This document shows, one piece after another, positions 1 through 64,000 of a stretch of DNA of 64,000 nt; position 1 is the first letter of the stretch, and each line of letters opens with the position of its first letter. Below the pieces are notes generated by a model that worked only from the letters and a program-made list of their open reading frames with translations, was not told where the DNA came from and made no database searches. The stretch is from Geosiphon pyriformis uo1 (lineage: Eukaryota > Fungi > Glomeromycota), in contig JAAOMT010000128.1 in the NCBI GenBank assembly GCA_016748015.1, forward strand, positions 1,929,538 to 1,993,537, in the 5' to 3' direction. The position numbers were made by a program, and so were the translations under genes.

Positions 1-2
1 AT

Positions 3-2894
3 GTATATGAGCGGTATTCGAATGCTTCCGTAACAGGGATCTTACTTGAGGAACTCGAACCTTACATTATAAAAGATAAAATTCGAGATTTACCTCCAGA
101 AATAATGAAAGATCTGGTTTCGCATTATCAAAAACATCGCATGTTGGCACGGGTTGAAGAATGTATATGGCACATTAACCCACTATGTTTGGATATTGAT
201 CAAGTTGTCCAACTATGTTCTAGTGAAGGTCTATATGATGCATATATTTATGTATATAATCGCTCGATGGTGGACTATGTTAGTCCAGCGGTTGAGCTCG
301 TTGTTTTGATCCGGAAAATATTGATCTTGGAAAAACCAAAACGCCGAAAACACCGACTTTCAATGGGAGGTGCAACAGATCATGGCTTACAAGTCGAAGA
401 TATAGAAACCATGAAATCGAACGCTCGAAAATTTTACACATATCTTAAAAACATTCTTACTGGACGTACATATCCAAATGGAGCCCCCCTAAATGAGATC
501 GAAGCGAATGAGGCGCGCACGACACTCTACTCGTTCGTCTTTTCAGGTCGTTGTGTTGTCTGGCCCAGACATGGTGGGGATCTTATCTTGACAGCCGAAG
601 ATGAGAAGCATGGCGCTGAGCCTACATATCCATATCTACGATTGTTCCTGCGATTTGATACTCAGGCGTTTCTCCAATCTTTAGAATCGGCTTTCGAAGA
701 TTCTTACCTCAACGGAGTTGAGATAAATACGAGTAATGATGAATATTACGAAGAGGAAGATGTACCAGGAAAAATAATCAACCGACAATTACTAGTAAAT
801 ATTTTGCTTGAAGTAATGACCTCAAGCTCTGCAGAACATTCCGAATTTACCCCTTCCGACATATCTTATATATACTGTTTCGTGTCTCGAAACCTTCCCA
901 AATATCCCCAATTTCTCCTATTACCACCATCAACCATTCAACATATTTTAATAAAACTCGGTATGGATAATGATCCTCGTACGCGAGAAGAACGCCAGTT
1001 TGCAGTTGAATGCTTGCTCTCAATATACAATCCTGATAACGAAGATCGCATGGTTGCCCTCTACGAGAACGCCGGATTTTGGCGGGTTTTAGAACATGTG
1101 TATAAGGCTGATAAAAAGTATGGATTGCTTGTAACAACCTACCTGAAAGATGCTGATCGAAGAAAAGAAGTATTCCAATGTATCAGAGGGCTATTGGATC
1201 CCAATTGTGGGCTAACGCAAAGTCAACGTGATGAAGTGTCTGCTACTGTCATGTCAATGATTGCTGATATTGTCAATATCGACGGTGAAAAAACGGCGCA
1301 GTTAATCCAAATCTATTTTAATCGTGATCATCAGAATGTAATCGCAAATTTGGAATCTTCTCCAATACTTCTTTTCACGTATCTAAGAGGACTTTTAGAG
1401 CCTCTGCAAGATATTTTAAACGCAGAAGACCCAGATTTTGTCCCGGATGTCGAAGAACAAATCATTTGTGCTGATAAAACCACAGATTTAACATTTATTG
1501 GACCAGAAATCCATGAACAGTACATCGCGCTCATGTGCAAATTCGACCCTACTGGTGTATATCACTACCTTCAAACACACCAAGAAAACACATACAGACT
1601 TGAGAAGGTACTGCTTATATGTGAAGCTGCGGGTATCGTAGACTCTGTTGTTTGGATCTTGGAGCGAAGTGGAAATGCTTTAGGTGCGCTTGATAAAGTA
1701 TTGCAAATCGTTCAAGGAAAAAAGCAAGATATTCTCGATCTCGTAGAAGAAAAAAAAAATACCATGAATGAGAGATGGACATTGCATGAAAAATCTAGAG
1801 TGGATCAATCTTTGATGAAGTTAAAAGGTGTGCTTAAAATAGGCATAATGTTATGTGAGAATAGTTGCCGAAGAGCAACAATGTCAAATAATGGCAGTGA
1901 AATTGCTTCAACTTCTGTTATACCGTTACCTAATCGTACAAATGAAAGTGAAACTGAGATTTTATGGTTCAAACTTCTTGATTCATTTTTGGGCGCCACT
2001 AAATCGATATCATCAAGTTTATCACCACAGTTTCCATCCTTATTGCCCGATAGGCTAATGGCCAACGGACAGGTGTCATCATATGGTATGCCCCGGATAC
2101 CCGTACCTCCTCATATAGCGAATCATCTCATTACCACATTCAAGTCTTATGTACAGTCTATCATGAGGTCATTACTTCTATCAACCTCTTCTTACGTTTC
2201 TTTGCCTCGGCTGCTACTTCGGTTCATTCAATCACAATCCAAGAGGAACAGTACGGTTGCGGATTTCAGGGAAATCTTTGTTGGCATGATTGATACATAT
2301 AAATATGAAGGTCAGTTGCTGGCTATGACCAACCGACTATTTGAAAAGGACTTGTTCAGGGGTGTAGCAGGTGTTGTACGGCAGCGTGGTAAAGGATGGC
2401 GTCCTCGAAGGGGGACGTGTGAAGTGTGTGGGGGTCAGTTCTGGGGAACCGATTTGACTCCCCTGACCCTCCGCACGACACCGGGTTGGGGTTCAGCCGA
2501 AAAGAAAACGCCCCATTCATCCAATATATCAACCAATGCCACTATTGCAGATATTATTCCGAATTTAGAGGCGGCGGCGGCTGCGGACGATGAAATATCA
2601 AGTTCTGAAAGTCTGGTCCCTACCTCATCATCGCAAACGGTCTCTCCTATTGAGCCAGTGTCCAAGGTGACAACGAAGACTACTCAAGAAAATGACCTTA
2701 TTTTATTCCGTTGTGGTCATGGATATCACCGAAGATGCCTTGAGACGGAAAACGCTGATGATGAAATTGAAAATATTTCCTCTGAATCGAAGTGTGCCGT
2801 TTGTCAAACCGAAAGAATGGGTGAAAGTTGGACACCTTCGCAAGAATCTAGAGTTGGTGTATTGTCGAAAAGCAAAGGGAAGGAAAAAAGGTGA
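3..2894 (+). CDS. VPS8: Vacuolar protein sorting Vps8 (CORVET subunit), 5'-partial; alpha-solenoid plus C-terminal RING-H2 split by a low-complexity insert
   Basis: Frame is open from the window start (VYERYSNASVTGILLEELEPYIIKDKIRDLPPEIMKDLV...). Vps8-type motifs: LEPYI..PP, LDIDQV..LC...LYDA..Y, YPYLRLFLRFD..AFL. RING halves: CEVC ... FRCGHGYHRRC ... CAVC. Confidence 0.9.
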   Translation, partial: VYERYSNASVTGILLEELEPYIIKDKIRDLPPEIMKDLVSHYQKHRMLARVEECIWHINPLCLDIDQVVQLCSSEGLYDAYIYVYNRSMVDYVSPAVELVVLIRKILILEKPKRRKHRLSMGGATDHGLQVEDIETMKSNARKFYTYLKNILTGRTYPNGAPLNEIEANEARTTLYSFVFSGRCVVWPRHGGDLILTAEDEKHGAEPTYPYLRLFLRFDTQAFLQSLESAFEDSYLNGVEINTSNDEYYEEEDVPGKIINRQLLVNILLEVMTSSSAEHSEFTPSDISYIYCFVSRNLPKYPQFLLLPPSTIQHILIKLGMDNDPRTREERQFAVECLLSIYNPDNEDRMVALYENAGFWRVLEHVYKADKKYGLLVTTYLKDADRRKEVFQCIRGLLDPNCGLTQSQRDEVSATVMSMIADIVNIDGEKTAQLIQIYFNRDHQNVIANLESSPILLFTYLRGLLEPLQDILNAEDPDFVPDVEEQIICADKTTDLTFIGPEIHEQYIALMCKFDPTGVYHYLQTHQENTYRLEKVLLICEAAGIVDSVVWILERSGNALGALDKVLQIVQGKKQDILDLVEEKKNTMNERWTLHEKSRVDQSLMKLKGVLKIGIMLCENSCRRATMSNNGSEIASTSVIPLPNRTNESETEILWFKLLDSFLGATKSISSSLSPQFPSLLPDRLMANGQVSSYGMPRIPVPPHIANHLITTFKSYVQSIMRSLLLSTSSYVSLPRLLLRFIQSQSKRNSTVADFREIFVGMIDTYKYEGQLLAMTNRLFEKDLFRGVAGVVRQRGKGWRPRRGTCEVCGGQFWGTDLTPLTLRTTPGWGSAEKKTPHSSNISTNATIADIIPNLEAAAAADDEISSSESLVPTSSSQTVSPIEPVSKVTTKTTQENDLILFRCGHGYHRRCLETENADDEIENISSESKCAVCQTERMGESWTPSQESRVGVLSKSKGKEKR

Positions 2895-4230
2895 TTTTTG
2901 ATTTTTTGTTCAAAAACATGAAGTTTTTGCAACAAATTCTAAATCTATATTTTTTTTTCAACAGGTTTAACTAAGAAAGGGTTAATGTTTTTAGTGAAAA
3001 TATTTTATTCTCAAAGTTTGCCTTTAGAATGAATTCATGGGTAATTTATTTAATTTTTTATCTTTCAGGGTCGAACTTGACTTGGCGGTCCTTTCGTGTA
3101 AGTATGGTAATATATGATCCCTACCCCCTCTGATCCAGATATATTTTTGAAATTCTATAATTTGGTTTTCGCCTACGAAAAATATGCTTTGTAACATCTT
3201 GGCTTCTGTATTTATATTCGCTTGGATGGAGATTTTGGAAATTTGTATTTTATAATTAATTTTTTTAAGATTTAGGGCATAAATTCCTTTAGAGATTTTG
3301 AGTGAGAAGCCTTTTTGGTTTTGACTCATATTATTGCGAAAAAAATTTTCATAAGTGTTTTCAATTATTAGATGAAATAATTCCTAAGAATGCCAATACA
3401 AAATTTTTTAGTAAATATTAATTAAATAAATTTAAACAATACATGTAATTCAATATATATTATTTTTAAATAATTTTTTTACTTTGCATATTTGTAAATT
3501 GCTTCAAAAGCTCGTGGGTGAAAATGGAAGATACCAAATTTTAAATTGACTGAATGCCGTATTTGTCAACATTATTTTTCAGCTCCAATGTATCAACATC
3601 GTAATTCAAATTTTTGGTTATCTCAAAGAATTCAATTATTGTAATGCACTTTCAAAATCTACAACAGAAAGAAGACCAGAATTCCAAACTTTACCATAAA
3701 TCCAAAGTTGAAACTCAAACAAAAGATGCGAACTTATTGTTTATTGTGGCAAAGTTGACAAAATAAATTCGCGCGCGAAAGTATCCCGTTGCTCATTTGA
3801 GCAAATCGCATTTTTTATATTCTTTTATCACCCCACTTTTACCTTAAATCTTTGTTGTCATTGTCCAATTTATTTAAATATATTATTGTGTTCTGTGAAA
3901 AATGAAAAGTAGCTAACGCAAAGAATTTTTAAATCTGAGTTTTAAATCAATTTAGCACTTGTCATTTTAACTAAGAAGAAATGCAATGTTGAGCCGAAAA
4001 TCCCGAAAATCTAGTAAATTTGGTATATTCACTTTGCTGCAACATAAAAAAGAATGACTATTATTAAGGCAGAGAACAGAAAGTATTCATGCCCATTATA
4101 TTGTCTCCTTAGGAAGGACAATTAAAAATGTTCATAGGAAATACCCCTAAACCATTTGAAGTATCTGAGAATACCTACTATTTATAATTTTATCCTCACT
4201 CTCATTCATCATCCTATTCCTTCTCTTATC

Positions 4231-5917
4231 TTAATCATCTTCGTCATCAGAGTCCTCTTCGGGCGCCAGAAAATATGATGGATATACATTAGTCACACGA
4301 TCCCAATACCAAAGGTTATTGGTGAGCAGATGGAAATCAGCAGTCACCAGCATTCCGGCCATTGCATATTGTGCTTGGTTTGAGCTGATCAAAACTGATA
4401 TTGGGGTTGCTTCGAGGTTGTCATGTTCACGAACGAACATTCTGAAGAATGGTTGGGGCTCGGGTATGTTTGGTTTTGAAACAGAAGCACCACCGTTTTC
4501 CTCAGTAATTGTAATCGCAGGAACTTTATGATCGCCATTCTCAGTTTCATTAGTATTAATTGGTGGCGATGAGACACCAGCTGTATGTTCTGCATCAGGG
4601 GCGTTCTCAGTAGCATTCGTAGATAGGGATGGTGATGGTGTTATTGGTTTCTCTTCAACACTAATTATATCCATTTGAATAGATATCTTTGACATCTTTT
4701 TATCAAGTTTAACGGATGAAGCCTCAAGACTAGTGACTTGCTTGAATAATACTACGGCTTCATTCATTGAGATACCAATCATTTTAGCAACTTGTTCTTC
4801 GCCGCCCCAACAATCATCAAATATTCCAAATAATTCGCCCCCAAACAATAAAGAGCAAGCCTTATTGAATTTTCCAGGTGAGATCTGCGCTAAAAGCTTG
4901 CAATTTGGGAGCTCGATTTTTGCACGTTTAGCAATCTCCAAAGCGCGTTGCATATCTTCAAGGTACTCGGGACAGACCTTACAGTTAATCAGGTAATTAA
5001 TGAAGGAGATAACCACCTCTGGTGCTTGACGAAATTGGTCCATATTGACATAACCGGATTTTTCAATCAAATAGCTTGACAGGTAGACAGTGGCATTATA
5101 GGTAAAGTCCACCTCCATACCTTCTACAAGATCATCTTCGACATAATTGGTAGCTCGACGGGCCAGAATCTCATCCGCGTCAGCATCTGCTTCGTCCAAG
5201 CCATCCTGACCTAAGAATTGCTTGGGTCCAGACTCAATTCCTCCAAGATGCAAGTATGAATTAAAGACTTGATTTCGAACGGTACTGAATTTGCGATTTT
5301 TTTTGTATCTCTGAACAGCGATCTCGACGCGATGGCTTAACGGCCGCGAGCTAAATTAAAAATTGGATTTAACCAAATCTAGTGATTTCAAGATAAAATT
5401 GAATAAAAAAGCAGAGATCAAATCATTTAATATATTATACAGGTCATAGAGATTTGTATCTTCTTCATCTGCTTCGACATCGTGAAAATCTATATCACCA
5501 TCTATATTACTTTCACCATTTTCAGCTATAGGAGCCTTCTTTTTCTTTTTTTTTTTCTTTTTCTTCTTTTTTACCGGCTCAATCCCGAGCTTCACGCTGT
5601 CGTCTTCTTCAAGAGCTTCTTTAGCTTCACTGCTATTCTCTTTGGCTTCACTGCTATTCTCTTTGGCTTCACTGCTATTCTCTTTAGCGTCTTCCTCTTC
5701 GTCGTCTACGAGGGTTACCTTACGGTTTCCATTCGGAGTATCGTTGTTAATGACATTAACGGCCTTTGGCTTCACGACAGGTATGAGTTCGGGAAGGTCA
5801 CTAAAGCTTCGGAAAAACAAAATTGTACCACCAAGTCCGATTATATGTGTCAAATCACTTTTCAAGAGAAGCTTAAAGCCAAAAGAACTGTACGAAAACC
5901 TACTCGTCTTGGTCCAT
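4231..5917 (-). CDS. arb1: Argonaute siRNA chaperone (ARC) complex subunit Arb1-like protein, 3 exons (5917-5904, 5806-5441, 5350-4231), 499 aa
   Basis: GT-AG introns 5903-5807 and 5440-5351 give a continuous 1500-nt frame. Spliced sequence LYDLSRPLSHRVEIAVQRYKKNRKFSTVRNQVFNSYLHLGGIESGPKQF ... VDF...YLS ... VCPEYLED ... PGKFNKACSLLF ... WYWDRVTNVYPSY matches the fungal Arb1 family as I recall it. N-terminal poly-Lys tract. Confidence 0.85.
5618..5688 (-). repeat. Coding 21-bp tandem repeat (about 3.4 copies) encoding AKENSSE
   Basis: On the + strand, ttcactgctattctcttt(g/a)gc is repeated three times. Confidence 0.95.
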
Positions 5918-6480
5918 AACCTTATGCCCGATCAAGTTCAACCAGAAAATCTATTCTAAAATAATTGGAGGCTATAAATAGTTTAAGGCCATTTTTGGGA
6001 ATCGCGTTTAAGAACAATATTTCGAAAGACGCGTAATGTTCAAAAACTTGTTATTAACAAAATCAAAAGACAAAGAATAAATCACGCTATAGCACTTTGT
6101 TTTACAGATTTTATCAATCAAACTCGATTATAATTATTACAGTATATGGTAGTCAACACTAAGAAGCAGTGCATTTTTGTCCAGCCCATCAAGCAAAACC
6201 CCAGCTTAGGAAGTCAATCCTTTAAAGAAAAAACCTCTCAAGATCCAAACACATAAGGATCTTTTGTTTTCATAAAAACAATTCCCCATTCTTTTGTATT
6301 CATTGAAAGAATTAAAGCACAAAAAAAATTGAATAAATATTAAAAAAAGTGATCATATTAATTTAATGTTTTATAAGTAAATACAATATTAGTATTATCC
6401 GTTACACAACCAAGTTGACATTATTTTTTTGATTGCGATTATCATAATTTATACTCGATAATCCAATGCAAAAATAGAAA

Positions 6481-7296
6481 ATGGCAAGAGAAAAGCCGAA
6501 ACAGTTATTGGCAATTGCCGGTCACATCTACTTGATAAGCCCACACACTGGTGCCTATAAAGAATACCTTTCTGATGACTGGACACCTACCAATGCGGGT
6601 GTGGTCGTTCCATCCACAAATAATCTCTACATCACAAATTCGTTCAATAACCTTTGGGAAATCTCATTAAAAGAGGGAACTGGTGTAGCTCGAAAAATTA
6701 GTTGGGACAATTGGGGTTCTTGTAATGCATTGATTGCCGTTCCAAAACCTGGGGGAGCCACGTATAATTTATTCGCTTTTTGTCACAAATTATGGCTAAT
6801 TGATGACACAACAACTGGACATTGCATTGATTATCTTGGGGGATACACTGATGTTTGGGCCAGAGTCAATGCAACCGCCAGGATCGGGCATAAAATTTAT
6901 GCCACAACCTCGGCGAATAATTTATGGGTTGTGGATACAGTGGAGAAAAAAGTGGAGAAACTAGGTGGTGGATGGGATAATTGGTCCACGTGCGGGGCAT
7001 TAGCTACTGTTAATGGAAAATTATACGCGTTTTGTCATGGATTGTGGTTGGTAGATGTGTTGACCGGAAAGAGTACTCCATTCTTTGAGGATAGTGATGA
7101 TAAAGAGGGTAGCAAGAGATCTTGGTCAGATGTCAAATGCACCAGTACGATTGATACGAGTATTTTTGCGATTACGGGAAGTCGGTTGGTAGAGGTTGAT
7201 ACAGTGGAAAAGCGGGTGAGGGAGATTAGTCAAGATAATTGGGCCAGAACCAAGGTTTTGGTAGCTGTGGATCGTGACGTAGTTGGAGACGTATAG
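6481..7296 (+). CDS. Intronless 271-aa W-repeat protein, probable six-bladed beta-propeller (tachylectin-like spacing), no signal peptide
   Basis: Six roughly 40-48 aa repeats anchored on DxW/DNW followed by A-hydrophobic...LY/LF...LW.(I/V)D..TG. Intact ORF, divergent from arb1. Confidence 0.75.
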   Translation: MAREKPKQLLAIAGHIYLISPHTGAYKEYLSDDWTPTNAGVVVPSTNNLYITNSFNNLWEISLKEGTGVARKISWDNWGSCNALIAVPKPGGATYNLFAFCHKLWLIDDTTTGHCIDYLGGYTDVWARVNATARIGHKIYATTSANNLWVVDTVEKKVEKLGGGWDNWSTCGALATVNGKLYAFCHGLWLVDVLTGKSTPFFEDSDDKEGSKRSWSDVKCTSTIDTSIFAITGSRLVEVDTVEKRVREISQDNWARTKVLVAVDRDVVGDV

Positions 7297-7479
7297 AAAA
7301 TTCGGTACTATGCCAAAATGTTAATTATTTATTTGCTATAAATTATATCTTTTGGTACTTCAGATACGTGTTATAAGCTATATACTCGGCTCATTATCTT
7401 GACAAATTAGGAAAACGACTATTGATAAGTTTAATTAATAAAATATAATTAGAATTTATAAATTAGTTGAAATTTTAAT

Positions 7480-9472
7480 AATTTTCTCAGATATGCTTTT
7501 AAATATCCGGCTGAAGTCTAGTATTTTACAAAGGGGAAAAAACTGTTTGCCTCTAACATCGTAATATTCTTTCAGACCTTTTCGCAATATTTATATACAT
7601 GATTGGATCCAAAGAAAGATAAATGATGTTCCTCTTTGAGCCGTAAAAATCCCATCCACTAAACTCAATTAAGTTATTTTCAACCACCGTGGTTTCAAGC
7701 TTTCTTATAAATTATTCCCCGAGAAGGATCGTGATATTATGGAAAGTTATGCTTCCACAGATGCCAATAGCTTCTAGCATCTAGACTTTATTTGCAAAAA
7801 ATTAATCGTCATTGGGGATTATTAAGAATATTTATTTTGAAATATTCTCCAACTAAATAAATTTCCAATATGTCACAAAATTCACAAAGCCCGGAGTGAT
7901 CGGCAATTCCAGACTTGAGAAAATGCTCTAACCAGCGTATCAACTTTTCAAGTTTAATGTTTCGAGTTTTTGATCTCGCTGTAGATCTTTGCTCACATTT
8001 GTTGACATTTTCTCGATTTGTATTTTTGTTTATGAACCGTTTATTGGTATTCCGTGAGGTCTACTATGTTGAACCGGATTCAATCATTGACTTGGAAAAA
8101 CTGCTCATATTGATGACTGAATAGGTGATACTGTTTTTACTGTGACAAGGCAAGGATAGATATTTCCTCTGCGTATATTGAAAGGTCATTGTATTCTAAT
8201 ATTATTTTCCAAAAGCCCAAAATCACCAGTGATCGCACTACCTGCTGAATTAACAATCATATAGTAGAAAAGGGCGGAAGAGAGGCAAAACTTTTCCAAC
8301 GTCAGATCCAATCTCGGAATAGACTTTGTTCATGATTGAATTTAATAGAGGCTTGTGTTTTATGAAAGACGTGGGTATACGCCGACCTTCTATAGGTGAC
8401 CGATAATTATCTAAGATAGGTTCGGATTTTCGAATTGTCGATTATTCATGCATGGTAGAAATCAAGGCTTTAGAGTATTGTTTCCCCAATCCCACCCTCT
8501 ACTGATTATGATACGAGCCAAATATAAATTCCGTGGTAGATATTGCGATATTATCAATAACTCATTGGTAGAAATGAAAGATAATTAAGAATCAGTTGCC
8601 ATATTATGAATCGGTAAGAGCGCTCATATCGTCAAGCGCTTTGAGATCTATTGCGACAAAACCATCCATGATGTAATTAACAAATCGGTCAAGATATTAC
8701 AAATCGTCGATAGCATTGAAATCTCCAGCGCTTTCAAATTCCCTCCATTTGGTAACCAAAGTTTGAGAATCTGTTCCAATAGTGACTTAGAAATAATTTG
8801 ACTTAATGAACTTACTTGGTTTTTACGGGTAAGCTGAGCCGACATGAAATATATCATTGCTCCATGTGTTGTTTGTTCTTATAGAGTTCAGAGAAACACT
8901 AGCTGATCAGATACTTCCTTGTTTTGTACAAACTAAGATGTAGAAATATCCTTTAGCATTCTCTTTTATAATTTCAGAAACCCATGTAGGATATTAAAAT
9001 TGTATTCAATATCGGATTTTGTTTTAGGCATGCATTAAGATGATGGAGTGGGCAGAGCTTTTGGAAATTTCTTAAATTTTTAGATAGCTTCAGATGGTGA
9101 ATTGCTACTAGGGTTCTCTTGAGTTCTTGCAATAAATCCTGTAATGAGAGCTGTACTTGCTTCCTATTCCTTTGCATCCTCTTTTTTTGGTTTTCACGCA
9201 ATTATTTCAAAGATAATTCTTTTACCTGTGACTTTCTTGGTTCTCATAAATATAAATACTCAGTGTCCTCCAGGGAATTCCTGCCAGCTGGCACATTTTC
9301 TTTTACATTACGCTGGTTGTTGGCCATTTTGAAGTGTAGAAAAGGAATGCAGTTTATGGTTTTCAGTTTATCTACAATCAACATTAATTAGTCCCAAGCA
9401 TGGGCCGCTGTTAAGTGCAACTTGTGTTGATGTTGAGGTTGGAGAATCTAAATTCGTTGATTCGGTGTGCAT
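7480..9472 (-). pseudogene. Decayed coding-like region of unknown identity (possibly DNA-transposon derived)
   Basis: Protein-like stretches interrupted by stops and frameshifts (e.g. LRENQKKRMQRNRK..., LIRWLEHFLKSGIADHSGLCEFCDIL, RSYWHLWKHNFP*YHDPSRG, HLSFFGSNHVYKY). Composition is gene-like rather than intergenic. Boundaries approximate. Confidence 0.4.
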
Positions 9473-9670
9473 TGATCATGATTGGCAAAAGAAAATGGAA
9501 TAATGTCCGCAAAAGAAAAAAATTGTCCAAACTATATAAATAGAAAAGAAATTGATACTAACGCACTGATTGATTGCTTGACTAAAAGAACATAGTAGCC
9601 AAGCAGAAGGAGTAAGAACCTTCTAGGAGTCACAAAAAGAGTTTGCCCCTTTTGATTCATAGAAAGATGC

Positions 9671-10156
9671 TTAATAAGCAGACTTCCTCATTTCAAAAAG
9701 ATTTACCCTAGCTTTGATCCTTCCTTGCCGGGGAGGAAGTTTTCGGCAAGGAGCTTGGGTTTGGGTGGTGGTATGCAAAGTATTTTGGGTTGTGGTGTTG
9801 GTAGTGGAAGGGCGAGAGGCAGAAAAAGGCTGCCGTTGACGAGCGCGCTCACGCAGTCTCGCCGAGCGGCGAAGAGTCCCCTGCTTTCTTGGCGGTTGTT
9901 TTCTTGAGGGTAGTTGTGGTGCTACGGGTAAGGATTGTAAAGGGGGGTTGGTGGGTGGCACCGGTTGCCGGATCGCTCGGTGTGGAAGATGTTGTTGCAG
10001 TTGTTGTTGGTCTTGTTGTTGCAGTTGTCGTTGAAGTTGAGGTTGTTGTCGTGTTTGCTTTTGCAATGTGGCGGCCTGTAAGGTTTGGAACTGCCACCAC
10101 ATAGGAGAAGTGCCATAACCTGGCCACCGCAAGTTGTTAGGAGCAAAGAAATTCAT
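9671..10156 (-). CDS. Orphan 161-aa Q/P/T/R-rich disordered protein with RRSARL motif
   Basis: ATG-to-TAA open frame in a locally GC-rich, CpG-containing segment. Low-complexity Gln and Thr tracts and basic motifs. Confidence 0.5.
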   Translation of the reverse strand: MNFFAPNNLRWPGYGTSPMWWQFQTLQAATLQKQTRQQPQLQRQLQQQDQQQLQQHLPHRAIRQPVPPTNPPLQSLPVAPQLPSRKQPPRKQGTLRRSARLRERARQRQPFSASRPSTTNTTTQNTLHTTTQTQAPCRKLPPRQGRIKARVNLFEMRKSAY

Positions 10157-11569
10157 CTTGCCGCATAAAGCGGGGAAATTTGATAATGAAAGACGATTAT
10201 CCTAAACGTGTATTTCGTTAATATAGCAGAAAAAGTTTCATCCAATAAAATTGGACACAGTAGCTTTGAGATTCGTCAAAAAACCTCCTTAAAAGTGACA
10301 ATAATAGATTATGTCTCGCTTTCAGCTAAGTCTCCCACTTAAAATGTCGAAAAATGCCACGCCGCTATTACATTTTGAACTAATCATGGGAGACATTCGG
10401 CTTGAATTGCTTGTTTGGTATGCTTTAATACAGTTTTTAATTCTTTAGTTTTATCCTTTTTACCTTATATCTTTGATGGGTTGGATAACCAACCTCTCTG
10501 CTCATGATAATATAAGAAGACGACCCCGAAATATACATTAACAACCACAATCGTATTTGTTTGTGCCAGGTTGATTTTTTGGCAAAACTTAATACCATCT
10601 TTCACCACACTTTGATGGTACCAACGCATTGTCCACAAAATGACGCCGTTTTTTGGTGGCTTCCTTCATCAATGCAAAAGTTTTTATAATTAGTCTAAAA
10701 TTATTCTGCGTGAAACAAGAAATGCATGTCAGCAAAAGTAAAAAAAACTTCTTATTACTTGGCTTATCCTGAATTATGTAATAATGAAAAGTTCACCAAA
10801 ATTTGATAATTCATTTTCATTTTAGTATTAAAACTCAAAATAGTATTACTCAAAAAATGTATAAAAAAATGTTGAATTTTTCCAAAAAATGTATTTTATA
10901 ATAGTTTTAATGAAATTAATATAATTCATAAAACAAAATTTCTTTCATCTAAACTATAATTAACAAATAAAATTATACTATAAATTAATAAATAAAAGTT
11001 AAGTATTTATTAATTTAATTAAAATTAATTGTTTTTTGGTTTTTTTAAATTCAGAATAAATTTTTTTATAAATCAAACTTAAATTGAAAATAATTTAAGC
11101 ATCATAATTAGTTCTAATGTTATTAAATTAATAAAAACATTAAAAAATTAAAAAAGCCAATATTTTATTTTTTGTAAAAAAACCAGACTTTAAATCAAAA
11201 AAAGTACTTTAAAAAATTAAAAAAATGTTTTTTTGTTAATTTGGTTTTTTTAACTATTTAAACAACAAAAAACCAAAAATAATTAATTTTATTATTAACT
11301 TATTATTAAAAATTTAAAAAATAATTTATGTTAATAATAATAAGTTGTTTTAAAAAATCTTATTTAAAAAAATGCTTTAAAACAATTAAACTTAAATAAA
11401 ATTTTATTTGATTCTTTTTGTAATTAAAAAAACTTTTTAAGTAATATATTATTAAAAATTATTAAAAAAATAAAAACTGTTTTTACTCTTGTTTTAATTA
11501 TAATTGTAAAAAATATTATTATATAATTTATAAAAAAAAAGTTATCAAACAATTTTGTATTTGGAAAAA

Positions 11570-13700
11570 ACTTTTTATCTTTTTAATTTTATGACTATAA
11601 TTAAAGCAAAGAATAAAAAAGCTCTGCTTGATATTTTTTTAAGATATTTAATAAAGTTTCAAACAAAAAAGTTTTTTTTGTTGTAAAAGTAATTAGACAA
11701 AACATTTTAAAAACTTTTATCTTTGGCTGGTTTTTTACTAATTAAAATACTCTTAAAAAAACACATTTGGAATAATTCCAATATTGTTTCTATTTTTATC
11801 AAAAGTTTAAAAGTTTTTAATAATAGATTAGTTAATAAATTAATTTTTTTAATCATTATTGCTATATCTAATATTATTAGTATTATTTCTTTAAAAATAA
11901 CCAAAAAAACTAAAAATTTCAAAAACAAAAATAATTGCTTACTTTTACTATTTTTACACCAAACTTTTTTGTGATTTCAAATAAAATTTTGGATAAAACT
12001 TTTATTGTATTATTTAATATGTTATTTAAGATAAGCCAAAATTAACTATTAATTATATTGCTAAATATAATGTTTCTAATAAATTATTATTGATTTTAAA
12101 AGCAAAACAATAGTCTCTTATTGGATTATCTGTTCTTAAAAACTGAGTTAATTAAATAAAAACTGAATTATTCTTATTTTTTCTGGTTTTTAATGCTACT
12201 ATTGGTAATGCTTGAAAAATTATTATTAATTATTATTAATTTAATATTTAATGCTATTTTTAAGATCAAATTAACTTATATTAAAGTTGTTTTTTAATTT
12301 GTATATAGTTATTTGAATATAAAATTAATTATAAAAAACAATCTAAAGTTCTTTTATGTAAAGTTTAATTGTTAAAAATTTATTAAGTAGATGACTATTA
12401 TTTTAATGCTTAATATTATTTTGAAAATCAAATTAACTTATATTAAAGCTGTTTTTCAGTTTATTCATGGTTTTTTAAGTGCAAAATTAATTATAAAAAA
12501 CAATTTGAAGTTTTTCTGTATAAAGTTTGCTTTTTAAAATTTTTTAAATACTGTTTTTTTGGTTGAATTTATAAGCTTTGTCCATTTAATTACTTTTAAA
12601 ATTGCCAAAATTTTGGTAAGTTTTGAGTCCAGTTTCTTTTTTACTGTTGTTGTGTTGTATAATATGTTTTTAAGTATGTTTATTATTAATATTAAAATTG
12701 TTTTTGGTGTATTTAGTAAAGTTGTTTATGTTGTATTAAAGTCTGTTGGTATTTGACAATATATAATTGTTTATTTTAAGAAATTAGATACTACTGCATT
12801 TGTTTTCAATTATTGATTAGTTTTGGTAAGCAAAAATAATATTTAAATTTTTCTTTTTGTGAATTAAAAAAAGACAATTTTGTTTCATAATAAGTTTAAG
12901 ACCAAATTAGTCAATTTTTTTTTTGGCTATATTGTCTTTAAAATCAGTAAAATAATTTTTCAAATTGATAATCAAATTTGTTTAATTTTTTATTTACCTA
13001 ATTCTAATTATTGTTTTTGGTTTACACTAGTTATATTTAGTTTATAAAGTAATTTAAATATTATTGTTATTAAAACTAACACTTTAAAAAAATATTATAT
13101 TTAAAAATTAATAATATTTTAAATGTTAGAATTTAGATTATTTGACTATAGATTACAAAATATTTTTATTTTTTCAGTTTTTTAAAATATTTGTGTCTTA
13201 TTTTATTAATATCAAGTCTTATATTAAGATTATTATATTTATGTTATTTTAAGTTTCTACTTTTTTAATTGGTTTTGCTTCTTTTGTTATGGTTGTAATT
13301 AATAATTTTATAGTGTTTTTTTAGTTAATTTTTTTAAAAGCTAATTTGGCCAAACTTTTTATGTTAATTAAATATATTGTTAAGTCTGTTAATTCTTTAA
13401 TTATTGTATTTAAATAATTTGTTAATGGTAATTTAGTCTTAAAGAGAATGCTTAATTTTAAAATTAATAAGATTTTAATATATATAGGTGTTTTTAACAA
13501 AATTATTAATAAGCTAAAATATAAGATGATAATTTTAAAAATTAAATATAATTATAAAAATATTAACATAGCTGGTTTTCAGATAGATTTGTTTATAGTA
13601 GATAATAATATATTTTCTAATTTAATGTTACTTTAAGAATATAAATCTGTTATTATAAAGACTAATATATTAAAAACAGCTAAATAACTGATTAAAATAG
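11570..13700 (+). mobile_element. Ghost LINE (ORF1 region), a divergent and very heavily C>T/G>A-mutated family
   Basis: VFGVFSKVVYVVLKSVGI*QYIIVYFKKLD...NY*LVLVSKNNI (about 12700-12840) aligns with ORF1 of the younger copies (VFSKFGKIVSIRMQLIGFWRKAQIEF...KWSVLVDKDSV). Zinc-knuckle relic KC*NLDYLTIDY near 13120. Pyrimidine-rich start and ATG at 11591. Ends approximate. Confidence 0.65.
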
Positions 13701-14324
13701 TTAATAATAATGCTATATTGTTTAAAATTATTTAAAAAATATCTTCTTTGAATAAGTTTTTTTTTAGAATATCAATATAGTATAGTTTAAACTAATTTAA
13801 ATAGCTAATTATATATAGAAAATATGTAAACTATATTTAGCACTAAAATATCTAGTTTGTTTTTAATTTCTAAATAGTAATTAAACTATATTCATTAAAA
13901 CTTTAATAATAATAAAAAAATAAAAAAATAATTTTAATATTATTTTTATTTATCAGATTAATTAATAATTAAAAGCAATTATAATTATATTAAAAAATCT
14001 AAAACAAACAATAATATAATATTAAACATTAACAAATTTTAATATTAACAATAAAAATTTTTTTTTTATATTTTACAAAATTATAATAGTAAAAAAAAAG
14101 CAAAATTAAAAACCACTAAAAATTTAACAATTTTAAAAATAAAAAAATAAACAAAATTAATAAACTCAAATTAAAAATAGTATTTAAACAAATTTATATA
14201 TTAATTTTATATTGTTTTTAAATACAAATTTTGCACCAATAAAATTATGTATTAACTAAAAAACAGTTTTAATAAGAGTTAATTTAATTTTAAAAAAAAT
14301 ACTAAATATTAAAATAAAAATTAT

Positions 14325-14760
14325 TATTAATAATAAAAATTTAAATAATTAATTAATATAAAATTATTTTATAATTTTTATTATTAATTAACATATATTA
14401 TTATTTTAATTTATTACTTATTATTTTATTAATTTATTAAATATTATTATTTAATAAATAATTCGATTTGTATAATACACAAATATAATTAAATATAATA
14501 ATTAAATCATATAATATATTAAATTATATAATATTTAAAAATTTACTAAAATATTTAAAAATTTAATAAAATATTTAACAGTTTACTAAAATAATTAATA
14601 ACTTGTAAAAATAATTTGTAGTTTGTTAAAATATATCTTTAATTTGCCAAAATATTAGCAAAAAAAAGTATAAGATTATAAAATAATATTATAACAAGTT
14701 GTATAAAAAAACAGCTTTTTTTTAAGAAAATATATTTTATTTTATTTTAAAATTATCTTA
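14325..14760 (+). mobile_element. Ghost copy of solo LTR B in inverted orientation
   Basis: 14610-14745 (aaataatttgtagtttgttaaaatatatctttaatttgccaaaat...acaagttgtataaaaaaacagc...aagaaaatatattttattt) aligns with the reverse complement of 31000-31140. The alignment extends back to the LTR terminus. Confidence 0.75.
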
Positions 14761-15464
14761 ACAATTAGTTTTTACAAATCAATTTAATAAATTTATACTT
14801 TAAAGATTAATAATTTTTTTTTTAATTATTATTATTGAAAATTTACAAATTATAATTAATATTTTAAAATTAATTAGCCACCAATTTTAATAATTACTTA
14901 GTTAATTTTAGATCTAAATTAAAAACATTTTTTTAAAAAAATTTATTTTTTTTATTTTTTTTTATATTATTGAATAACTTATTATTAAAATTTTTTGTAA
15001 AAAAGTTGATTTTTATCACAAAATAACTACATATTATTAAAAAAGTTATATTTAAAAGTTTTTATAAAAGAGTTAATTTTTATTACAAAGTAATTACATA
15101 AAGTAATTGGCATAAAATTGACTATTTTATTATAAATTTAATAATATAAATAGTTCAAAATATAAAAAATACTTTGAAAATAAATTAGCTTATTAAAAAT
15201 TTATTAACTTTTATTAACAATAGAATTAACAATAAAACAATATTAATAAAATCTTAAAAAAACTAAAATTTTTGATAATATTATTTACTTAAAAAATTTT
15301 TATTAATTAATAATTGTTTTTTACATTATTAATATTATTATTATTAAAAAACAAAAAAAAATAATTTTTCTCTTGTCGATTCCCTTTTCATGATAAGAGC
15401 ATAGTTTTTGCTAATAAAATAGCTTTTCCTTTTTCCTTTTTTTACTTCAGTTATTTCTCTCAAT

Positions 15465-17435
15465 ATGCCCCTCTTTGTTGCCATAGAACCAGTGAATTTG
15501 TCTACTGATAGTTCTGGTTCTGGATCGACTGGATTGGAGACCTGGTCTGGCACTAAAAAAAAAGCACGAGTTGAAAGTGTTTACTCTCGTGGTCTGTCAT
15601 ATAAGAAACCTAGGAAACCTGAGATCACTGGTGGAGTTGTGGATTTGTCTGCTGGCCCTTTGTCTGCTGCTTTGTTACATTTGGACAATGAAAAACATAA
15701 AGTATCTTGGGGAAGTGAAGTTGAAAACAATAAGTCAAGCATGAGTGGAGTGTTGGATATAGAGAATATGGCAAACACTATTGCCAAAGAAACAAGCTAC
15801 ACAGAATCTGATGAAGACGACAAAATGAATAAAGCTATGCTGAGAAAAACCCAGACCCATACTTACATGCTAGGCAAATCTCCAAAAGCTCCAACATTTG
15901 ACTCCATGAGTGATGATGAGAATGCACTAAGTCTTCCGTCTCCAAAAATGTTTAATGGCTCCAATCAGATACTGGCTGTCAAGTCACATGTCATGAAAAA
16001 GCGAAGCTTTAAGCCAGTAAAATCATTCACTTTGGATGTGGAATTGTCTGCTGTGTCTAGAAATACTAATAATAATAAGCTCATTTCAATCAAAAATTTT
16101 TTTTACAAAATTGATGGTTTTGGGGGAGCTTCAACTCCCTCAAAATTTTCTGGTGTTATTCGTTCGACTTTCACAAGTGAGTCTAGTCTGATTAAGGCCA
16201 AGAAAATGGCAGTCTATGAGAAAATTGTTGTCAATAGTGATCTCAAAAAAGCAAACATTCATTCAAATTGGAAAGTGGTCATTAAGGAGATCCCAGTAGA
16301 TCTTCTAAAGTTGGCTGTGGAATCAGTTTTTTCTAAATTTGGCAAGATTGTTTCCATCAGGATGCAATTGATTGGTTTTTGGCGAAAAGCCCAAATTGAA
16401 TTTAAGTCATCAGAAGTTGTCAGTTTGGTCACTTCTAAGTGGTCTGTTCTTGTGGATAAGGATTCAGTTTGTGTGATGCTGGCCATTAGTGATAAACAAA
16501 TATGAATATCTAGGGATCAACATCAGGCTATGCTTTATACTTTGCCTATGGGTACTTCTGCTCATAATTTGTCAGATTTGTTGATGTCATATGGTGGAAA
16601 AACTTGTTTTATTGGCCACAATCCCAGTTCATATGTCCGTAATCAGTGTGCAATCATTTGTTTTGAAAATGAAGCTGCCAGATTGGCTGCTGTTTGTACT
16701 ATTCTAATTTTCAAGAGTGTTGGTTTGTATTGGACTAGTCTTGTTTTGGCTAGTTGTGCGAAGTGTAAACAATTTGGTCATATTACTGTCAACTGTTCTG
16801 TGGGTGAAAGTTCTGGTATTCATGGGAAGAGAGTGGTTTCTGATCATGATCAGATTTGCCTGGCTAGTATATATAAGAAGAAATTGGCTTCTATTGTTTG
16901 TCTGGTTTCATTTGGTGGCAAGACATGGGCTCAAGTTGCTAGTGGCACCCTTTTTCATGTGTTTGCTTTTGGTTCTTCTGGTTCTTGTTTGCGTTCTGGT
17001 TTGGTTTCTCCTTCGGCAGTCTCTGATCCTCTTGTTGTTTCCCATTTGGGTAAGCATTTGGCTGTCTTGGAGCACTCTTTAGAGCTTTTGGCTGACTGTG
17101 TTTCTGGCATCCTGGTTAGGTTGGATTCCTTTGGTATGGTTTCTTCGGTTTCTTTTTCTCTGGCCTTCTCTTCTGTTGCTTCTGCAGCTTTGGGTTCTGA
17201 AGTGAATTCAGATATGATTGTAGACAATGCTTCGGGTTTTCCTGATATTACCTCCCCTGTCACTGATGATGGTGTTGTCAATCTTAGTGCTAGTAGTTCC
17301 AAGGTTCTTACTGCTAAGGTGGGCGGTTTGGAAACAAAATTGGTCGCTTTGGAAGCTTCAGTTGGTTTGGTTTTAGATAAGTTGAATTTTTTGTGCTCTG
17401 GTTCGGGTTTGTCAGCTCCCACAGTTTCTCAATGA
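15465..17435 (+). pseudogene. LINE copy 1 ORF1 (RRM-like, CCHC knuckle, C-terminal coiled coil); one premature stop
   Basis: ORFs 15465-16505 and 16530-17435 are in the same frame, separated by a TGA (probably from TGG). Knuckle CAKCKQFGHITVNC. Confidence 0.85.
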
Positions 17436-20400
17436 CTCATTTAATTTGGAAGATTGCAACATGCAATGTCAGAGGTATAAACAATTATGCAAAGCAGGCA
17501 GACATTGTTTGTTGGCATAAGGATATGAACAATCTGGTCTCTATTGTTACTGAAACAAAGTTGCGGGAAAAGATTTGCCCTTGGATTGCTGATAGGTTTG
17601 ATGGTGTTCATGTTTTTACTTCTGGTCTGGATTCTGGTCACATGGGATCTGGTGTTGCTATTATTTTGAACTCTTCATTGGCAAGACATGTGTGCAAGGT
17701 TTCAGAGGTGCCTGGTTGGCTCTTGTCAATGAGACTGCTTTTTAAGAACAAGCTCTTTGTGTTAATTCTGGGACTGTATGCTGGCGCTTCTTTGGTGGTT
17801 CGTTTCTCTTAAGCTGGTAATATCAACTCTTTCATTGCTAAAGTGGTGAATGAATCTTTTTTTGTTATTCTTGGTAGTGATTTCAATGAGAACAGTTCTC
17901 ACAAATATGCCAGTTTCAAAAAGTGTTTTAATTTGGGTTTGGTCAACTCTTTGGGTGGGAGTTCGTTTGTGAAATCTCTGACTTGGTGCAATTCTTGTGG
18001 TGTCACCAAGACAATTGACTATGTTTTTGTCTCCTCTAATTTGATTAACGTGGTTATGGATCACAGTGTAACTGGTGTTAATGACTTTTTTGATACTGAT
18101 TATAGAGCTGTTTCTGTGTCTGTGGGTATAGGTGAATTGTTAGATGTGCAGCTTTCTTCATTGTGCAAACAGACCACTAGGAATTGTTAGAAATTTGACA
18201 TCAAGAATGCCAATAGAGCTAAGTAGTTGGAGTTCAAGGACACTTCGGCTGCTAATGCCTCTATGTTTTTGGATGCGTTTGGTGCTGCTGTGAAATTTTC
18301 TAATATGGACACTATGTAGAACATTGTTCACAAGATCATAATTCTTTCTGCAGATGGTACATTTAAAAGGAAGTGGTTCAAGGGTTTTGATAGCATTTTC
18401 ACCAAGGTGTCTTCTAGGTTTCATAAGCTAGAATTGCTGGTTTCAAAGTTGGTCAAGGCTTCACATTCAGTTTCTAGTGAAGAGTTTGTTACTTTGTTGG
18501 AGGTGTGGCACAGGCTTGATTCCCCTGGTGCATTGGTGGTAAGGTTTCTGTTTCTTTTAGGTTCTGGTTTCAATTTTATTCATTCTGCGCTGGCCAAAGC
18601 AAGGAAGTTGTACTGTGCTTCTAAGTTGTTGGAATCCAAACGTGCTGAGGAATCTTCGATCAAGCAGGCTATTAGTAAGAGGATGAAAAGTTTTAAACTA
18701 GACAAGGGTCACACTATTAGGAGTGTTTTGGAGTGTCCCTTTCACAAGGTGATCTTGGATCATTTGGTTATGGAAGATGAGTTGATTTTGGAGCCTGACT
18801 TTGTCAAATCGAAGATGGATGAAATCATGGAGGAGTGGACCAGGAAACGTAGGGTGGTTTCTGATATCTCCAGAGATTGGGCTCACCAATATCAGCCTCT
18901 AAAGTATGTTTTTAATGGTGCTTTTTCTGGTGTCATGTGTCCGATTAGTTTTGATGAAATGTCAGCAGTCGTCAAGGATCTTCTTGATGGGAAGACGGCT
19001 GGTCTCTCTGGTATCTCTAACAAATTGTGGAAGTGTTGTGACAAATCAGTTTTGAATATGCTTTTGATGCTCTTGAACCTGTGTTTAGTTAGTAAGTCAG
19101 TTCCTGGACCTTAGAAAAAAGCTTGGGTTTCTATGATCCCTAAACTGTATGAATGGAAGGGAGTTCTTATGAACACTTATCCTATTGTTTTGATTGAAAC
19201 AGCCTGCAAGATTCTTTCTAAGATCCTTTCAGATAGGATTTCTTTGGCTTGCAGTGCTTTTGATGTCTTTTGCAGGAACAATTTTTCAGTTCTAAAAGGT
19301 ACAACAACCCAGTCTCCCATTTTTGCTGTTGGTTTAGTGATTGAAAATGCTCTAGAGAAAAACCGAGAACTTTGGTTGGTTTTACAAGACATGCATAAGA
19401 CTTATGACTCAATCAGTTAAGAACATCTTAGGAAAAGTCTGGTCAGGATTAAGATGTGTGAGAAGTTCATTAGATTTTTTGGCAGCATTTACAATGGTTA
19501 CGTTAACAGAGTGATGACTGATTTTGGCCTAACCGATGGATATTGTGTTCATGATAGACTGGAACAAGGGGAAGTTTTCTCTCCTTTTCTCTGGTGTATA
19601 TTCTACAATTCACTTTTGTGTAAAGTCAAAAGACAGGATAGTGTGTAACTATAGGTTGAATTCTCATTTTATATCCAAAACTGGTCAGGTGGATCCTCAG
19701 GCTGGGCTGTCTTCGTTTTTTGCTGCCGGCGCTTTTGTCGATAATACTATTTGGGTTGGTAGCAGCCAGGCTGTTACACAACACATTTTTGATGTTGCTA
19801 GTGAGTTTTTCAAGTTTAATAATATTTCTGTAAATAACAACAAAATGGTGGCCATCCCCATCAATTGCTGAGTGTTGGACCTTTATTTAACTATTAGTGG
19901 TGTGCCTATTTTTATTGCCAAGAAAGGGGAATCTTATCGTTATCTAGGCATTTTTTTATCTTCTGAGAGTTTTTCGAAGCCCAGCTTAGCTAAAGCCTAG
20001 GCGGATGTGTGGTTTTTTGTGAATCTAGTTTTAAAAAAGGCAGTTTCTGATAAGCAGTGTGCATATTTGGTGTCTGCAGTTTTTTTTCCCATCATCAGCT
20101 ATAGGACTCAGTTCAGTTTCATTTCTGTGAGTGTTTGTAACAAATGAGATGCTCTAGTATGCAAGATCTTGAAATTTAAGTCTGGGTTGTCCTGTGATTT
20201 CCCCAATGATGCACTGCACCACCTCTCATTGTATGGTTTAAAAACTTTTGAGCAGATTCAGGCTGAGAGTAAATTGGCATCTGCTGTTACTTTCGCAAAT
20301 TCTGCTGGTATTTTGGGTCACTTTTTTTCTCATAGATCTCATGATTTTCAAGTTTTTAGCTGGCACCCACGTTATCCTTTGCTGTTTTCATCTCGTATTG

Positions 20401-22118
20401 GTGTCAATCCCTCAAACAATTTTTTGGCTGGTGTGGTTTGTATTTTTTCCAGATGTGATTTGTCTTTGGATGGCTCTCTGGCTTGTGCTTTTTGCCATCA
20501 GTGTGGTACTTCTATGTCTTTGGTTCTTGGTGAACCCTGTTTTTTCAGGTGTGTTTCTTCACTCAGATGTTATGGAATTGCTTTTGTGGAACAGCTTCAT
20601 GATCATAATGGTGATGTTTTCAGTTGGAGAGCCTTCAAGCATTGGAAGAGGCTAGATTTTCATGGCCCAATTCTTTTCTGGTTTGATCTCTCTGTTCACT
20701 TTCTTGGTGGTGTTGGTCTTCTTTCCTCAAGTTTTTCTTTGGTAAATGGTCATGTTGTATTGGATATTTGTCTCTTTCATGATTTTGGTGTGGTTTGTAA
20801 CACTCTGCTGACTGCTGATGCTGCCCACCTTTTTGTGTATACGGATGGGTCTCTGTCTGGTCTGGGCACTGTTGATGTGAAAGCAGGTGCTGCCATTTTT
20901 TTTGAGGACATTAACTTGGGTTTGGGGGTTGGAATGTCCAGTTTGGTTTCTTTTACTCTGACGGAGCTGCAAGCCATAGCTTTGGCCCTTGAGTGTGTTC
21001 CTTCTTCTTATTCAATTGACTTGTTTTTGGATAGCCAAGCTGCTTTGGATGCATGTAGGTCAGAGTTTTCACTGGTTTGTCTGGATTTCAGGAACTGCTG
21101 TTGGATTGAGCATTGCCACATTGCTATCGTTATTCGTCGAAAAAATTTGGATGTAAATTGAATTAAGGTAAAAGGTCATTCAGGTGTTTCAGGCAATGAG
21201 CATGCTGATACACTTGCCAAAGATACTGCTCTTTCTGCCTGGTGTCTGCCTCATTTAGTTAGTGAATGTTTTCTGTGCACTGGTGATATGGCAGTTTCTA
21301 GTAATTCTAAACATTTTGTTCACAATATTTTCTGATCAGTTCATTGTGCTCGTTGGGAGGTTGGAGTTGGTTCTTATGTTGTGGCTGATAGTTTGTATGC
21401 TGATGTCAATTGATTTAAGTCTTCTATGATATGGCACACCAATTCTTACTTGGCCTCTGGTTTCACCAGCATGTGCACAGCAAGCTGTCGCACTTACTTT
21501 ATAAAGGCTCTCTATCATTGGCTTTCTGTTGTTGTACGCAAACATTTATATGATAGGAGATACCCCAGTGTGGTCTGTCTGTTCTGTGGTGATGTTGAGA
21601 TTTCAGATCACGTCTTTTCGTGTTCTTAAGATGCTGCAGGCCATGCTTATTTGTTGGATATTTATGCTTTAGCTTGAAAGGCTCTTTCTGGTCTAACTTG
21701 CTCTTCTTCATGTGTCTCACAGGTGTTGGCTTCTTGTATTTCTGAGGTTGGAATTGGTGTTGCTCTGTGTAAGGGCTTTGTTTTTGATGACTGGTTTCGG
21801 AAGTCTGTTTCAGTTTTTAAAAATTCTAAGGAAGGCACTAAAAAGATTGTAGGCTTTGTGCGTAAGTTTTATCTTGCATTTCGGGATGACATCTGGTTGG
21901 TCTGCACCAAACACTGGGCATTTATGGAGAGACATGGTTTGATCCCACATGATGAGTTCGTTTTTGTGTCAATTTCTGGTTTGTCTGTAGCATTCTTGGC
22001 TGGTGTGATTAGGCTGTTGGGTGTTGCTAAAGCTTTTGAGATTAGTTTTGGGTTTTGCAAGCTTTGTTTATTCTTTTCGGGTATTGGGGACCCAGTCTCT
22101 GTGCATATAAGTGTGTAG
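17432..22118 (+). pseudogene. LINE copy 1 ORF2 polyprotein pseudogene
   Basis: ATG at 17432 overlaps the ORF1 stop (CAATGA). Many transition-derived stops but only one evident frameshift (about 19645). Confidence 0.9.
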
Positions 22119-22227
22119 TGTTGTCCTAACTGGCCCAAGTAGCTGGTTACATGTAGAAAGTGCATAATTCACACCTAGTTTAGATTATTTGTATGATATA
22201 TAGTGCTAGATAGCATTTGGACCTCAT
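22117..22227 (+). other. LINE 3'UTR structured RNA element (copy 1)
   Basis: Stems TG..GTCC/GGAC..CA, TAACTGGC/GCTGGTTA and CTAG/CTAG; homologous to the other copies. Confidence 0.65.
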
Positions 22228-22314
22228 AAAATAATAATAAAATAAATAAATAAATAAATTTAATTTGTATTTAATTAACTTAACTTTTAAAGAGTTTTAT
22301 AAAGATAATAAAAA

Positions 22315-25300
22315 CTTTTTTCTCTTGTTTATCCCAAAATTCTTAAAAAGAGTCAGTAGTTTTTTGAAAAAAGTTTTTTCAACATTTAGTATGATAAAAC
22401 CAAACTGTTTTTGGATTTCAAGACTACTGTTGGCCCTAGTATTGTCATTATGAAGAAGATTGTTAAAGATTCTGGCTCTGGAGATAGTTTCAAGCCTGTT
22501 TTGTCAAGGAAAAAGAGGAAAGGTGTTACTTTGGAAAAGGGTATTGGCAGTATAGAAGTGTCTACTAAAGTGCTAAGTGGTTGTTCTTGAAGTTCTGAGA
22601 CTGGTAACACCACCGAGTCTAAAAGCATCAATATGAAAAAAGAATGTCTGGTTGAAAAAACCAGCTTTGATTATGGTAAAAGAGACACCGTCATTAATAA
22701 AGATCATGATTATACACCTAAAGAGCCAAGAGTCAAGACTGCTAAAGCATTGGACAAGTCATTGGGTAAAATAAATTTCTCAGGCCATAATAATAATGAT
22801 AATGTTTTCTTAGATACCCCTCTAGAACTTCCCTCTTCCTTGAAGAATTTGGTCACTGTTTCTGTTAGAAAATCTTTTACTTTGGATATTGGCTTGGATA
22901 AAGTGGTTGAGAAATCCTCTCAAGAAAAGCTGATGGTGGTTAGAAAATTGTTTTCAAAAGTTAATAGTTTTGGGGAGGTCTCTACTCCCTCAAAATTTTT
23001 AGGGATCATTCGTGCTTTCTTCACTTCTGAATCTAATTTGGCACAGGCTATAGAAAAGATGAGAGCAGTGGATATTTTGGTAAACAACAATCTCAAGAAA
23101 TCAACTGATCATTCAGATTGGGCTGTGGTAATTAAGGAAATTTCTGTTGGAATATCAGCTAAGGCTGTGCGTGCTGCGCTATCCAAGTTTGGAATAATTA
23201 AGTCGATCAAGATGCTATTGGTGAGACTGTGGCAGAAAGCAATGATAGAATTTGAGCAATCGGATCATGCTGATTTGGTTGTAGCTGAGTGGTCTATCCT
23301 AATTGGGAAGGATGCTGTGTGTGTCGTCAAAGCTGATTTAAACAAAAAAACATGGGATGCAAGAGATTATTATAGGGCACTGCTCTATATACTGCCAATG
23401 GGAACTAATGCTCATAATATTTAGAACTTTGTTAAATCTGTGAGTGGAAAAACTTGCATCATCAATCATCATCCAGTTATATAGGCTCAGGTCAAATGTG
23501 CTGTTGTTTGTTTCAATTCTGCTGAGTCATTGGATGTTGCCATGAGGACTACACTGGTGCTCAAAGACACTAATTTACATTAGTTTAGTCTTGTTTCTGC
23601 CAGATGTACCAAGTATAAGAAGTCAGGTTATACATCATTAGACTGTGCTAAAAGTAGGAAGATTTCTTCTGATAGTTTATTGCATAAAGTGCTTTCAGAT
23701 GCAAATAAAAGCAGGCTGGTCACAATATATACCAAAAATTCTGCTCCAGTTGCTCATTTTATTTCTTTTGGTGGTCTCTCTTGGGCGAAGATTGCAAATA
23801 GGTCTTCTTTTTCCCCTCTCTTTAGCTGAGTTGTTTCTGTAAATGTTGGTTCTTCTTCAGAGATGAAGCCATTCCTACTGGTTGTGACTGAAATCAATAA
23901 TAGGTTTGCTGCTCTTGAACACAGTCTCACCAGCCTCACAGAGCATGTTGATATGCTGGCTAAAAGATTGGAAACACTTGAGCCAATGATTTCCCAGCTT
24001 AGCCCTAGATGTCAGCCATTGGTAACCCCTTTATCACAGAATCAAGAGGCAGATATAGTGATGAGTAAGGGTTCAGACATAGCCATTAGTAGTAAAACTG
24101 TTGCAGAAGCAGTGGTTTTTGATTCTTCTGTTATCAGAAAAATGGAGAACACTTTGAAAAATCTTGCAATTACAGTTATAGGCCTTTCGGCCAAAATAGA
24201 CAATGCTAGTTTGGTTCCTGCTGCTTCTTTCTCTCAATGATAGAGCTAATGTAAAGGTTTGCTGCATGTAATATTTGGGGTATTAATGTCTCTGCCAAGC
24301 AAGAAGACATTGTTTATTGGCACATAGAGTCTGGAAATATGGTTTTTATTATTACAGAAACAAAGTTGAGGTCTAATACAAGGCCATAGATCATAAACAG
24401 ATTTGATGGAGTGAAAATTTTCTTTTCTGGTTTGGACAAAGGTTTTCTTGGTGCTGAGGTGGCAATCATTTTGAACAATTTTCTCACACGTCATGTTGTA
24501 AAAATTGAAGAAGTCCTTGGTCATCTTATCTCTATTCGGCTCCTATTTAAAAGCAAGCTGTCGGTAACAATCTTGGGTCTATACACTGAAGCTTCTGCTG
24601 AGACTAGATTTGGTTAGTCCTCTGTGATCAACTCTTTTATTGTTAAGGCTGTTAATTCCTCCATATTTACTGTGCTAAGTGGAGATTTCAATGAGAATAA
24701 GTCTAAAAAAAGTGCAAATTTTAAGTTCTGCTCAGAGTTGGATTTGGTCAATGCTTTTAGTGAACATTTGTTGGTCAATGTCTCCACTTGAGGCAACTTG
24801 AGGGGTGCCATGAAAGTTATTGATTACATTTTTGTGAGTGGGTGTCTGTTGTTAGCAATGGTTGGTCACAAGATTATTTCTGTTTCGGATTTCTTTGATA
24901 CTGATTATAATGCTGTTGTAATGTCTATTGATTTGGGTGGATTCTTGGATGTTCAATTAAATAGCTTGTGAAAACAGGCTAACAGAAATTGTTGGAAGTT
25001 TAAGATTAAGGATGCTGATGAAGCCAAGTGGTTACATTATAAGAATTGTTCCTCTGCCAGGCTTTTGGGAGTGAAGAATAGGTTTTCAGCTACTATTGCA
25101 ATTAATAATTTAGACTCAATGTGGTCAGTGCTGGAGAGAATGATGGTGGGGTTTGCAGATAAAATTTTCTCTAAGCAGTGGTTCAGTGAATTTTAGTGCT
25201 CAAAAAATAAACAGTCCTCTAAATTTCTGGGGCTTGAATTGCTAGTTGTAAAAATTGTCAAAAGATTGAGTTTGGCTAACATCATTGGTTTCAATAATCT

Positions 25301-28300
25301 TGTAAAAAAATGGTCAACATTAGATGCTAATAAGGCTCTTGTTGTTACTAGTATAATTCAGGCTGGTAAAAAGCAGATGGTAATTCTCAAACATTTATCT
25401 CTTGTCAAGAGAGAATATAGGAAATCCAAGATGTATAAATCGAAATTAGTTGAAGAGGTGTCAATCAGAAATGTAATCAAAAAATGCATGGAGAAGTTTT
25501 GTTTAGACAAAGATAGCATAATTAGAAGTGTTTTGGATTGTCCATTTCACAAGGTGGTGTTGGACCACTTGGTAAAAGATGATAAGTTGGTTTTGAAACC
25601 AGAAAAGATAAAGTTGAGTGTAGATAAGATCATGGAGAGTTGGACGAGGAAACATTTAGTGTTTCCAGTGCTGTCTGATCTGTGGGCTCACCAGTATACA
25701 CTACTGGACTATGTTAGAGATAACACCTTCTCTGGTGTAATATGTGCAATTAACATGAGTAAATTGGTCCTGGTTATTGGCAATCTGCCTGATGGCAAAG
25801 CAACCAGCCTGTCAGGCATTCCCAATGAATTATGGAAGCATGGTAGTAAGGAGATATTAAGGTGTTTATTGGTGCTGTTAAATACATGTTTGACTGTTGG
25901 TGGAGTGTCCACTCTGTAGAAAAAAGCATGAGTTTCAATGATTCCTAAGCCATATGACTAGGATGGTGTTCTTACGAACACTTGACTAATAGCATTAATT
26001 AAGACTGCTAGAAAAATTCTGTCTAAGATTTTGTCTGATCATATCTTGTTAGCATGTAGCAAGTTCAATGTTCTTTAGGACAACAACTTTTCAGTGTTAA
26101 AGAGTACATTCACACAGTTTCCAGTGTTTGCTGTTGGGTTAATAATTGAGAATGCTCTTGAGAAGAATAGAGAAATCTGGTTGGTTTTGTAAGACATAAG
26201 GAAAGCATACAATTCTGTTGGGTGGCACCACCTAAAAGCTAGCTTGTGGCATATTAAAATGTGTAGCAGATTTATTGAGTTCTTTGGAAATATACATGAG
26301 AATAGATTTAACAGAGTAATAACTGATTTTGGTCTGTTGGATAACTACAGAGTTCATGTTAAGTTAGATTAAGATAAGGTCTTTTCACTTCTTTTGTAGA
26401 GAATCTTCTATGATCTATTTTTATGCAAGATCAAACAGCATAAACAATTGTGTAAGTACAGGATTGATACTAAATTTGTTTCAAGAACAGCTAGAATTAA
26501 GAATGGTGGTGGAATGACATCTTATTTTGTGGCTAGTGCATTTGTTGATAATACTATTTGGGTTGGAAATTGTCAGGCCTCTACTCAGTATGCTTTGAAC
26601 ATTGCCAGTGAGTTTTTTGTAATTAACAATATTTCCATTAACAGTGAAAAAACAGTAGCTATTTCTATCAATCAGGGTGTTAAGACAGCTTCTTTAAGTA
26701 TTTGTGGACAGCCAATTTCAATAGCCAAAAAAGGTGAAGCATATCATTACTTGGGAATATTTTTGTTCATAGAGAAGTTGTTCAAGCCTAGTGTTGCCAG
26801 AACTCATTCTAATGTTCATTTCTTCACCAATGTTTTGCTCAGAAAGGCTGTTACAGATAAACAGTTCTCATACTTGGATTTGGCTGTATAGTTGGCTACC
26901 GAACTCAATTTAATTTTGTGTCAATAAATGTTTGTCGTAAATGAGATGTTATAATTAGGAAGGGCCTCAAGTCCAAAGCATGTTTGCTGCACAATTTCCC
27001 TAGTGAGACTTTGCATCACCCATCTTTGTATGGTTTAAAGTCATTTGAACAAGTCTAAGCTAAGAGTAAATTGGCTGCTGTGATCTCATTTTCCAATGAT
27101 CATGGAATTCTTGGTCATTTGTTTTGTCACCAGTTTTTGGATTTACAAGTTTCAGATTAGGCTTCTTTGGATCCTTTGCAGTTTCCTGTAAGGTTGTGTA
27201 TTAGCCCAATGAACAATTTTTTGGCTGGTGTGGTTAGGATTTTTTTGGACAATAAGTTATTCTTGGCAAATAAGTTACCCAGTGCCTTTCATGATTCTGG
27301 TGTTTTTCCAATATCCTTAGTCTTGAAAAAGTCTTTGTTCTTTGATTCTGTTTGTTCTTTAAAGCATTTTGGGGTCACCTTTGGTAACTGACTGTATTAT
27401 AAAAAAGGGAGAGTGATGGACTGAAAAACTTTTTGCCACTAGAAGAGATTGGATCTTAGGTGTCCTGTGCCTTATTGGTTTGTGCTCACTTCTAAATTTT
27501 TGAATGATAAGGGTTCTTCTGAATCTGTCTTGGTGGGTTCTTTTTTATCTTTATCCAGTTTATGTATTTCGAATTACAAAAAATTTTTGGATATTCGGAG
27601 TGGCTTGCATGAAGTCTGGTTTGGTAATTTTGAAGTCTATACTGATGGTTCATTGAAGAATGCTGGTTCTACTGAGGTCATATATAGAGCAGCTGCATAT
27701 TTTCTGGTTTTGGACATGGGTGTTGGCATTGGAATTTAGGGTCTTCTTTCTTCTACAATGGCTGAATTACAAGCAGTTGCCTTGGCTTTGGAGTATGTTC
27801 CATTCTCTTGTGATGTGGATGTGTATCTTAACAGTTAAGCTGCTATTAATGCATGTGTGTTTGAGATGGTACTAGCCTTTCCCAACTTTTGTAATTGTTG
27901 CTGAATGGAGAGGAAACATATTTACAATTTGGTCCAGGATAAAGATCTTACTGTGTGTTGGATTAAGATTAAGGGTCATTTTGGGGTGATTGGTAATGTG
28001 AAGGCAGATACTTTGGCCAGTAAAGCAGCAGGTTCTCTGGTTTTTTTGCCTGTGGGCATGCAGGAACAATTTTTGATGGCTGAGAGCTTGGCTGTGTCTG
28101 GCAATACTTATCACTTTATTTGGGGTGTATTTAGGTCTATTTGTAGGGCTTGTTGGGAAGCGGGTTCTGGTTGCAACATAATTGCAGAGGTATCAGTAAG
28201 TGATGTGAATTGGGTCACCATCTCAAAAATATGGTACTCCAATTCACACATGCTTGTGGAGTTTACTAGTCAGAAGTCAACCATATTGTGCATGTATATA

Positions 28301-29059
28301 ATAAAAGCTGTGTATCATAGGTTGTCTGTTACTGTCCATAAGAAGCTTTATAATAAGAAGTATTCTGGTATGCTTTGTTTGTTGTGTGATGAGATAGAAT
28401 TGCCAGATTATGTCTTTATTTATGCTCAGAATATTGACATTTGAAAAGAGGTTTTGTCTGAGGCTTTTGCTTTCTGGGCCTCCTTAGTTGGTACTCATTG
28501 CTTGTTTTTATCTGCTATTTCTCAGGTGCTTGATCTTTGTCATTCGGATATTGGCTTGTATTCGGTAATATGCAAGGGTTTTGTGCTAAAGGATTGGTAC
28601 AAGGAGGCTATTAAGGTTTTTGATGGGAAAAAAAGAGCTGTTGACTTTGTTATTGATTTGGTTGAAAAGTTGGTCAAGCTGCATCATTTTAAAGTATAGT
28701 TAATGAGATCTGAGTTCAGGGTGTATATAGAAAAGGCTGGTTTGGTTGGTGATGGTAGTGTATTATCAGGTTTTTCATGTTGTGCAAGTTCTGTACTATC
28801 AGATGGTATAGTAAGATTTCTTGATATGCTAGAATTTTTTGTTGTTAGCTTTGGCTATCACAGGCCTTGTCTTTTCTTTTCTGGTTTGGATGGTAGTCCT
28901 CATGTTAATATAGATGTGTAATGTTGCTTTGTCTGGTCTGAGTGGCTAGTCACATGTAGAAAATATGTGAATCACATTTAGTTTGAACCACTTAATTTGG
29001 TTTTATGTACTAAATAGTAGTTAAGCTTTACTTGTTAAATGCATTAATAAAAAAAAAAA
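22315..29059 (+). mobile_element. LINE copy 2 (full-length, decayed); ORF1 about 22411-24240, ORF2 24237-28921
   Basis: Same domain order as copy 1. CAATGA ORF1/ORF2 overlap at 24235-24240, AFVDNTIW, YTDGS, poly(A) 29049-29059. Confidence 0.93.
28921..29032 (+). other. LINE 3'UTR structured RNA element (copy 2)
   Basis: Stems TGTCTGGTC/GGCTAGTCA, TCACATGT/ATATGTGA, ATTTAGT/ACTAAAT and GAACCA/TGGTTT. Confidence 0.7.
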
Positions 29060-29705
29060 TTTTAAAATTAAGTAACTTAATAAGTTAATTAATTAAAAAT
29101 ATATACAAAAATATAATTTATTTTGTTTTTAAAACCAATATAATAAATAATATAATTAAAAATTAATCTAAACCAAAATAAATTAATATGTTTTTAATAT
29201 TATTGTTTAAAATAATTTTTTTTTCTATTTACAGTTATAATAAAGCTAAGTACTATATATTAATAGAATTATAAAATTTTTTTTCTTTTATAACAAATTT
29301 TTTATAACTTTTTTATATAAAATAAAAAAATTAAATTTATTTAAATATTAAATTTATAATAAAAAAAAAAAACTTCTTTTTTTCTTTCCAAAATTTCCCA
29401 AAGAGCACATTTCTAAAAAAAAAAATTTTGTTTTTTTTAGTTTACACATCAACATTTTTTTATCTAATAATTTTTTTTTGTGAAGTTGAAGGCTGCTTTG
29501 AATAGCAATATGTCTAAAAAAAAGTCTCTAAAAATGCTTTTTATGATTCTGCCAGTGAATTTTCCTTACAAAAAAAGAGAATTGTTCTTGAAAATGTCAA
29601 ACATTTTGGTAATAAGAAAAATATTTCTTTAATCAAATCTGGATTTGGCAATAATATATATTCTAATGTAGATAATTTGTCTGGTAATAATAAAGAGATT
29701 GGCAT

Positions 29706-32113
29706 TGTTATCAGTAGTTTTTGTCAATATTTGCAAACATTTTTTAACTCAACTGGTAATACACATTACCATGATTATGCTACTGACTATAGTATATTAT
29801 GGGTGTATGGACTATTTCAGTAGGTGAAAGAGCAAAAAAAGATTCATGATAAAGTCATTAAAAGTAAAAGAAAGTATTATTATTATTATTTGTTTTTGGA
29901 CAAGAACTAGTCTTAGGTATTTTAAAGGGGAAAAAAAATCACATCTCTTTATATGTAACAGAAGCACAACCAACAACAAAAAGAAACCAAAACTACTTAA
30001 GAAAATTATAACCAGAATTCTTTTAATTAGTTGTCAAAAGGGTGTAGTATTCAAATGCCTACTTTGAAAATGAAGTTATAGGAATTATAAAAGATTGTAA
30101 GAGTAAAACATAACTGAAATAGATTTAAACTTTTTATTGTTGAGACTACTCTCTAACAACATGATATTTTATTACTTATTTTAATATTTTAACAACTTGT
30201 TTGGTAAAACAAGACTTAATGTGAAATGGTGATAATACATGATTTGAAAGATTGGAAGTAATAGAAAGCTTGATAATTTTGTTAACAAGTAAGTAAAAAG
30301 TTATAAATAACATGATTCCAAATGGTAATAAGGAATATGAGAAAACATACTTGAGATTGTGATGACAAGTATTTAGAGTATAGAAAAAGGAGAAAGAAAG
30401 TGAGAGGTAAAAAAAAGAACTAACTGCTGTTACCGGAGGTTTTTGGTCTCTTTTCTTGAATGTTGTAAATGTCTGTTGGTTGCAAATTCACGTTTTCTAA
30501 AAGTAGTTGAACCTCCAATAACTGAATTTATCTTCAAATTATCTTCTATAATTTGAACTTACTGGACTTATAAGTGGAATGGCCAATTCCTTGCCAGTTA
30601 CTTTATGTAGTTATGTTATAGTAAACATCAACTCTTTCCCAAGAATTGCTTATCTGGAAGCTCATTAAAAATGTGTAGTTACTTTGCTGTGAAAGTCAAC
30701 TCTTCTACAGAAATTTCGTCTGTAGGCTACCCTAATGATTATAATAAAAAAATAAAAAAAATGCAAAAGAAATGTAAAAGAAATGTAAAAGAAATTGAAT
30801 TCTGTCAAGGGAAACGTTTTCTATTCAGGCCTGAAATCACTAACAGTTTACTGAAATTGGTAGCTAATCAATTTCAAAATGTTAGTTGGGTTTTGGGGAT
30901 TTTCCAAGTGCAATAATTAAAAAATTTGGTTTTTCAAATTATTTGGTATTTATTTTTTTTTGTGTGTATAAGAATGGTTTTAAGTAATAAATCTAAAGTA
31001 AGATACATTTTCTTGAAAAGAAAAGCTCTTCTTTTATACAACTTGTTGTAGTACTAGTCTATAAACTTATACTTTTTCTCTTTGCTCAAATTTCGGTAAA
31101 CTAAAGATATATTTTAATGGACTACAAGTTATTTCACTGAACTACTGATTAATTTGGGTGAACTATTCATAATTTTGGCAAATTTCTATAAATTTCAGCG
31201 AATTTCTGTAAATTTTGGTGAATTTCTGAATGTTACAAAGTTCAGAGTATTGTGTAATTTGATCATCCTACTTTTTGTTATACTAATTGGATTATTTAAT
31301 TGAATTGTGATATGTGATAATTGATTAAATAATAAATGATAATTTAAAATGATATTAATATACTAATTAATTATAGGAATTATAAAGGTAATTTTATGCT
31401 AATTAATAGCTAAAATTTTACTGGTAACACTGCTCACTATAAAACTATAACAAAAAGTTGGCTCAATATTGAACTGATGCTTTCCTGAACTGACAGAGAG
31501 GCTGTCTATATAGCTAAATTACATCAGATCTACATACTATATTAAAACTATTTAAGATACATCAATTATTTATACATTTTAATTTAATCAATTTATAATA
31601 AGCTTTATTTGGCATGTTATTTTCTCAGAGCTAGTAATTTTTAGATAATCAGATTTAGATGGCTGGATCTAGAACATTAATTGTCAATCAATAATACCAA
31701 TTGTGATTATAATCAATGTAATCAGAAGTAGATTAATTGATTATATTTCTTGGTAGCTACTTTTAATTATTGATCGCAGATCTGGAATATTAGATTGTTC
31801 TAATAAGAACATATGAGAATTTTGGAGCATAACAAAGCCTGTTGTTATCTGATTACATGCATCAATCATTTATTTCCATTGGTGTTTCTTAGTTTGCTAA
31901 GATTTTTTTGTATTCAACTTAGTTAAACTGTTGGATTGTGCCATATTTTTTTGTTGTAATTGGATTGATTGCTGATCATTTATTTTCAGATTGCTGGCTG
32001 ATTTTGTTGATTAAGTGTAATAATGTAAGTCTTTTTTGCATGATTTTGATGTTAATTTCCATTGTATGTGTTGTAATTTTTGCATTGAAAAATGTGAAAA
32101 TCTTCTAATAACA
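29706..32113. mobile_element. Solo-LTR-like insertion A (about 1.4 kb excluding nested LTR B), TSD GCAT
   Basis: Termini TGTTATCAG...CTAATAACA. GCAT at 29702-29705 and 32114-32117. No coding capacity. Confidence 0.85.
30428..31429. mobile_element. Solo-LTR-like insertion B (1002 bp) nested in A, TSD CTGC
   Basis: Termini TGTTACCGG...CTGGTAACA. CTGC at 30424-30427 and 31430-31433. Internal 10/20-bp tandem repeats at 31171-31230. TATA-like GTATAAAAG on the minus strand near 31035. Confidence 0.85.
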
Positions 32114-35100
32114 GCATGTTTGGTGTTTAAAATAAGTTTTTTTTGGATTTAGTTACTATCACTCCCAAAGCAAAGTATGTCAATACTGGTGCTGTTTTTG
32201 GCTTTCTATTTAGTTTTCCCAACTTTGATATAAATAATAATGAAGAGATTTCTCTTTTTTATTATCTCCTAATTTTTTTGGATAGAAAATAAATTGATCT
32301 TAAAATCATTAAAACTTAAATAGAAGTTGTTATTAAAAAGTTGTTTGCTTTGAACATTAATTTTTCAGCAGTAAAAAACAAATCAGTAATGGCAAAAACA
32401 CAAGAAATCAGAAAAATTTTTTCAGTTATCAATAATTTTAAGAAGGACCACTACCTTTTTAAAATTTAAAAAAATCATCCAATCTATTTTCATCTTAAAA
32501 AAAAGCATAGAAAAGGTCATATCATTAGCCAAAAAAAAAGAAATTGTTATAAACTACAATCTCAAAAGACAAAAATTTTGTTCAAATCAGGCCATAATAA
32601 TTAAAAAAATTCTTATGAATATACTAAAGAAAATAATCATTGCAGCTTTGTTTGAGTTTGGTCAAGTAATGTCAATCTGATTGTAACTTATTGGGCTGTA
32701 ATAGAAGACTGTAGTGAAATTTGCCAAATTAGATTAGACTGATTAGCTGGTGGCTAAATGGTCATTCCTAATCAGGAAAAATTCTGTAAGTGTTGTAAAA
32801 ACTATAGGAAATCATGATGTTTGAATGTCAAGAAATCAATTTAAGACACTTTTGTTTATCTTGTCTGTAAAAATGACTGTATATAATTTTGGAATTTTAT
32901 TGGAAGAGACTGGTAAAAAAACTTGTATTATTAATTAATCTTTGAATACTAATAACAGGATTTACTGTGCTGTAGTTGGCTTTGACTCTGATAAGAAATT
33001 GGAATCTGCTTTTTGCACAAAGTCAATCTTTGATAAGATAAAATTCTCTTGGGCTAGAATGAATTTGGTTTGTTGTAAAAAATGTGGATATTTTGGATAC
33101 TTAGCTTTTGAGTGTAATACACCAAGTGTGTTTGTTCTGCTGTCTTCAAAGAGATTTTATAAAAAAGTTACTTCTGAAGAAAATCACCTTTAGTTCACTA
33201 AGTTGTATGAAAAAAAAAGTGTTTTAATCTCTTGTTCTGCTGTTTTTAGTAGTAAATATTGGGTCCAAGTGGTCTTGCTTGCTGGTTTTTCTGATAGTAC
33301 TTGTTTTAGTTTTGGTTCTGGTTTCTTTTTTTCTGATATCTCAGATTCAAATAGTAATTTCTTTCTTATCTTAACTAATAATTCTTTTTTAAATGCTCAT
33401 TTAGCCTCTTTAAAATACTTCTTAGAGCTTTTAACAGATCAGATTTCTGATATGGTACACAAATTCAGCAACTTGGAATTGGTGTCTCTGGCTCTTCTTT
33501 TTTCTTTTTATAATTTGGCTACCTTAATAGCTATCAATTTGAATTTGGGTTCAGATATGATTTTAGATGGTCCTAAGTTGTTGTTTCCATTTCCTTTTTT
33601 TGTTTTTTCTGATGTTTCAGCTTTGGGTTTGAGTAGTTTAAAGATTTTGACTACTAAAGTGGGCTGTTTGAAATCAAAACTGGTGGCTCTTGAGACCTCT
33701 GTTGGTTTAATTCTGGTAAATTAGATCAGTTGTGTGCTGGCTCAGGTTTTTTTATGTTTTTTTTCTATTAATGAGTGAATTGGTTTGAAAATTGGCTATG
33801 TGCAATGTTCAGAATATCAATGTCCTTATTAAACAGGAAAACATTGTTTGTTAACATAAAAAATTAGAAAATATGGTTTTGATTATTACAGAAACAAAGT
33901 TAAGATTTAGTATTAAATTATAAATTATAAATAAGTTTAATGAGATAAGAGTTTTCTTATTTAGATTGGACAAGGGGTTTCTTGGTACTGGAGTAACAAT
34001 TATTATAAACAATTCTCTAACTTATTATGTGTCTAAAATAGAAGAAGTTTTTGGTTAAATTATCTCAATGTGGTTTTTTTTTAAAAGCAAGCTTTTGGTT
34101 GCAATTTTGGATTTATATGCTAGTGTTTCTGCTAAGATTAAATTCAGTTAGGCTTTGGAAATCAACTTTTTTATTGCTAAGGCTGTTAACTCTAGCACTT
34201 TTGTGGTTTTGAGTGGAGATTTCAATGAAAATAGATCTAAAAAAAGTGCAAGTTTTAAGTTCTGTTCAGATATAAGTTTAATTAACTTATTTGGTGGACA
34301 TCAACTAATTAAAACTTTTACTTAGAGCAATTTGAAAGGTGCTAAAAAAGTTATTAATTATGTTTTTGTGAGTAAAAGTTTGTTATTTGTGGTGGCTAGT
34401 CATAAGATTAATACTATTTCTGAGTTCTTTAATATTAATCACAGAACTATTTTGTGTTAATTAGTCTGAGTGGTCTTTTGAACATTTGGTTGAATAGCAT
34501 ATACAAACAGACTAACAAAGATTGCTAAAAGTTCAGAATTAAGAATGTGGATGATGCCAAATAGCAAGATTTAAAAATTGTGCTTTAACCAAATTTTCAG
34601 TAGTAGAAAATGGGTTTTTTAAAATAAAAGCTTGTGGTAATTTAAATGTTATGTAGAAGTTGTTAGAGAGAGTAATAATAGAGTTAGCTAATAAAACATT
34701 TTTTAGACATTGGTTTAGTAAGTTTGAATATTCCAGAAACAGACATTTTTTGAAGTTTTTTGGGTTAGAATTACTGATTACCAAGATTGTTAAGAGATTA
34801 AGCTCAGATAACATGTTCAGATTTAATCATCTTGTTAAGAAATAGTCAACTTTAAATAGTAATAAAGTTTGTAAGATTATGAACATGATTCAAAATAATA
34901 AAAAGTCAATAGTTGTTTTCAAACATTTGTTAATAGTTCAGAAAGTCCAAGCTTTATGAATCAAGGTTAGCCAAAGAGGCATTTATCAGGATGACAATTG
35001 AGAAATACATAGAGAATTTTTGTTTTAATAAAGGGGCTATAATAAAGAGTATTTTGGATTGGTCTTTTCACAAGGTGATTTTGGATCATTTGGTGGTAGA

Positions 35101-35427
35101 GAATAAATTAATTTTGGAATTAGAGAAAATAAAACTGAATTTTAATAAGATCATGAAAAGCTAAACAAAAAAACAGACTGTGTTTTCAATAATGCCAAAT
35201 CTCTGGGCTTATTAATATGTGCCATTGAATTATGTGGATGATAATGCATTTTCTAGTGTAATAAAAAAAGTTAGTATGAAAGAATTGCTTTTGGTAATTG
35301 GCAGTCTGTTTAATGGAAAGGCTACTGATTTGTCTGATATTCTTAATAAACTTTGAAAGCATGATGATAATATTGTAATAAGGTGTCTTTTAGAATTGTT
35401 AAATACATGTTTGTCTATTAGTGGTGT

Positions 35428-36249
35428 TGTTACAGGTGATTCTTTGGAGTGTTAAGTGAATAATAAACCCATAACTTGGTGCACAAAGTGATTAGTGATG
35501 ATGATAATCTGAAGGTATTTTATCTAAAGGTTTTCCAATCAAGTTCTTTGTATAATGGACAGAGATTCAATGATAACAGTTTATTAGTAGTTTTCTAAAA
35601 CTGTAGTTTCATCGATTGCTTGCTTAGCTTGATAGTTGATGATTCTCCTGGTACAATATCCTCTGTAAGTGTATACCAGTACTGTTTCCTAATATCAGTT
35701 CTTCTGTAAGTCCTCTAAGAATAAGTATTGTTTAAGCAAGTTTATTTTTCTGTAAGTTCTCCAAGAGTAAGTTCTTTAATTAAGTTAGTAGACAACAAAG
35801 AAATAAAGAAAAGATAAAGAGAAAATAAAAAATAAGCCAAGATGGTTTGCAAATTAGTATCCTGTCAATAGCCGTGATCAAGAGCTATTGTTCTAGTATG
35901 GTTAAGTATCAGTTACTATCAACATGAAGTGTTGATAGTGAAGAATGGATTTGAAATAGTGAATAATTATTTATTTGAAAATTGTGGTAACTAAGCTAAG
36001 GATTCTTGGTATCAATTCTGTTTTTTCTGCTTTTAACACTACTGTTATATATACATATTTGAAATTTCTCAATTCTTCAATTCCTTGCAACAGGAATCCT
36101 GCGATTCCTCACCAGAGAATCCTGAAATTCCTGGAATTCTGTAATTCCTCTGAGAGAAATCCTGGAATTCCACATTTACTATGTCTACTTCTGATTGGCT
36201 AATCTCTACTTGCTAATAATAATATACTTCCTTTATTTTATGAGTAACA
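35428..36249. mobile_element. Solo-LTR-like insertion C (822 bp) in the ORF2 of LINE copy 3, TSD GTGT
   Basis: Termini TGTTAC...GTAACA. GTGT at 35424-35427 and 36250-36253. Short AATCCTG/AATTCCTG repeats near 36095-36170. Confidence 0.85.
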
Positions 36250-39200
36250 GTGTTTTTGTTTTATGGAAAAGGGCTTGGGTCTTGATGATTCCAAAACCTT
36301 ATAATTGGGATAAAATTTTGATGAACACTCAACCTATTGCTCTTATTAAAACAGCCAGAAAGATTCTTTTTAAAGTTTTATTTAATCAGATTTTATCTGT
36401 ATATAGCAAGTTTGGTGTTCTTTAAAATAATAATTTTTTAGTTTTAAAAAGTACATCTACTCAGTCTTTTGTGTTCACTGTTGGGTCTGTGGTTAAAAAC
36501 ACTTTGAAAAAGAATAGAAAAATTTGGTTGGTCTTGTAAAATATGCACAAGACATATGACTTAGTTAGTTGGTATTATCTAAGAACTAGCTTACAGTGAA
36601 TCAAAATGTGTGACAGATTTATTAGATTTTTTGGCAGCATACATAAGGATAAGATTAACAGAATAATAACTGATTTTGGCCTTTCAAAAAACTACAGAGT
36701 ACATAATGGATTGGATCAAGATGAAGTCTTTTTATCCCTTCTTTGGAAGATTTTTTATGATTTACTTTTGTGTGAAGTTAAGAGACATGAGCATTTGTGT
36801 GACTACTAAATTGATACTAAATTTGTTGTCAAGACAGACAGAATAGAAAATAATAGTGAAATGTCTTTGTTTTTTGCTAATTGTGTATTTATTGACAATA
36901 TAATCTGAATTGAGAATAATTAGACTTTTATGCAGTATGTTTTGAATATGTTAGTAAATTTTTTATGATCAATGATATTTTAATTAACAATAAGAAGACT
37001 GTAACTATTTCTATTAACCAGAGAGTTAGAGTTGTTTTTTTAAAGATCAGTGGATTGTCAATTTTAATTGCTAAGAAAAATGAAACATATAGATATTTAG
37101 ATAGTTTTTTGTTAACTAAGGGACTATCTAAACTGAGTTTGGCTAAAGCTTATTTAAATATCTGATTTTTTGTCAATATAGTGCTTAAGAAAACTATTAC
37201 TAATAAGCAGTTCTTTTATTTAGTATTAGCTGTTTCACAACTTATAATTAGTTATAGGTCTTAATTTAATTATGTCTCATTAAATGTATACTATAAATAA
37301 AATATGATAATTAAAAAAAATCTTAAAGTCAAAACTGATCTGTTATGTGACTTCTCAAGTAAGGCTCTACATTATTTTTCTTTATATGGTTTGAATTCAT
37401 TTAAGCAGATTCAGGCTGAGAGCATGTTATTATTAGTGATCATTTTTGCTAATACTTTAAACATCTTTGGATATTTGTTTGAACACAGGTTTTTAGATTT
37501 GCAGATTCTAAATTGGACTTCTTTGAACTCTTTGAGACATCTTATCAAGTTGTATATTAGTCTTGTCAACAATTTTTTGGCTGGAGTTGTGAAGATTTTT
37601 TTGGTCAATAATGTGTCTTTAAATAATAATTTGTCCAATGTCTTCTATAGTTCTGGGAGAGTCTTGATGTCTGATATTTTGGAGAAGTCTCTGTATTATA
37701 ACTTGGTTTGTTCTCTTAGAAGATTTGAGGTGGTGTTCAGTAACAGACTTCTGAATAAAAAAGGCAGAGTAATAGATTAGAAAACATTTTGTTGTTAGAA
37801 AAGATTAGACCCTAAAGGTCCAGTGTCATCTTGGTTCAAATTGGCTTTAAAGTTTTTAGGTGATAATAGACCAGCTGTATTTGGCTTTTTTCAAGTTATT
37901 AGATATTGTAACTTAAATATGCTAAATTCTGTTGGATTTTTAATGATTTGTAAATGTTTGTATAAGGTTTGATTAGGTGCTTTGAACATATATATGAACA
38001 GTTTTTTGAAGAACTTAGGCTTTTCTGGGGTCATTGGTAGAGCTGCTATGTATTTTTCTACTGCAGATATAGATCTTAATATTAAAGTGAATGGTTTTCT
38101 GTTATCTACTTTGACTGAACTGTAGGCAGTTGCTTTATTTCTGGAATATGTCTCTTTTTCTTGCACAGTAATTCTGTATTTGGACAGCCAAGCAGCTATT
38201 AATGTATGTAGTGCTAAGATTGATTATGTTGTACCAGATTTTTCATAACTACTGTTGGATGAAAAGGAGACATATATCTAATTTGATAAAAAATAAGGAT
38301 CTTTTAGTTAAGTAGATAAAAGTTAAGAGTTATTCAAGAGTATAAGATAATAATAAGACTAATTAAATAGCTGGTAAGACTGCTGGCTCTCTTTTATTTT
38401 TGCCAACTGGAATGAAAAAACATCATATTGTGGCTAAAAACATAATAATCTTTGGCAATATGTATTATTTCATCTAAAATGTATACAGATCTGTGTTTTA
38501 TGCTTGGTAAAAGATTAATCTTGGTCATTGGATAGTATCTAATGCTTTGATTGAGGATATAAATTGGCTGTCTACTATAAAGGTATAGCACTTTAATTTG
38601 CATATGTTGTCTGACTTTACCAGCAGGAATTTTGTCAATTTGTACACTTATCTGATAAAGGCTGTGCATAATTATTTGCCAGTAACAGTTAAAAAAGATT
38701 ATATAATAAGAATTATCTTAATGTGCTATGTTTGCTATATGACAAGATAATGCTTTCAGATCATGCTTTTATGTATATTGAAAATATTAGAAGCCATGAA
38801 AATATTTTTACAGAGTTCTTTGATAAGTAGATTTCTATAGCTAGTACTTATAATCTTTTATTTTTTGCTGTACTAAGAACTTTCTTTCAATATTTAGTAG
38901 ACGTGGGCTTGTATACTGTAATTTGTAAGAATTTTGTGCTTAAAGACTAGTGTATAAAAACAATAGTGGTTTTTGAAACTAGAAAGAAAGCTTTGGCAGT
39001 TATTGTTTTTTTTGTGAATCAACTGGTAAAAAAGCATTATTCACTGGTTTGGCTTAATAGAACTAAGTTTAAGGCTGAAATGAAAAGAATTAGTTTAATA
39101 AATAATGGTAAGATGATGTATAATTTGTGTTGTGACTTGGTATTTGAATTGTCAGATGGTGTAATCTGACTTCTTGGTATTACTGAGTTTTTTGTAATTA

Positions 39201-39272
39201 GTTTTTGTAGATATAGGCCATATTCTTTTTTTTTAGGCTTAATTAACAGTATAAGAGTTTTTGTAAATGTAT

Positions 39273-39375
39273 AGTATTGCTTTGTCTGGTTTAAATAACT
39301 GATTACATGTAATAAATATGTAAATTATATTTAATTCTGTATATTAGATAACAATTGGGCTTCATTTGTTAAATT
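39273..39375 (+). other. LINE 3'UTR structured RNA element (copy 3, degenerate)
   Basis: tattgctttgtctggtttaaataactgattacatgtaataaatatgtaa...ttgggcttca aligns with the other copies. Stem TTACATGT/ATATGTAA is retained. Confidence 0.55.
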
Positions 39376-39389
39376 AAATTAACAAACTT

Positions 39390-41078
39390 AAAACCAAAAC
39401 TGATTTAACTTTTTACTTAATTATAACTATTTTTGTAAATAACACAATTTAAATTAAAAATAATTATATAACTACACAAATTATTTTAAATATAATTAAT
39501 AAATTTTTAAAATTAATAATATTTCAATAATATTAAAAAATAATAATCATTTGGTATTAATTTTAAAATCAAAAATACTATTTTAAGATAAATATTTTTT
39601 TATTTTAATTACTAAAATTAATAAGTTTTATTATTTAAACATATATTTATTAACTAAAAATTTGTATAATATTAGCTTAAAAAAAACTAATTTTTAATAT
39701 AAAATTTTTTGTTAACATAGTTTTAAAAATATTATTAATACTAAAATTTTCAAATATTATAAAAAATTCTCAACAGACTTTTTAAATATAAATTATTGAA
39801 TTTATAAATTATAAAATTAAATATTTTAAAATTTTTTGCAGTTTTTTGTAAAATTAAAAATTAGTTTTATAAAGAATTTTTTGGCAAAAATAATTAGAAT
39901 TTTTTTAAATTATAATATTGTTTTAATTAATAATATATTTAATGTTTTTTAATTTTATAATAATATTTTAATATTAAATATCTTAAAACAGATTAAATAT
40001 TTTAAAATAATTTCTGTAAATTAACTTTTAAATAATAATAAAATATATTTTGATTAAAAAATTTTTATTATTAAAAATATTTAAAATTCAAAAAATTAAT
40101 TTTTATATGTATTAAATTTCGTTTTAAGTAATAATTTGGCCAAAAAAAAGTTGTTTATATTTAATATTTTACTTATACATAATATATACTATTTTAATAT
40201 TATTTTTTTTAATTTAAAAAAACATATTTAAAAAAATTTTCAATTTTTACAAATAATTTAATAAGAAATATTAGTTTATTTAATATTGTAAACAGTGTTT
40301 TAACTTATTTTTCAGATTTAAACTTAGATAATAATATTAAAATACATGATTTATTGTTATTTATATTAATTAAATTATAAATTATTGTTTTAATACTTAA
40401 ATATATTTTGGCTTTAAACAAAATAGTTATTAATTTAAATAATTAAACAATTTTAAATACTTATTAAATTAAAATATATCTGGTTATATTCAATTTTTAT
40501 AATTATTATTAAATTAAATATTATTATATAAATAATATAATCTATAATAAAAAATTTTTTATTAAATAATTTAAAATTAAAGTATTAATATATTAGTTAA
40601 TAAAATAATATTTTTGAATTTTTGTTTTTGGTTAATATTATTATTGTTTAAAAATTAACAAAAATTATCTAATTATAAAATATTATAATAAATTTTTAAT
40701 TAATTAAAAAAAATAAAAATATATTATTAAGAATTAAATTATTAGTACAAAATTATTATAGAATTTATTTATATTTATTCTCAAATAAAACTATTATTTA
40801 TTAGTTAAATTATTAAAAAAAATATTTTTAATTAAAAATATTTATATTATTATTAATTAATAAAAACTTTATTATTTATTTAGAAAAAATACTTAAAACT
40901 ATTAATATTTATGTTTTTAAATTAGAAAAACATTATAAAAAATAGCAAAAATAGATTTAAAAAAGGTTTTAATAGCAATAAATAAATTTTAAATTAGTTT
41001 TTAAAAAAAAATACATAAAAAAAAATTTATATAATAATTTTAATAATATTTTTTTAATAATATTAAGTAATTAAAATT
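39390..41078. other. Extreme AT-rich desert, contiguous with 47926-48680 before LINE copy 4 inserted
   Basis: Composition. The TSD of LINE copy 4 joins the two tracts. Confidence 0.75.
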
Positions 41079-41094
41079 AAAAAACTCTTAAAAA

Positions 41095-44000
41095 CTTCTT
41101 TTTCTCTTACATCTACAAATCTTCAAAAAGCGCTTTTTTGAAAAAGAAGTTTTTTGTTTTTTCTTGTTAAGTTTATATTATCATTTCTTTAATTAATAAC
41201 CCCTTTGTTATGGACTTAAAGGCTGCTTTTAGCAGTGATATGTCTAAGAAAAAGGTGCCTAAGGGTACTTTTTATGGTCTTGCTAATGGTTTTTTTTCCC
41301 AAAAGAAGAAGATAGTTCTTGGTAATATTAAACATTCAGGTAATAAAAAGAACATTTCTTTAATCAAGCTCAGTTCTGATAGCATGTACTCAGACATGGC
41401 TAGTAAGTCTAGTTGTGGTAAAAACAATATAGTCATGAAAGGTGTCAACAATAGGTCTCTTTTAGGCTCAGCAACCACTATTCCTAAAGCAAAGAAAGTG
41501 AATTCCAGCATGGTCTTTGGTTCTCCTCTTGGCTTTCCCAATTATGAAATGGAAGAAGAAGTGAAACTCCTTCCACCCCCACTTAGTATATCTTTGGAAA
41601 AGAAATGGATAGATCCTAAAATTGTGAAAACACCTGTGGAAATTTCTGTTAGAAAGTTATTTGCTTTGGATATCAATAGTGGAGAACAAATCTGCTATAG
41701 CAAAGACTCAATTCATCAGAAACATTTTTTCAACAATTAATGATTTTGGGGGGGCCACTACTTCCTCAAAATTTGAAGAGATCATCAGATCTACTTTTAC
41801 ATCAGAAAGCAGCATAGAAATGGCCATATCATTGGCCAGAGAAAAAGAGATCGATGTAAACAGTAATATCAAGAGACAAGGAATTTGTTCAAATTGGGCT
41901 GTAGTGATCAAAAAAATTCTCATGAATATGCCAAAGGAAATGATTGTCACCACAGTATCTAAGTTTGGTGTTATTAAGTCAATCAAGATTCAGCTAATTG
42001 GGATGTAATAGAAGACTATAGTGGAATTTGCCGAATTAAAACAGGCTAAGCAATTTGTATCAAGATAATCATTTCTTATTGGAAAAGACTCAGTGCATGT
42101 AGCTATGGCTGTGGGAGATCAGAATACTTGAATGTTTAGAGATTGCTTTAGGGCACTTTTGTTTACTCTGCCTATGGAAACAACAGCTTATAATTTGGGA
42201 ATTTTGGTGAAAAAAGCTGGTGGGAAAACATGTGTCATTAATTACTCTCTTGTTACTGACAACTGGGTTCACTGTGTTGTGGTTGGTTTCAATTCAGATG
42301 AGAATCTGGAATCTGCTTTTCACATGGAGCCAATCTTTGGTAGTGTTAAACTTTCATGGACTAGAATAAATTTGGTTTGTTGTGAAAAGTGCAGCTGTTT
42401 TAGACATTTTGTTCTTGAGTGTGATTTTTCTGAAGTGTTAATCACATCTTTCCAAAAAAAATCTTATAAGAAATTTATCTTGAAAGAAACCCGCCTTCAA
42501 CTTGCTAGGTTGTATGCAAAAAAGTGTGTTTTGATTTCACATCCTGCCATCTTTGGTGGAAAGTCTTGGGCTCAAATAGTTTTATTCAATTTTTCTTTGG
42601 ATGGCTCTTCTTTTGGTTCTGGTTCTGATTTTGGTTTTGGCTCTCCCTTCTTCGGCATCTCTAGTTTGGGTGGTGAATCCTCTTTTGTTTCAACTAACAG
42701 TTCTGCTTTGAATGCTTGGTTGGCTTCTTTAGAATGCTCTTTGGAGCTCTTAGTAGATCAGGTTTCTGGCATTGTATGAAAATTGAGTGGCATAAAGTTG
42801 GTGCCTCTGGCTCCCTTTCCTCTTCCTAGTGTCTCAGTTGTTTCAATAACTGACAATTTGAATTTGGGCCAGAACATGGTTTTGGATAGTTCTGTATCAA
42901 TCTCTCTATCTTTATCTTATGCTGTTTTTGATGCATCAGCTTTGGGTCCTAGTAGTTTGAAAATTCTGACAGCCAAGGTGGGAGGTTTAGAGTCAAAATT
43001 TGTGGCTCTTAAAGCCTCTATGAATTCAGTTTTGGTGAAATTAGATCAGTTGTGTGCTGACTTGGTTTTTTTGATGTTTTCTTCATCCCAATAAATGATC
43101 TAGTGTAGAAAATTGCTATGTGCAATGTTCACAGCATTAATGTTCCAGCTAAGCAAGATAACATTGTGTATTGACATATGAATTCAGGTAACATAATTTC
43201 AATTATTATGGAAACAAAGTTAAAACCTGGTATTAGACCTTGGATTATAAACAAGTTTGATGAGGTGTGAATTTTCTCTTCCAGTGTAAACAAGAGTTTT
43301 TTTGATGCTGGAGTTGCCATTATTATGAACAACTCTTTGGTTCATCATGTTTCTAAAATTGAAGAAGTTTCTGGATGAATTATTTCTGTTAGGCTTTTGT
43401 TTAAAAAAAAGTTGTTTGTTATAATTTTGAGATTATATGCTGGTGCATCTGCTAAAACAAAATATAGTCAAGCATCTGAAATCAATTCTTTTATTGCCAA
43501 AGCTGTCAATTTTAGCACTTTTGTGGTAGTAGGTAGGGATTTCAATGAAGATAGTACTAAGAGAAGTGCTAGTTTCAAGTTTTGCTTAGATCTGAGTTTG
43601 GTTAACTCTTTTTATGGACATTTTTTGACTAAGTTTTGCACTTGGAGCAATTCTAAGGGTGTGGAGAAAGTTATTGATTTTATTTTTGTTACTCATAGTC
43701 TGGCATCTATTGTTGCTAACCATAAGATGGGGCCAGTTTCTAAATTTTTTGATACTGATCACAGAGCAGTATCAATTATGATTGGATTAAATGGTTTCTT
43801 GAATGTACATCTTAACAGTGTACACAAGTAGGCAAACAGAAACAGATGGAAATTCTGAATCAAGAATGCTGGTAATAAAAGTTGGTCATGATTTAAAAGC
43901 TGTTCTTTGGGCATGTTTTTGGGAAGAATGGAGGCTTTCAATAGTGCTAAGTGTCATGGAGATTTGAATTCAATGTGGGAAATTCTAAAAGTGGTGGTGG

Positions 44001-47000
44001 TGGTTTCTGCTTATGAGGTGTTTTCCAAGTTGTGGTTTTTTGGGTCTGATGTTTCAGTAAGTAAACAATCATTGAAGTTCTTTAGACTTGAACTGTTAGT
44101 AGTAAAGCTAGTAAAAAGCATAAGCTCTAATCAAGTTTTGAGAACTGCTCATCTTATTACCACTTGGGCTGTCATTAATGAGAAGAAAGCTATCAAAGTT
44201 CATAACATGGTTGAGAGTGATGTTTGTACCAATGTTGTTTTATGTTATCTGTTATGTGTCAAAAAAAATTATTGTAAATCCAAGTACTATGAATCCCAAG
44301 TCACCAGAGATGAGTTCATTAGGAGAGCTATTGACAAACATATGGAAAACTTTTGTTTTAATAAAGAAAGAATGATTAGAAGTATTTTGGATTACCATGT
44401 TCAGAAAGTGGTGCTTGATCATTTGGTGATAGATAATGAACTTGTTTTGAAGCCCCAGATAGTCAAATTGACATTTGATACTATTATAGAAAGTTAAACA
44501 AGGAAGCATTTGGTGCTTAGTTCTATTTTTGTTCACTGGCTCAACTAGTATACCCTTCTTAACTACATCAATGATGTGGCTTTTTCAAGTGTTATAAATG
44601 ATATTAGTTTCAATGAATTTTTACAGGTTGTCAAGTCTCTGTTTAATAGAAAGACTGCTGGTTTCTCTGGTATTTCTAATGAGCTTTGGAAACATAGTGA
44701 CCAACAGGTGTTGGATGAATTGTTGAATATTTTAAATGAATGTTTAAGATTTAGTATGGTCCTTAAGCAATAGAAAAAGACCTGGGTTTCTATAATACCA
44801 AAGCCTTATAATTAAGAAGGAGCTTTTACTAATACAAGGCCAATAACATTAGTTGAAATGGCCAGAAAGATTTTATCTAAGATTCTGTTTGATAGGATTT
44901 TCTTGGCTTGTAGTAATTATAATGTGTTATATGGAGATAATTTTTTGGTTTTGAAAGACACTTCCACTCAAATTCCAATTTTTGCTGTAAGTTCTGTTGT
45001 TAAGAATGCTTTAGAGAAAAACCATAAACTATGGCTTATTCTTCAGAATATACATAAAGCTTATAATTCAGTTAGGTGGTTTTACTTAAAGAACAGTTTG
45101 ATCAGAATTAAAATGTGTTCTTATTTTGTCAAGTTTTTTGAAAGCATACATAATAACCATATTAATCAGGTGATAACAGATTTTGGGCTTACCAATGGAT
45201 ACACTGTTCATGATAGTTTGGATTAGGGTGAGGTGTTTTCATCTTTGTTGTAGAGAATTTTTTATGATTTTTTGCTGTGCAAAGTTAAGAGACATGAGAG
45301 TTTGTTTGGATACTGTCTGGATTCAAAATTTTTTATGTGAACTGGCAGGCAGGATCATAAAGGTGCTTTAATTTCATACTTGGCTGCTGGGACATTTGTG
45401 GATGATACTATTTGGATTGAGAATAGCATGACTGCTGCCCAGTGTATTTTGGATATAGCTAGCAATTTTTTCTATCTCAATGACATTTCAATTAATGCTG
45501 AGAAAACAGTGGCTATACCTATTAATCACAGAGTCAAGGCTCCTTGTTTAATGATTAGTGGTTCAACTATTTCAATTACTAAGAAAGACAAGGCTCATTA
45601 ATACTTAGGAATTTTTTTATTTACTAATGGTCTTTCAAAATCCAGTCTCACCAAAGCCCAATCAGATGTAAAATTTTTTGTTAATTTAGTCCTAAGAAAA
45701 ACAGTCTCTGATAAGCAGTTTCTATACTTGGTGTCTGCTGTTTTACAACCTATTGTCGGATATAGATTGCAGTTTAATTATGCTTCTGTAAATGTTTGTG
45801 AGAAATGAAATAGACTGCTAAGGAAGAGTCTAAAACTTAAGGCCAACTTGTCCAGAGATTTTCCCAATGAAGCCATTTTCTATCCCAATTTGTATGGTCT
45901 CAAGATTTTTAGACAGTTGCAAGCTAAAAACTCTTTGGCTAATTTGGTACTGTTTGCCAATTCGAAAGGTGTTCTCGGCAGATTATTCAAACACAGAGCA
46001 ATAGATCTGCAAGCCATTAGTTGGATGTCCTGGCAATCCCTTAGTTTTCTGGTCGTATTGTCATTAGATTCTGTGAATTTTTTTTTAGCTGGTATAACCA
46101 ACACTCTAACATTGTGCAAATTCTCTTTAGGCAATATTTTGCCATATGTGTTTTATGCTGGTAGTGGCATATCTGTTGCTGATGTTTTGGGTTTAGATCA
46201 GTATATGAGTGTAGTTGGTTCATTGAAAAAGTTTGACATCATTTTTGCAAACCAGCTTTTGGACTATTATGGCACATGCTTTATATGGAGTAGTTTTTGC
46301 AGGTAGAAAAGATTGGATCCAAGAGATCTGACTCCTGGTTGGTTTCATGTGTTAACAGATTTTATTGGTAATAGTGGTCTGGTCGGTAGTCTTGTCCTGG
46401 TTTCCAATCCAGCTTCTGGTGGTTGCCTAGTCAGTTTAAGTTCTATCAGTGAATATCTTCTTAAGAATTCGGGAAATGTGGTGGTTTATACTAATGACTT
46501 AGTTAAAAGTTTGGGTTCTATAAGTGCTCACAGTAGTGCTGCTGCTTATTTTCCCAACATTGATAATGGTATGGGGGTTAGGATGAGTGGCTTGTTTTTG
46601 TCAACACTGACTGAACTACATGTTATTGCTCTTACTTTGGAGTGTGTTCCAGTTTCCAGTTCAGTTACTCTTTTCACAGACAGTCAGGCATCTTTAGATG
46701 CTTGTAATTTTTATAAAAATTTTTCTGGTCCCAATTTTTGTGATAAATATTGAATTGAGAAAGATTGGATTTGTCAGACCATTGCATTAAAGAACTTGTT
46801 GGTAGCCTGAAATAAAGTCAAAGACCACTCTGGAGTTTATGGCAATAAGTATGTTGATTTATTGGCTAATGTTGCCACCAGTTCTGTCATCATGCTGCCT
46901 GTTAAAACATCCTGCCATTTTTTGTTTGTTGAAGGAAAACCTGTCTCTGAGAATGCCTGTTATTTTGTTAGGTGCCTTTTTGATGCCGTTAGTTTTGTTA

Positions 47001-47909
47001 GTTGGGAAGCCAAATGTGTAGATTATGCTGTAAAAGATATGATGTGTGGTGTAATTGATGTGCAATATACATTTAGTGTGTGGCATTCTGATGGTTAATT
47101 TTGATCAGACTTTACCAGCCATTTTTCTGTGTCTATTCGATCCTACTTCATGAAGGCCATTCATAACCACCTTCCAATAGCAAAAAGGAAGAGGCTTTAT
47201 GATCCAGATTATCTGAGCATGCTGTGTATTTAATGTGGGTTGGTTGAGGATTCCAATCACACATTCTTTTGCATTCAAGATGCTGGTGCTAAAAGTGAGT
47301 TGATTTTAAAGACTATTAATAGTTAGATTATCAAGCTTGGTGTTCTTTCTTCTGACAGTATAGTAATTTGCTCTTTGCAAAAGACTAAGTTGTCAGATAG
47401 TTTATATATGTCCTTAGCCAAAGGATTTGTTTTGAATGATTGGGTGGCTGATACATTGTGTTTGCTGGATAATAGCTCTAACAGTAAATCTCTGGTCATC
47501 AGCTTAATCTGTGGCTTCACTGAAGGTTACAGATCTACTATATGGCTGCCAACTGCCAAGTTGAAAGTGCTTTATAAGAAGCATAGTCTTTTGCTATGTG
47601 ATGAGTTCACAATACTAGTAGTATCTGGTTTGGTCTTCTTGTGGTTTCCCAGAGTGATTTTTAATTTTGGTATCAGACTAGGTATTCACATATGCTATGA
47701 TTTACATCCTCGTCTGTTCAGCACACATTTTGGTTTTTTAGGGGACTTTCCAGTTATTGGTGTTTTGGGTGTCTAGTGTTGCCTTGATTGGCCTGAGTAA
47801 CTAGTCACGTGTAGGAAACACATAAGCCACACTTAATATAGGATTTTCTATATTGCTATAGTTTAGGTAGTAGTTGGGCTACACTTATAAAATGCTTAAT
47901 AAAAAAAAA
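41095..47909 (+). mobile_element. LINE copy 4 (full-length with target-site duplication); ORF1 41210-43094, ORF2 about 43091-47776
   Basis: TSD AAAAAACTCTTAAAAA at 41079-41094 and 47910-47925. Poly(A) tail. GTFVDDTIW RT motif, RNase H and CCHC relics. Confidence 0.95.
47775..47885 (+). other. LINE 3'UTR structured RNA element (copy 4)
   Basis: Outer stem AGTGTTGCCT/GGGCTACACT enclosing TGATTGG/CTAGTCA, GTGT-AGGAA-ACAC and AGCCAC-ACTTAA/TTAGGT-A-GTAGTT. Confidence 0.75.
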
Positions 47910-49026
47910 AAAAAACTCTTAAAAAACTAATTATAATTTAAATTAGAATTAATTAGCATTAAAAATACCAAAAAACTGTTTTGTAATAATATAAAAAAAA
48001 TATTTTTTATAATAAATAATAATTAATATAAATTTGAATTTATTTGTAATACTTTAGTTTTTAGTAATATATATTAATAATATTAATTTGTATATAATAA
48101 TATATAAAAACTTTATATTTAAAATATAGTTTATTAAAATTATATTAGTTTTTAATAATATAAAAGATATTGTATTAAAATTAATTAATTTTATTTAAGA
48201 TTTTGTAATTAGTTATATAAAATATGTTTGATTATTAAATTTTAAACTTAAAATTAAATTAAAAAAATAGTTATTAAATTTATGTCTGCTAATATTTGTG
48301 GTTTTGTTAATATTTTATTTAAAAATTTAATATAAATATTTGATATTAAGAAAAATTATGTTTTAAGTTTTGGTTTAAAATAGTAATATTTTGTTTTTTT
48401 ATAAACTAAATAAAAATATTTCTATTAAAATAATTATATAATATAGTTTTAATTAGCTAAATAACTGGTTATATAAAAAAAGAGTTAATTATATTAAATA
48501 ATGATTGGACTTTATTTGTTAAACCAAAAAAAAATTTTTTTTTAAAGTAATAAAAATACAAAAAAATTTTATTATTATTATTACAATATAATATTATATT
48601 GTAATTATTTATAAAGCTTTTAAACAATTTTTTATTGTCAAAACTATTGCATGTAATAAAATTTTTATTGGAAAAAAAACTGTTCAACAATCATTCCGGA
48701 CCTATATCAAAGATCACGAGATCTGGAAAATTTTCTTACTATTCACTTTTGTTTTGTCTCAGAAACCCCATTTACTATCAAAACCAGCAAAATTTCCAAA
48801 TTTTCCTTAATGCGCAAATATCGGGAAATGATGAGGGATCTATTAATTTCAGATGGCCAAAGTCTCAAAAATTTAAAGCCAATGGTTGAAATTTTAAATA
48901 AATTTTTTGATTCTCGAACTATGTACATCATTTATTGGAGTTTTGTTTCCCGAGGCAATTTACATGATGAGCTTCATGGAAGATCATCTTTTCTTTAGAT
49001 ACAATCACAGTAGTAGGACACGAAAT

Positions 49027-49929
49027 TCAATCATCCAAATTCTTCCACTTCCAAGCGAGTGCCCAGAATTCCAATATATATCTTACCATTGTCAGTAGGT
49101 CGTCATCTTTCACCCAAACTTTCCATTCCAGAGCGGTCAAGAAGTCAATTTCTATTGATCGAAGCTTACCTATGTCGATATCCAGTTGATCTGCGTACAG
49201 TTTCGTGAGATCTTTCATCTCAAAATCAATTTCCGTCTTGTAAGCTATTAGAAATGCGATGGCGAACAATGGAAAAATACTTGAAGCGGAAATAGTTGAG
49301 CCCGTTTTACCGTTATAAGTGAGAGCATATCGTCGAACCAGCACCAAACTTTTTATCGCGGTTCGTATTACGGCCCGTGGATAATCGGAATCGTAGTCTT
49401 GATAGAGTTCTAGCACGGTTAAAAATTCTTGTCTCAAGTGGGGTGAAAAAGTGATCTTGTAAGTATTTTGGCAAAACGCAGTCGTCATCAGAATGCAGAT
49501 GTCGGCCAAATTTTCATAGACATCATTTTCTGATGATGAATTAGAAATTAGGAGATTTTCAAACTTGTCGAGTAATTCGGTATCATCTGTATCATCGGCG
49601 CCCGTCGTCTGTAATGTATAATTTTAATAGTTGATATTGTAAAATAATTTAAAAGACCAAGCATTCTCATCAAGATTGTTAGTTACCTCGGCGATTTCCC
49701 AGTCCATCACCTCTCCATCCAGAAGTAAAGATTCTTGACTCGAACAAGAGGACGAATAGAAGCCATCAAGTTGTTTTGTAGAGTCATAGAATTTGCTTCC
49801 AGAGATAGAGTTTTGTGGAGTATTTACGTTTTTATTATGCGTCCAATATTTTAGGTTCGAATCACAATGTGAAGCTGTAGAGTTAGCTTGCACCGGAGCA
49901 AGCGAGTCTATAGCAGAAGCCACTGCCAT
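49027..49929 (-). CDS. Cyclin-box protein (Pho80/Pcl-like), 2 exons (49929-49687, 49608-49027), 274 aa
   Basis: A phase-0 GT-AG intron (49686-49609) joins the two ORFs. C-terminal FAIAFLIAYK...KLRSIEIDFLTALEWKVWV resembles cyclin helices 3-5 (A.K...L..ME..FL..L.W.L.V). Confidence 0.65.
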
Positions 49930-50500
49930 TTTAATCCAAAGTTCCGAGCGGTTGTTGTTGTGGTATTACCTAAATTTGAAGTATAAAGAATTGAACTAAA
50001 GAAAGTTCAAAGAGCTATAGAAAGAGATTTGCTTCAGCAGCAATGAAACTGTTTTTATTAAGTTTCTTGCTTGATCAAATAGACACTGTAAAGAAATTTC
50101 TGAGGAGGAAAAAATGGGATAAAACACAAGTGATAATATGGGGGAGTCGAAAGAGTTATTGGCTCTCTTTATATTATGTTGAAACGTGTGAAATTTAACT
50201 ATTTACATAATATGTTGTGATCAAGATGTGACGCGTCCTGGCGCCACTGCATGAATATCCACCCACTAATCCTTTGAAAGGAAACTTTTTTTGAAGATCT
50301 TTTGTGAGGAGGCAAAGGTTATTATCTTAATGTCATTTGAAATTTTTTTTTATTAACTTTATTTGCATACATATAAACTTTTTTCATTTTTGAAATTTCA
50401 CTAACTTTTGTTCCTTTTTGACTGAATATTTTTTTTTTTAAAAAAACCTGCAAAATGATGAATATCAAAACATCATTTGTGTTTCTCCAATAAAACAAAA

Positions 50501-50530
50501 AATTATTATTATTATTATTATTATTATTAT
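50501..50530. repeat. (TTA)n microsatellite
   Basis: attattattattattattattattattat. Confidence 0.9.
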
Positions 50531-51310
50531 AAATAGATTAAAAGTATTCCAAATCGTAAAATTGAATATTGTCATCATTCTCGAACATTCTAAATCAGGT
50601 ACCCTCATATAGAAATAAAAAATTGGTTTCACTACATTCCCGAGTCGCATTTAATTGTTCATTTATTTTTTTATTGATTTGTGGTAGCACAAAATTCTTA
50701 ATATGAGATAATTGGAAAAATTAAAAGATTGAATAAATGCTTATTACAAATTTTAAATTTCAAAATATCAAAGTATAAAAAATCATACGTAACCTTTAAC
50801 CACCCCCAAAATTTCAAATGGAGTCACTGCTTCAAACCTAATTATAATATCGTGCTTTTGGCTTAAAAACTTAATTAGTTGAATTTATAGGCTGATGTGA
50901 GCATTTATCAAATTGATTATTACCTACTACTATGCCAAATGAGGTAATCATGTTCAAAACGTTGATCTTAAAGCTTTTCCTTAATGGTTTTATCAAATTA
51001 ATTCATAATTGTGGGAAAATGGTCGATCGATGAAATCATCAACTTTCCCGAGACAATATTACTGAACGAATGATAATCATACCATTATTAACAGCTGACT
51101 AGCTTTTTGATTTGTACTAGGTAACTCTAGGAAAAATTTTGTCTAATTGGAGAGAGCCTGACAATAATACTTTGAAAAATTTTCCTATTTAAAACACTAT
51201 CCAAAATTTTTAGTATCAATCACTTTATCACTTGTTCTTAAAATATTTCTCTCTCAAAGTCTAATACTTTTCATTAAATTCAAATTAAATCGTAAATATC
51301 ATTCCATAAA

Positions 51311-51691
51311 ATGCGAATAAAACTTTTAAACGTAAATTTTCCACAGACAGTTGATGGTCGAGTGTATCATGTTGGTGTCAAACCTGGTGAAGGTAAATTT
51401 TGTTTAACTTTGGCATTTTTTAATTAAAAATTCTTGATTATTTGATCTAATTTTGAATAGTGGCGAACCGTATAATAACTGTGGGTGATCCAGCTCGTGC
51501 GAAACTTTTGGCAAAATCATTAGACAATGATACCCCGTTATTCACTTACGAATCACAACGTGGTTTCTTGACCATAACCGGTCGGTATCGTGGAACGCCA
51601 ATTAGCATAATAGCTATTGGTATGGTAAGATTAATTTTTATTTATCTTCTGATTGGGATATCTTTCTTTCTTTCTTTCTTTTCTTTTTTTT

Positions 51692-51735
<44 letters not shown>

Positions 51736-52614
51736 TTCCCTTTCTTTTTTAATATTTTGAATGTAATTCTATTCAAAGGGGTTGGGAATGATGGACTTTT
51801 TCGTACGAGAAGTTCGTGCTGTAGTTGATGGTCCATTAGCAATAATTCGGTATGGCTCTTGTGGTTCCTTTGGTTCTTCCGCAGGCAATATCGTCATACC
51901 ACATGGTAATTTTGCAATTACGCGAAATTATGATTATTTCGCAGATGATAATGAGGACACCAATTCGAAACCGTATAATATATCAAAGGTTTTCAATGGG
52001 GATCCAGAAATTTATGCTTTGGTATGTGGCTCACTTTTGATATTTTCAATTTTTGGCCACCAATTAATAAAATTCTTATTTTCTCAATTCTCTTACTAAC
52101 AAAGCTAAAAGATGAATTCTCAAATTTTCTCGATTCTAAAACTGAAATTTTGACCGGACTAAATTCAACCAGTGACAGTTTCTACTCATCCCAAGGTCGT
52201 CAAGACATCAATTTTCGTGACGACAACCAAAACCTGATAGAGTACATTTCATCGGTATATCCAGAAACTCAATCCCTCGAAATGGAAACCTTCGCCCTTT
52301 ACCACCTCGCCAAGACTTCTACCAGCTCCCCAATAAAAGATTCCACAATTTCACAATCAAAGTTAAGCCCGGTGAGCACAAGTATTAAAGCTGGTGCGGC
52401 GTTGATGATTTTTATAGATAGAAAGAATGAGAAATTTATTTCACCAGAAAGGATAAATTTCTTGGAAAATGTGGCTGGAAAAGCGATACTAAATGCCTTG
52501 GTGAGGGTGAAATTGGATCAAGTTCATGACGCGGTGGGTAGTGTTTGGGAACAGAAAGTGACAGAAATTGATAGTGGTATAAGTGATGAAGGGGAGAATT
52601 CAAGTTTCATTTGA
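51311..52614 (+). CDS. Uridine/purine nucleoside phosphorylase family protein (PNP_UDP_1), 4 exons (51311-51392, 51461-51624, 51779-52021, 52105-52614), 332 aa
   Basis: GT-AG introns give a 999-nt frame, with a TACTAAC branch point in intron 3. Motifs GRVYHVGVKPGEVANRIITVGDPARA, IGMG..MDFFVRE, IRYGSCG, SDSFYSSQGR, EMETF. Confidence 0.9.
51660..51732. repeat. (TTTC)n microsatellite in intron 2 of the phosphorylase gene
   Basis: Direct inspection. Confidence 0.9.
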
Positions 52615-53002
52615 AAACTTCATGGATAGGTCTTTTATAGCAGTAGAGAGGACAGATAGAAAAAAGATTTTAAAGTAATTTATTCTGGAACGTTTCTAAA
52701 GTATCTATATTAATTCGGCATTTATAAAACAATAATTGTAAAATTAACCGAAACATACTCATCGAGAAATGGAAATTTTCTTTTCTGCCATTGTTTTTTT
52801 TTTTTAATGTATGTGAACTTGAATTTTCATAATAATAAAATTCTAATAGAATTTGATTAAATTTATAGAACTGGAAATTTATATTTTTGAACTTCTCGGA
52901 TTCACAGGAAGGGAATTTAAAAGCTATTTTTACTAAAATAAAATCGAACTTATAACTCCTAAGAAGGATGTGGGAGAAATTCTTAATTCTTATTAACGAC
53001 AT

Positions 53003-56000
53003 TCAGAAATCTTTTATGCTATATAACTCTGCGAAAAGGCTCATTGTAAGCTGTTCGACCTTTGATTTGAATGTCAATTTTTACACAATTTAGAAAATGA
53101 AGGTATTCGAACAGTGAATGAGAGAAAAAAAGAATGAAAGAATTATTTTACCGCGGTTACTGTATTCGAATTTTTAACAGGAATTTCTTCCTCGTTGCCA
53201 ATGAGTATAAAAAATCTTTTAGTGAATATATAATCGCCAACTGAAATTTTCAGTAAAGTCCAAAAAAGGCTTGTTGCTTCATCAGAAATATTTCGCTAAA
53301 AATGTTCATTGTGTAAAATTAATTAAAAATTTCAAAGAGTCAAACTGAAAAAAAAATTCGATTGTAAACTTGCATCAAAGATTTCTTTCTGATCCAAAAT
53401 TGTGACAGATTGACTAAAAGCCGCAGAGCGAATGTGGATTAAAGCGTAATGTGCTCTGTAAATAAAAGTAACCATTTTTCGTAAGATTTTCATTGTTAAA
53501 TTCAAACAAAGTTTGTCTGCTTAGAATAACTGTCAAAATTTTGTTTTACTTTTCTATTTCAGCGGGATCCGTTGACCCCTCCAAACACTCAATTATGTCT
53601 GGGTGTAGAATGACAAACCAATCATCATTGGTACATTTGGAGCGTCGCTTGTTTAGAATTTGGAAAGCAAAGTAATGTTTAATTCACGAAAGATAATCAC
53701 AAGAAAATCGGAAAAAGTTCGAGATTTTTTACACTATTTAAAATGCCAAAAACTCTTTGGAGGGTGTCATTATAGGTTAAAAAAACTCGTCTGCTTATGG
53801 CAATAATTCCTCCTAGTAAATAAGTGTAGAAATATGAAATTCAACCTTCTTATTCAATTAAGGGATGATTAACTAGGTTTTACCTGAGGGAAATATTGTG
53901 AGACATCTTGTTGAACTCGATAGAGAAGATTCCCATCGAATGACTTGAAATTCGCAGCTTGACTGATGCTTAAGTTGATCCAAAAAGGGCATTTGGAATA
54001 GACTCTTGAGGTTGGGGCAATCAATCTAAGTAATCAAAAATTTAGACATTTGAACCTAGAACATTGCTTCAAATAATCGATTTTTAAGCCTACCAACACA
54101 AACTGAATGTCAATTGTTTTTTTCATTGAATAAACAAATCTTGCCCCAAGAGATCTTAATACGAAAATAAGATTGGCTATTTCAGGATTTTGTAGATTAC
54201 CAAAAATCCAAAATCTTGGCCCTTTGAAACGAGGGGTCCTCAGGCTAGGTGATAATTCAACATTGAGAGGCGCGATGATAATACGATGTTTAGTTTTATC
54301 TCCGAAATTAAATATTTTACGTGCTTCCTGACCGAGAGGAAACATGAATAAATGTAATGATGGCATAAAATTTAGCCTTAGGGAGCCAACCTTTGGAGAA
54401 AGTGAAAAAGATTAATTTGAAAACAATATATATAATATGAAAGAAAGTTTTACCAAAGAATTGATTGAAATTTTTTACGAGTTTATTTTCTAAATAGTCG
54501 AAAAATAGATCGTCCAAGTTATTTAGGCCTTGAAAATCGTTTCTATCTGTCTGAATGCTAAAGACCGCCAAGTGAGCAGCGGAATCCCCGATAAACCGTT
54601 TTGCTTGATGAAATTCGATAGGCTTCGCTAGCCACAGTATAGTTTCTTTCTGAAATATCTTTCTAAAATGTTTATTATCGAAAATAAATGAAAGGTTTCG
54701 AAGGATTGAAACATATAAAAATTTTCCTTACAAATATGGAATTCCCTCTGACCCACAAATTCGTTTGATGGCCACGTTAGCAAATAAACGTCTTGTTTGC
54801 CGGTCGACGATTACTCCCTCCCAATCCCTGCGAGTTATTCCTCATAAAATTTGAAGTTTGAAAATGAAAATAAATTGGCAAAAATATTTACATAGTATTG
54901 CTTTTTATCCACCACCGTTCTGTAAAAGAATTAAAAATTTACGTTACTTGAATAAAAAAATTCCGAATCTCTATTTAATTCCAGAGGAAGAAATGCTTAC
55001 CAATATTTTGGCAATTTCTCTTATTATTTGTATTCGGGTCCTTACGTTCCTCATTATTTTCCTCTGAAGCCGTATCATTCTTGTCAAAAAATATTTAAAA
55101 AATTAATGAAAGCTTTTCCCTTGGTTGGCCGAATGAAAGCCTCATCATCACTCAAAAATATTTGCATTTGAGAAAGTGTAGATCTATAATTACTTCCTGT
55201 GAAATGAAAATCTTTTTAGCCAAAGAGGTTGGTTTTTCACTTCCATGTTTCTTCTCTTTTTCATTATTTGAATCTTTTTTACTCTTGATTTGATTTTTGG
55301 TTTGTAAAAAATTTTGACGAGAGATTGGTCTGCTATTTTCTGAAACATTATTGACTTTAGGTGAGGACAATGGGATTGAGGAAGAGGCATCATTTTTTTG
55401 GACTAATCTTTCTCCAGTTTTTAATGGGGAATAGCCGCTTGTTTCTGATAATTCTCCTTGGCTAGGTGCCAAGTTTTTGTTAAACTGTATAGACACAAAA
55501 TTAAAATATTTTCCTTCAAATTTTTTTAAACTTGAATATTGTAGATCGAGAAAGGGGTTACTTGATCTTTAGCCAAATCGTCTTCCCTTTGCTTTCCCTT
55601 CTGTTTGCGCCTATAACTTTGCATTAAATGTTCATAATTCCTCAAATTTTTTAGATTGACCCATTGTGATTGATTTGATGAATCTAAGAAACATTAAAAC
55701 TCTAGTTAAATAACCAATTTTTGGTTCATTAATCATTCTAAAATGGTCTCACCATTAAATAAAACTCTGACAAAATTCTCCCCCTCAATATCTCTCATCT
55801 CTATAATTTCTTTTACCAATTTTATACTGTCTCTTCTTTTGGATAATCTCCTGGATTTTATGCCTCCGGGTCGAATGATAGTTCCTGGTTTTCTGATTCT
55901 TCAAGTTCGCCATGAGAGCAATAAATAATTACAATCAAGAATTTAAGAGAAATCAATTATTATTATTATTATATATAAATTAAAATTCTTACTTCGTAGG

Positions 56001-56048
56001 AACTTTACCACCCATACTCTTACGCGCAAAGCCAGTACGAGGGTTCAT
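53003..56048 (-). CDS. Chp1/TASOR-like protein: H3-tail mimic, chromodomain, SPOC, PIN-like C-terminus; 15 exons, about 628 aa
   Basis: Exons 56048-55993, 55892(or 55898)-55753, 55683-55562, 55484-55194, 55079-55001, 54919-54892, 54827-54732, 54662-54479, 54390-54094, 54025-53884, 53812-53733, 53647-53550, 53455-53374, 53295-53161, 53059-53003 splice to 1887 nt with all phases consistent (13 GT-AG introns, one GC-AG). Chromodomain: VKEIIEMRDIEGENFVRVLFND...QWVNLKNLRNYEHLMQSY. SPOC-like: DWEGVIV...FFDYLENKLVGSL...LFMFP. TASOR/Chp1-like: MPFLDQLKH...IFPSGGIIAIS...WFVILHP...KRFFILI. Confidence 0.75.
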
Positions 56049-57350
56049 TATTAAGGAGATCCTTCTCAGAAGAGCAAAGGATGGTAAAAATTAGTTTTTA
56101 GTAGAAATAAAGTCTCTAAATATTTGAGAATATGAATGAATTCATTTCGAATCCCGGTGATGCCAAATCATTATTATTTGTTTAGAGCTGATAAATGAGA
56201 ATGAATTTTAATATATACTGCAACAAAACCAGACAAAATGAACATTTTATTTTTGCTTGTAGCTTTTTAATGATTCAAGATCCGGAATATAAGATAAGAA
56301 AATCCAAGGGCATAAATTAGGTAATTGCTAGGTTCTTGTCATCCCTCCTTTTTCTATCTTTGATATTTTTCTTTGTAGCATCCTTTTGGACATATTGATT
56401 AACATTTTTTTATCTTCTTGGCAACTCTTCATATTTCTATGACATTAGTCCAACCAACCTGGCCCTTTGTAGATTATTTTCTCAGCGGGAATAGGGTCCA
56501 AGTTTAATCGAAATTCACTAATTTCCTCTTGCTCAGGACCCAAACAGTTAACTTCTGATTTCTTTCATTCATTTTGCCTCAAGGGAGATGAAGCGAAAAA
56601 ATTTCTAACATCGATTTGATTATTAATTTTTTGAATACACAGTTATAATAGTTCACCCATTTCGGTTCAAGTTTGTTCATCAACAGGATTAATAACCAAG
56701 TCATCTTTCAATGATGACAAGGTTTAGTTTTTTTCAGACACGATTCCATTTTTAGCTTACAATTTTTCTATACTTTCTTGCTATTCTTGCGGGGTGAGTT
56801 TTAATTATTTTCTTCTACCTGGTCAGGCCCTTTTGCATAATCTTTTTCATAAATAGGAACGATGTGCAAGTGAAAGTGCAAAATTGATTGATAACGTCAA
56901 TCTTCTGACCCATTATAACAATAGACAAGAAAGCCTTGTGGAGTAAAAAGTTTGTTGATTCTCTCTAACATATTTCTTAAAAGAGACATCATATTATTTC
57001 ATTCTTCCTTTACTTAGCCCTTTGATTGTGTTTACCTACAGTCACTATATCTTTCTTGTTTCGAAGCAGTATATCAACCAGAATCATGAAAAATTTTATT
57101 TTCTTTGAGCATTTTTTATTAACACAAGTTTCCAAAATGAAAAGAGGTATTTATTGCCTTTGGTGTTTAGTAATAATTTTGAAATTAGGAATTTTTTAGG
57201 ACTTGAAAATGCTAAGATTAAAAGGAATCAAAATAACTTTTTTCAAATGCAATACTTTTTTAACTATTCAAATGTATAATTATTTTTTTCAAATATAATT
57301 AACGTAATACAATTGAAAATGTGATTGATTAAAAAAAAATCTTTAAAGAA

Positions 57351-57410
57351 AAAATCAAATCAAATCAAATCAAATCAAATTAAATTGATTGATTGATTGA
57401 TTGATTCATT
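57351..57410. repeat. Adjacent (AAATC)n and (GATT)n microsatellites forming an imperfect inverted repeat
   Basis: aaaatcaaatcaaatcaaatcaaatcaaattaaattgattgattgattgattgattcatt. Confidence 0.85.
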
Positions 57411-57734
57411 CCAAGAGAGTAGATTAATATTGAATTGAATTGATAAGTCACTTTTTTGTTGTTGGATGAAAAAAAAATTTTGTAAAAATCATTGATTGAT
57501 TCGAGTTATGAAAAAAAACTTTTAATAATCAGATGGGGTATTCAGTTCTTTTGAATTAAAATAACTATAAAATTAGGTACCTTTTTAAAAATTAATTGAA
57601 AAAAATAAAAATATTAATATTAATATTAAACCGAATAACAAAGGGTTAGAAAAAACCAAAAAGCCAAAAAAAACCCCCTACCCCGAAAAATATCAAAAAA
57701 ATCACATATATATTATAATTTAGTCTAATAAAAC

Positions 57735-58151
57735 ATGAACTCAATTCAATTTATTGTCATGATCTTTATCTCAATTTTTTCTCTTTTAATAATGTTTAGT
57801 GTCAGCACACCAATTACTGGTTTAACCCCATCAAAAATACTTTCAACTAATGCTAATGAAAAAGATAATAATCTTAATATTGCAAATACTGCAAACCAAG
57901 CATTATCTATGAACAATTTTAACCAACTTGAAGACACCGAGAATGGGGCATCCGAGAAAACTTTTTTGAATAGTCAAGGCGGAACTGGAGGGATCGGATT
58001 GACTGGTACCACATTATCTCAAGAATCTTCGGATATTAGCAAAGCTTTACAAGCATTGAATAGTAATAAACTTGATTTTAGCAATAATCAAGTAAATACC
58101 ATTGAATCTTCAGATCACGGTGCCAATCAAAATACTTTATTTGTTGGTTAA
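57735..58151 (+). CDS. Small secreted-type protein, 138 aa, N/S/T-rich, cysteine-free
   Basis: Hydrophobic N-terminus MNSIQFIVMIFISIFSLLIMFSVS-TPI resembles a signal peptide. Intact single-exon ORF in AT-rich flanks. Confidence 0.7.
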   Translation: MNSIQFIVMIFISIFSLLIMFSVSTPITGLTPSKILSTNANEKDNNLNIANTANQALSMNNFNQLEDTENGASEKTFLNSQGGTGGIGLTGTTLSQESSDISKALQALNSNKLDFSNNQVNTIESSDHGANQNTLFVG

Positions 58152-58630
58152 ATAATAAGATTTTAAAATTTAAAAGTATAACTATATAGGTAATATCCCA
58201 AATTATCATGTATTCTAAAATCTTTCAACCATTTAAGGAAATTAAGTTTTTTCGAATATAATTTATGTATATAATTTTTTTAATTTTTTTTTTTAGTTTA
58301 AACCCTAATATAAGTGAAAATTTATGACAGATTTTATAATTATAATATATAAAAAATAAAAAAAAAAGAGGGTTTTCAAAAAATAAAAAATAAAAAGTCT
58401 TGATATACATAAAAATTTAAGAAATAAGGCAATTTTATTAAAGTTATAAATTAATTTATGATAAAAGAATTAATCTAGCGTTTTAGCATTTATTTATTTA
58501 ATATTTAAATTAACTATATTTCTACCACATAACTCGAGTAAACTTTCTTTTAGAATAGATAATTGAAATAATAAAAAAGTAAGAATAATTATGATTTTAT
58601 AAAATTAGTATATATATTTGATAAAAAATA

Positions 58631-58632
<2 letters not shown>

Positions 58633-58668
<36 letters not shown>

Positions 58669-58672
58669 TATT
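58633..58672. repeat. (TTA)n microsatellite
   Basis: Direct inspection. Confidence 0.9.
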
Positions 58673-59980
58673 AAATATGTATATACTTAATTAATCATTC
58701 TATTTTATTGGTTATTTTTCTTTAACTCAATTAAAAAGGGGACTTTACTTCTAAAAATTATCTATAACTTTTTTATTAGCTAAAATACTTTACACCTTCA
58801 TGTTTAGTTCCCCATATTTCTGCTCTAAATACACGTAAAAATATTTTAAATTAGTTCAAATAAATAAATAAATAAAAAATAAATAAATTTTAATAAAACG
58901 AGAAACTGTAATTAAAAACTTACATCCCTGAATACCAAAAATACCAGATTGAAAACTTTTTGTGAATTAAATATGAAAATTATATTTGAAGAAAAAAAAA
59001 AACAAACGATTTGAAGGGTCAAAATAAAAAATTTTACTTTATTAATCAAAAAATCTAATCGGCCCATTTTGTTCCGTAATTAAGATTACTTGAGTGTGAT
59101 TAATACTCAAAAAAAAAAAAAAAAAAAAAAAAAAACGATTTGTTTTTGATTTACATAAATATTATTTATTTATTTATTTTTTCATTTATTTAATTCTAAA
59201 TTCAATACAAATCCAAATAAAGTTAAGTTCGGCTTTACTTAGATGAGCCCCTTTTTTTGGTTTTCTTTTTTTAGTAAATGAAAATTTGTTTAAAATTTTT
59301 TTTTCTATATCAAAAGAGATTTTGGGAAATAAATTATTACCTTAGCCTTAGCCCCACCCATTCACCCATTCACCCACCAAATTTTTGTATATATTTTTGG
59401 CCTACGGAAAATATACAAATCAGCTATTTTAAAATGACAGAATATTGTGTGTTACCTTCATTCCGATCTTGGGAGTTCTTGTCGATTATCGACTTAATTA
59501 TTTATCCGAAATAGATTAAAAAAAAAAAGCATCATCTTGACGATTATATTTTAAATTGTATCAATTTTTTAATGGAAATTTTAAATGAAAATCTGTTAAT
59601 CAAGAAAACTTGGCAAATGTCATTGTCTTTTATCATTATACCATTTTGACATCATAAAGCTTCGTCATTTGATAAAGATGAACTATTTGCAGAGTTTTTT
59701 ATATTAATTGGTAAGCTTCAACAGATTTGGGAAAATCGAAAAATTGAAAATCTTGGTTTAAATCGGTTAAAGGGCTTTTTTTTTATTTAAACTTCTTAAT
59801 ATATTTGAATAATAAAAGCCTCTGGAAATTCTGATTGATCTAGCTTAGAAATTTTCAAAAGTTAATAAGTGTGGAATATATATATATCTAGAAAAAAGTA
59901 CATAAATAGCCAACAATTTTAGTTTTTTTAAAACAGGATTTCTGAAACTTTCAAATCGAAAATTCTTTACTTCAAACAAT

Positions 59981-60015
59981 ATGGAGGAAACAAGACTTGA
60001 TATTTCATCATCATT

Positions 60016-60060
<45 letters not shown>

Positions 60061-61005
60061 TAATCAACGTAATTTCTTAAAAAAGAAAAAAAGGTCTTGA
60101 TTAAAAGGATACATTAATTTATCTAATCAAAATAATTTTTCACACTTAAAAAATAGTTGTAAAAAAAAATGATGAAACTCTTTCATCAAGAGATTCAATA
60201 TGCGATTTCGCTGAAAATATTTCAGAGTTTGACGAAAAGACACATTTACCATTCGTCCCTGGACCTTTGATGACAGAGAAATTATTCATTACCTTGGCTG
60301 CATTTTTATGGATGCTTTCAATTTTCGCAAATCTTTATATGGTTGTTGGGTCGATATTATTAATTTCACAATATGCTATAGGAGTAAGTTGTTTATTCGT
60401 TTATTCGTTTATTTTTTTATTTTAAAAATCCTTTTTGGAAAATTGTTTCACCCATTTTACCTGTTATTATATATATATTGATATAAATTTATATATCTAT
60501 ATGTATTTACTATTTTTTTTATTTTTTTATTTTAAATATTTCAGGCATTACTGAAAATTTTTCTATCTTTGAACATAAGCTTTGATCTTTCAAATCGATG
60601 TATTCTGAGTTATTATGGAGCTAAAAGTGGTGGTACATATTTCTTGGCTGGGATAATAGGTATTTTCAAAAAAAAATCTTTTTCAAAATCCCTTACATTT
60701 TTGTTCCAGAAAAAATATAAACCTAAAATTCAATATTGAACTATTTGAAATTCTTAGGGAAAGAACATTTAGCACATTTACTTTACCTAGGCTACAATTC
60801 AATCAGCGGAAATATTCTTGATATTTTGACACTAGTCAACATGGGAAGCGCATTACCTTTTTTGGCATTATCAATGCGAGATGAAACTTGTTTAGCCGAA
60901 TCATCCTGTCAAACTATTGTGACAACTATTTTGATTTCAGTGGGTTATTTATTCCTTGGAAGTTTATGCCTTCTTTCATGCTACAAATACGAGCACATTC
61001 CTTAA
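59981..61005 (+). CDS. Multi-pass membrane protein of unknown function with N-terminal poly-Ser, 4 exons (59981-60068, 60157-60383, 60545-60659, 60791-61005), 214 aa
   Basis: GT-AG introns give a phase-consistent 645-nt frame. Several hydrophobic segments (LFITLAAFLWMLSIFANLYMVVGSILLISQYAIG; IVTTILISVGYLFLGSLCLL). (TCA)n at 60005-60061. Confidence 0.7.
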
Positions 61006-61979
61006 TCATTCAGAAGTTAAGTGACTTTTCAAAAAGGAGGTTTGTTAATTTTTGAGATTGATTGCGTTAGTGGTAAATATAGTATCTCTCACCGTATTAA
61101 TTTTGTAAAAAATATTATTTAGATAGAAAATTTTATATACATATCTGTAAATTACATTTAGTTTTCATTAAAACCATTAAAAAAACTTGTTCTTGTATTT
61201 CTAATCCTTTGAAAATATTGTCGTTAAATTCAATTTTTTTTTTTGTTTCACCGAAACCGAAAATATATAGATATATATATATATCAAAAAAAACATACAT
61301 GACCTTTTAAATCTGAAAATATCAAAAACTAATTTGGAATCCAGATTTGAATCTTTGAACTATTGAAATCGGCTTTTTGGTATATCTCTTTGATATCTTC
61401 CTCCATAAATGTTTTTTCGTTGAGAAGAGATATAAATTACTAAATTTTCAACACTAACTACAATCGTACTCTCATCGTATCATATGATTGGAAACACGCT
61501 TAAACCTGTGATTGTGAAAGTTTCCTTTTATACAGTAACAATATATAAGTTCACCAATTTTGTTATAAACTTAAAATTCAAAGAGAACATCAAATATTAC
61601 TAAAACATTTTTCGGTGTCTTTTATAATAAGTTTGCTAATGTTAAGGTTAAGTAAAATAACAATTTTAATAATAATTAATATATAAACTGTTTTTATTAT
61701 AAATTAATTATTATTAAATATATAAGTATTTTATAAATTAATAATTAAAAAAAGTAAGTAATCAATTAATTTAAAATATTTTTTTTTAAAAAATATTTAA
61801 CAAATATATAACTTTTAAAAATTAAGTTATAATTATTATTAAGAATAATTAAAAAAAAATAATATAAAAATTATTTAAACTAAAATTTTTGAATTTTTAA
61901 ATAAATTTCAAATAATTTAAACAAAATTCAAATAATTTAAATTGAAATTGATCAAAGTTTTTCAAAATAATAAAAATAA

Positions 61980-64000
61980 TTTTTTTTTTTTTTATTAAGC
62001 ATTTAACAAGTGTAGCCCAACCACTACCTAAACTATAACAATATACAAAATCCTATATTAAGTATGATTCATGCACTTTCTATATATGACAGCCACTTGA
62101 GCCAATCAAGGCAACACTAGACATCTAGACCACTAATTACTAAGAAGTTACTTAAAAAACTGAAGTGTGCACTGAGTAGACAAGAATGTAAACCATAACA
62201 TATGTGAATACCTAACCTGATACCAAAATCAAAGATCACACTGGGAGACCACAAGAAAGCCGGACCAGATACCACCAATATTATGAATTCATTATATAAC
62301 AAAAGACCATGTTTCTTATAAAGCACTCTCAATTTGGTAGTTGGCAGCCACATGGTGAATCTATGACCCTCAGCAAAGCTTCAGACTAAACCAATTACTA
62401 GAAACTTATTATTAGAGCCACCATCCAGCAGACAGACCATATTATTTATCCAATTCTTCAAAACAAAGCCCTTGGCTAAGGACATATATAAATAATCCAA
62501 CAACTCAGCCTCTTATAGAAATCAAATCACCATACTATCAGCAGCAAGAACACCAAGCAACTTAATCCAACAATCAATAGTTTTTGAAATCAACTCATTT
62601 TTAGCACCAGCATTATGAATGCAAGAGAACATGTGATTAGAATTCTCAAACAACCCACACTGGATACATAGCATGCTCAGATAATCTGAATCATAAAGCC
62701 TCTTCCTCTTGGCTACAAGAAGGCAATTGTGCATGACTTTCATGAAATAGAATTGAAGACACACAGAAGAGTAGCTGGTAAAGCCTGATTGAAACTGACT
62801 ATTAGGATGTCATACACTAAATATATATTGCATATTAATTTCATTGTGTAGTGTACTTTCTACAGCATAAACCACACATTTGGCTTCCCAACCAACAAAG
62901 CTTACAGCATCAAAAAGACACTTGACAAAATAGTAAGCATTTTCAGAAACAGGTTTTTCTTTAATAAACAAAAACCAGCAGGACATTTCAACAAATAACA
63001 CAATGTCAGAACCAGTGGCAACATTGGCCAATAAATCAATATACTCATTGTTATAAACCCAGAGTGGCCCTTAACTTTGTTCCAAGCTACTAACAAGTTC
63101 TTTAATGCAATGATCTGCTGGATTTATTCCCTTTCAATCCAATATTTATCACAAAAATTGAGACCAGTAAAATTTTTATAAAAAATACAAGCATCCAAAA
63201 ATGCCTAACTGTCTATAAAAAGAGTAACCAAACTGAAAACAAAAATGCACTTTAAAGCAAAGGTGATAGCATATAGTTCAGTCAGGGTTGACGAAAGCAA
63301 ATCATTCATTCCAATTCCCATACCATCATCAATATTAGGAAAATAAGCAGCAGTACCACTGTAAGCACCTATAGAACCCAAATTTTTAACTGAGCCATTA
63401 GTATAAACCACCACACTATCTGAAGTATTCTCAAAAAATATTTACTGATAGAACTTAGATTAATTCAGGAACTATCAAGAGCTGGATCAGAAGCTAAGAC
63501 ACAACCATCAACTAAACCACCATTCCCAATAAATATCATTAACACACTAAACTAACCAGGAACCAGACCTTTCAAATTCAGTCTTTTCCATCTACAAAAA
63601 TTACTTCACATAAAACACATGCTGTAACAGTCCAAAAGCTGGTTTGTAAAAATAATGCCAAACTTCTTTAGCAAATTAACCACACTTATATACTGATCCA
63701 AACCCAAAATGTCAGCAACAGATATGCCACTACCAGTCCAGAAAACATTCAGCAAAACATTGCCCAAGAAGAACTTGCATGACACCAAAATGTTGGTTAT
63801 ACCAGCTAAAAATGAGTTTACAGAATCCAATAACAACACAACCAGAAAACTAATAGGTTGTTGAAACATTCAATTGACTGCCTGCAGATCCATCATCCTG
63901 TGTTTAAAAAATCTGCCAAGAACGTCTTTTGAATTGGCAAACAGTACCAAATTAGCCAAAAAGTTTTTGGCTTGCAATTGCCTAAAAGTCTTGAGGTTAT
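61980..64000 (-). mobile_element. LINE copy 5, 3' part (RNase H, CCHC, 3'UTR, poly(A)); same subfamily as copy 4; continues beyond the window
   Basis: Poly(T) at 61980-61993. Minus-strand ORFs closely match copy 4 (WLPTTKLRVLYKKH vs WLPTAKLKVLYKKH; VVYTNGSVKNLG vs VVYTNDLVKSLG). Confidence 0.95.
62009..62118 (-). other. LINE 3'UTR structured RNA element (copy 5)
   Basis: The minus strand reads agtgttgccttgattggctcaagtggctgtca...ttaggtagtggttgggctacact, with the same stems as copy 4. Confidence 0.7.

Follow-up and report, generated by a model that had tools for sequence, protein, structure and literature searches.

Copies of the histone H3 tail outside histones are known from several chromatin proteins, and the H3K9-like mimics in G9a, ATF7IP and SETDB1 are functional (10.1101/2025.10.22.683908). 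In Swi6, the HP1 protein of S. pombe, the ARK loop brings an H3-like sequence and a chromodomain together in one polypeptide (PMC9128075). On the reader side, human HP1-class chromodomains follow the ligand consensus (Q/N)(T/V)A(R/I/F/W/V)K(S/T), with -3 restricted to Thr or Val and -4 to a medium polar residue, the Cbx7/Polycomb class follows A(R/I/L/F/Y/V)K(S/T), and the trimethylated SETDB1 sequence RGFALKS is bound by Cbx7 at 5 uM (PMC3013012). On the writer side, DIM-5 requires R8-G12 and has its activity greatly lowered by T11A (PMC3248561), and SUV39H1 tolerates small residues alone at +2 and T, S, A or Y at -3 (PMC8303541). As for chromodomain scaffolds, Chp1 and Tas3 were reported absent in related Mucor species (PMC12863538), and a literature search, thin on subscription journals, found no mimic in Chp1, TASOR or a fungal chromodomain scaffold. 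Here we describe an H3-tail-like segment at the extreme N-terminus of a protein of Geosiphon pyriformis with a predicted chromodomain fold.

Gene structure and surrounding DNA

The window analysed is a stretch of 64,000 nucleotides of Geosiphon pyriformis DNA, and the host gene, G9A89_020077, lies on its minus strand and encodes KAG9304513.1, a hypothetical protein of 567 aa in a cluster of one. The first exon, as originally predicted, holds 18 full codons and ends two bases into a Lys codon; the donor at 55992 reads GTAAGA (Table 1). The proposed junction between exons 1 and 2 is also that of the NCBI model, which makes the same join from the ATG at 56048 and represents a second prediction, not transcript evidence.

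Table 1. Features of G9A89_020077 (window coordinates) and H3-tail copies in microbial loci (locus coordinates)
Feature	Location	Strand	Basis or remark
Exon 1: start ATG and H3-tail-like segment	55993..56048	-	ORF reading; same exon in NCBI model
12-codon motif; final Lys codon split by intron	55992..56027	-	Motif scan
Intron 1, GT-AG, 94 nt, or 100 nt if the alternative acceptor at 55893, also in frame, is used	55899..55992	-	Splice-site and GC reading
Rival donor-like GTAAGAG within motif; with acceptor 55885 gives in-frame product lacking the motif after Ala-Arg	56016..56023	-	
Exon 2: basic linker and chromodomain strands 1-2, residues 20-67	55753..55898	-	
Exon 3: chromodomain third strand and helix	55562..55683	-	NCBI model runs on to 55532
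Exons of polar, charged linker, about residues 119-242 of NCBI model	55001..55484	-	
3' exons: candidate SPOC / domain II / PIN region	53143..54840	-	Exon structure uncertain
H3-tail copy N-terminal to chromatin-binding MBD domain	L119:417-872	+	
H3-tail copy after ankyrin repeats	L036:4164-7364	-	
H3-tail copy in the middle of a 909-codon ORF	L018:1574-4300	-	No Pfam match; same protein in L121
H3-tail copy in unannotated ORF	L093:238-1323	-	
H3-tail copy in unannotated ORF	L009:5908-7425	-	

The frame of exon 2 is closed just upstream and offers no start codon ahead of residue 53, which already lies in the chromodomain, so the gene requires a further exon on the 5' side; an upstream in-frame start within intron 1 was rejected. 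Either length of intron 1 fits the gene's other introns, and from the splice-site and frame readings the motif is very probably translated. The motif could be mostly missing from the protein if the donor at 56023 were used with the acceptor at 55885, or if the transcript started elsewhere, and the GTAAGA at 56023 is as good a consensus as that at 55992, with the frame staying open after the join. We nevertheless regard this outcome as highly unlikely, given that GC content is exon-like (0.42) up to 55993 and then drops to 0.11 past the donor, that the resulting intron of 139 nt fits the gene's introns worse than one of 94-100 nt and would skip two nearer AGs, that the NCBI model uses 55992, and that a 9/12 match to H3 within an intron would lack an explanation.

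The NCBI product is probably wrong in its 3' half, where the frame of exon 54025-53884 is probably incorrect and the exon starting at 53812 is skipped. An alternative GT-AG chain with introns of 68 and 71 nt reads 54025-53884 in the other frame, includes the exon from 53812 and remains open (window 54103-53733, minus strand); this reading may resemble domain II of Chp1-like proteins. Queries in the sequence searches below were single exons and the NCBI protein KAG9304513.1 with this doubtful half.

Several further observations were made in the window. The 3' end of intron 1 is GC-richer than the rest of the intron, and an ATG there starts an ORF of 42 codons that runs across exon 2 out of frame (55913-55788, minus strand). 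About 280 bases upstream of the gene's ATG, at 57150-56330 (minus strand), stand broken coding-like pieces with a HIT-type HFHLHIV motif and in-frame TGA codons where Trp would fit; this segment has no NCBI gene call, its single pieces have no Pfam match, and it may be what is left of DNA from an endobacterium related to Mollicutes. A single-exon ORF of 138 codons with a signal-peptide-like hydrophobic N-terminus (57735-58151, plus strand) is divergent from the chromodomain gene, and NCBI gives a product of 119 aa for it. A neighbouring nucleoside phosphorylase gene lies near an ORF that looks cyclin-like by eye (window 51300-52614 and 49027-49929). The regions of about 15400-48000 and 62000-64000 hold several decayed copies of related LINE-like elements, with very AT-rich spacers between them.

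The H3-tail-like segment

Residues 8-19 of the protein equal H3 residues 7-18 at 9 of 12 positions, and K10, S11, K15 and K19 take the places of K9, S10, K14 and K18. The likeness, re-derived here from the sequence as the original prediction had it, lies far beyond chance: ARKS occurs once in the six frames of the window, and with 1.9e-5 matches of 9/12 or better to H3 7-18 expected in the window, a chance motif was rejected. Residues 1-19 likewise outscored all 2000 shuffles against a profile built from 16 H3 proteins of the fetched loci. The ARKS-like core in this non-histone protein is real.

The likeness ends with the motif. By the same profile, residues 20-45 were equalled by 276 of 2000 shuffles and residues 20-60 by 82 of 2000, so that KPGTI and PGGIK, which had been taken as faint echoes of H3, are not significant. 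No histone fold was found in residues 20-140, for which 285 of 2000 shuffles scored as high and which hold the chromodomain fold instead, in keeping with the earlier statement that none follows the tail; an H3 variant or pseudogene was rejected on this lack of a histone-fold signal.

The start Met stands 7 residues ahead of the Ala of ARKS, a spacing shared by 41 of the 44 H3-like matches among the matches listed from a metagenome scan. Residues 2-7, in fixed register, are identical to the H3 consensus at 0 of 6 positions, and there is neither an ARTKQT start nor a K4. Because the distance from the start Met matches H3 while the six residues between share nothing with its consensus, the sequence suggests that the motif descends from the beginning of an H3 gene, of which the K9-K18 side survived and the K4 side did not.

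Chromodomain and C-terminal half

Residues 1-110, modelled from the single sequence, show a chromodomain of three strands and a C-terminal helix at 44-100 (pLDDT 80-87 over 51-100) and no structure over 1-46. Foldseek ranked chromodomains throughout, namely those of MPP8, CBX7, Rhino and HP1 (best E 0.01, prob 1.00), VIA gave Z 8.8 for Rhino (rmsd 2.4, 63 aligned) and Z 7.0 for Chp1, and the Atlas agrees with the assignment. The chromodomain placed about 25 residues past the motif is therefore upheld by the fold model and the structure searches. A PWWP domain, matched weakly and below the cut-off (E 0.016), was rejected in favour of the chromodomain fold, and sequence searches of the PDB were blank or gave chance-level matches.

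The cage residues of Drosophila HP1, Y24, W45 and Y48, fall on K45, F66 and S69 or D68 in the register of the VIA aligned range (model 43-95, chain 22-74), and the protein sequence has no aromatic residues at 43-46 and 67-74. By this modelled register, the chromodomain has lost two of the three cage aromatics and probably does not read methyl-lysine. With the cage lost, methyl-dependent self-binding or auto-inhibition appears unlikely, and the earlier suggestion of auto-inhibition is weakened to that extent.

The original prediction had assigned a chromodomain-SPOC-PIN architecture, of which the chromodomain is borne out by its fold and the remainder is not confirmed. SPOC had no Pfam or PDB sequence match, the model of its region reached pLDDT 34 and the fold search with it was uninformative; domain II and PIN had no Pfam match on single exons, and the C-terminal half may bear a motif likeness to them. 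In the Atlas feature search, the nearest entries were three clusters of Chromo proteins of 1060-1380 aa, two of them fungal, at 0.85-0.86. The Chp1/TASOR label, which rests on this likeness, may serve as a lead.

Orthologues and other H3-tail copies

No orthologue was found by HMMER, in which the longest exon (54390-54094, minus strand) retrieved KAG9304513.1 alone from 1.84 billion representatives; word searches with the whole protein and with residues 1-100 found only the protein itself, and the metagenome scan gave none. A route through the neighbouring gene reached Mortierellaceae and Dichotomocladium alone, with no similar gene beside that neighbour. In Dichotomocladium elegans (L004:10001-18078), nucleoside phosphorylase stands near a Cyclin gene and no relative of the chromodomain gene stands beside it. 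This failure reflects fast divergence and the limits of the searches rather than absence.

The metagenome scan used the pattern ARKS[M/I/L/V]GGKxP and returned at least 79 ARKS matches, at least 44 of them H3-like among the matches listed; one locus labelled as a human gut assembly (L014) was left out of every analysis. Among the 44 H3-like matches listed (L005-L124), as found with ARKS[M/I/L/V], many are divergent H3 genes in which Thr11 is replaced, by Val in 25, by Ile in 13 and by Met in 5. This position, varied in divergent H3 genes, is one that DIM-5 reads.

H3-tail copies recur in microbial non-histone sequences. The proteins of L119, L036, L018/L121, L093 and L009 (Table 1), like G9A89_020077, carry ARKSxGGKxP without a histone fold. 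Their hosts are unrelated, and several are nearer to H3 than the Geosiphon motif; tblastn found no likeness of these loci to G9A89_020077 beyond the motif.

Discussion

Like G9a/GLP, ATF7IP and SETDB1, the protein is a chromatin protein other than a histone that bears a short motif of the ARKS type, and the Phe at -3 recalls SETDB1 K1170 (RGFALKS). It differs from them in a longer likeness that extends through K14 and K18, in its place at the extreme N-terminus in H3 register, in having no SET domain, and in being a candidate mimic. The ARK loop of Swi6 sits within a working chromodomain, whereas here the motif stands apart as a tail and the chromodomain has a degenerate cage. The protein resembles histone H3 and its divergent variants over residues 7-18 and in how far these lie from the start Met, but lacks the ARTK/K4 start and the histone fold. 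Like Chp1 of RITS and TASOR of HUSH, it presents an N-terminal chromodomain fold, a long polar linker and a folded-looking C-terminal half, although their SPOC, domain II and PIN were not detected; moreover, Chp1 uses its cage to bind H3K9me, as the loss of binding in W44A shows, and two of the cage aromatics are missing here.

We tentatively favour the reading that H3-tail enzymes, and a reader other than HP1, act in trans on the tail of a scaffold that would have lost its own methyl reading, a view that we put somewhat short of an even chance. The protein would serve in the nucleus as a chromodomain scaffold, perhaps a rapidly evolving representative of the large fungal Chp1-like family, and its N-terminus would be a translated, flexible copy of H3 7-18 working in trans, of which the K9-K18 part would be what remains because residues 2-7 share 0/6 and residues 8-19 share 9/12 with H3. 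The tail would be modified by enzymes of the H3 tail, such as a K9 methyltransferase, an S10 kinase, or a K14 acetyltransferase or ubiquitin ligase, and once modified could be bound by the reader of another protein, for which a hydrophobic-clasp chromodomain is a likelier candidate than one of the HP1 class. It might thus link the protein to silencing complexes despite a chromodomain that could not itself hold methyl-lysine. For this reading we infer the translation of exon 1, the modification, the partner and the silencing role. An S10-type phospho-switch is possible, the S10 equivalent being kept.

The choice of reader and writer bears on a narrower version, close to the original prediction, in which a Clr4/DIM-5 enzyme methylates K10, and this residue then either attracts HP1 itself or is bound in the cage of the same protein. 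Read as G-F-A-R-K-S, the motif fails the HP1-class consensus by Phe at -3 and Gly at -4, which weakens HP1 recruitment, although this consensus is human and may not hold in the fungus, where HP1 specificity may differ. It does match the Cbx7/Polycomb-class consensus, a loose one that any ARKS would match, and by its sequence appears a better fit to the Cbx7/SETDB1 'FALKS' type than to the HP1 class. The Met at +2, the Thr11 position, and the Phe at -3 are likewise off the published DIM-5/SUV39 preferences, which come from other species; this argues for a poor DIM-5/SUV39 substrate and weakens the proposed methylation of the Clr4/DIM-5 type. With its own cage lost as well, the narrow version seems extremely improbable even with ARKS and the G12-G13-K14 equivalents intact, and recruitment of HP1 by Clr4/DIM-5 methylation would be the least supported version of the proposal.

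The substitutions at -3 and +2, positions read by writers and HP1, would also suit a relic, in which the first codons of H3 were captured and kept as a basic disordered leader, for nuclear import or nucleic-acid binding, with no mimic function. The exact H3 register from the start Met and the composition of residues 1-42, with 14 Lys/Arg and one acidic residue, point the same way, and Met, Val or Ile at position 11 is common in divergent H3 genes among the matches listed. The decay of such a relic would be uneven, however, at 0/6 before the motif against 9/12 inside it, a boundary chosen after the fact, and H3 likeness is nil past residue 19, so that we consider a relic somewhat unlikely. A chromodomain without its cage no longer reads methyl-lysine but may still pair with a strand in its groove. 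With the motif so near the chromodomain, the unmodified tail might lie in that groove, in the same molecule or in an adjacent copy, and so shut the groove or join copies into oligomers; the Swi6 ARK loop provides a precedent (PMC9128075). Self-binding of this kind appears distinctly unlikely, as basic residues outnumber acidic ones in the chromodomain (12 Lys/Arg, 7 Asp/Glu), unlike in the acidic HP1-class domains, and the tail is not docked in the single-sequence model, which is weak evidence.

Beyond the tail as a site acted on in trans, one could imagine a Chp1-like silencing scaffold of Glomeromycotina with its roles swapped, in which the chromodomain would no longer read H3K9me and the H3 K9-K18 tail that the scaffold itself carries, acquired from a histone gene, would be marked and read like a nucleosome, and the two competing donors could give forms with and without the tail; this fuller picture is speculative and, on present evidence, unlikely.

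Histone mimicry is already known, and the motif of G9A89_020077 is, as judged from its sequence, a single candidate from a single species, while motifs of this kind turn up repeatedly in microbial proteins unrelated to it. In practice, antibodies against H3K9 or H3S10 might also recognise the protein. If functional, the motif would add what is probably a RITS/HUSH-type scaffold to the known cases of H3K9 mimicry, turning a reader into a substrate, and would provide a handle on the link between RNA silencing and heterochromatin in the transposon-rich genomes of Glomeromycotina.

Follow-up and report, generated by a model that had tools for sequence, protein, structure and literature searches.

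Gene structure and genomic setting

In Geosiphon pyriformis, a soil fungus with mycorrhizal relatives, a single-copy gene was located on the minus strand of the 64-kb window (the whole stretch of DNA that was analyzed), running from an ATG at 56048 to a TGA whose last base is 53003. With splice sites picked independently and the sequence read in three frames, 15 exons were predicted, which are spliced into 1896 nt encoding 631 amino acids (aa), with a single terminal stop and all joins in phase; the introns measure 64-114 nt, 13 of them being GT-AG and one GC-AG. When an alternative last acceptor at 53051 is used, the product has 628 aa, three residues fewer. Since in-phase chains are easy to build in AT-rich DNA, phase alone is weak evidence for this model. 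The G+C content of all exons is higher than that of all introns (0.326 in the lowest exon against 0.298 in the highest intron, p = 2.5e-6). When codon-position preferences were learned from other long frames in the same genome, the frame of the gene model scored best in 12 of the 15 exons, with micro-exon 6 and exons 10 and 15 as the exceptions. A small splice-site matrix, trained on the junctions common to our model and the public one, rated the acceptors of introns 1 and 6 as weak, the former joining the exon of the histone H3 mimic to the chromodomain. The gene model is least certain at these two acceptors, in micro-exon 6 and exon 15, and in the frame of exon 10. Judged from these sequence signals, the locus holds a real gene with 15 predicted exons on the minus strand. 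A different start, at 55913, was dismissed, as it lies in another frame and two chromodomain strands would be lost.

The gene is already present in GenBank as KAG9304513.1 / G9A89_020077, a hypothetical protein of 567 aa, which has the same start and most exons in common with the 15-exon model and is spliced differently in the 3' half. The public model omits exons 6, 11, and 15 and takes exon 10 in the other frame. For introns 3, 7, and 13, the donors of the 15-exon model have the higher site scores; the intron 9 acceptor scored 5.7, versus -7.9 at the public site, and the intron-9 donor of the public model, GTTTGT, departs from the consensus. The first-pass annotation had described a cryptic gene of 15 in-phase exons and about 628 aa in a probably early-diverging fungus. 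Its exon structure was reproduced (631 aa, or 628 aa with the acceptor at 53051), the motifs it quoted are all present in the spliced product in the order given there, and the organism, a member of Glomeromycotina, was placed correctly; the gene is not cryptic, because it is annotated in GenBank.

No homologue was found. HMMER with exon 9 against 1.84 billion representative proteins returned only the gene's own KAG9304513.1, word-based searches limited to proteins of 312-992 aa, with KAG9304513.1 whole and by region, returned only itself, metagenome scans gave no relative, and no paralogue was found in the G. pyriformis genome. One might suspect that the models merged two genes, a short one for the mimic and the chromodomain and another one downstream of it, or a decaying gene, which would agree with the weak acceptors of introns 1 and 6 and with the lack of homologues. 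This is very improbable, however, given the uniform short introns, with neither an intergenic gap nor a stop, and an independent public annotation that joins the same ends.

The neighbors are housekeeping genes, with a PNP/UDP phosphorylase gene and a cyclin gene downstream and a probable HIT gene upstream, and remnants of decayed retroelements occupy 15-48 kb of the window. Such repeat-rich content is ordinary for the G. pyriformis genome (PMC11952901), so the proximity of retroelements says nothing about possible targets.

Histone H3 mimic and chromodomain

Exon 1 (55993..56048, minus strand), which is also found in KAG9304513.1 and has a strong GTAAGA donor and a G+C content of 0.48, encodes an H3-tail mimic whose match to H3 is beyond chance. 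Its product ARKSMGGKVPTK (55993..56027, minus strand, the last Lys being split by intron 1) is identical at 9 of 12 positions to residues 7-18 of the same organism's H3 and stands in the exact H3 register from the first Met, with K10, S11, K15, and K19 corresponding to H3 K9, S10, K14, and K18. This match was reached by none of 5000 shuffles of the whole protein and none of 20,000 shuffles of the basic first 45 residues, and none of about 227,000 other six-frame windows exceeded 6/12. As an intron-free DNA pattern, ARK[ST]xGGK occurs in three places in 128 Mb, namely the two H3 genes and the mimic gene, and the reversed control pattern gave one match in 128 Mb.

Because the DNA identity between the mimic and H3 is only 22/35, the mimic represents either an old capture or convergence, and its register from the Met favors capture of the 5' end of an H3 gene, as far as the sequence can indicate. 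An H3 pseudogene fragment was dismissed as an explanation of exon 1, since no histone fold follows, the DNA identity is this low, the Ser codon family differs from that of one H3 gene, and a strong donor in phase with exon 2 is present. The GFARKS in the mimic differs by one residue from the GFALKS of SETDB1, which was reported as a methylated chromodomain ligand that binds Cbx7 at 5 uM (PMC3013012). The H3K9 mimics of G9a, SETDB1, ATF7IP, and DNMT3A and the ARK loop of Swi6 have in common with the Geosiphon mimic an A-x-K-S core of a kind that can be methylated and read by chromodomains. In contrast to these described mimics of 4-6 residues, the one in Geosiphon has 12, extends through the K14 and K18 equivalents, and lies at an H3-like distance from the Met.

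The chromodomain (KAG9304513.1 residues 42-100; 55586..55831, minus strand) spans intron 2. Exon 2 (55753..55892, minus strand), with a weak acceptor and an in-frame alternative AAG at 55899, encodes a basic stretch and strands 1-2, and exon 3 (55562..55683, minus strand) encodes strand 3 and the helix. A single-sequence AlphaFold2 model of residues 42-100 consists of three strands and a helix with a mean pLDDT of 84.8, and its predicted fold is that of a chromodomain. Each of the 50 best Foldseek matches of this model was a chromo or a chromoshadow domain (at a probability of 1.00, with TM by query of 0.62-0.84 and a best E of 0.007), the atlas fold search led to chromodomain proteins, and VIA-align gave Z 8.9 for Oxpecker (rmsd 2.1, 59 aligned), 8.3 for Rhino, 8.2 for HP1, and 7.7 for the Chp1 chromodomain 3g7l. 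The fold matches MPP8 no less well than HP1 and CBX, and it does not tell the chromodomain family. In Pfam scans of the exons and KAG9304513.1, only PWWP was matched over the chromodomain region (E 0.016), and the chromodomain call rests on fold, because hhalign of the genome's own chromodomains against KAG9304513.1 gave no signal. The chromodomain proposed in the first-pass annotation is borne out by this predicted fold and its Foldseek matches.

Alignment with the genome's own chromodomains placed K45, F66, and S69 at the positions of the methyl-lysine cage, where most of the others have Y or F, W, and Y. Two of the three cage aromatics are missing and the middle one (F66) is kept, so that the chromodomain is probably not a reader of H3K9me, unlike that of Chp1. 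According to a previous study, chromodomains with only the second aromatic showed no H3K9me binding yet still reached heterochromatin (PMC2832683). The chromovirus group II chromodomains likewise keep only this residue (PMC2832683), whereas the Geosiphon gene is intron-rich, single-copy, and cellular and has no integrase. A retrotransposon integrase chromodomain was dismissed on the grounds that the gene is intron-rich and single-copy.

The mimic and the chromodomain are only about 25 residues apart, which raises the question of whether the mimic acts in cis. In a Chp1-type protein of this kind, the unmethylated tail would fold back into the chromodomain of the same molecule or of another copy and serve as a switch for auto-inhibition or oligomerization, which methylation or S11 phosphorylation would release. 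The shorter ARK loop of Swi6 serves auto-inhibition in a like manner (PMC9128075), and loss of the cage would favor an unmethylated ligand. Nevertheless, we consider such a switch unlikely, as the K14 and K18 equivalents are kept beyond the need of a chromodomain groove, which suggests that enzymes read the mimic.

From the chromodomain to the SPOC region extends a linker of 142 aa rich in S, N, K, and E, which agrees with the disordered linker proposed earlier. The low-complexity stretch is encoded by exon 4 (55194..55484, minus strand, gene model) and continues in exon 5 (55001..55079, minus strand, gene model and frame score). Exon 6 (54892..54919, minus strand) is an uncertain micro-exon of 28 nt with a strong acceptor and a poor frame score, and is not included in the public model. 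Between the chromodomain and the SPOC region, no Pfam match to an RRM was found in KAG9304513.1.

Probable SPOC domain and candidate DomII-PIN region

A SPOC domain in exons 7-9 is modestly supported, though not proven, by sequence comparison. By alignment to the genome's SPOC, it would start with a WEG strand in exon 7 (54732..54827, minus strand), continue through exon 8 (54479..54662, minus strand), which has the LFFDYLENK helix at its end, and reach to about 54262 in exon 9 (54094..54390, minus strand). In ESM features, residues 243-567 were nearest to an unnamed cluster of 714-aa basidiomycete proteins (0.81) and two SPOC (PF07744) clusters (0.80 and 0.78), scores that fall below the 0.9 bar and serve as leads only, and nine of the ten family matches agree. 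End-to-end alignment to the genome's canonical SPOC gave Z 2.5-3.6 against shuffles for five boundary choices; the score was reached by only 3 of 484 real decoy windows and peaked along the protein at residue 241, the p values being somewhat generous because the boundaries were chosen by hand. Local BLASTP against the same domain aligned the right helix and strands at E 0.65. Pfam found one canonical SPOC domain elsewhere in the genome and none at the locus, and the predicted fold of the region had a pLDDT of 33, with an uninformative fold search from that model. The SPOC-like segment of the first-pass annotation has gained the ESM leads and the alignment scores, whereas the blank Pfam result at the locus and the BLASTP E value speak against it.

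Downstream of the probable SPOC domain, the order of motifs in exons 9-14 presumably resembles that of DomII-PIN in TASOR and Chp1, and we take it as a lead. A candidate DomII, assigned by a motif presumed to be typical of it, would begin at about 54222 in exon 9 and end in exon 10 (53884..54025, minus strand), followed by IFPS; exon 10 has two open frames, the other one being used by the public model, and the frame scores are indecisive. The candidate first PIN strand (GIIAIS), likewise assigned by a presumed motif, lies in exon 11 (53733..53812, minus strand), an exon supported by frame score and acceptor and absent from the public model. The remaining candidate PIN segments are found in exon 12 (53550..53647, minus strand; WFVILHP; gene model and frame score), exon 13 (53374..53455, minus strand; gene model and site score), which is followed by the GC-AG intron, and exon 14 (53152..53295, minus strand; KRFFILI; gene model and frame score). 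The uncertain exon 15 (53003..53059, minus strand; alternative acceptor 53051) carries the stop, while the public model stops in intron 14.

Profile searches gave no match for this region. PF23314 (TASOR alpha-beta) and PF24630 (TASOR PIN) did not match the locus in a six-frame genome search, where the corresponding regions are split over two and six exons, and the sole PIN_TASOR candidate elsewhere in the genome was dismissed as AT-rich non-coding DNA. Pfam and PDB scans with exons 9-14 singly (26-48 aa, a weak test) and with KAG9304513.1 revealed nothing relevant and only chance PDB matches; KAG9304513.1, which was used in the whole-protein searches, is missing exons 11 and 15 and the right frame of exon 10, and does not include the first half of the candidate PIN. 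The parallel to TASOR and Chp1 drawn in the first-pass annotation stands insofar as the segments exist in the order it gave, and it received no backing from the Pfam, PDB, and TASOR-family searches, which are weak tests for such short exons. DomII and PIN are the domains that would distinguish a Chp1/TASOR-like protein from another chromo-SPOC protein.

The latter would be a chromo-SPOC transcription factor whose SPOC, like those of PHF3, Bye1, and SPEN, reads the phosphorylated tail of Pol II or co-repressors, and whose last 240 aa form another fold. Consistent with such a factor, no tool supported DomII or PIN, the only SPOC aligned to is of the Bye1/PHF3 type, and surveys find Chp1 only in S. 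pombe. The motif register W.G, LF.Y..K..G, and a hydrophobic strand ending in P is also like that of the PHF3/DIDO/Bye1 SPOC. The Geosiphon protein differs from these proteins in having neither a PHD nor a TFIIS domain and an identity of only about 20%. Moreover, a canonical SPOC protein is already encoded elsewhere in the genome, the H3K9 mimic points to heterochromatin, and the order of the C-terminal motifs presumably matches TASOR/Chp1 DomII-PIN, which together make a non-Chp1 factor unlikely.

Comparison with Chp1 and TASOR and possible role

S. pombe Chp1 is a core component of RITS with 960 aa, including an RRM. The Geosiphon protein resembles it in the N-terminal chromodomain fold (Z 7.7 to 3g7l), the long linker, the probable SPOC, and the candidate DomII-PIN in the same order, and differs in being about 330 aa shorter, without an RRM, with two cage aromatics lost, and with an H3 mimic at the N-terminus; no sequence similarity was detectable and no Tas3-like partner was found. 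With TASOR/MPP8 of HUSH it has in common the probable SPOC and the later candidate DomII/PIN. Unlike TASOR, it has no DUF3715 pseudo-PARP (the N-terminus consists of the mimic and the chromodomain and gave no Pfam match for it) and no DomI, the SPOC runs straight into the candidate DomII, the chromodomain is in the same chain, and PF23314 and PF24630 are unmatched. The protein probably plays a scaffold role like Chp1 and TASOR, but it cannot be filed as Chp1 (no full cage, no RRM) or as TASOR (no pseudo-PARP).

According to previous studies, Chp1 has chromo, SPOC, DomII, and PIN domains and is similar to TASOR (PMC7532188, PMC7619638), and the link between RITS and HUSH itself is not new, having been proposed in 2020 (PMC7532188). 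Surveys reported Chp1 and Tas3 from S. pombe alone or found them missing in Mucorales (PMC9963178, PMC12863538), and our literature search found no description of a Chp1-like protein outside Schizosaccharomyces. In ESM features, the nearest proteins to residues 1-430 were chromodomain proteins of 1059-1380 aa from Ascomycota and Basidiomycota (0.83-0.84, leads below the same bar), which could represent a broader family of this type or simply be chromo proteins of another sort.

The same genome encodes a Clr4/SUV39 protein, two HP1-like genes, Chd1, two Eaf3, and other chromo proteins, as well as two Stc1 domains and many Argonautes. This repertoire, together with the decayed retroelements over 15-48 kb of the window, could suggest a true RITS subunit that binds H3K9me, a Tas3-like adaptor, and an Argonaute and silences LINEs. 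Such a role is quite improbable, however, since the cage is degenerate, the Tas3-like N domain (PF22378), through which Tas3 binds Chp1, had no match in the genome (a search that would miss fast-evolving or split genes), RNAi and H3K9me are independent of each other in Mucorales (PMC9963178), and repeat proximity is uninformative in a repeat-rich genome (PMC11952901). The candidate LINE-silencing scaffold put forward in the first-pass annotation is not supported in that form: only the neighborhood ties the gene to LINEs, while the cage is degenerate and the Tas3-like N domain is unmatched.

Our preferred reading, held tentatively and at somewhat below an even chance, is that the gene encodes a single-copy, fast-evolving nuclear scaffold of the Chp1 type, which would be tethered to heterochromatin through its methylated mimic and not through H3K9me reading. 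Its architecture would comprise the H3-tail mimic, the chromodomain, the disordered linker, and the SPOC, with DomII and an inactive PIN as probable further domains. The Clr4, HP1-like, Stc1, and Argonaute genes of the genome are in keeping with this reading as well. The chromo and SPOC step of this reading is highly probable and the DomII/PIN step reasonably so; given the other steps, use of the mimic as a methylated docking site is mildly favored. For the first 100 residues, the anatomy is shown by sequence and predicted fold, a SPOC likely follows, and for the remainder we infer.

The protein carries a copy of H3 K9-K18 and a chromodomain that keeps only the middle cage aromatic. This chromodomain would not bind H3K9me; the Clr4/SUV39 of the genome could methylate K10 of the mimic, and the chromodomains of HP1 or Clr4 could then bind methylated K10, by which the protein would be docked on heterochromatin. 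S11 may act as a phospho-switch, with K15 as the equivalent of K14, and the cage-less chromodomain itself might bind something else, such as nucleic acid, the nucleosome surface, or an unmethylated tail. The SPOC/DomII/PIN end would recruit a partner or RNA-handling factors to repeat transcripts, as Chp1 and TASOR do. It is also possible, though less likely than not, that Chp1-type scaffolds form an old unrecognized fungal family reaching Glomeromycotina, in which the 5' end of an H3 gene was captured here and docking via the protein's own methylated tail replaced H3K9me reading.

The likeness of TASOR and Chp1 (PMC7532188) implies a common ancestor much older than a distribution restricted to S. 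pombe. If DomII and PIN are confirmed, a Chp1-type protein in Glomeromycotina would partly close this gap and suggest that surveys missed the family through divergence; the architecture would predate the Dikarya-Glomeromycotina split, although by itself this would provide no bridge to animals. With or without a PIN, an H3 mimic of 12 residues next to a chromodomain that has lost its cage offers a hypothesis that is testable at the peptide level. If the reading holds, the protein would be one possible means by which transcription is coupled to H3K9 methylation in repeat-rich mycorrhizal genomes.

Intron 13 and the genes adjoining the Chp1-like candidate

Intron 13 of the Chp1-like candidate gene (window 53373-53296, minus strand) is of the GC-AG type, and the public model (KAG9304513.1) uses as its donor a weaker GT site located 33 bases earlier. 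Upstream of the candidate, on the same strand, is a gene whose short exons carry an HFHLHIVP motif (56300-57200, minus strand); roughly 270 bases separate its end from the candidate's start codon (ATG). It probably belongs to the HIT family, and a Pfam search with a 31-aa piece of it gave no match. On the other side, a PNP/UDP phosphorylase family gene (51296-52611, plus strand) is convergent with the candidate, with about 390 bases between the two stops.

Other genes and decayed retroelements in the window

The window also contains a Pho80/Pcl-type cyclin gene (49027-49929, minus strand; one of its exons matches PF08613 at E 0.01) and the C-terminal part of Vps8 (105-2894, plus strand). Several decayed LINE-like copies, with weak RRM and RNase H matches, are present at 15400-48000 and 62000-64000, and the spacers between them have a G+C content of 8-19%.

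Chromodomain and Argonaute genes elsewhere in the genome

Two Eaf3/MRG15 paralogues (L019 on contig C726 and L020 on C778) are encoded in the Geosiphon pyriformis genome, together with two more, uncharacterised chromodomain proteins (L014 on C575 and L018 on C596), both of which have intact methyl-lysine-binding aromatic cages and long linkers; L014 may also have an HDA1-complex-like domain, as suggested by a motif. Two Argonaute genes (C666:346536-347453 and C555:21378-22268) are single 889-aa open frames, whereas the other Argonautes of this genome are split by introns, and these two are possibly retrocopies.
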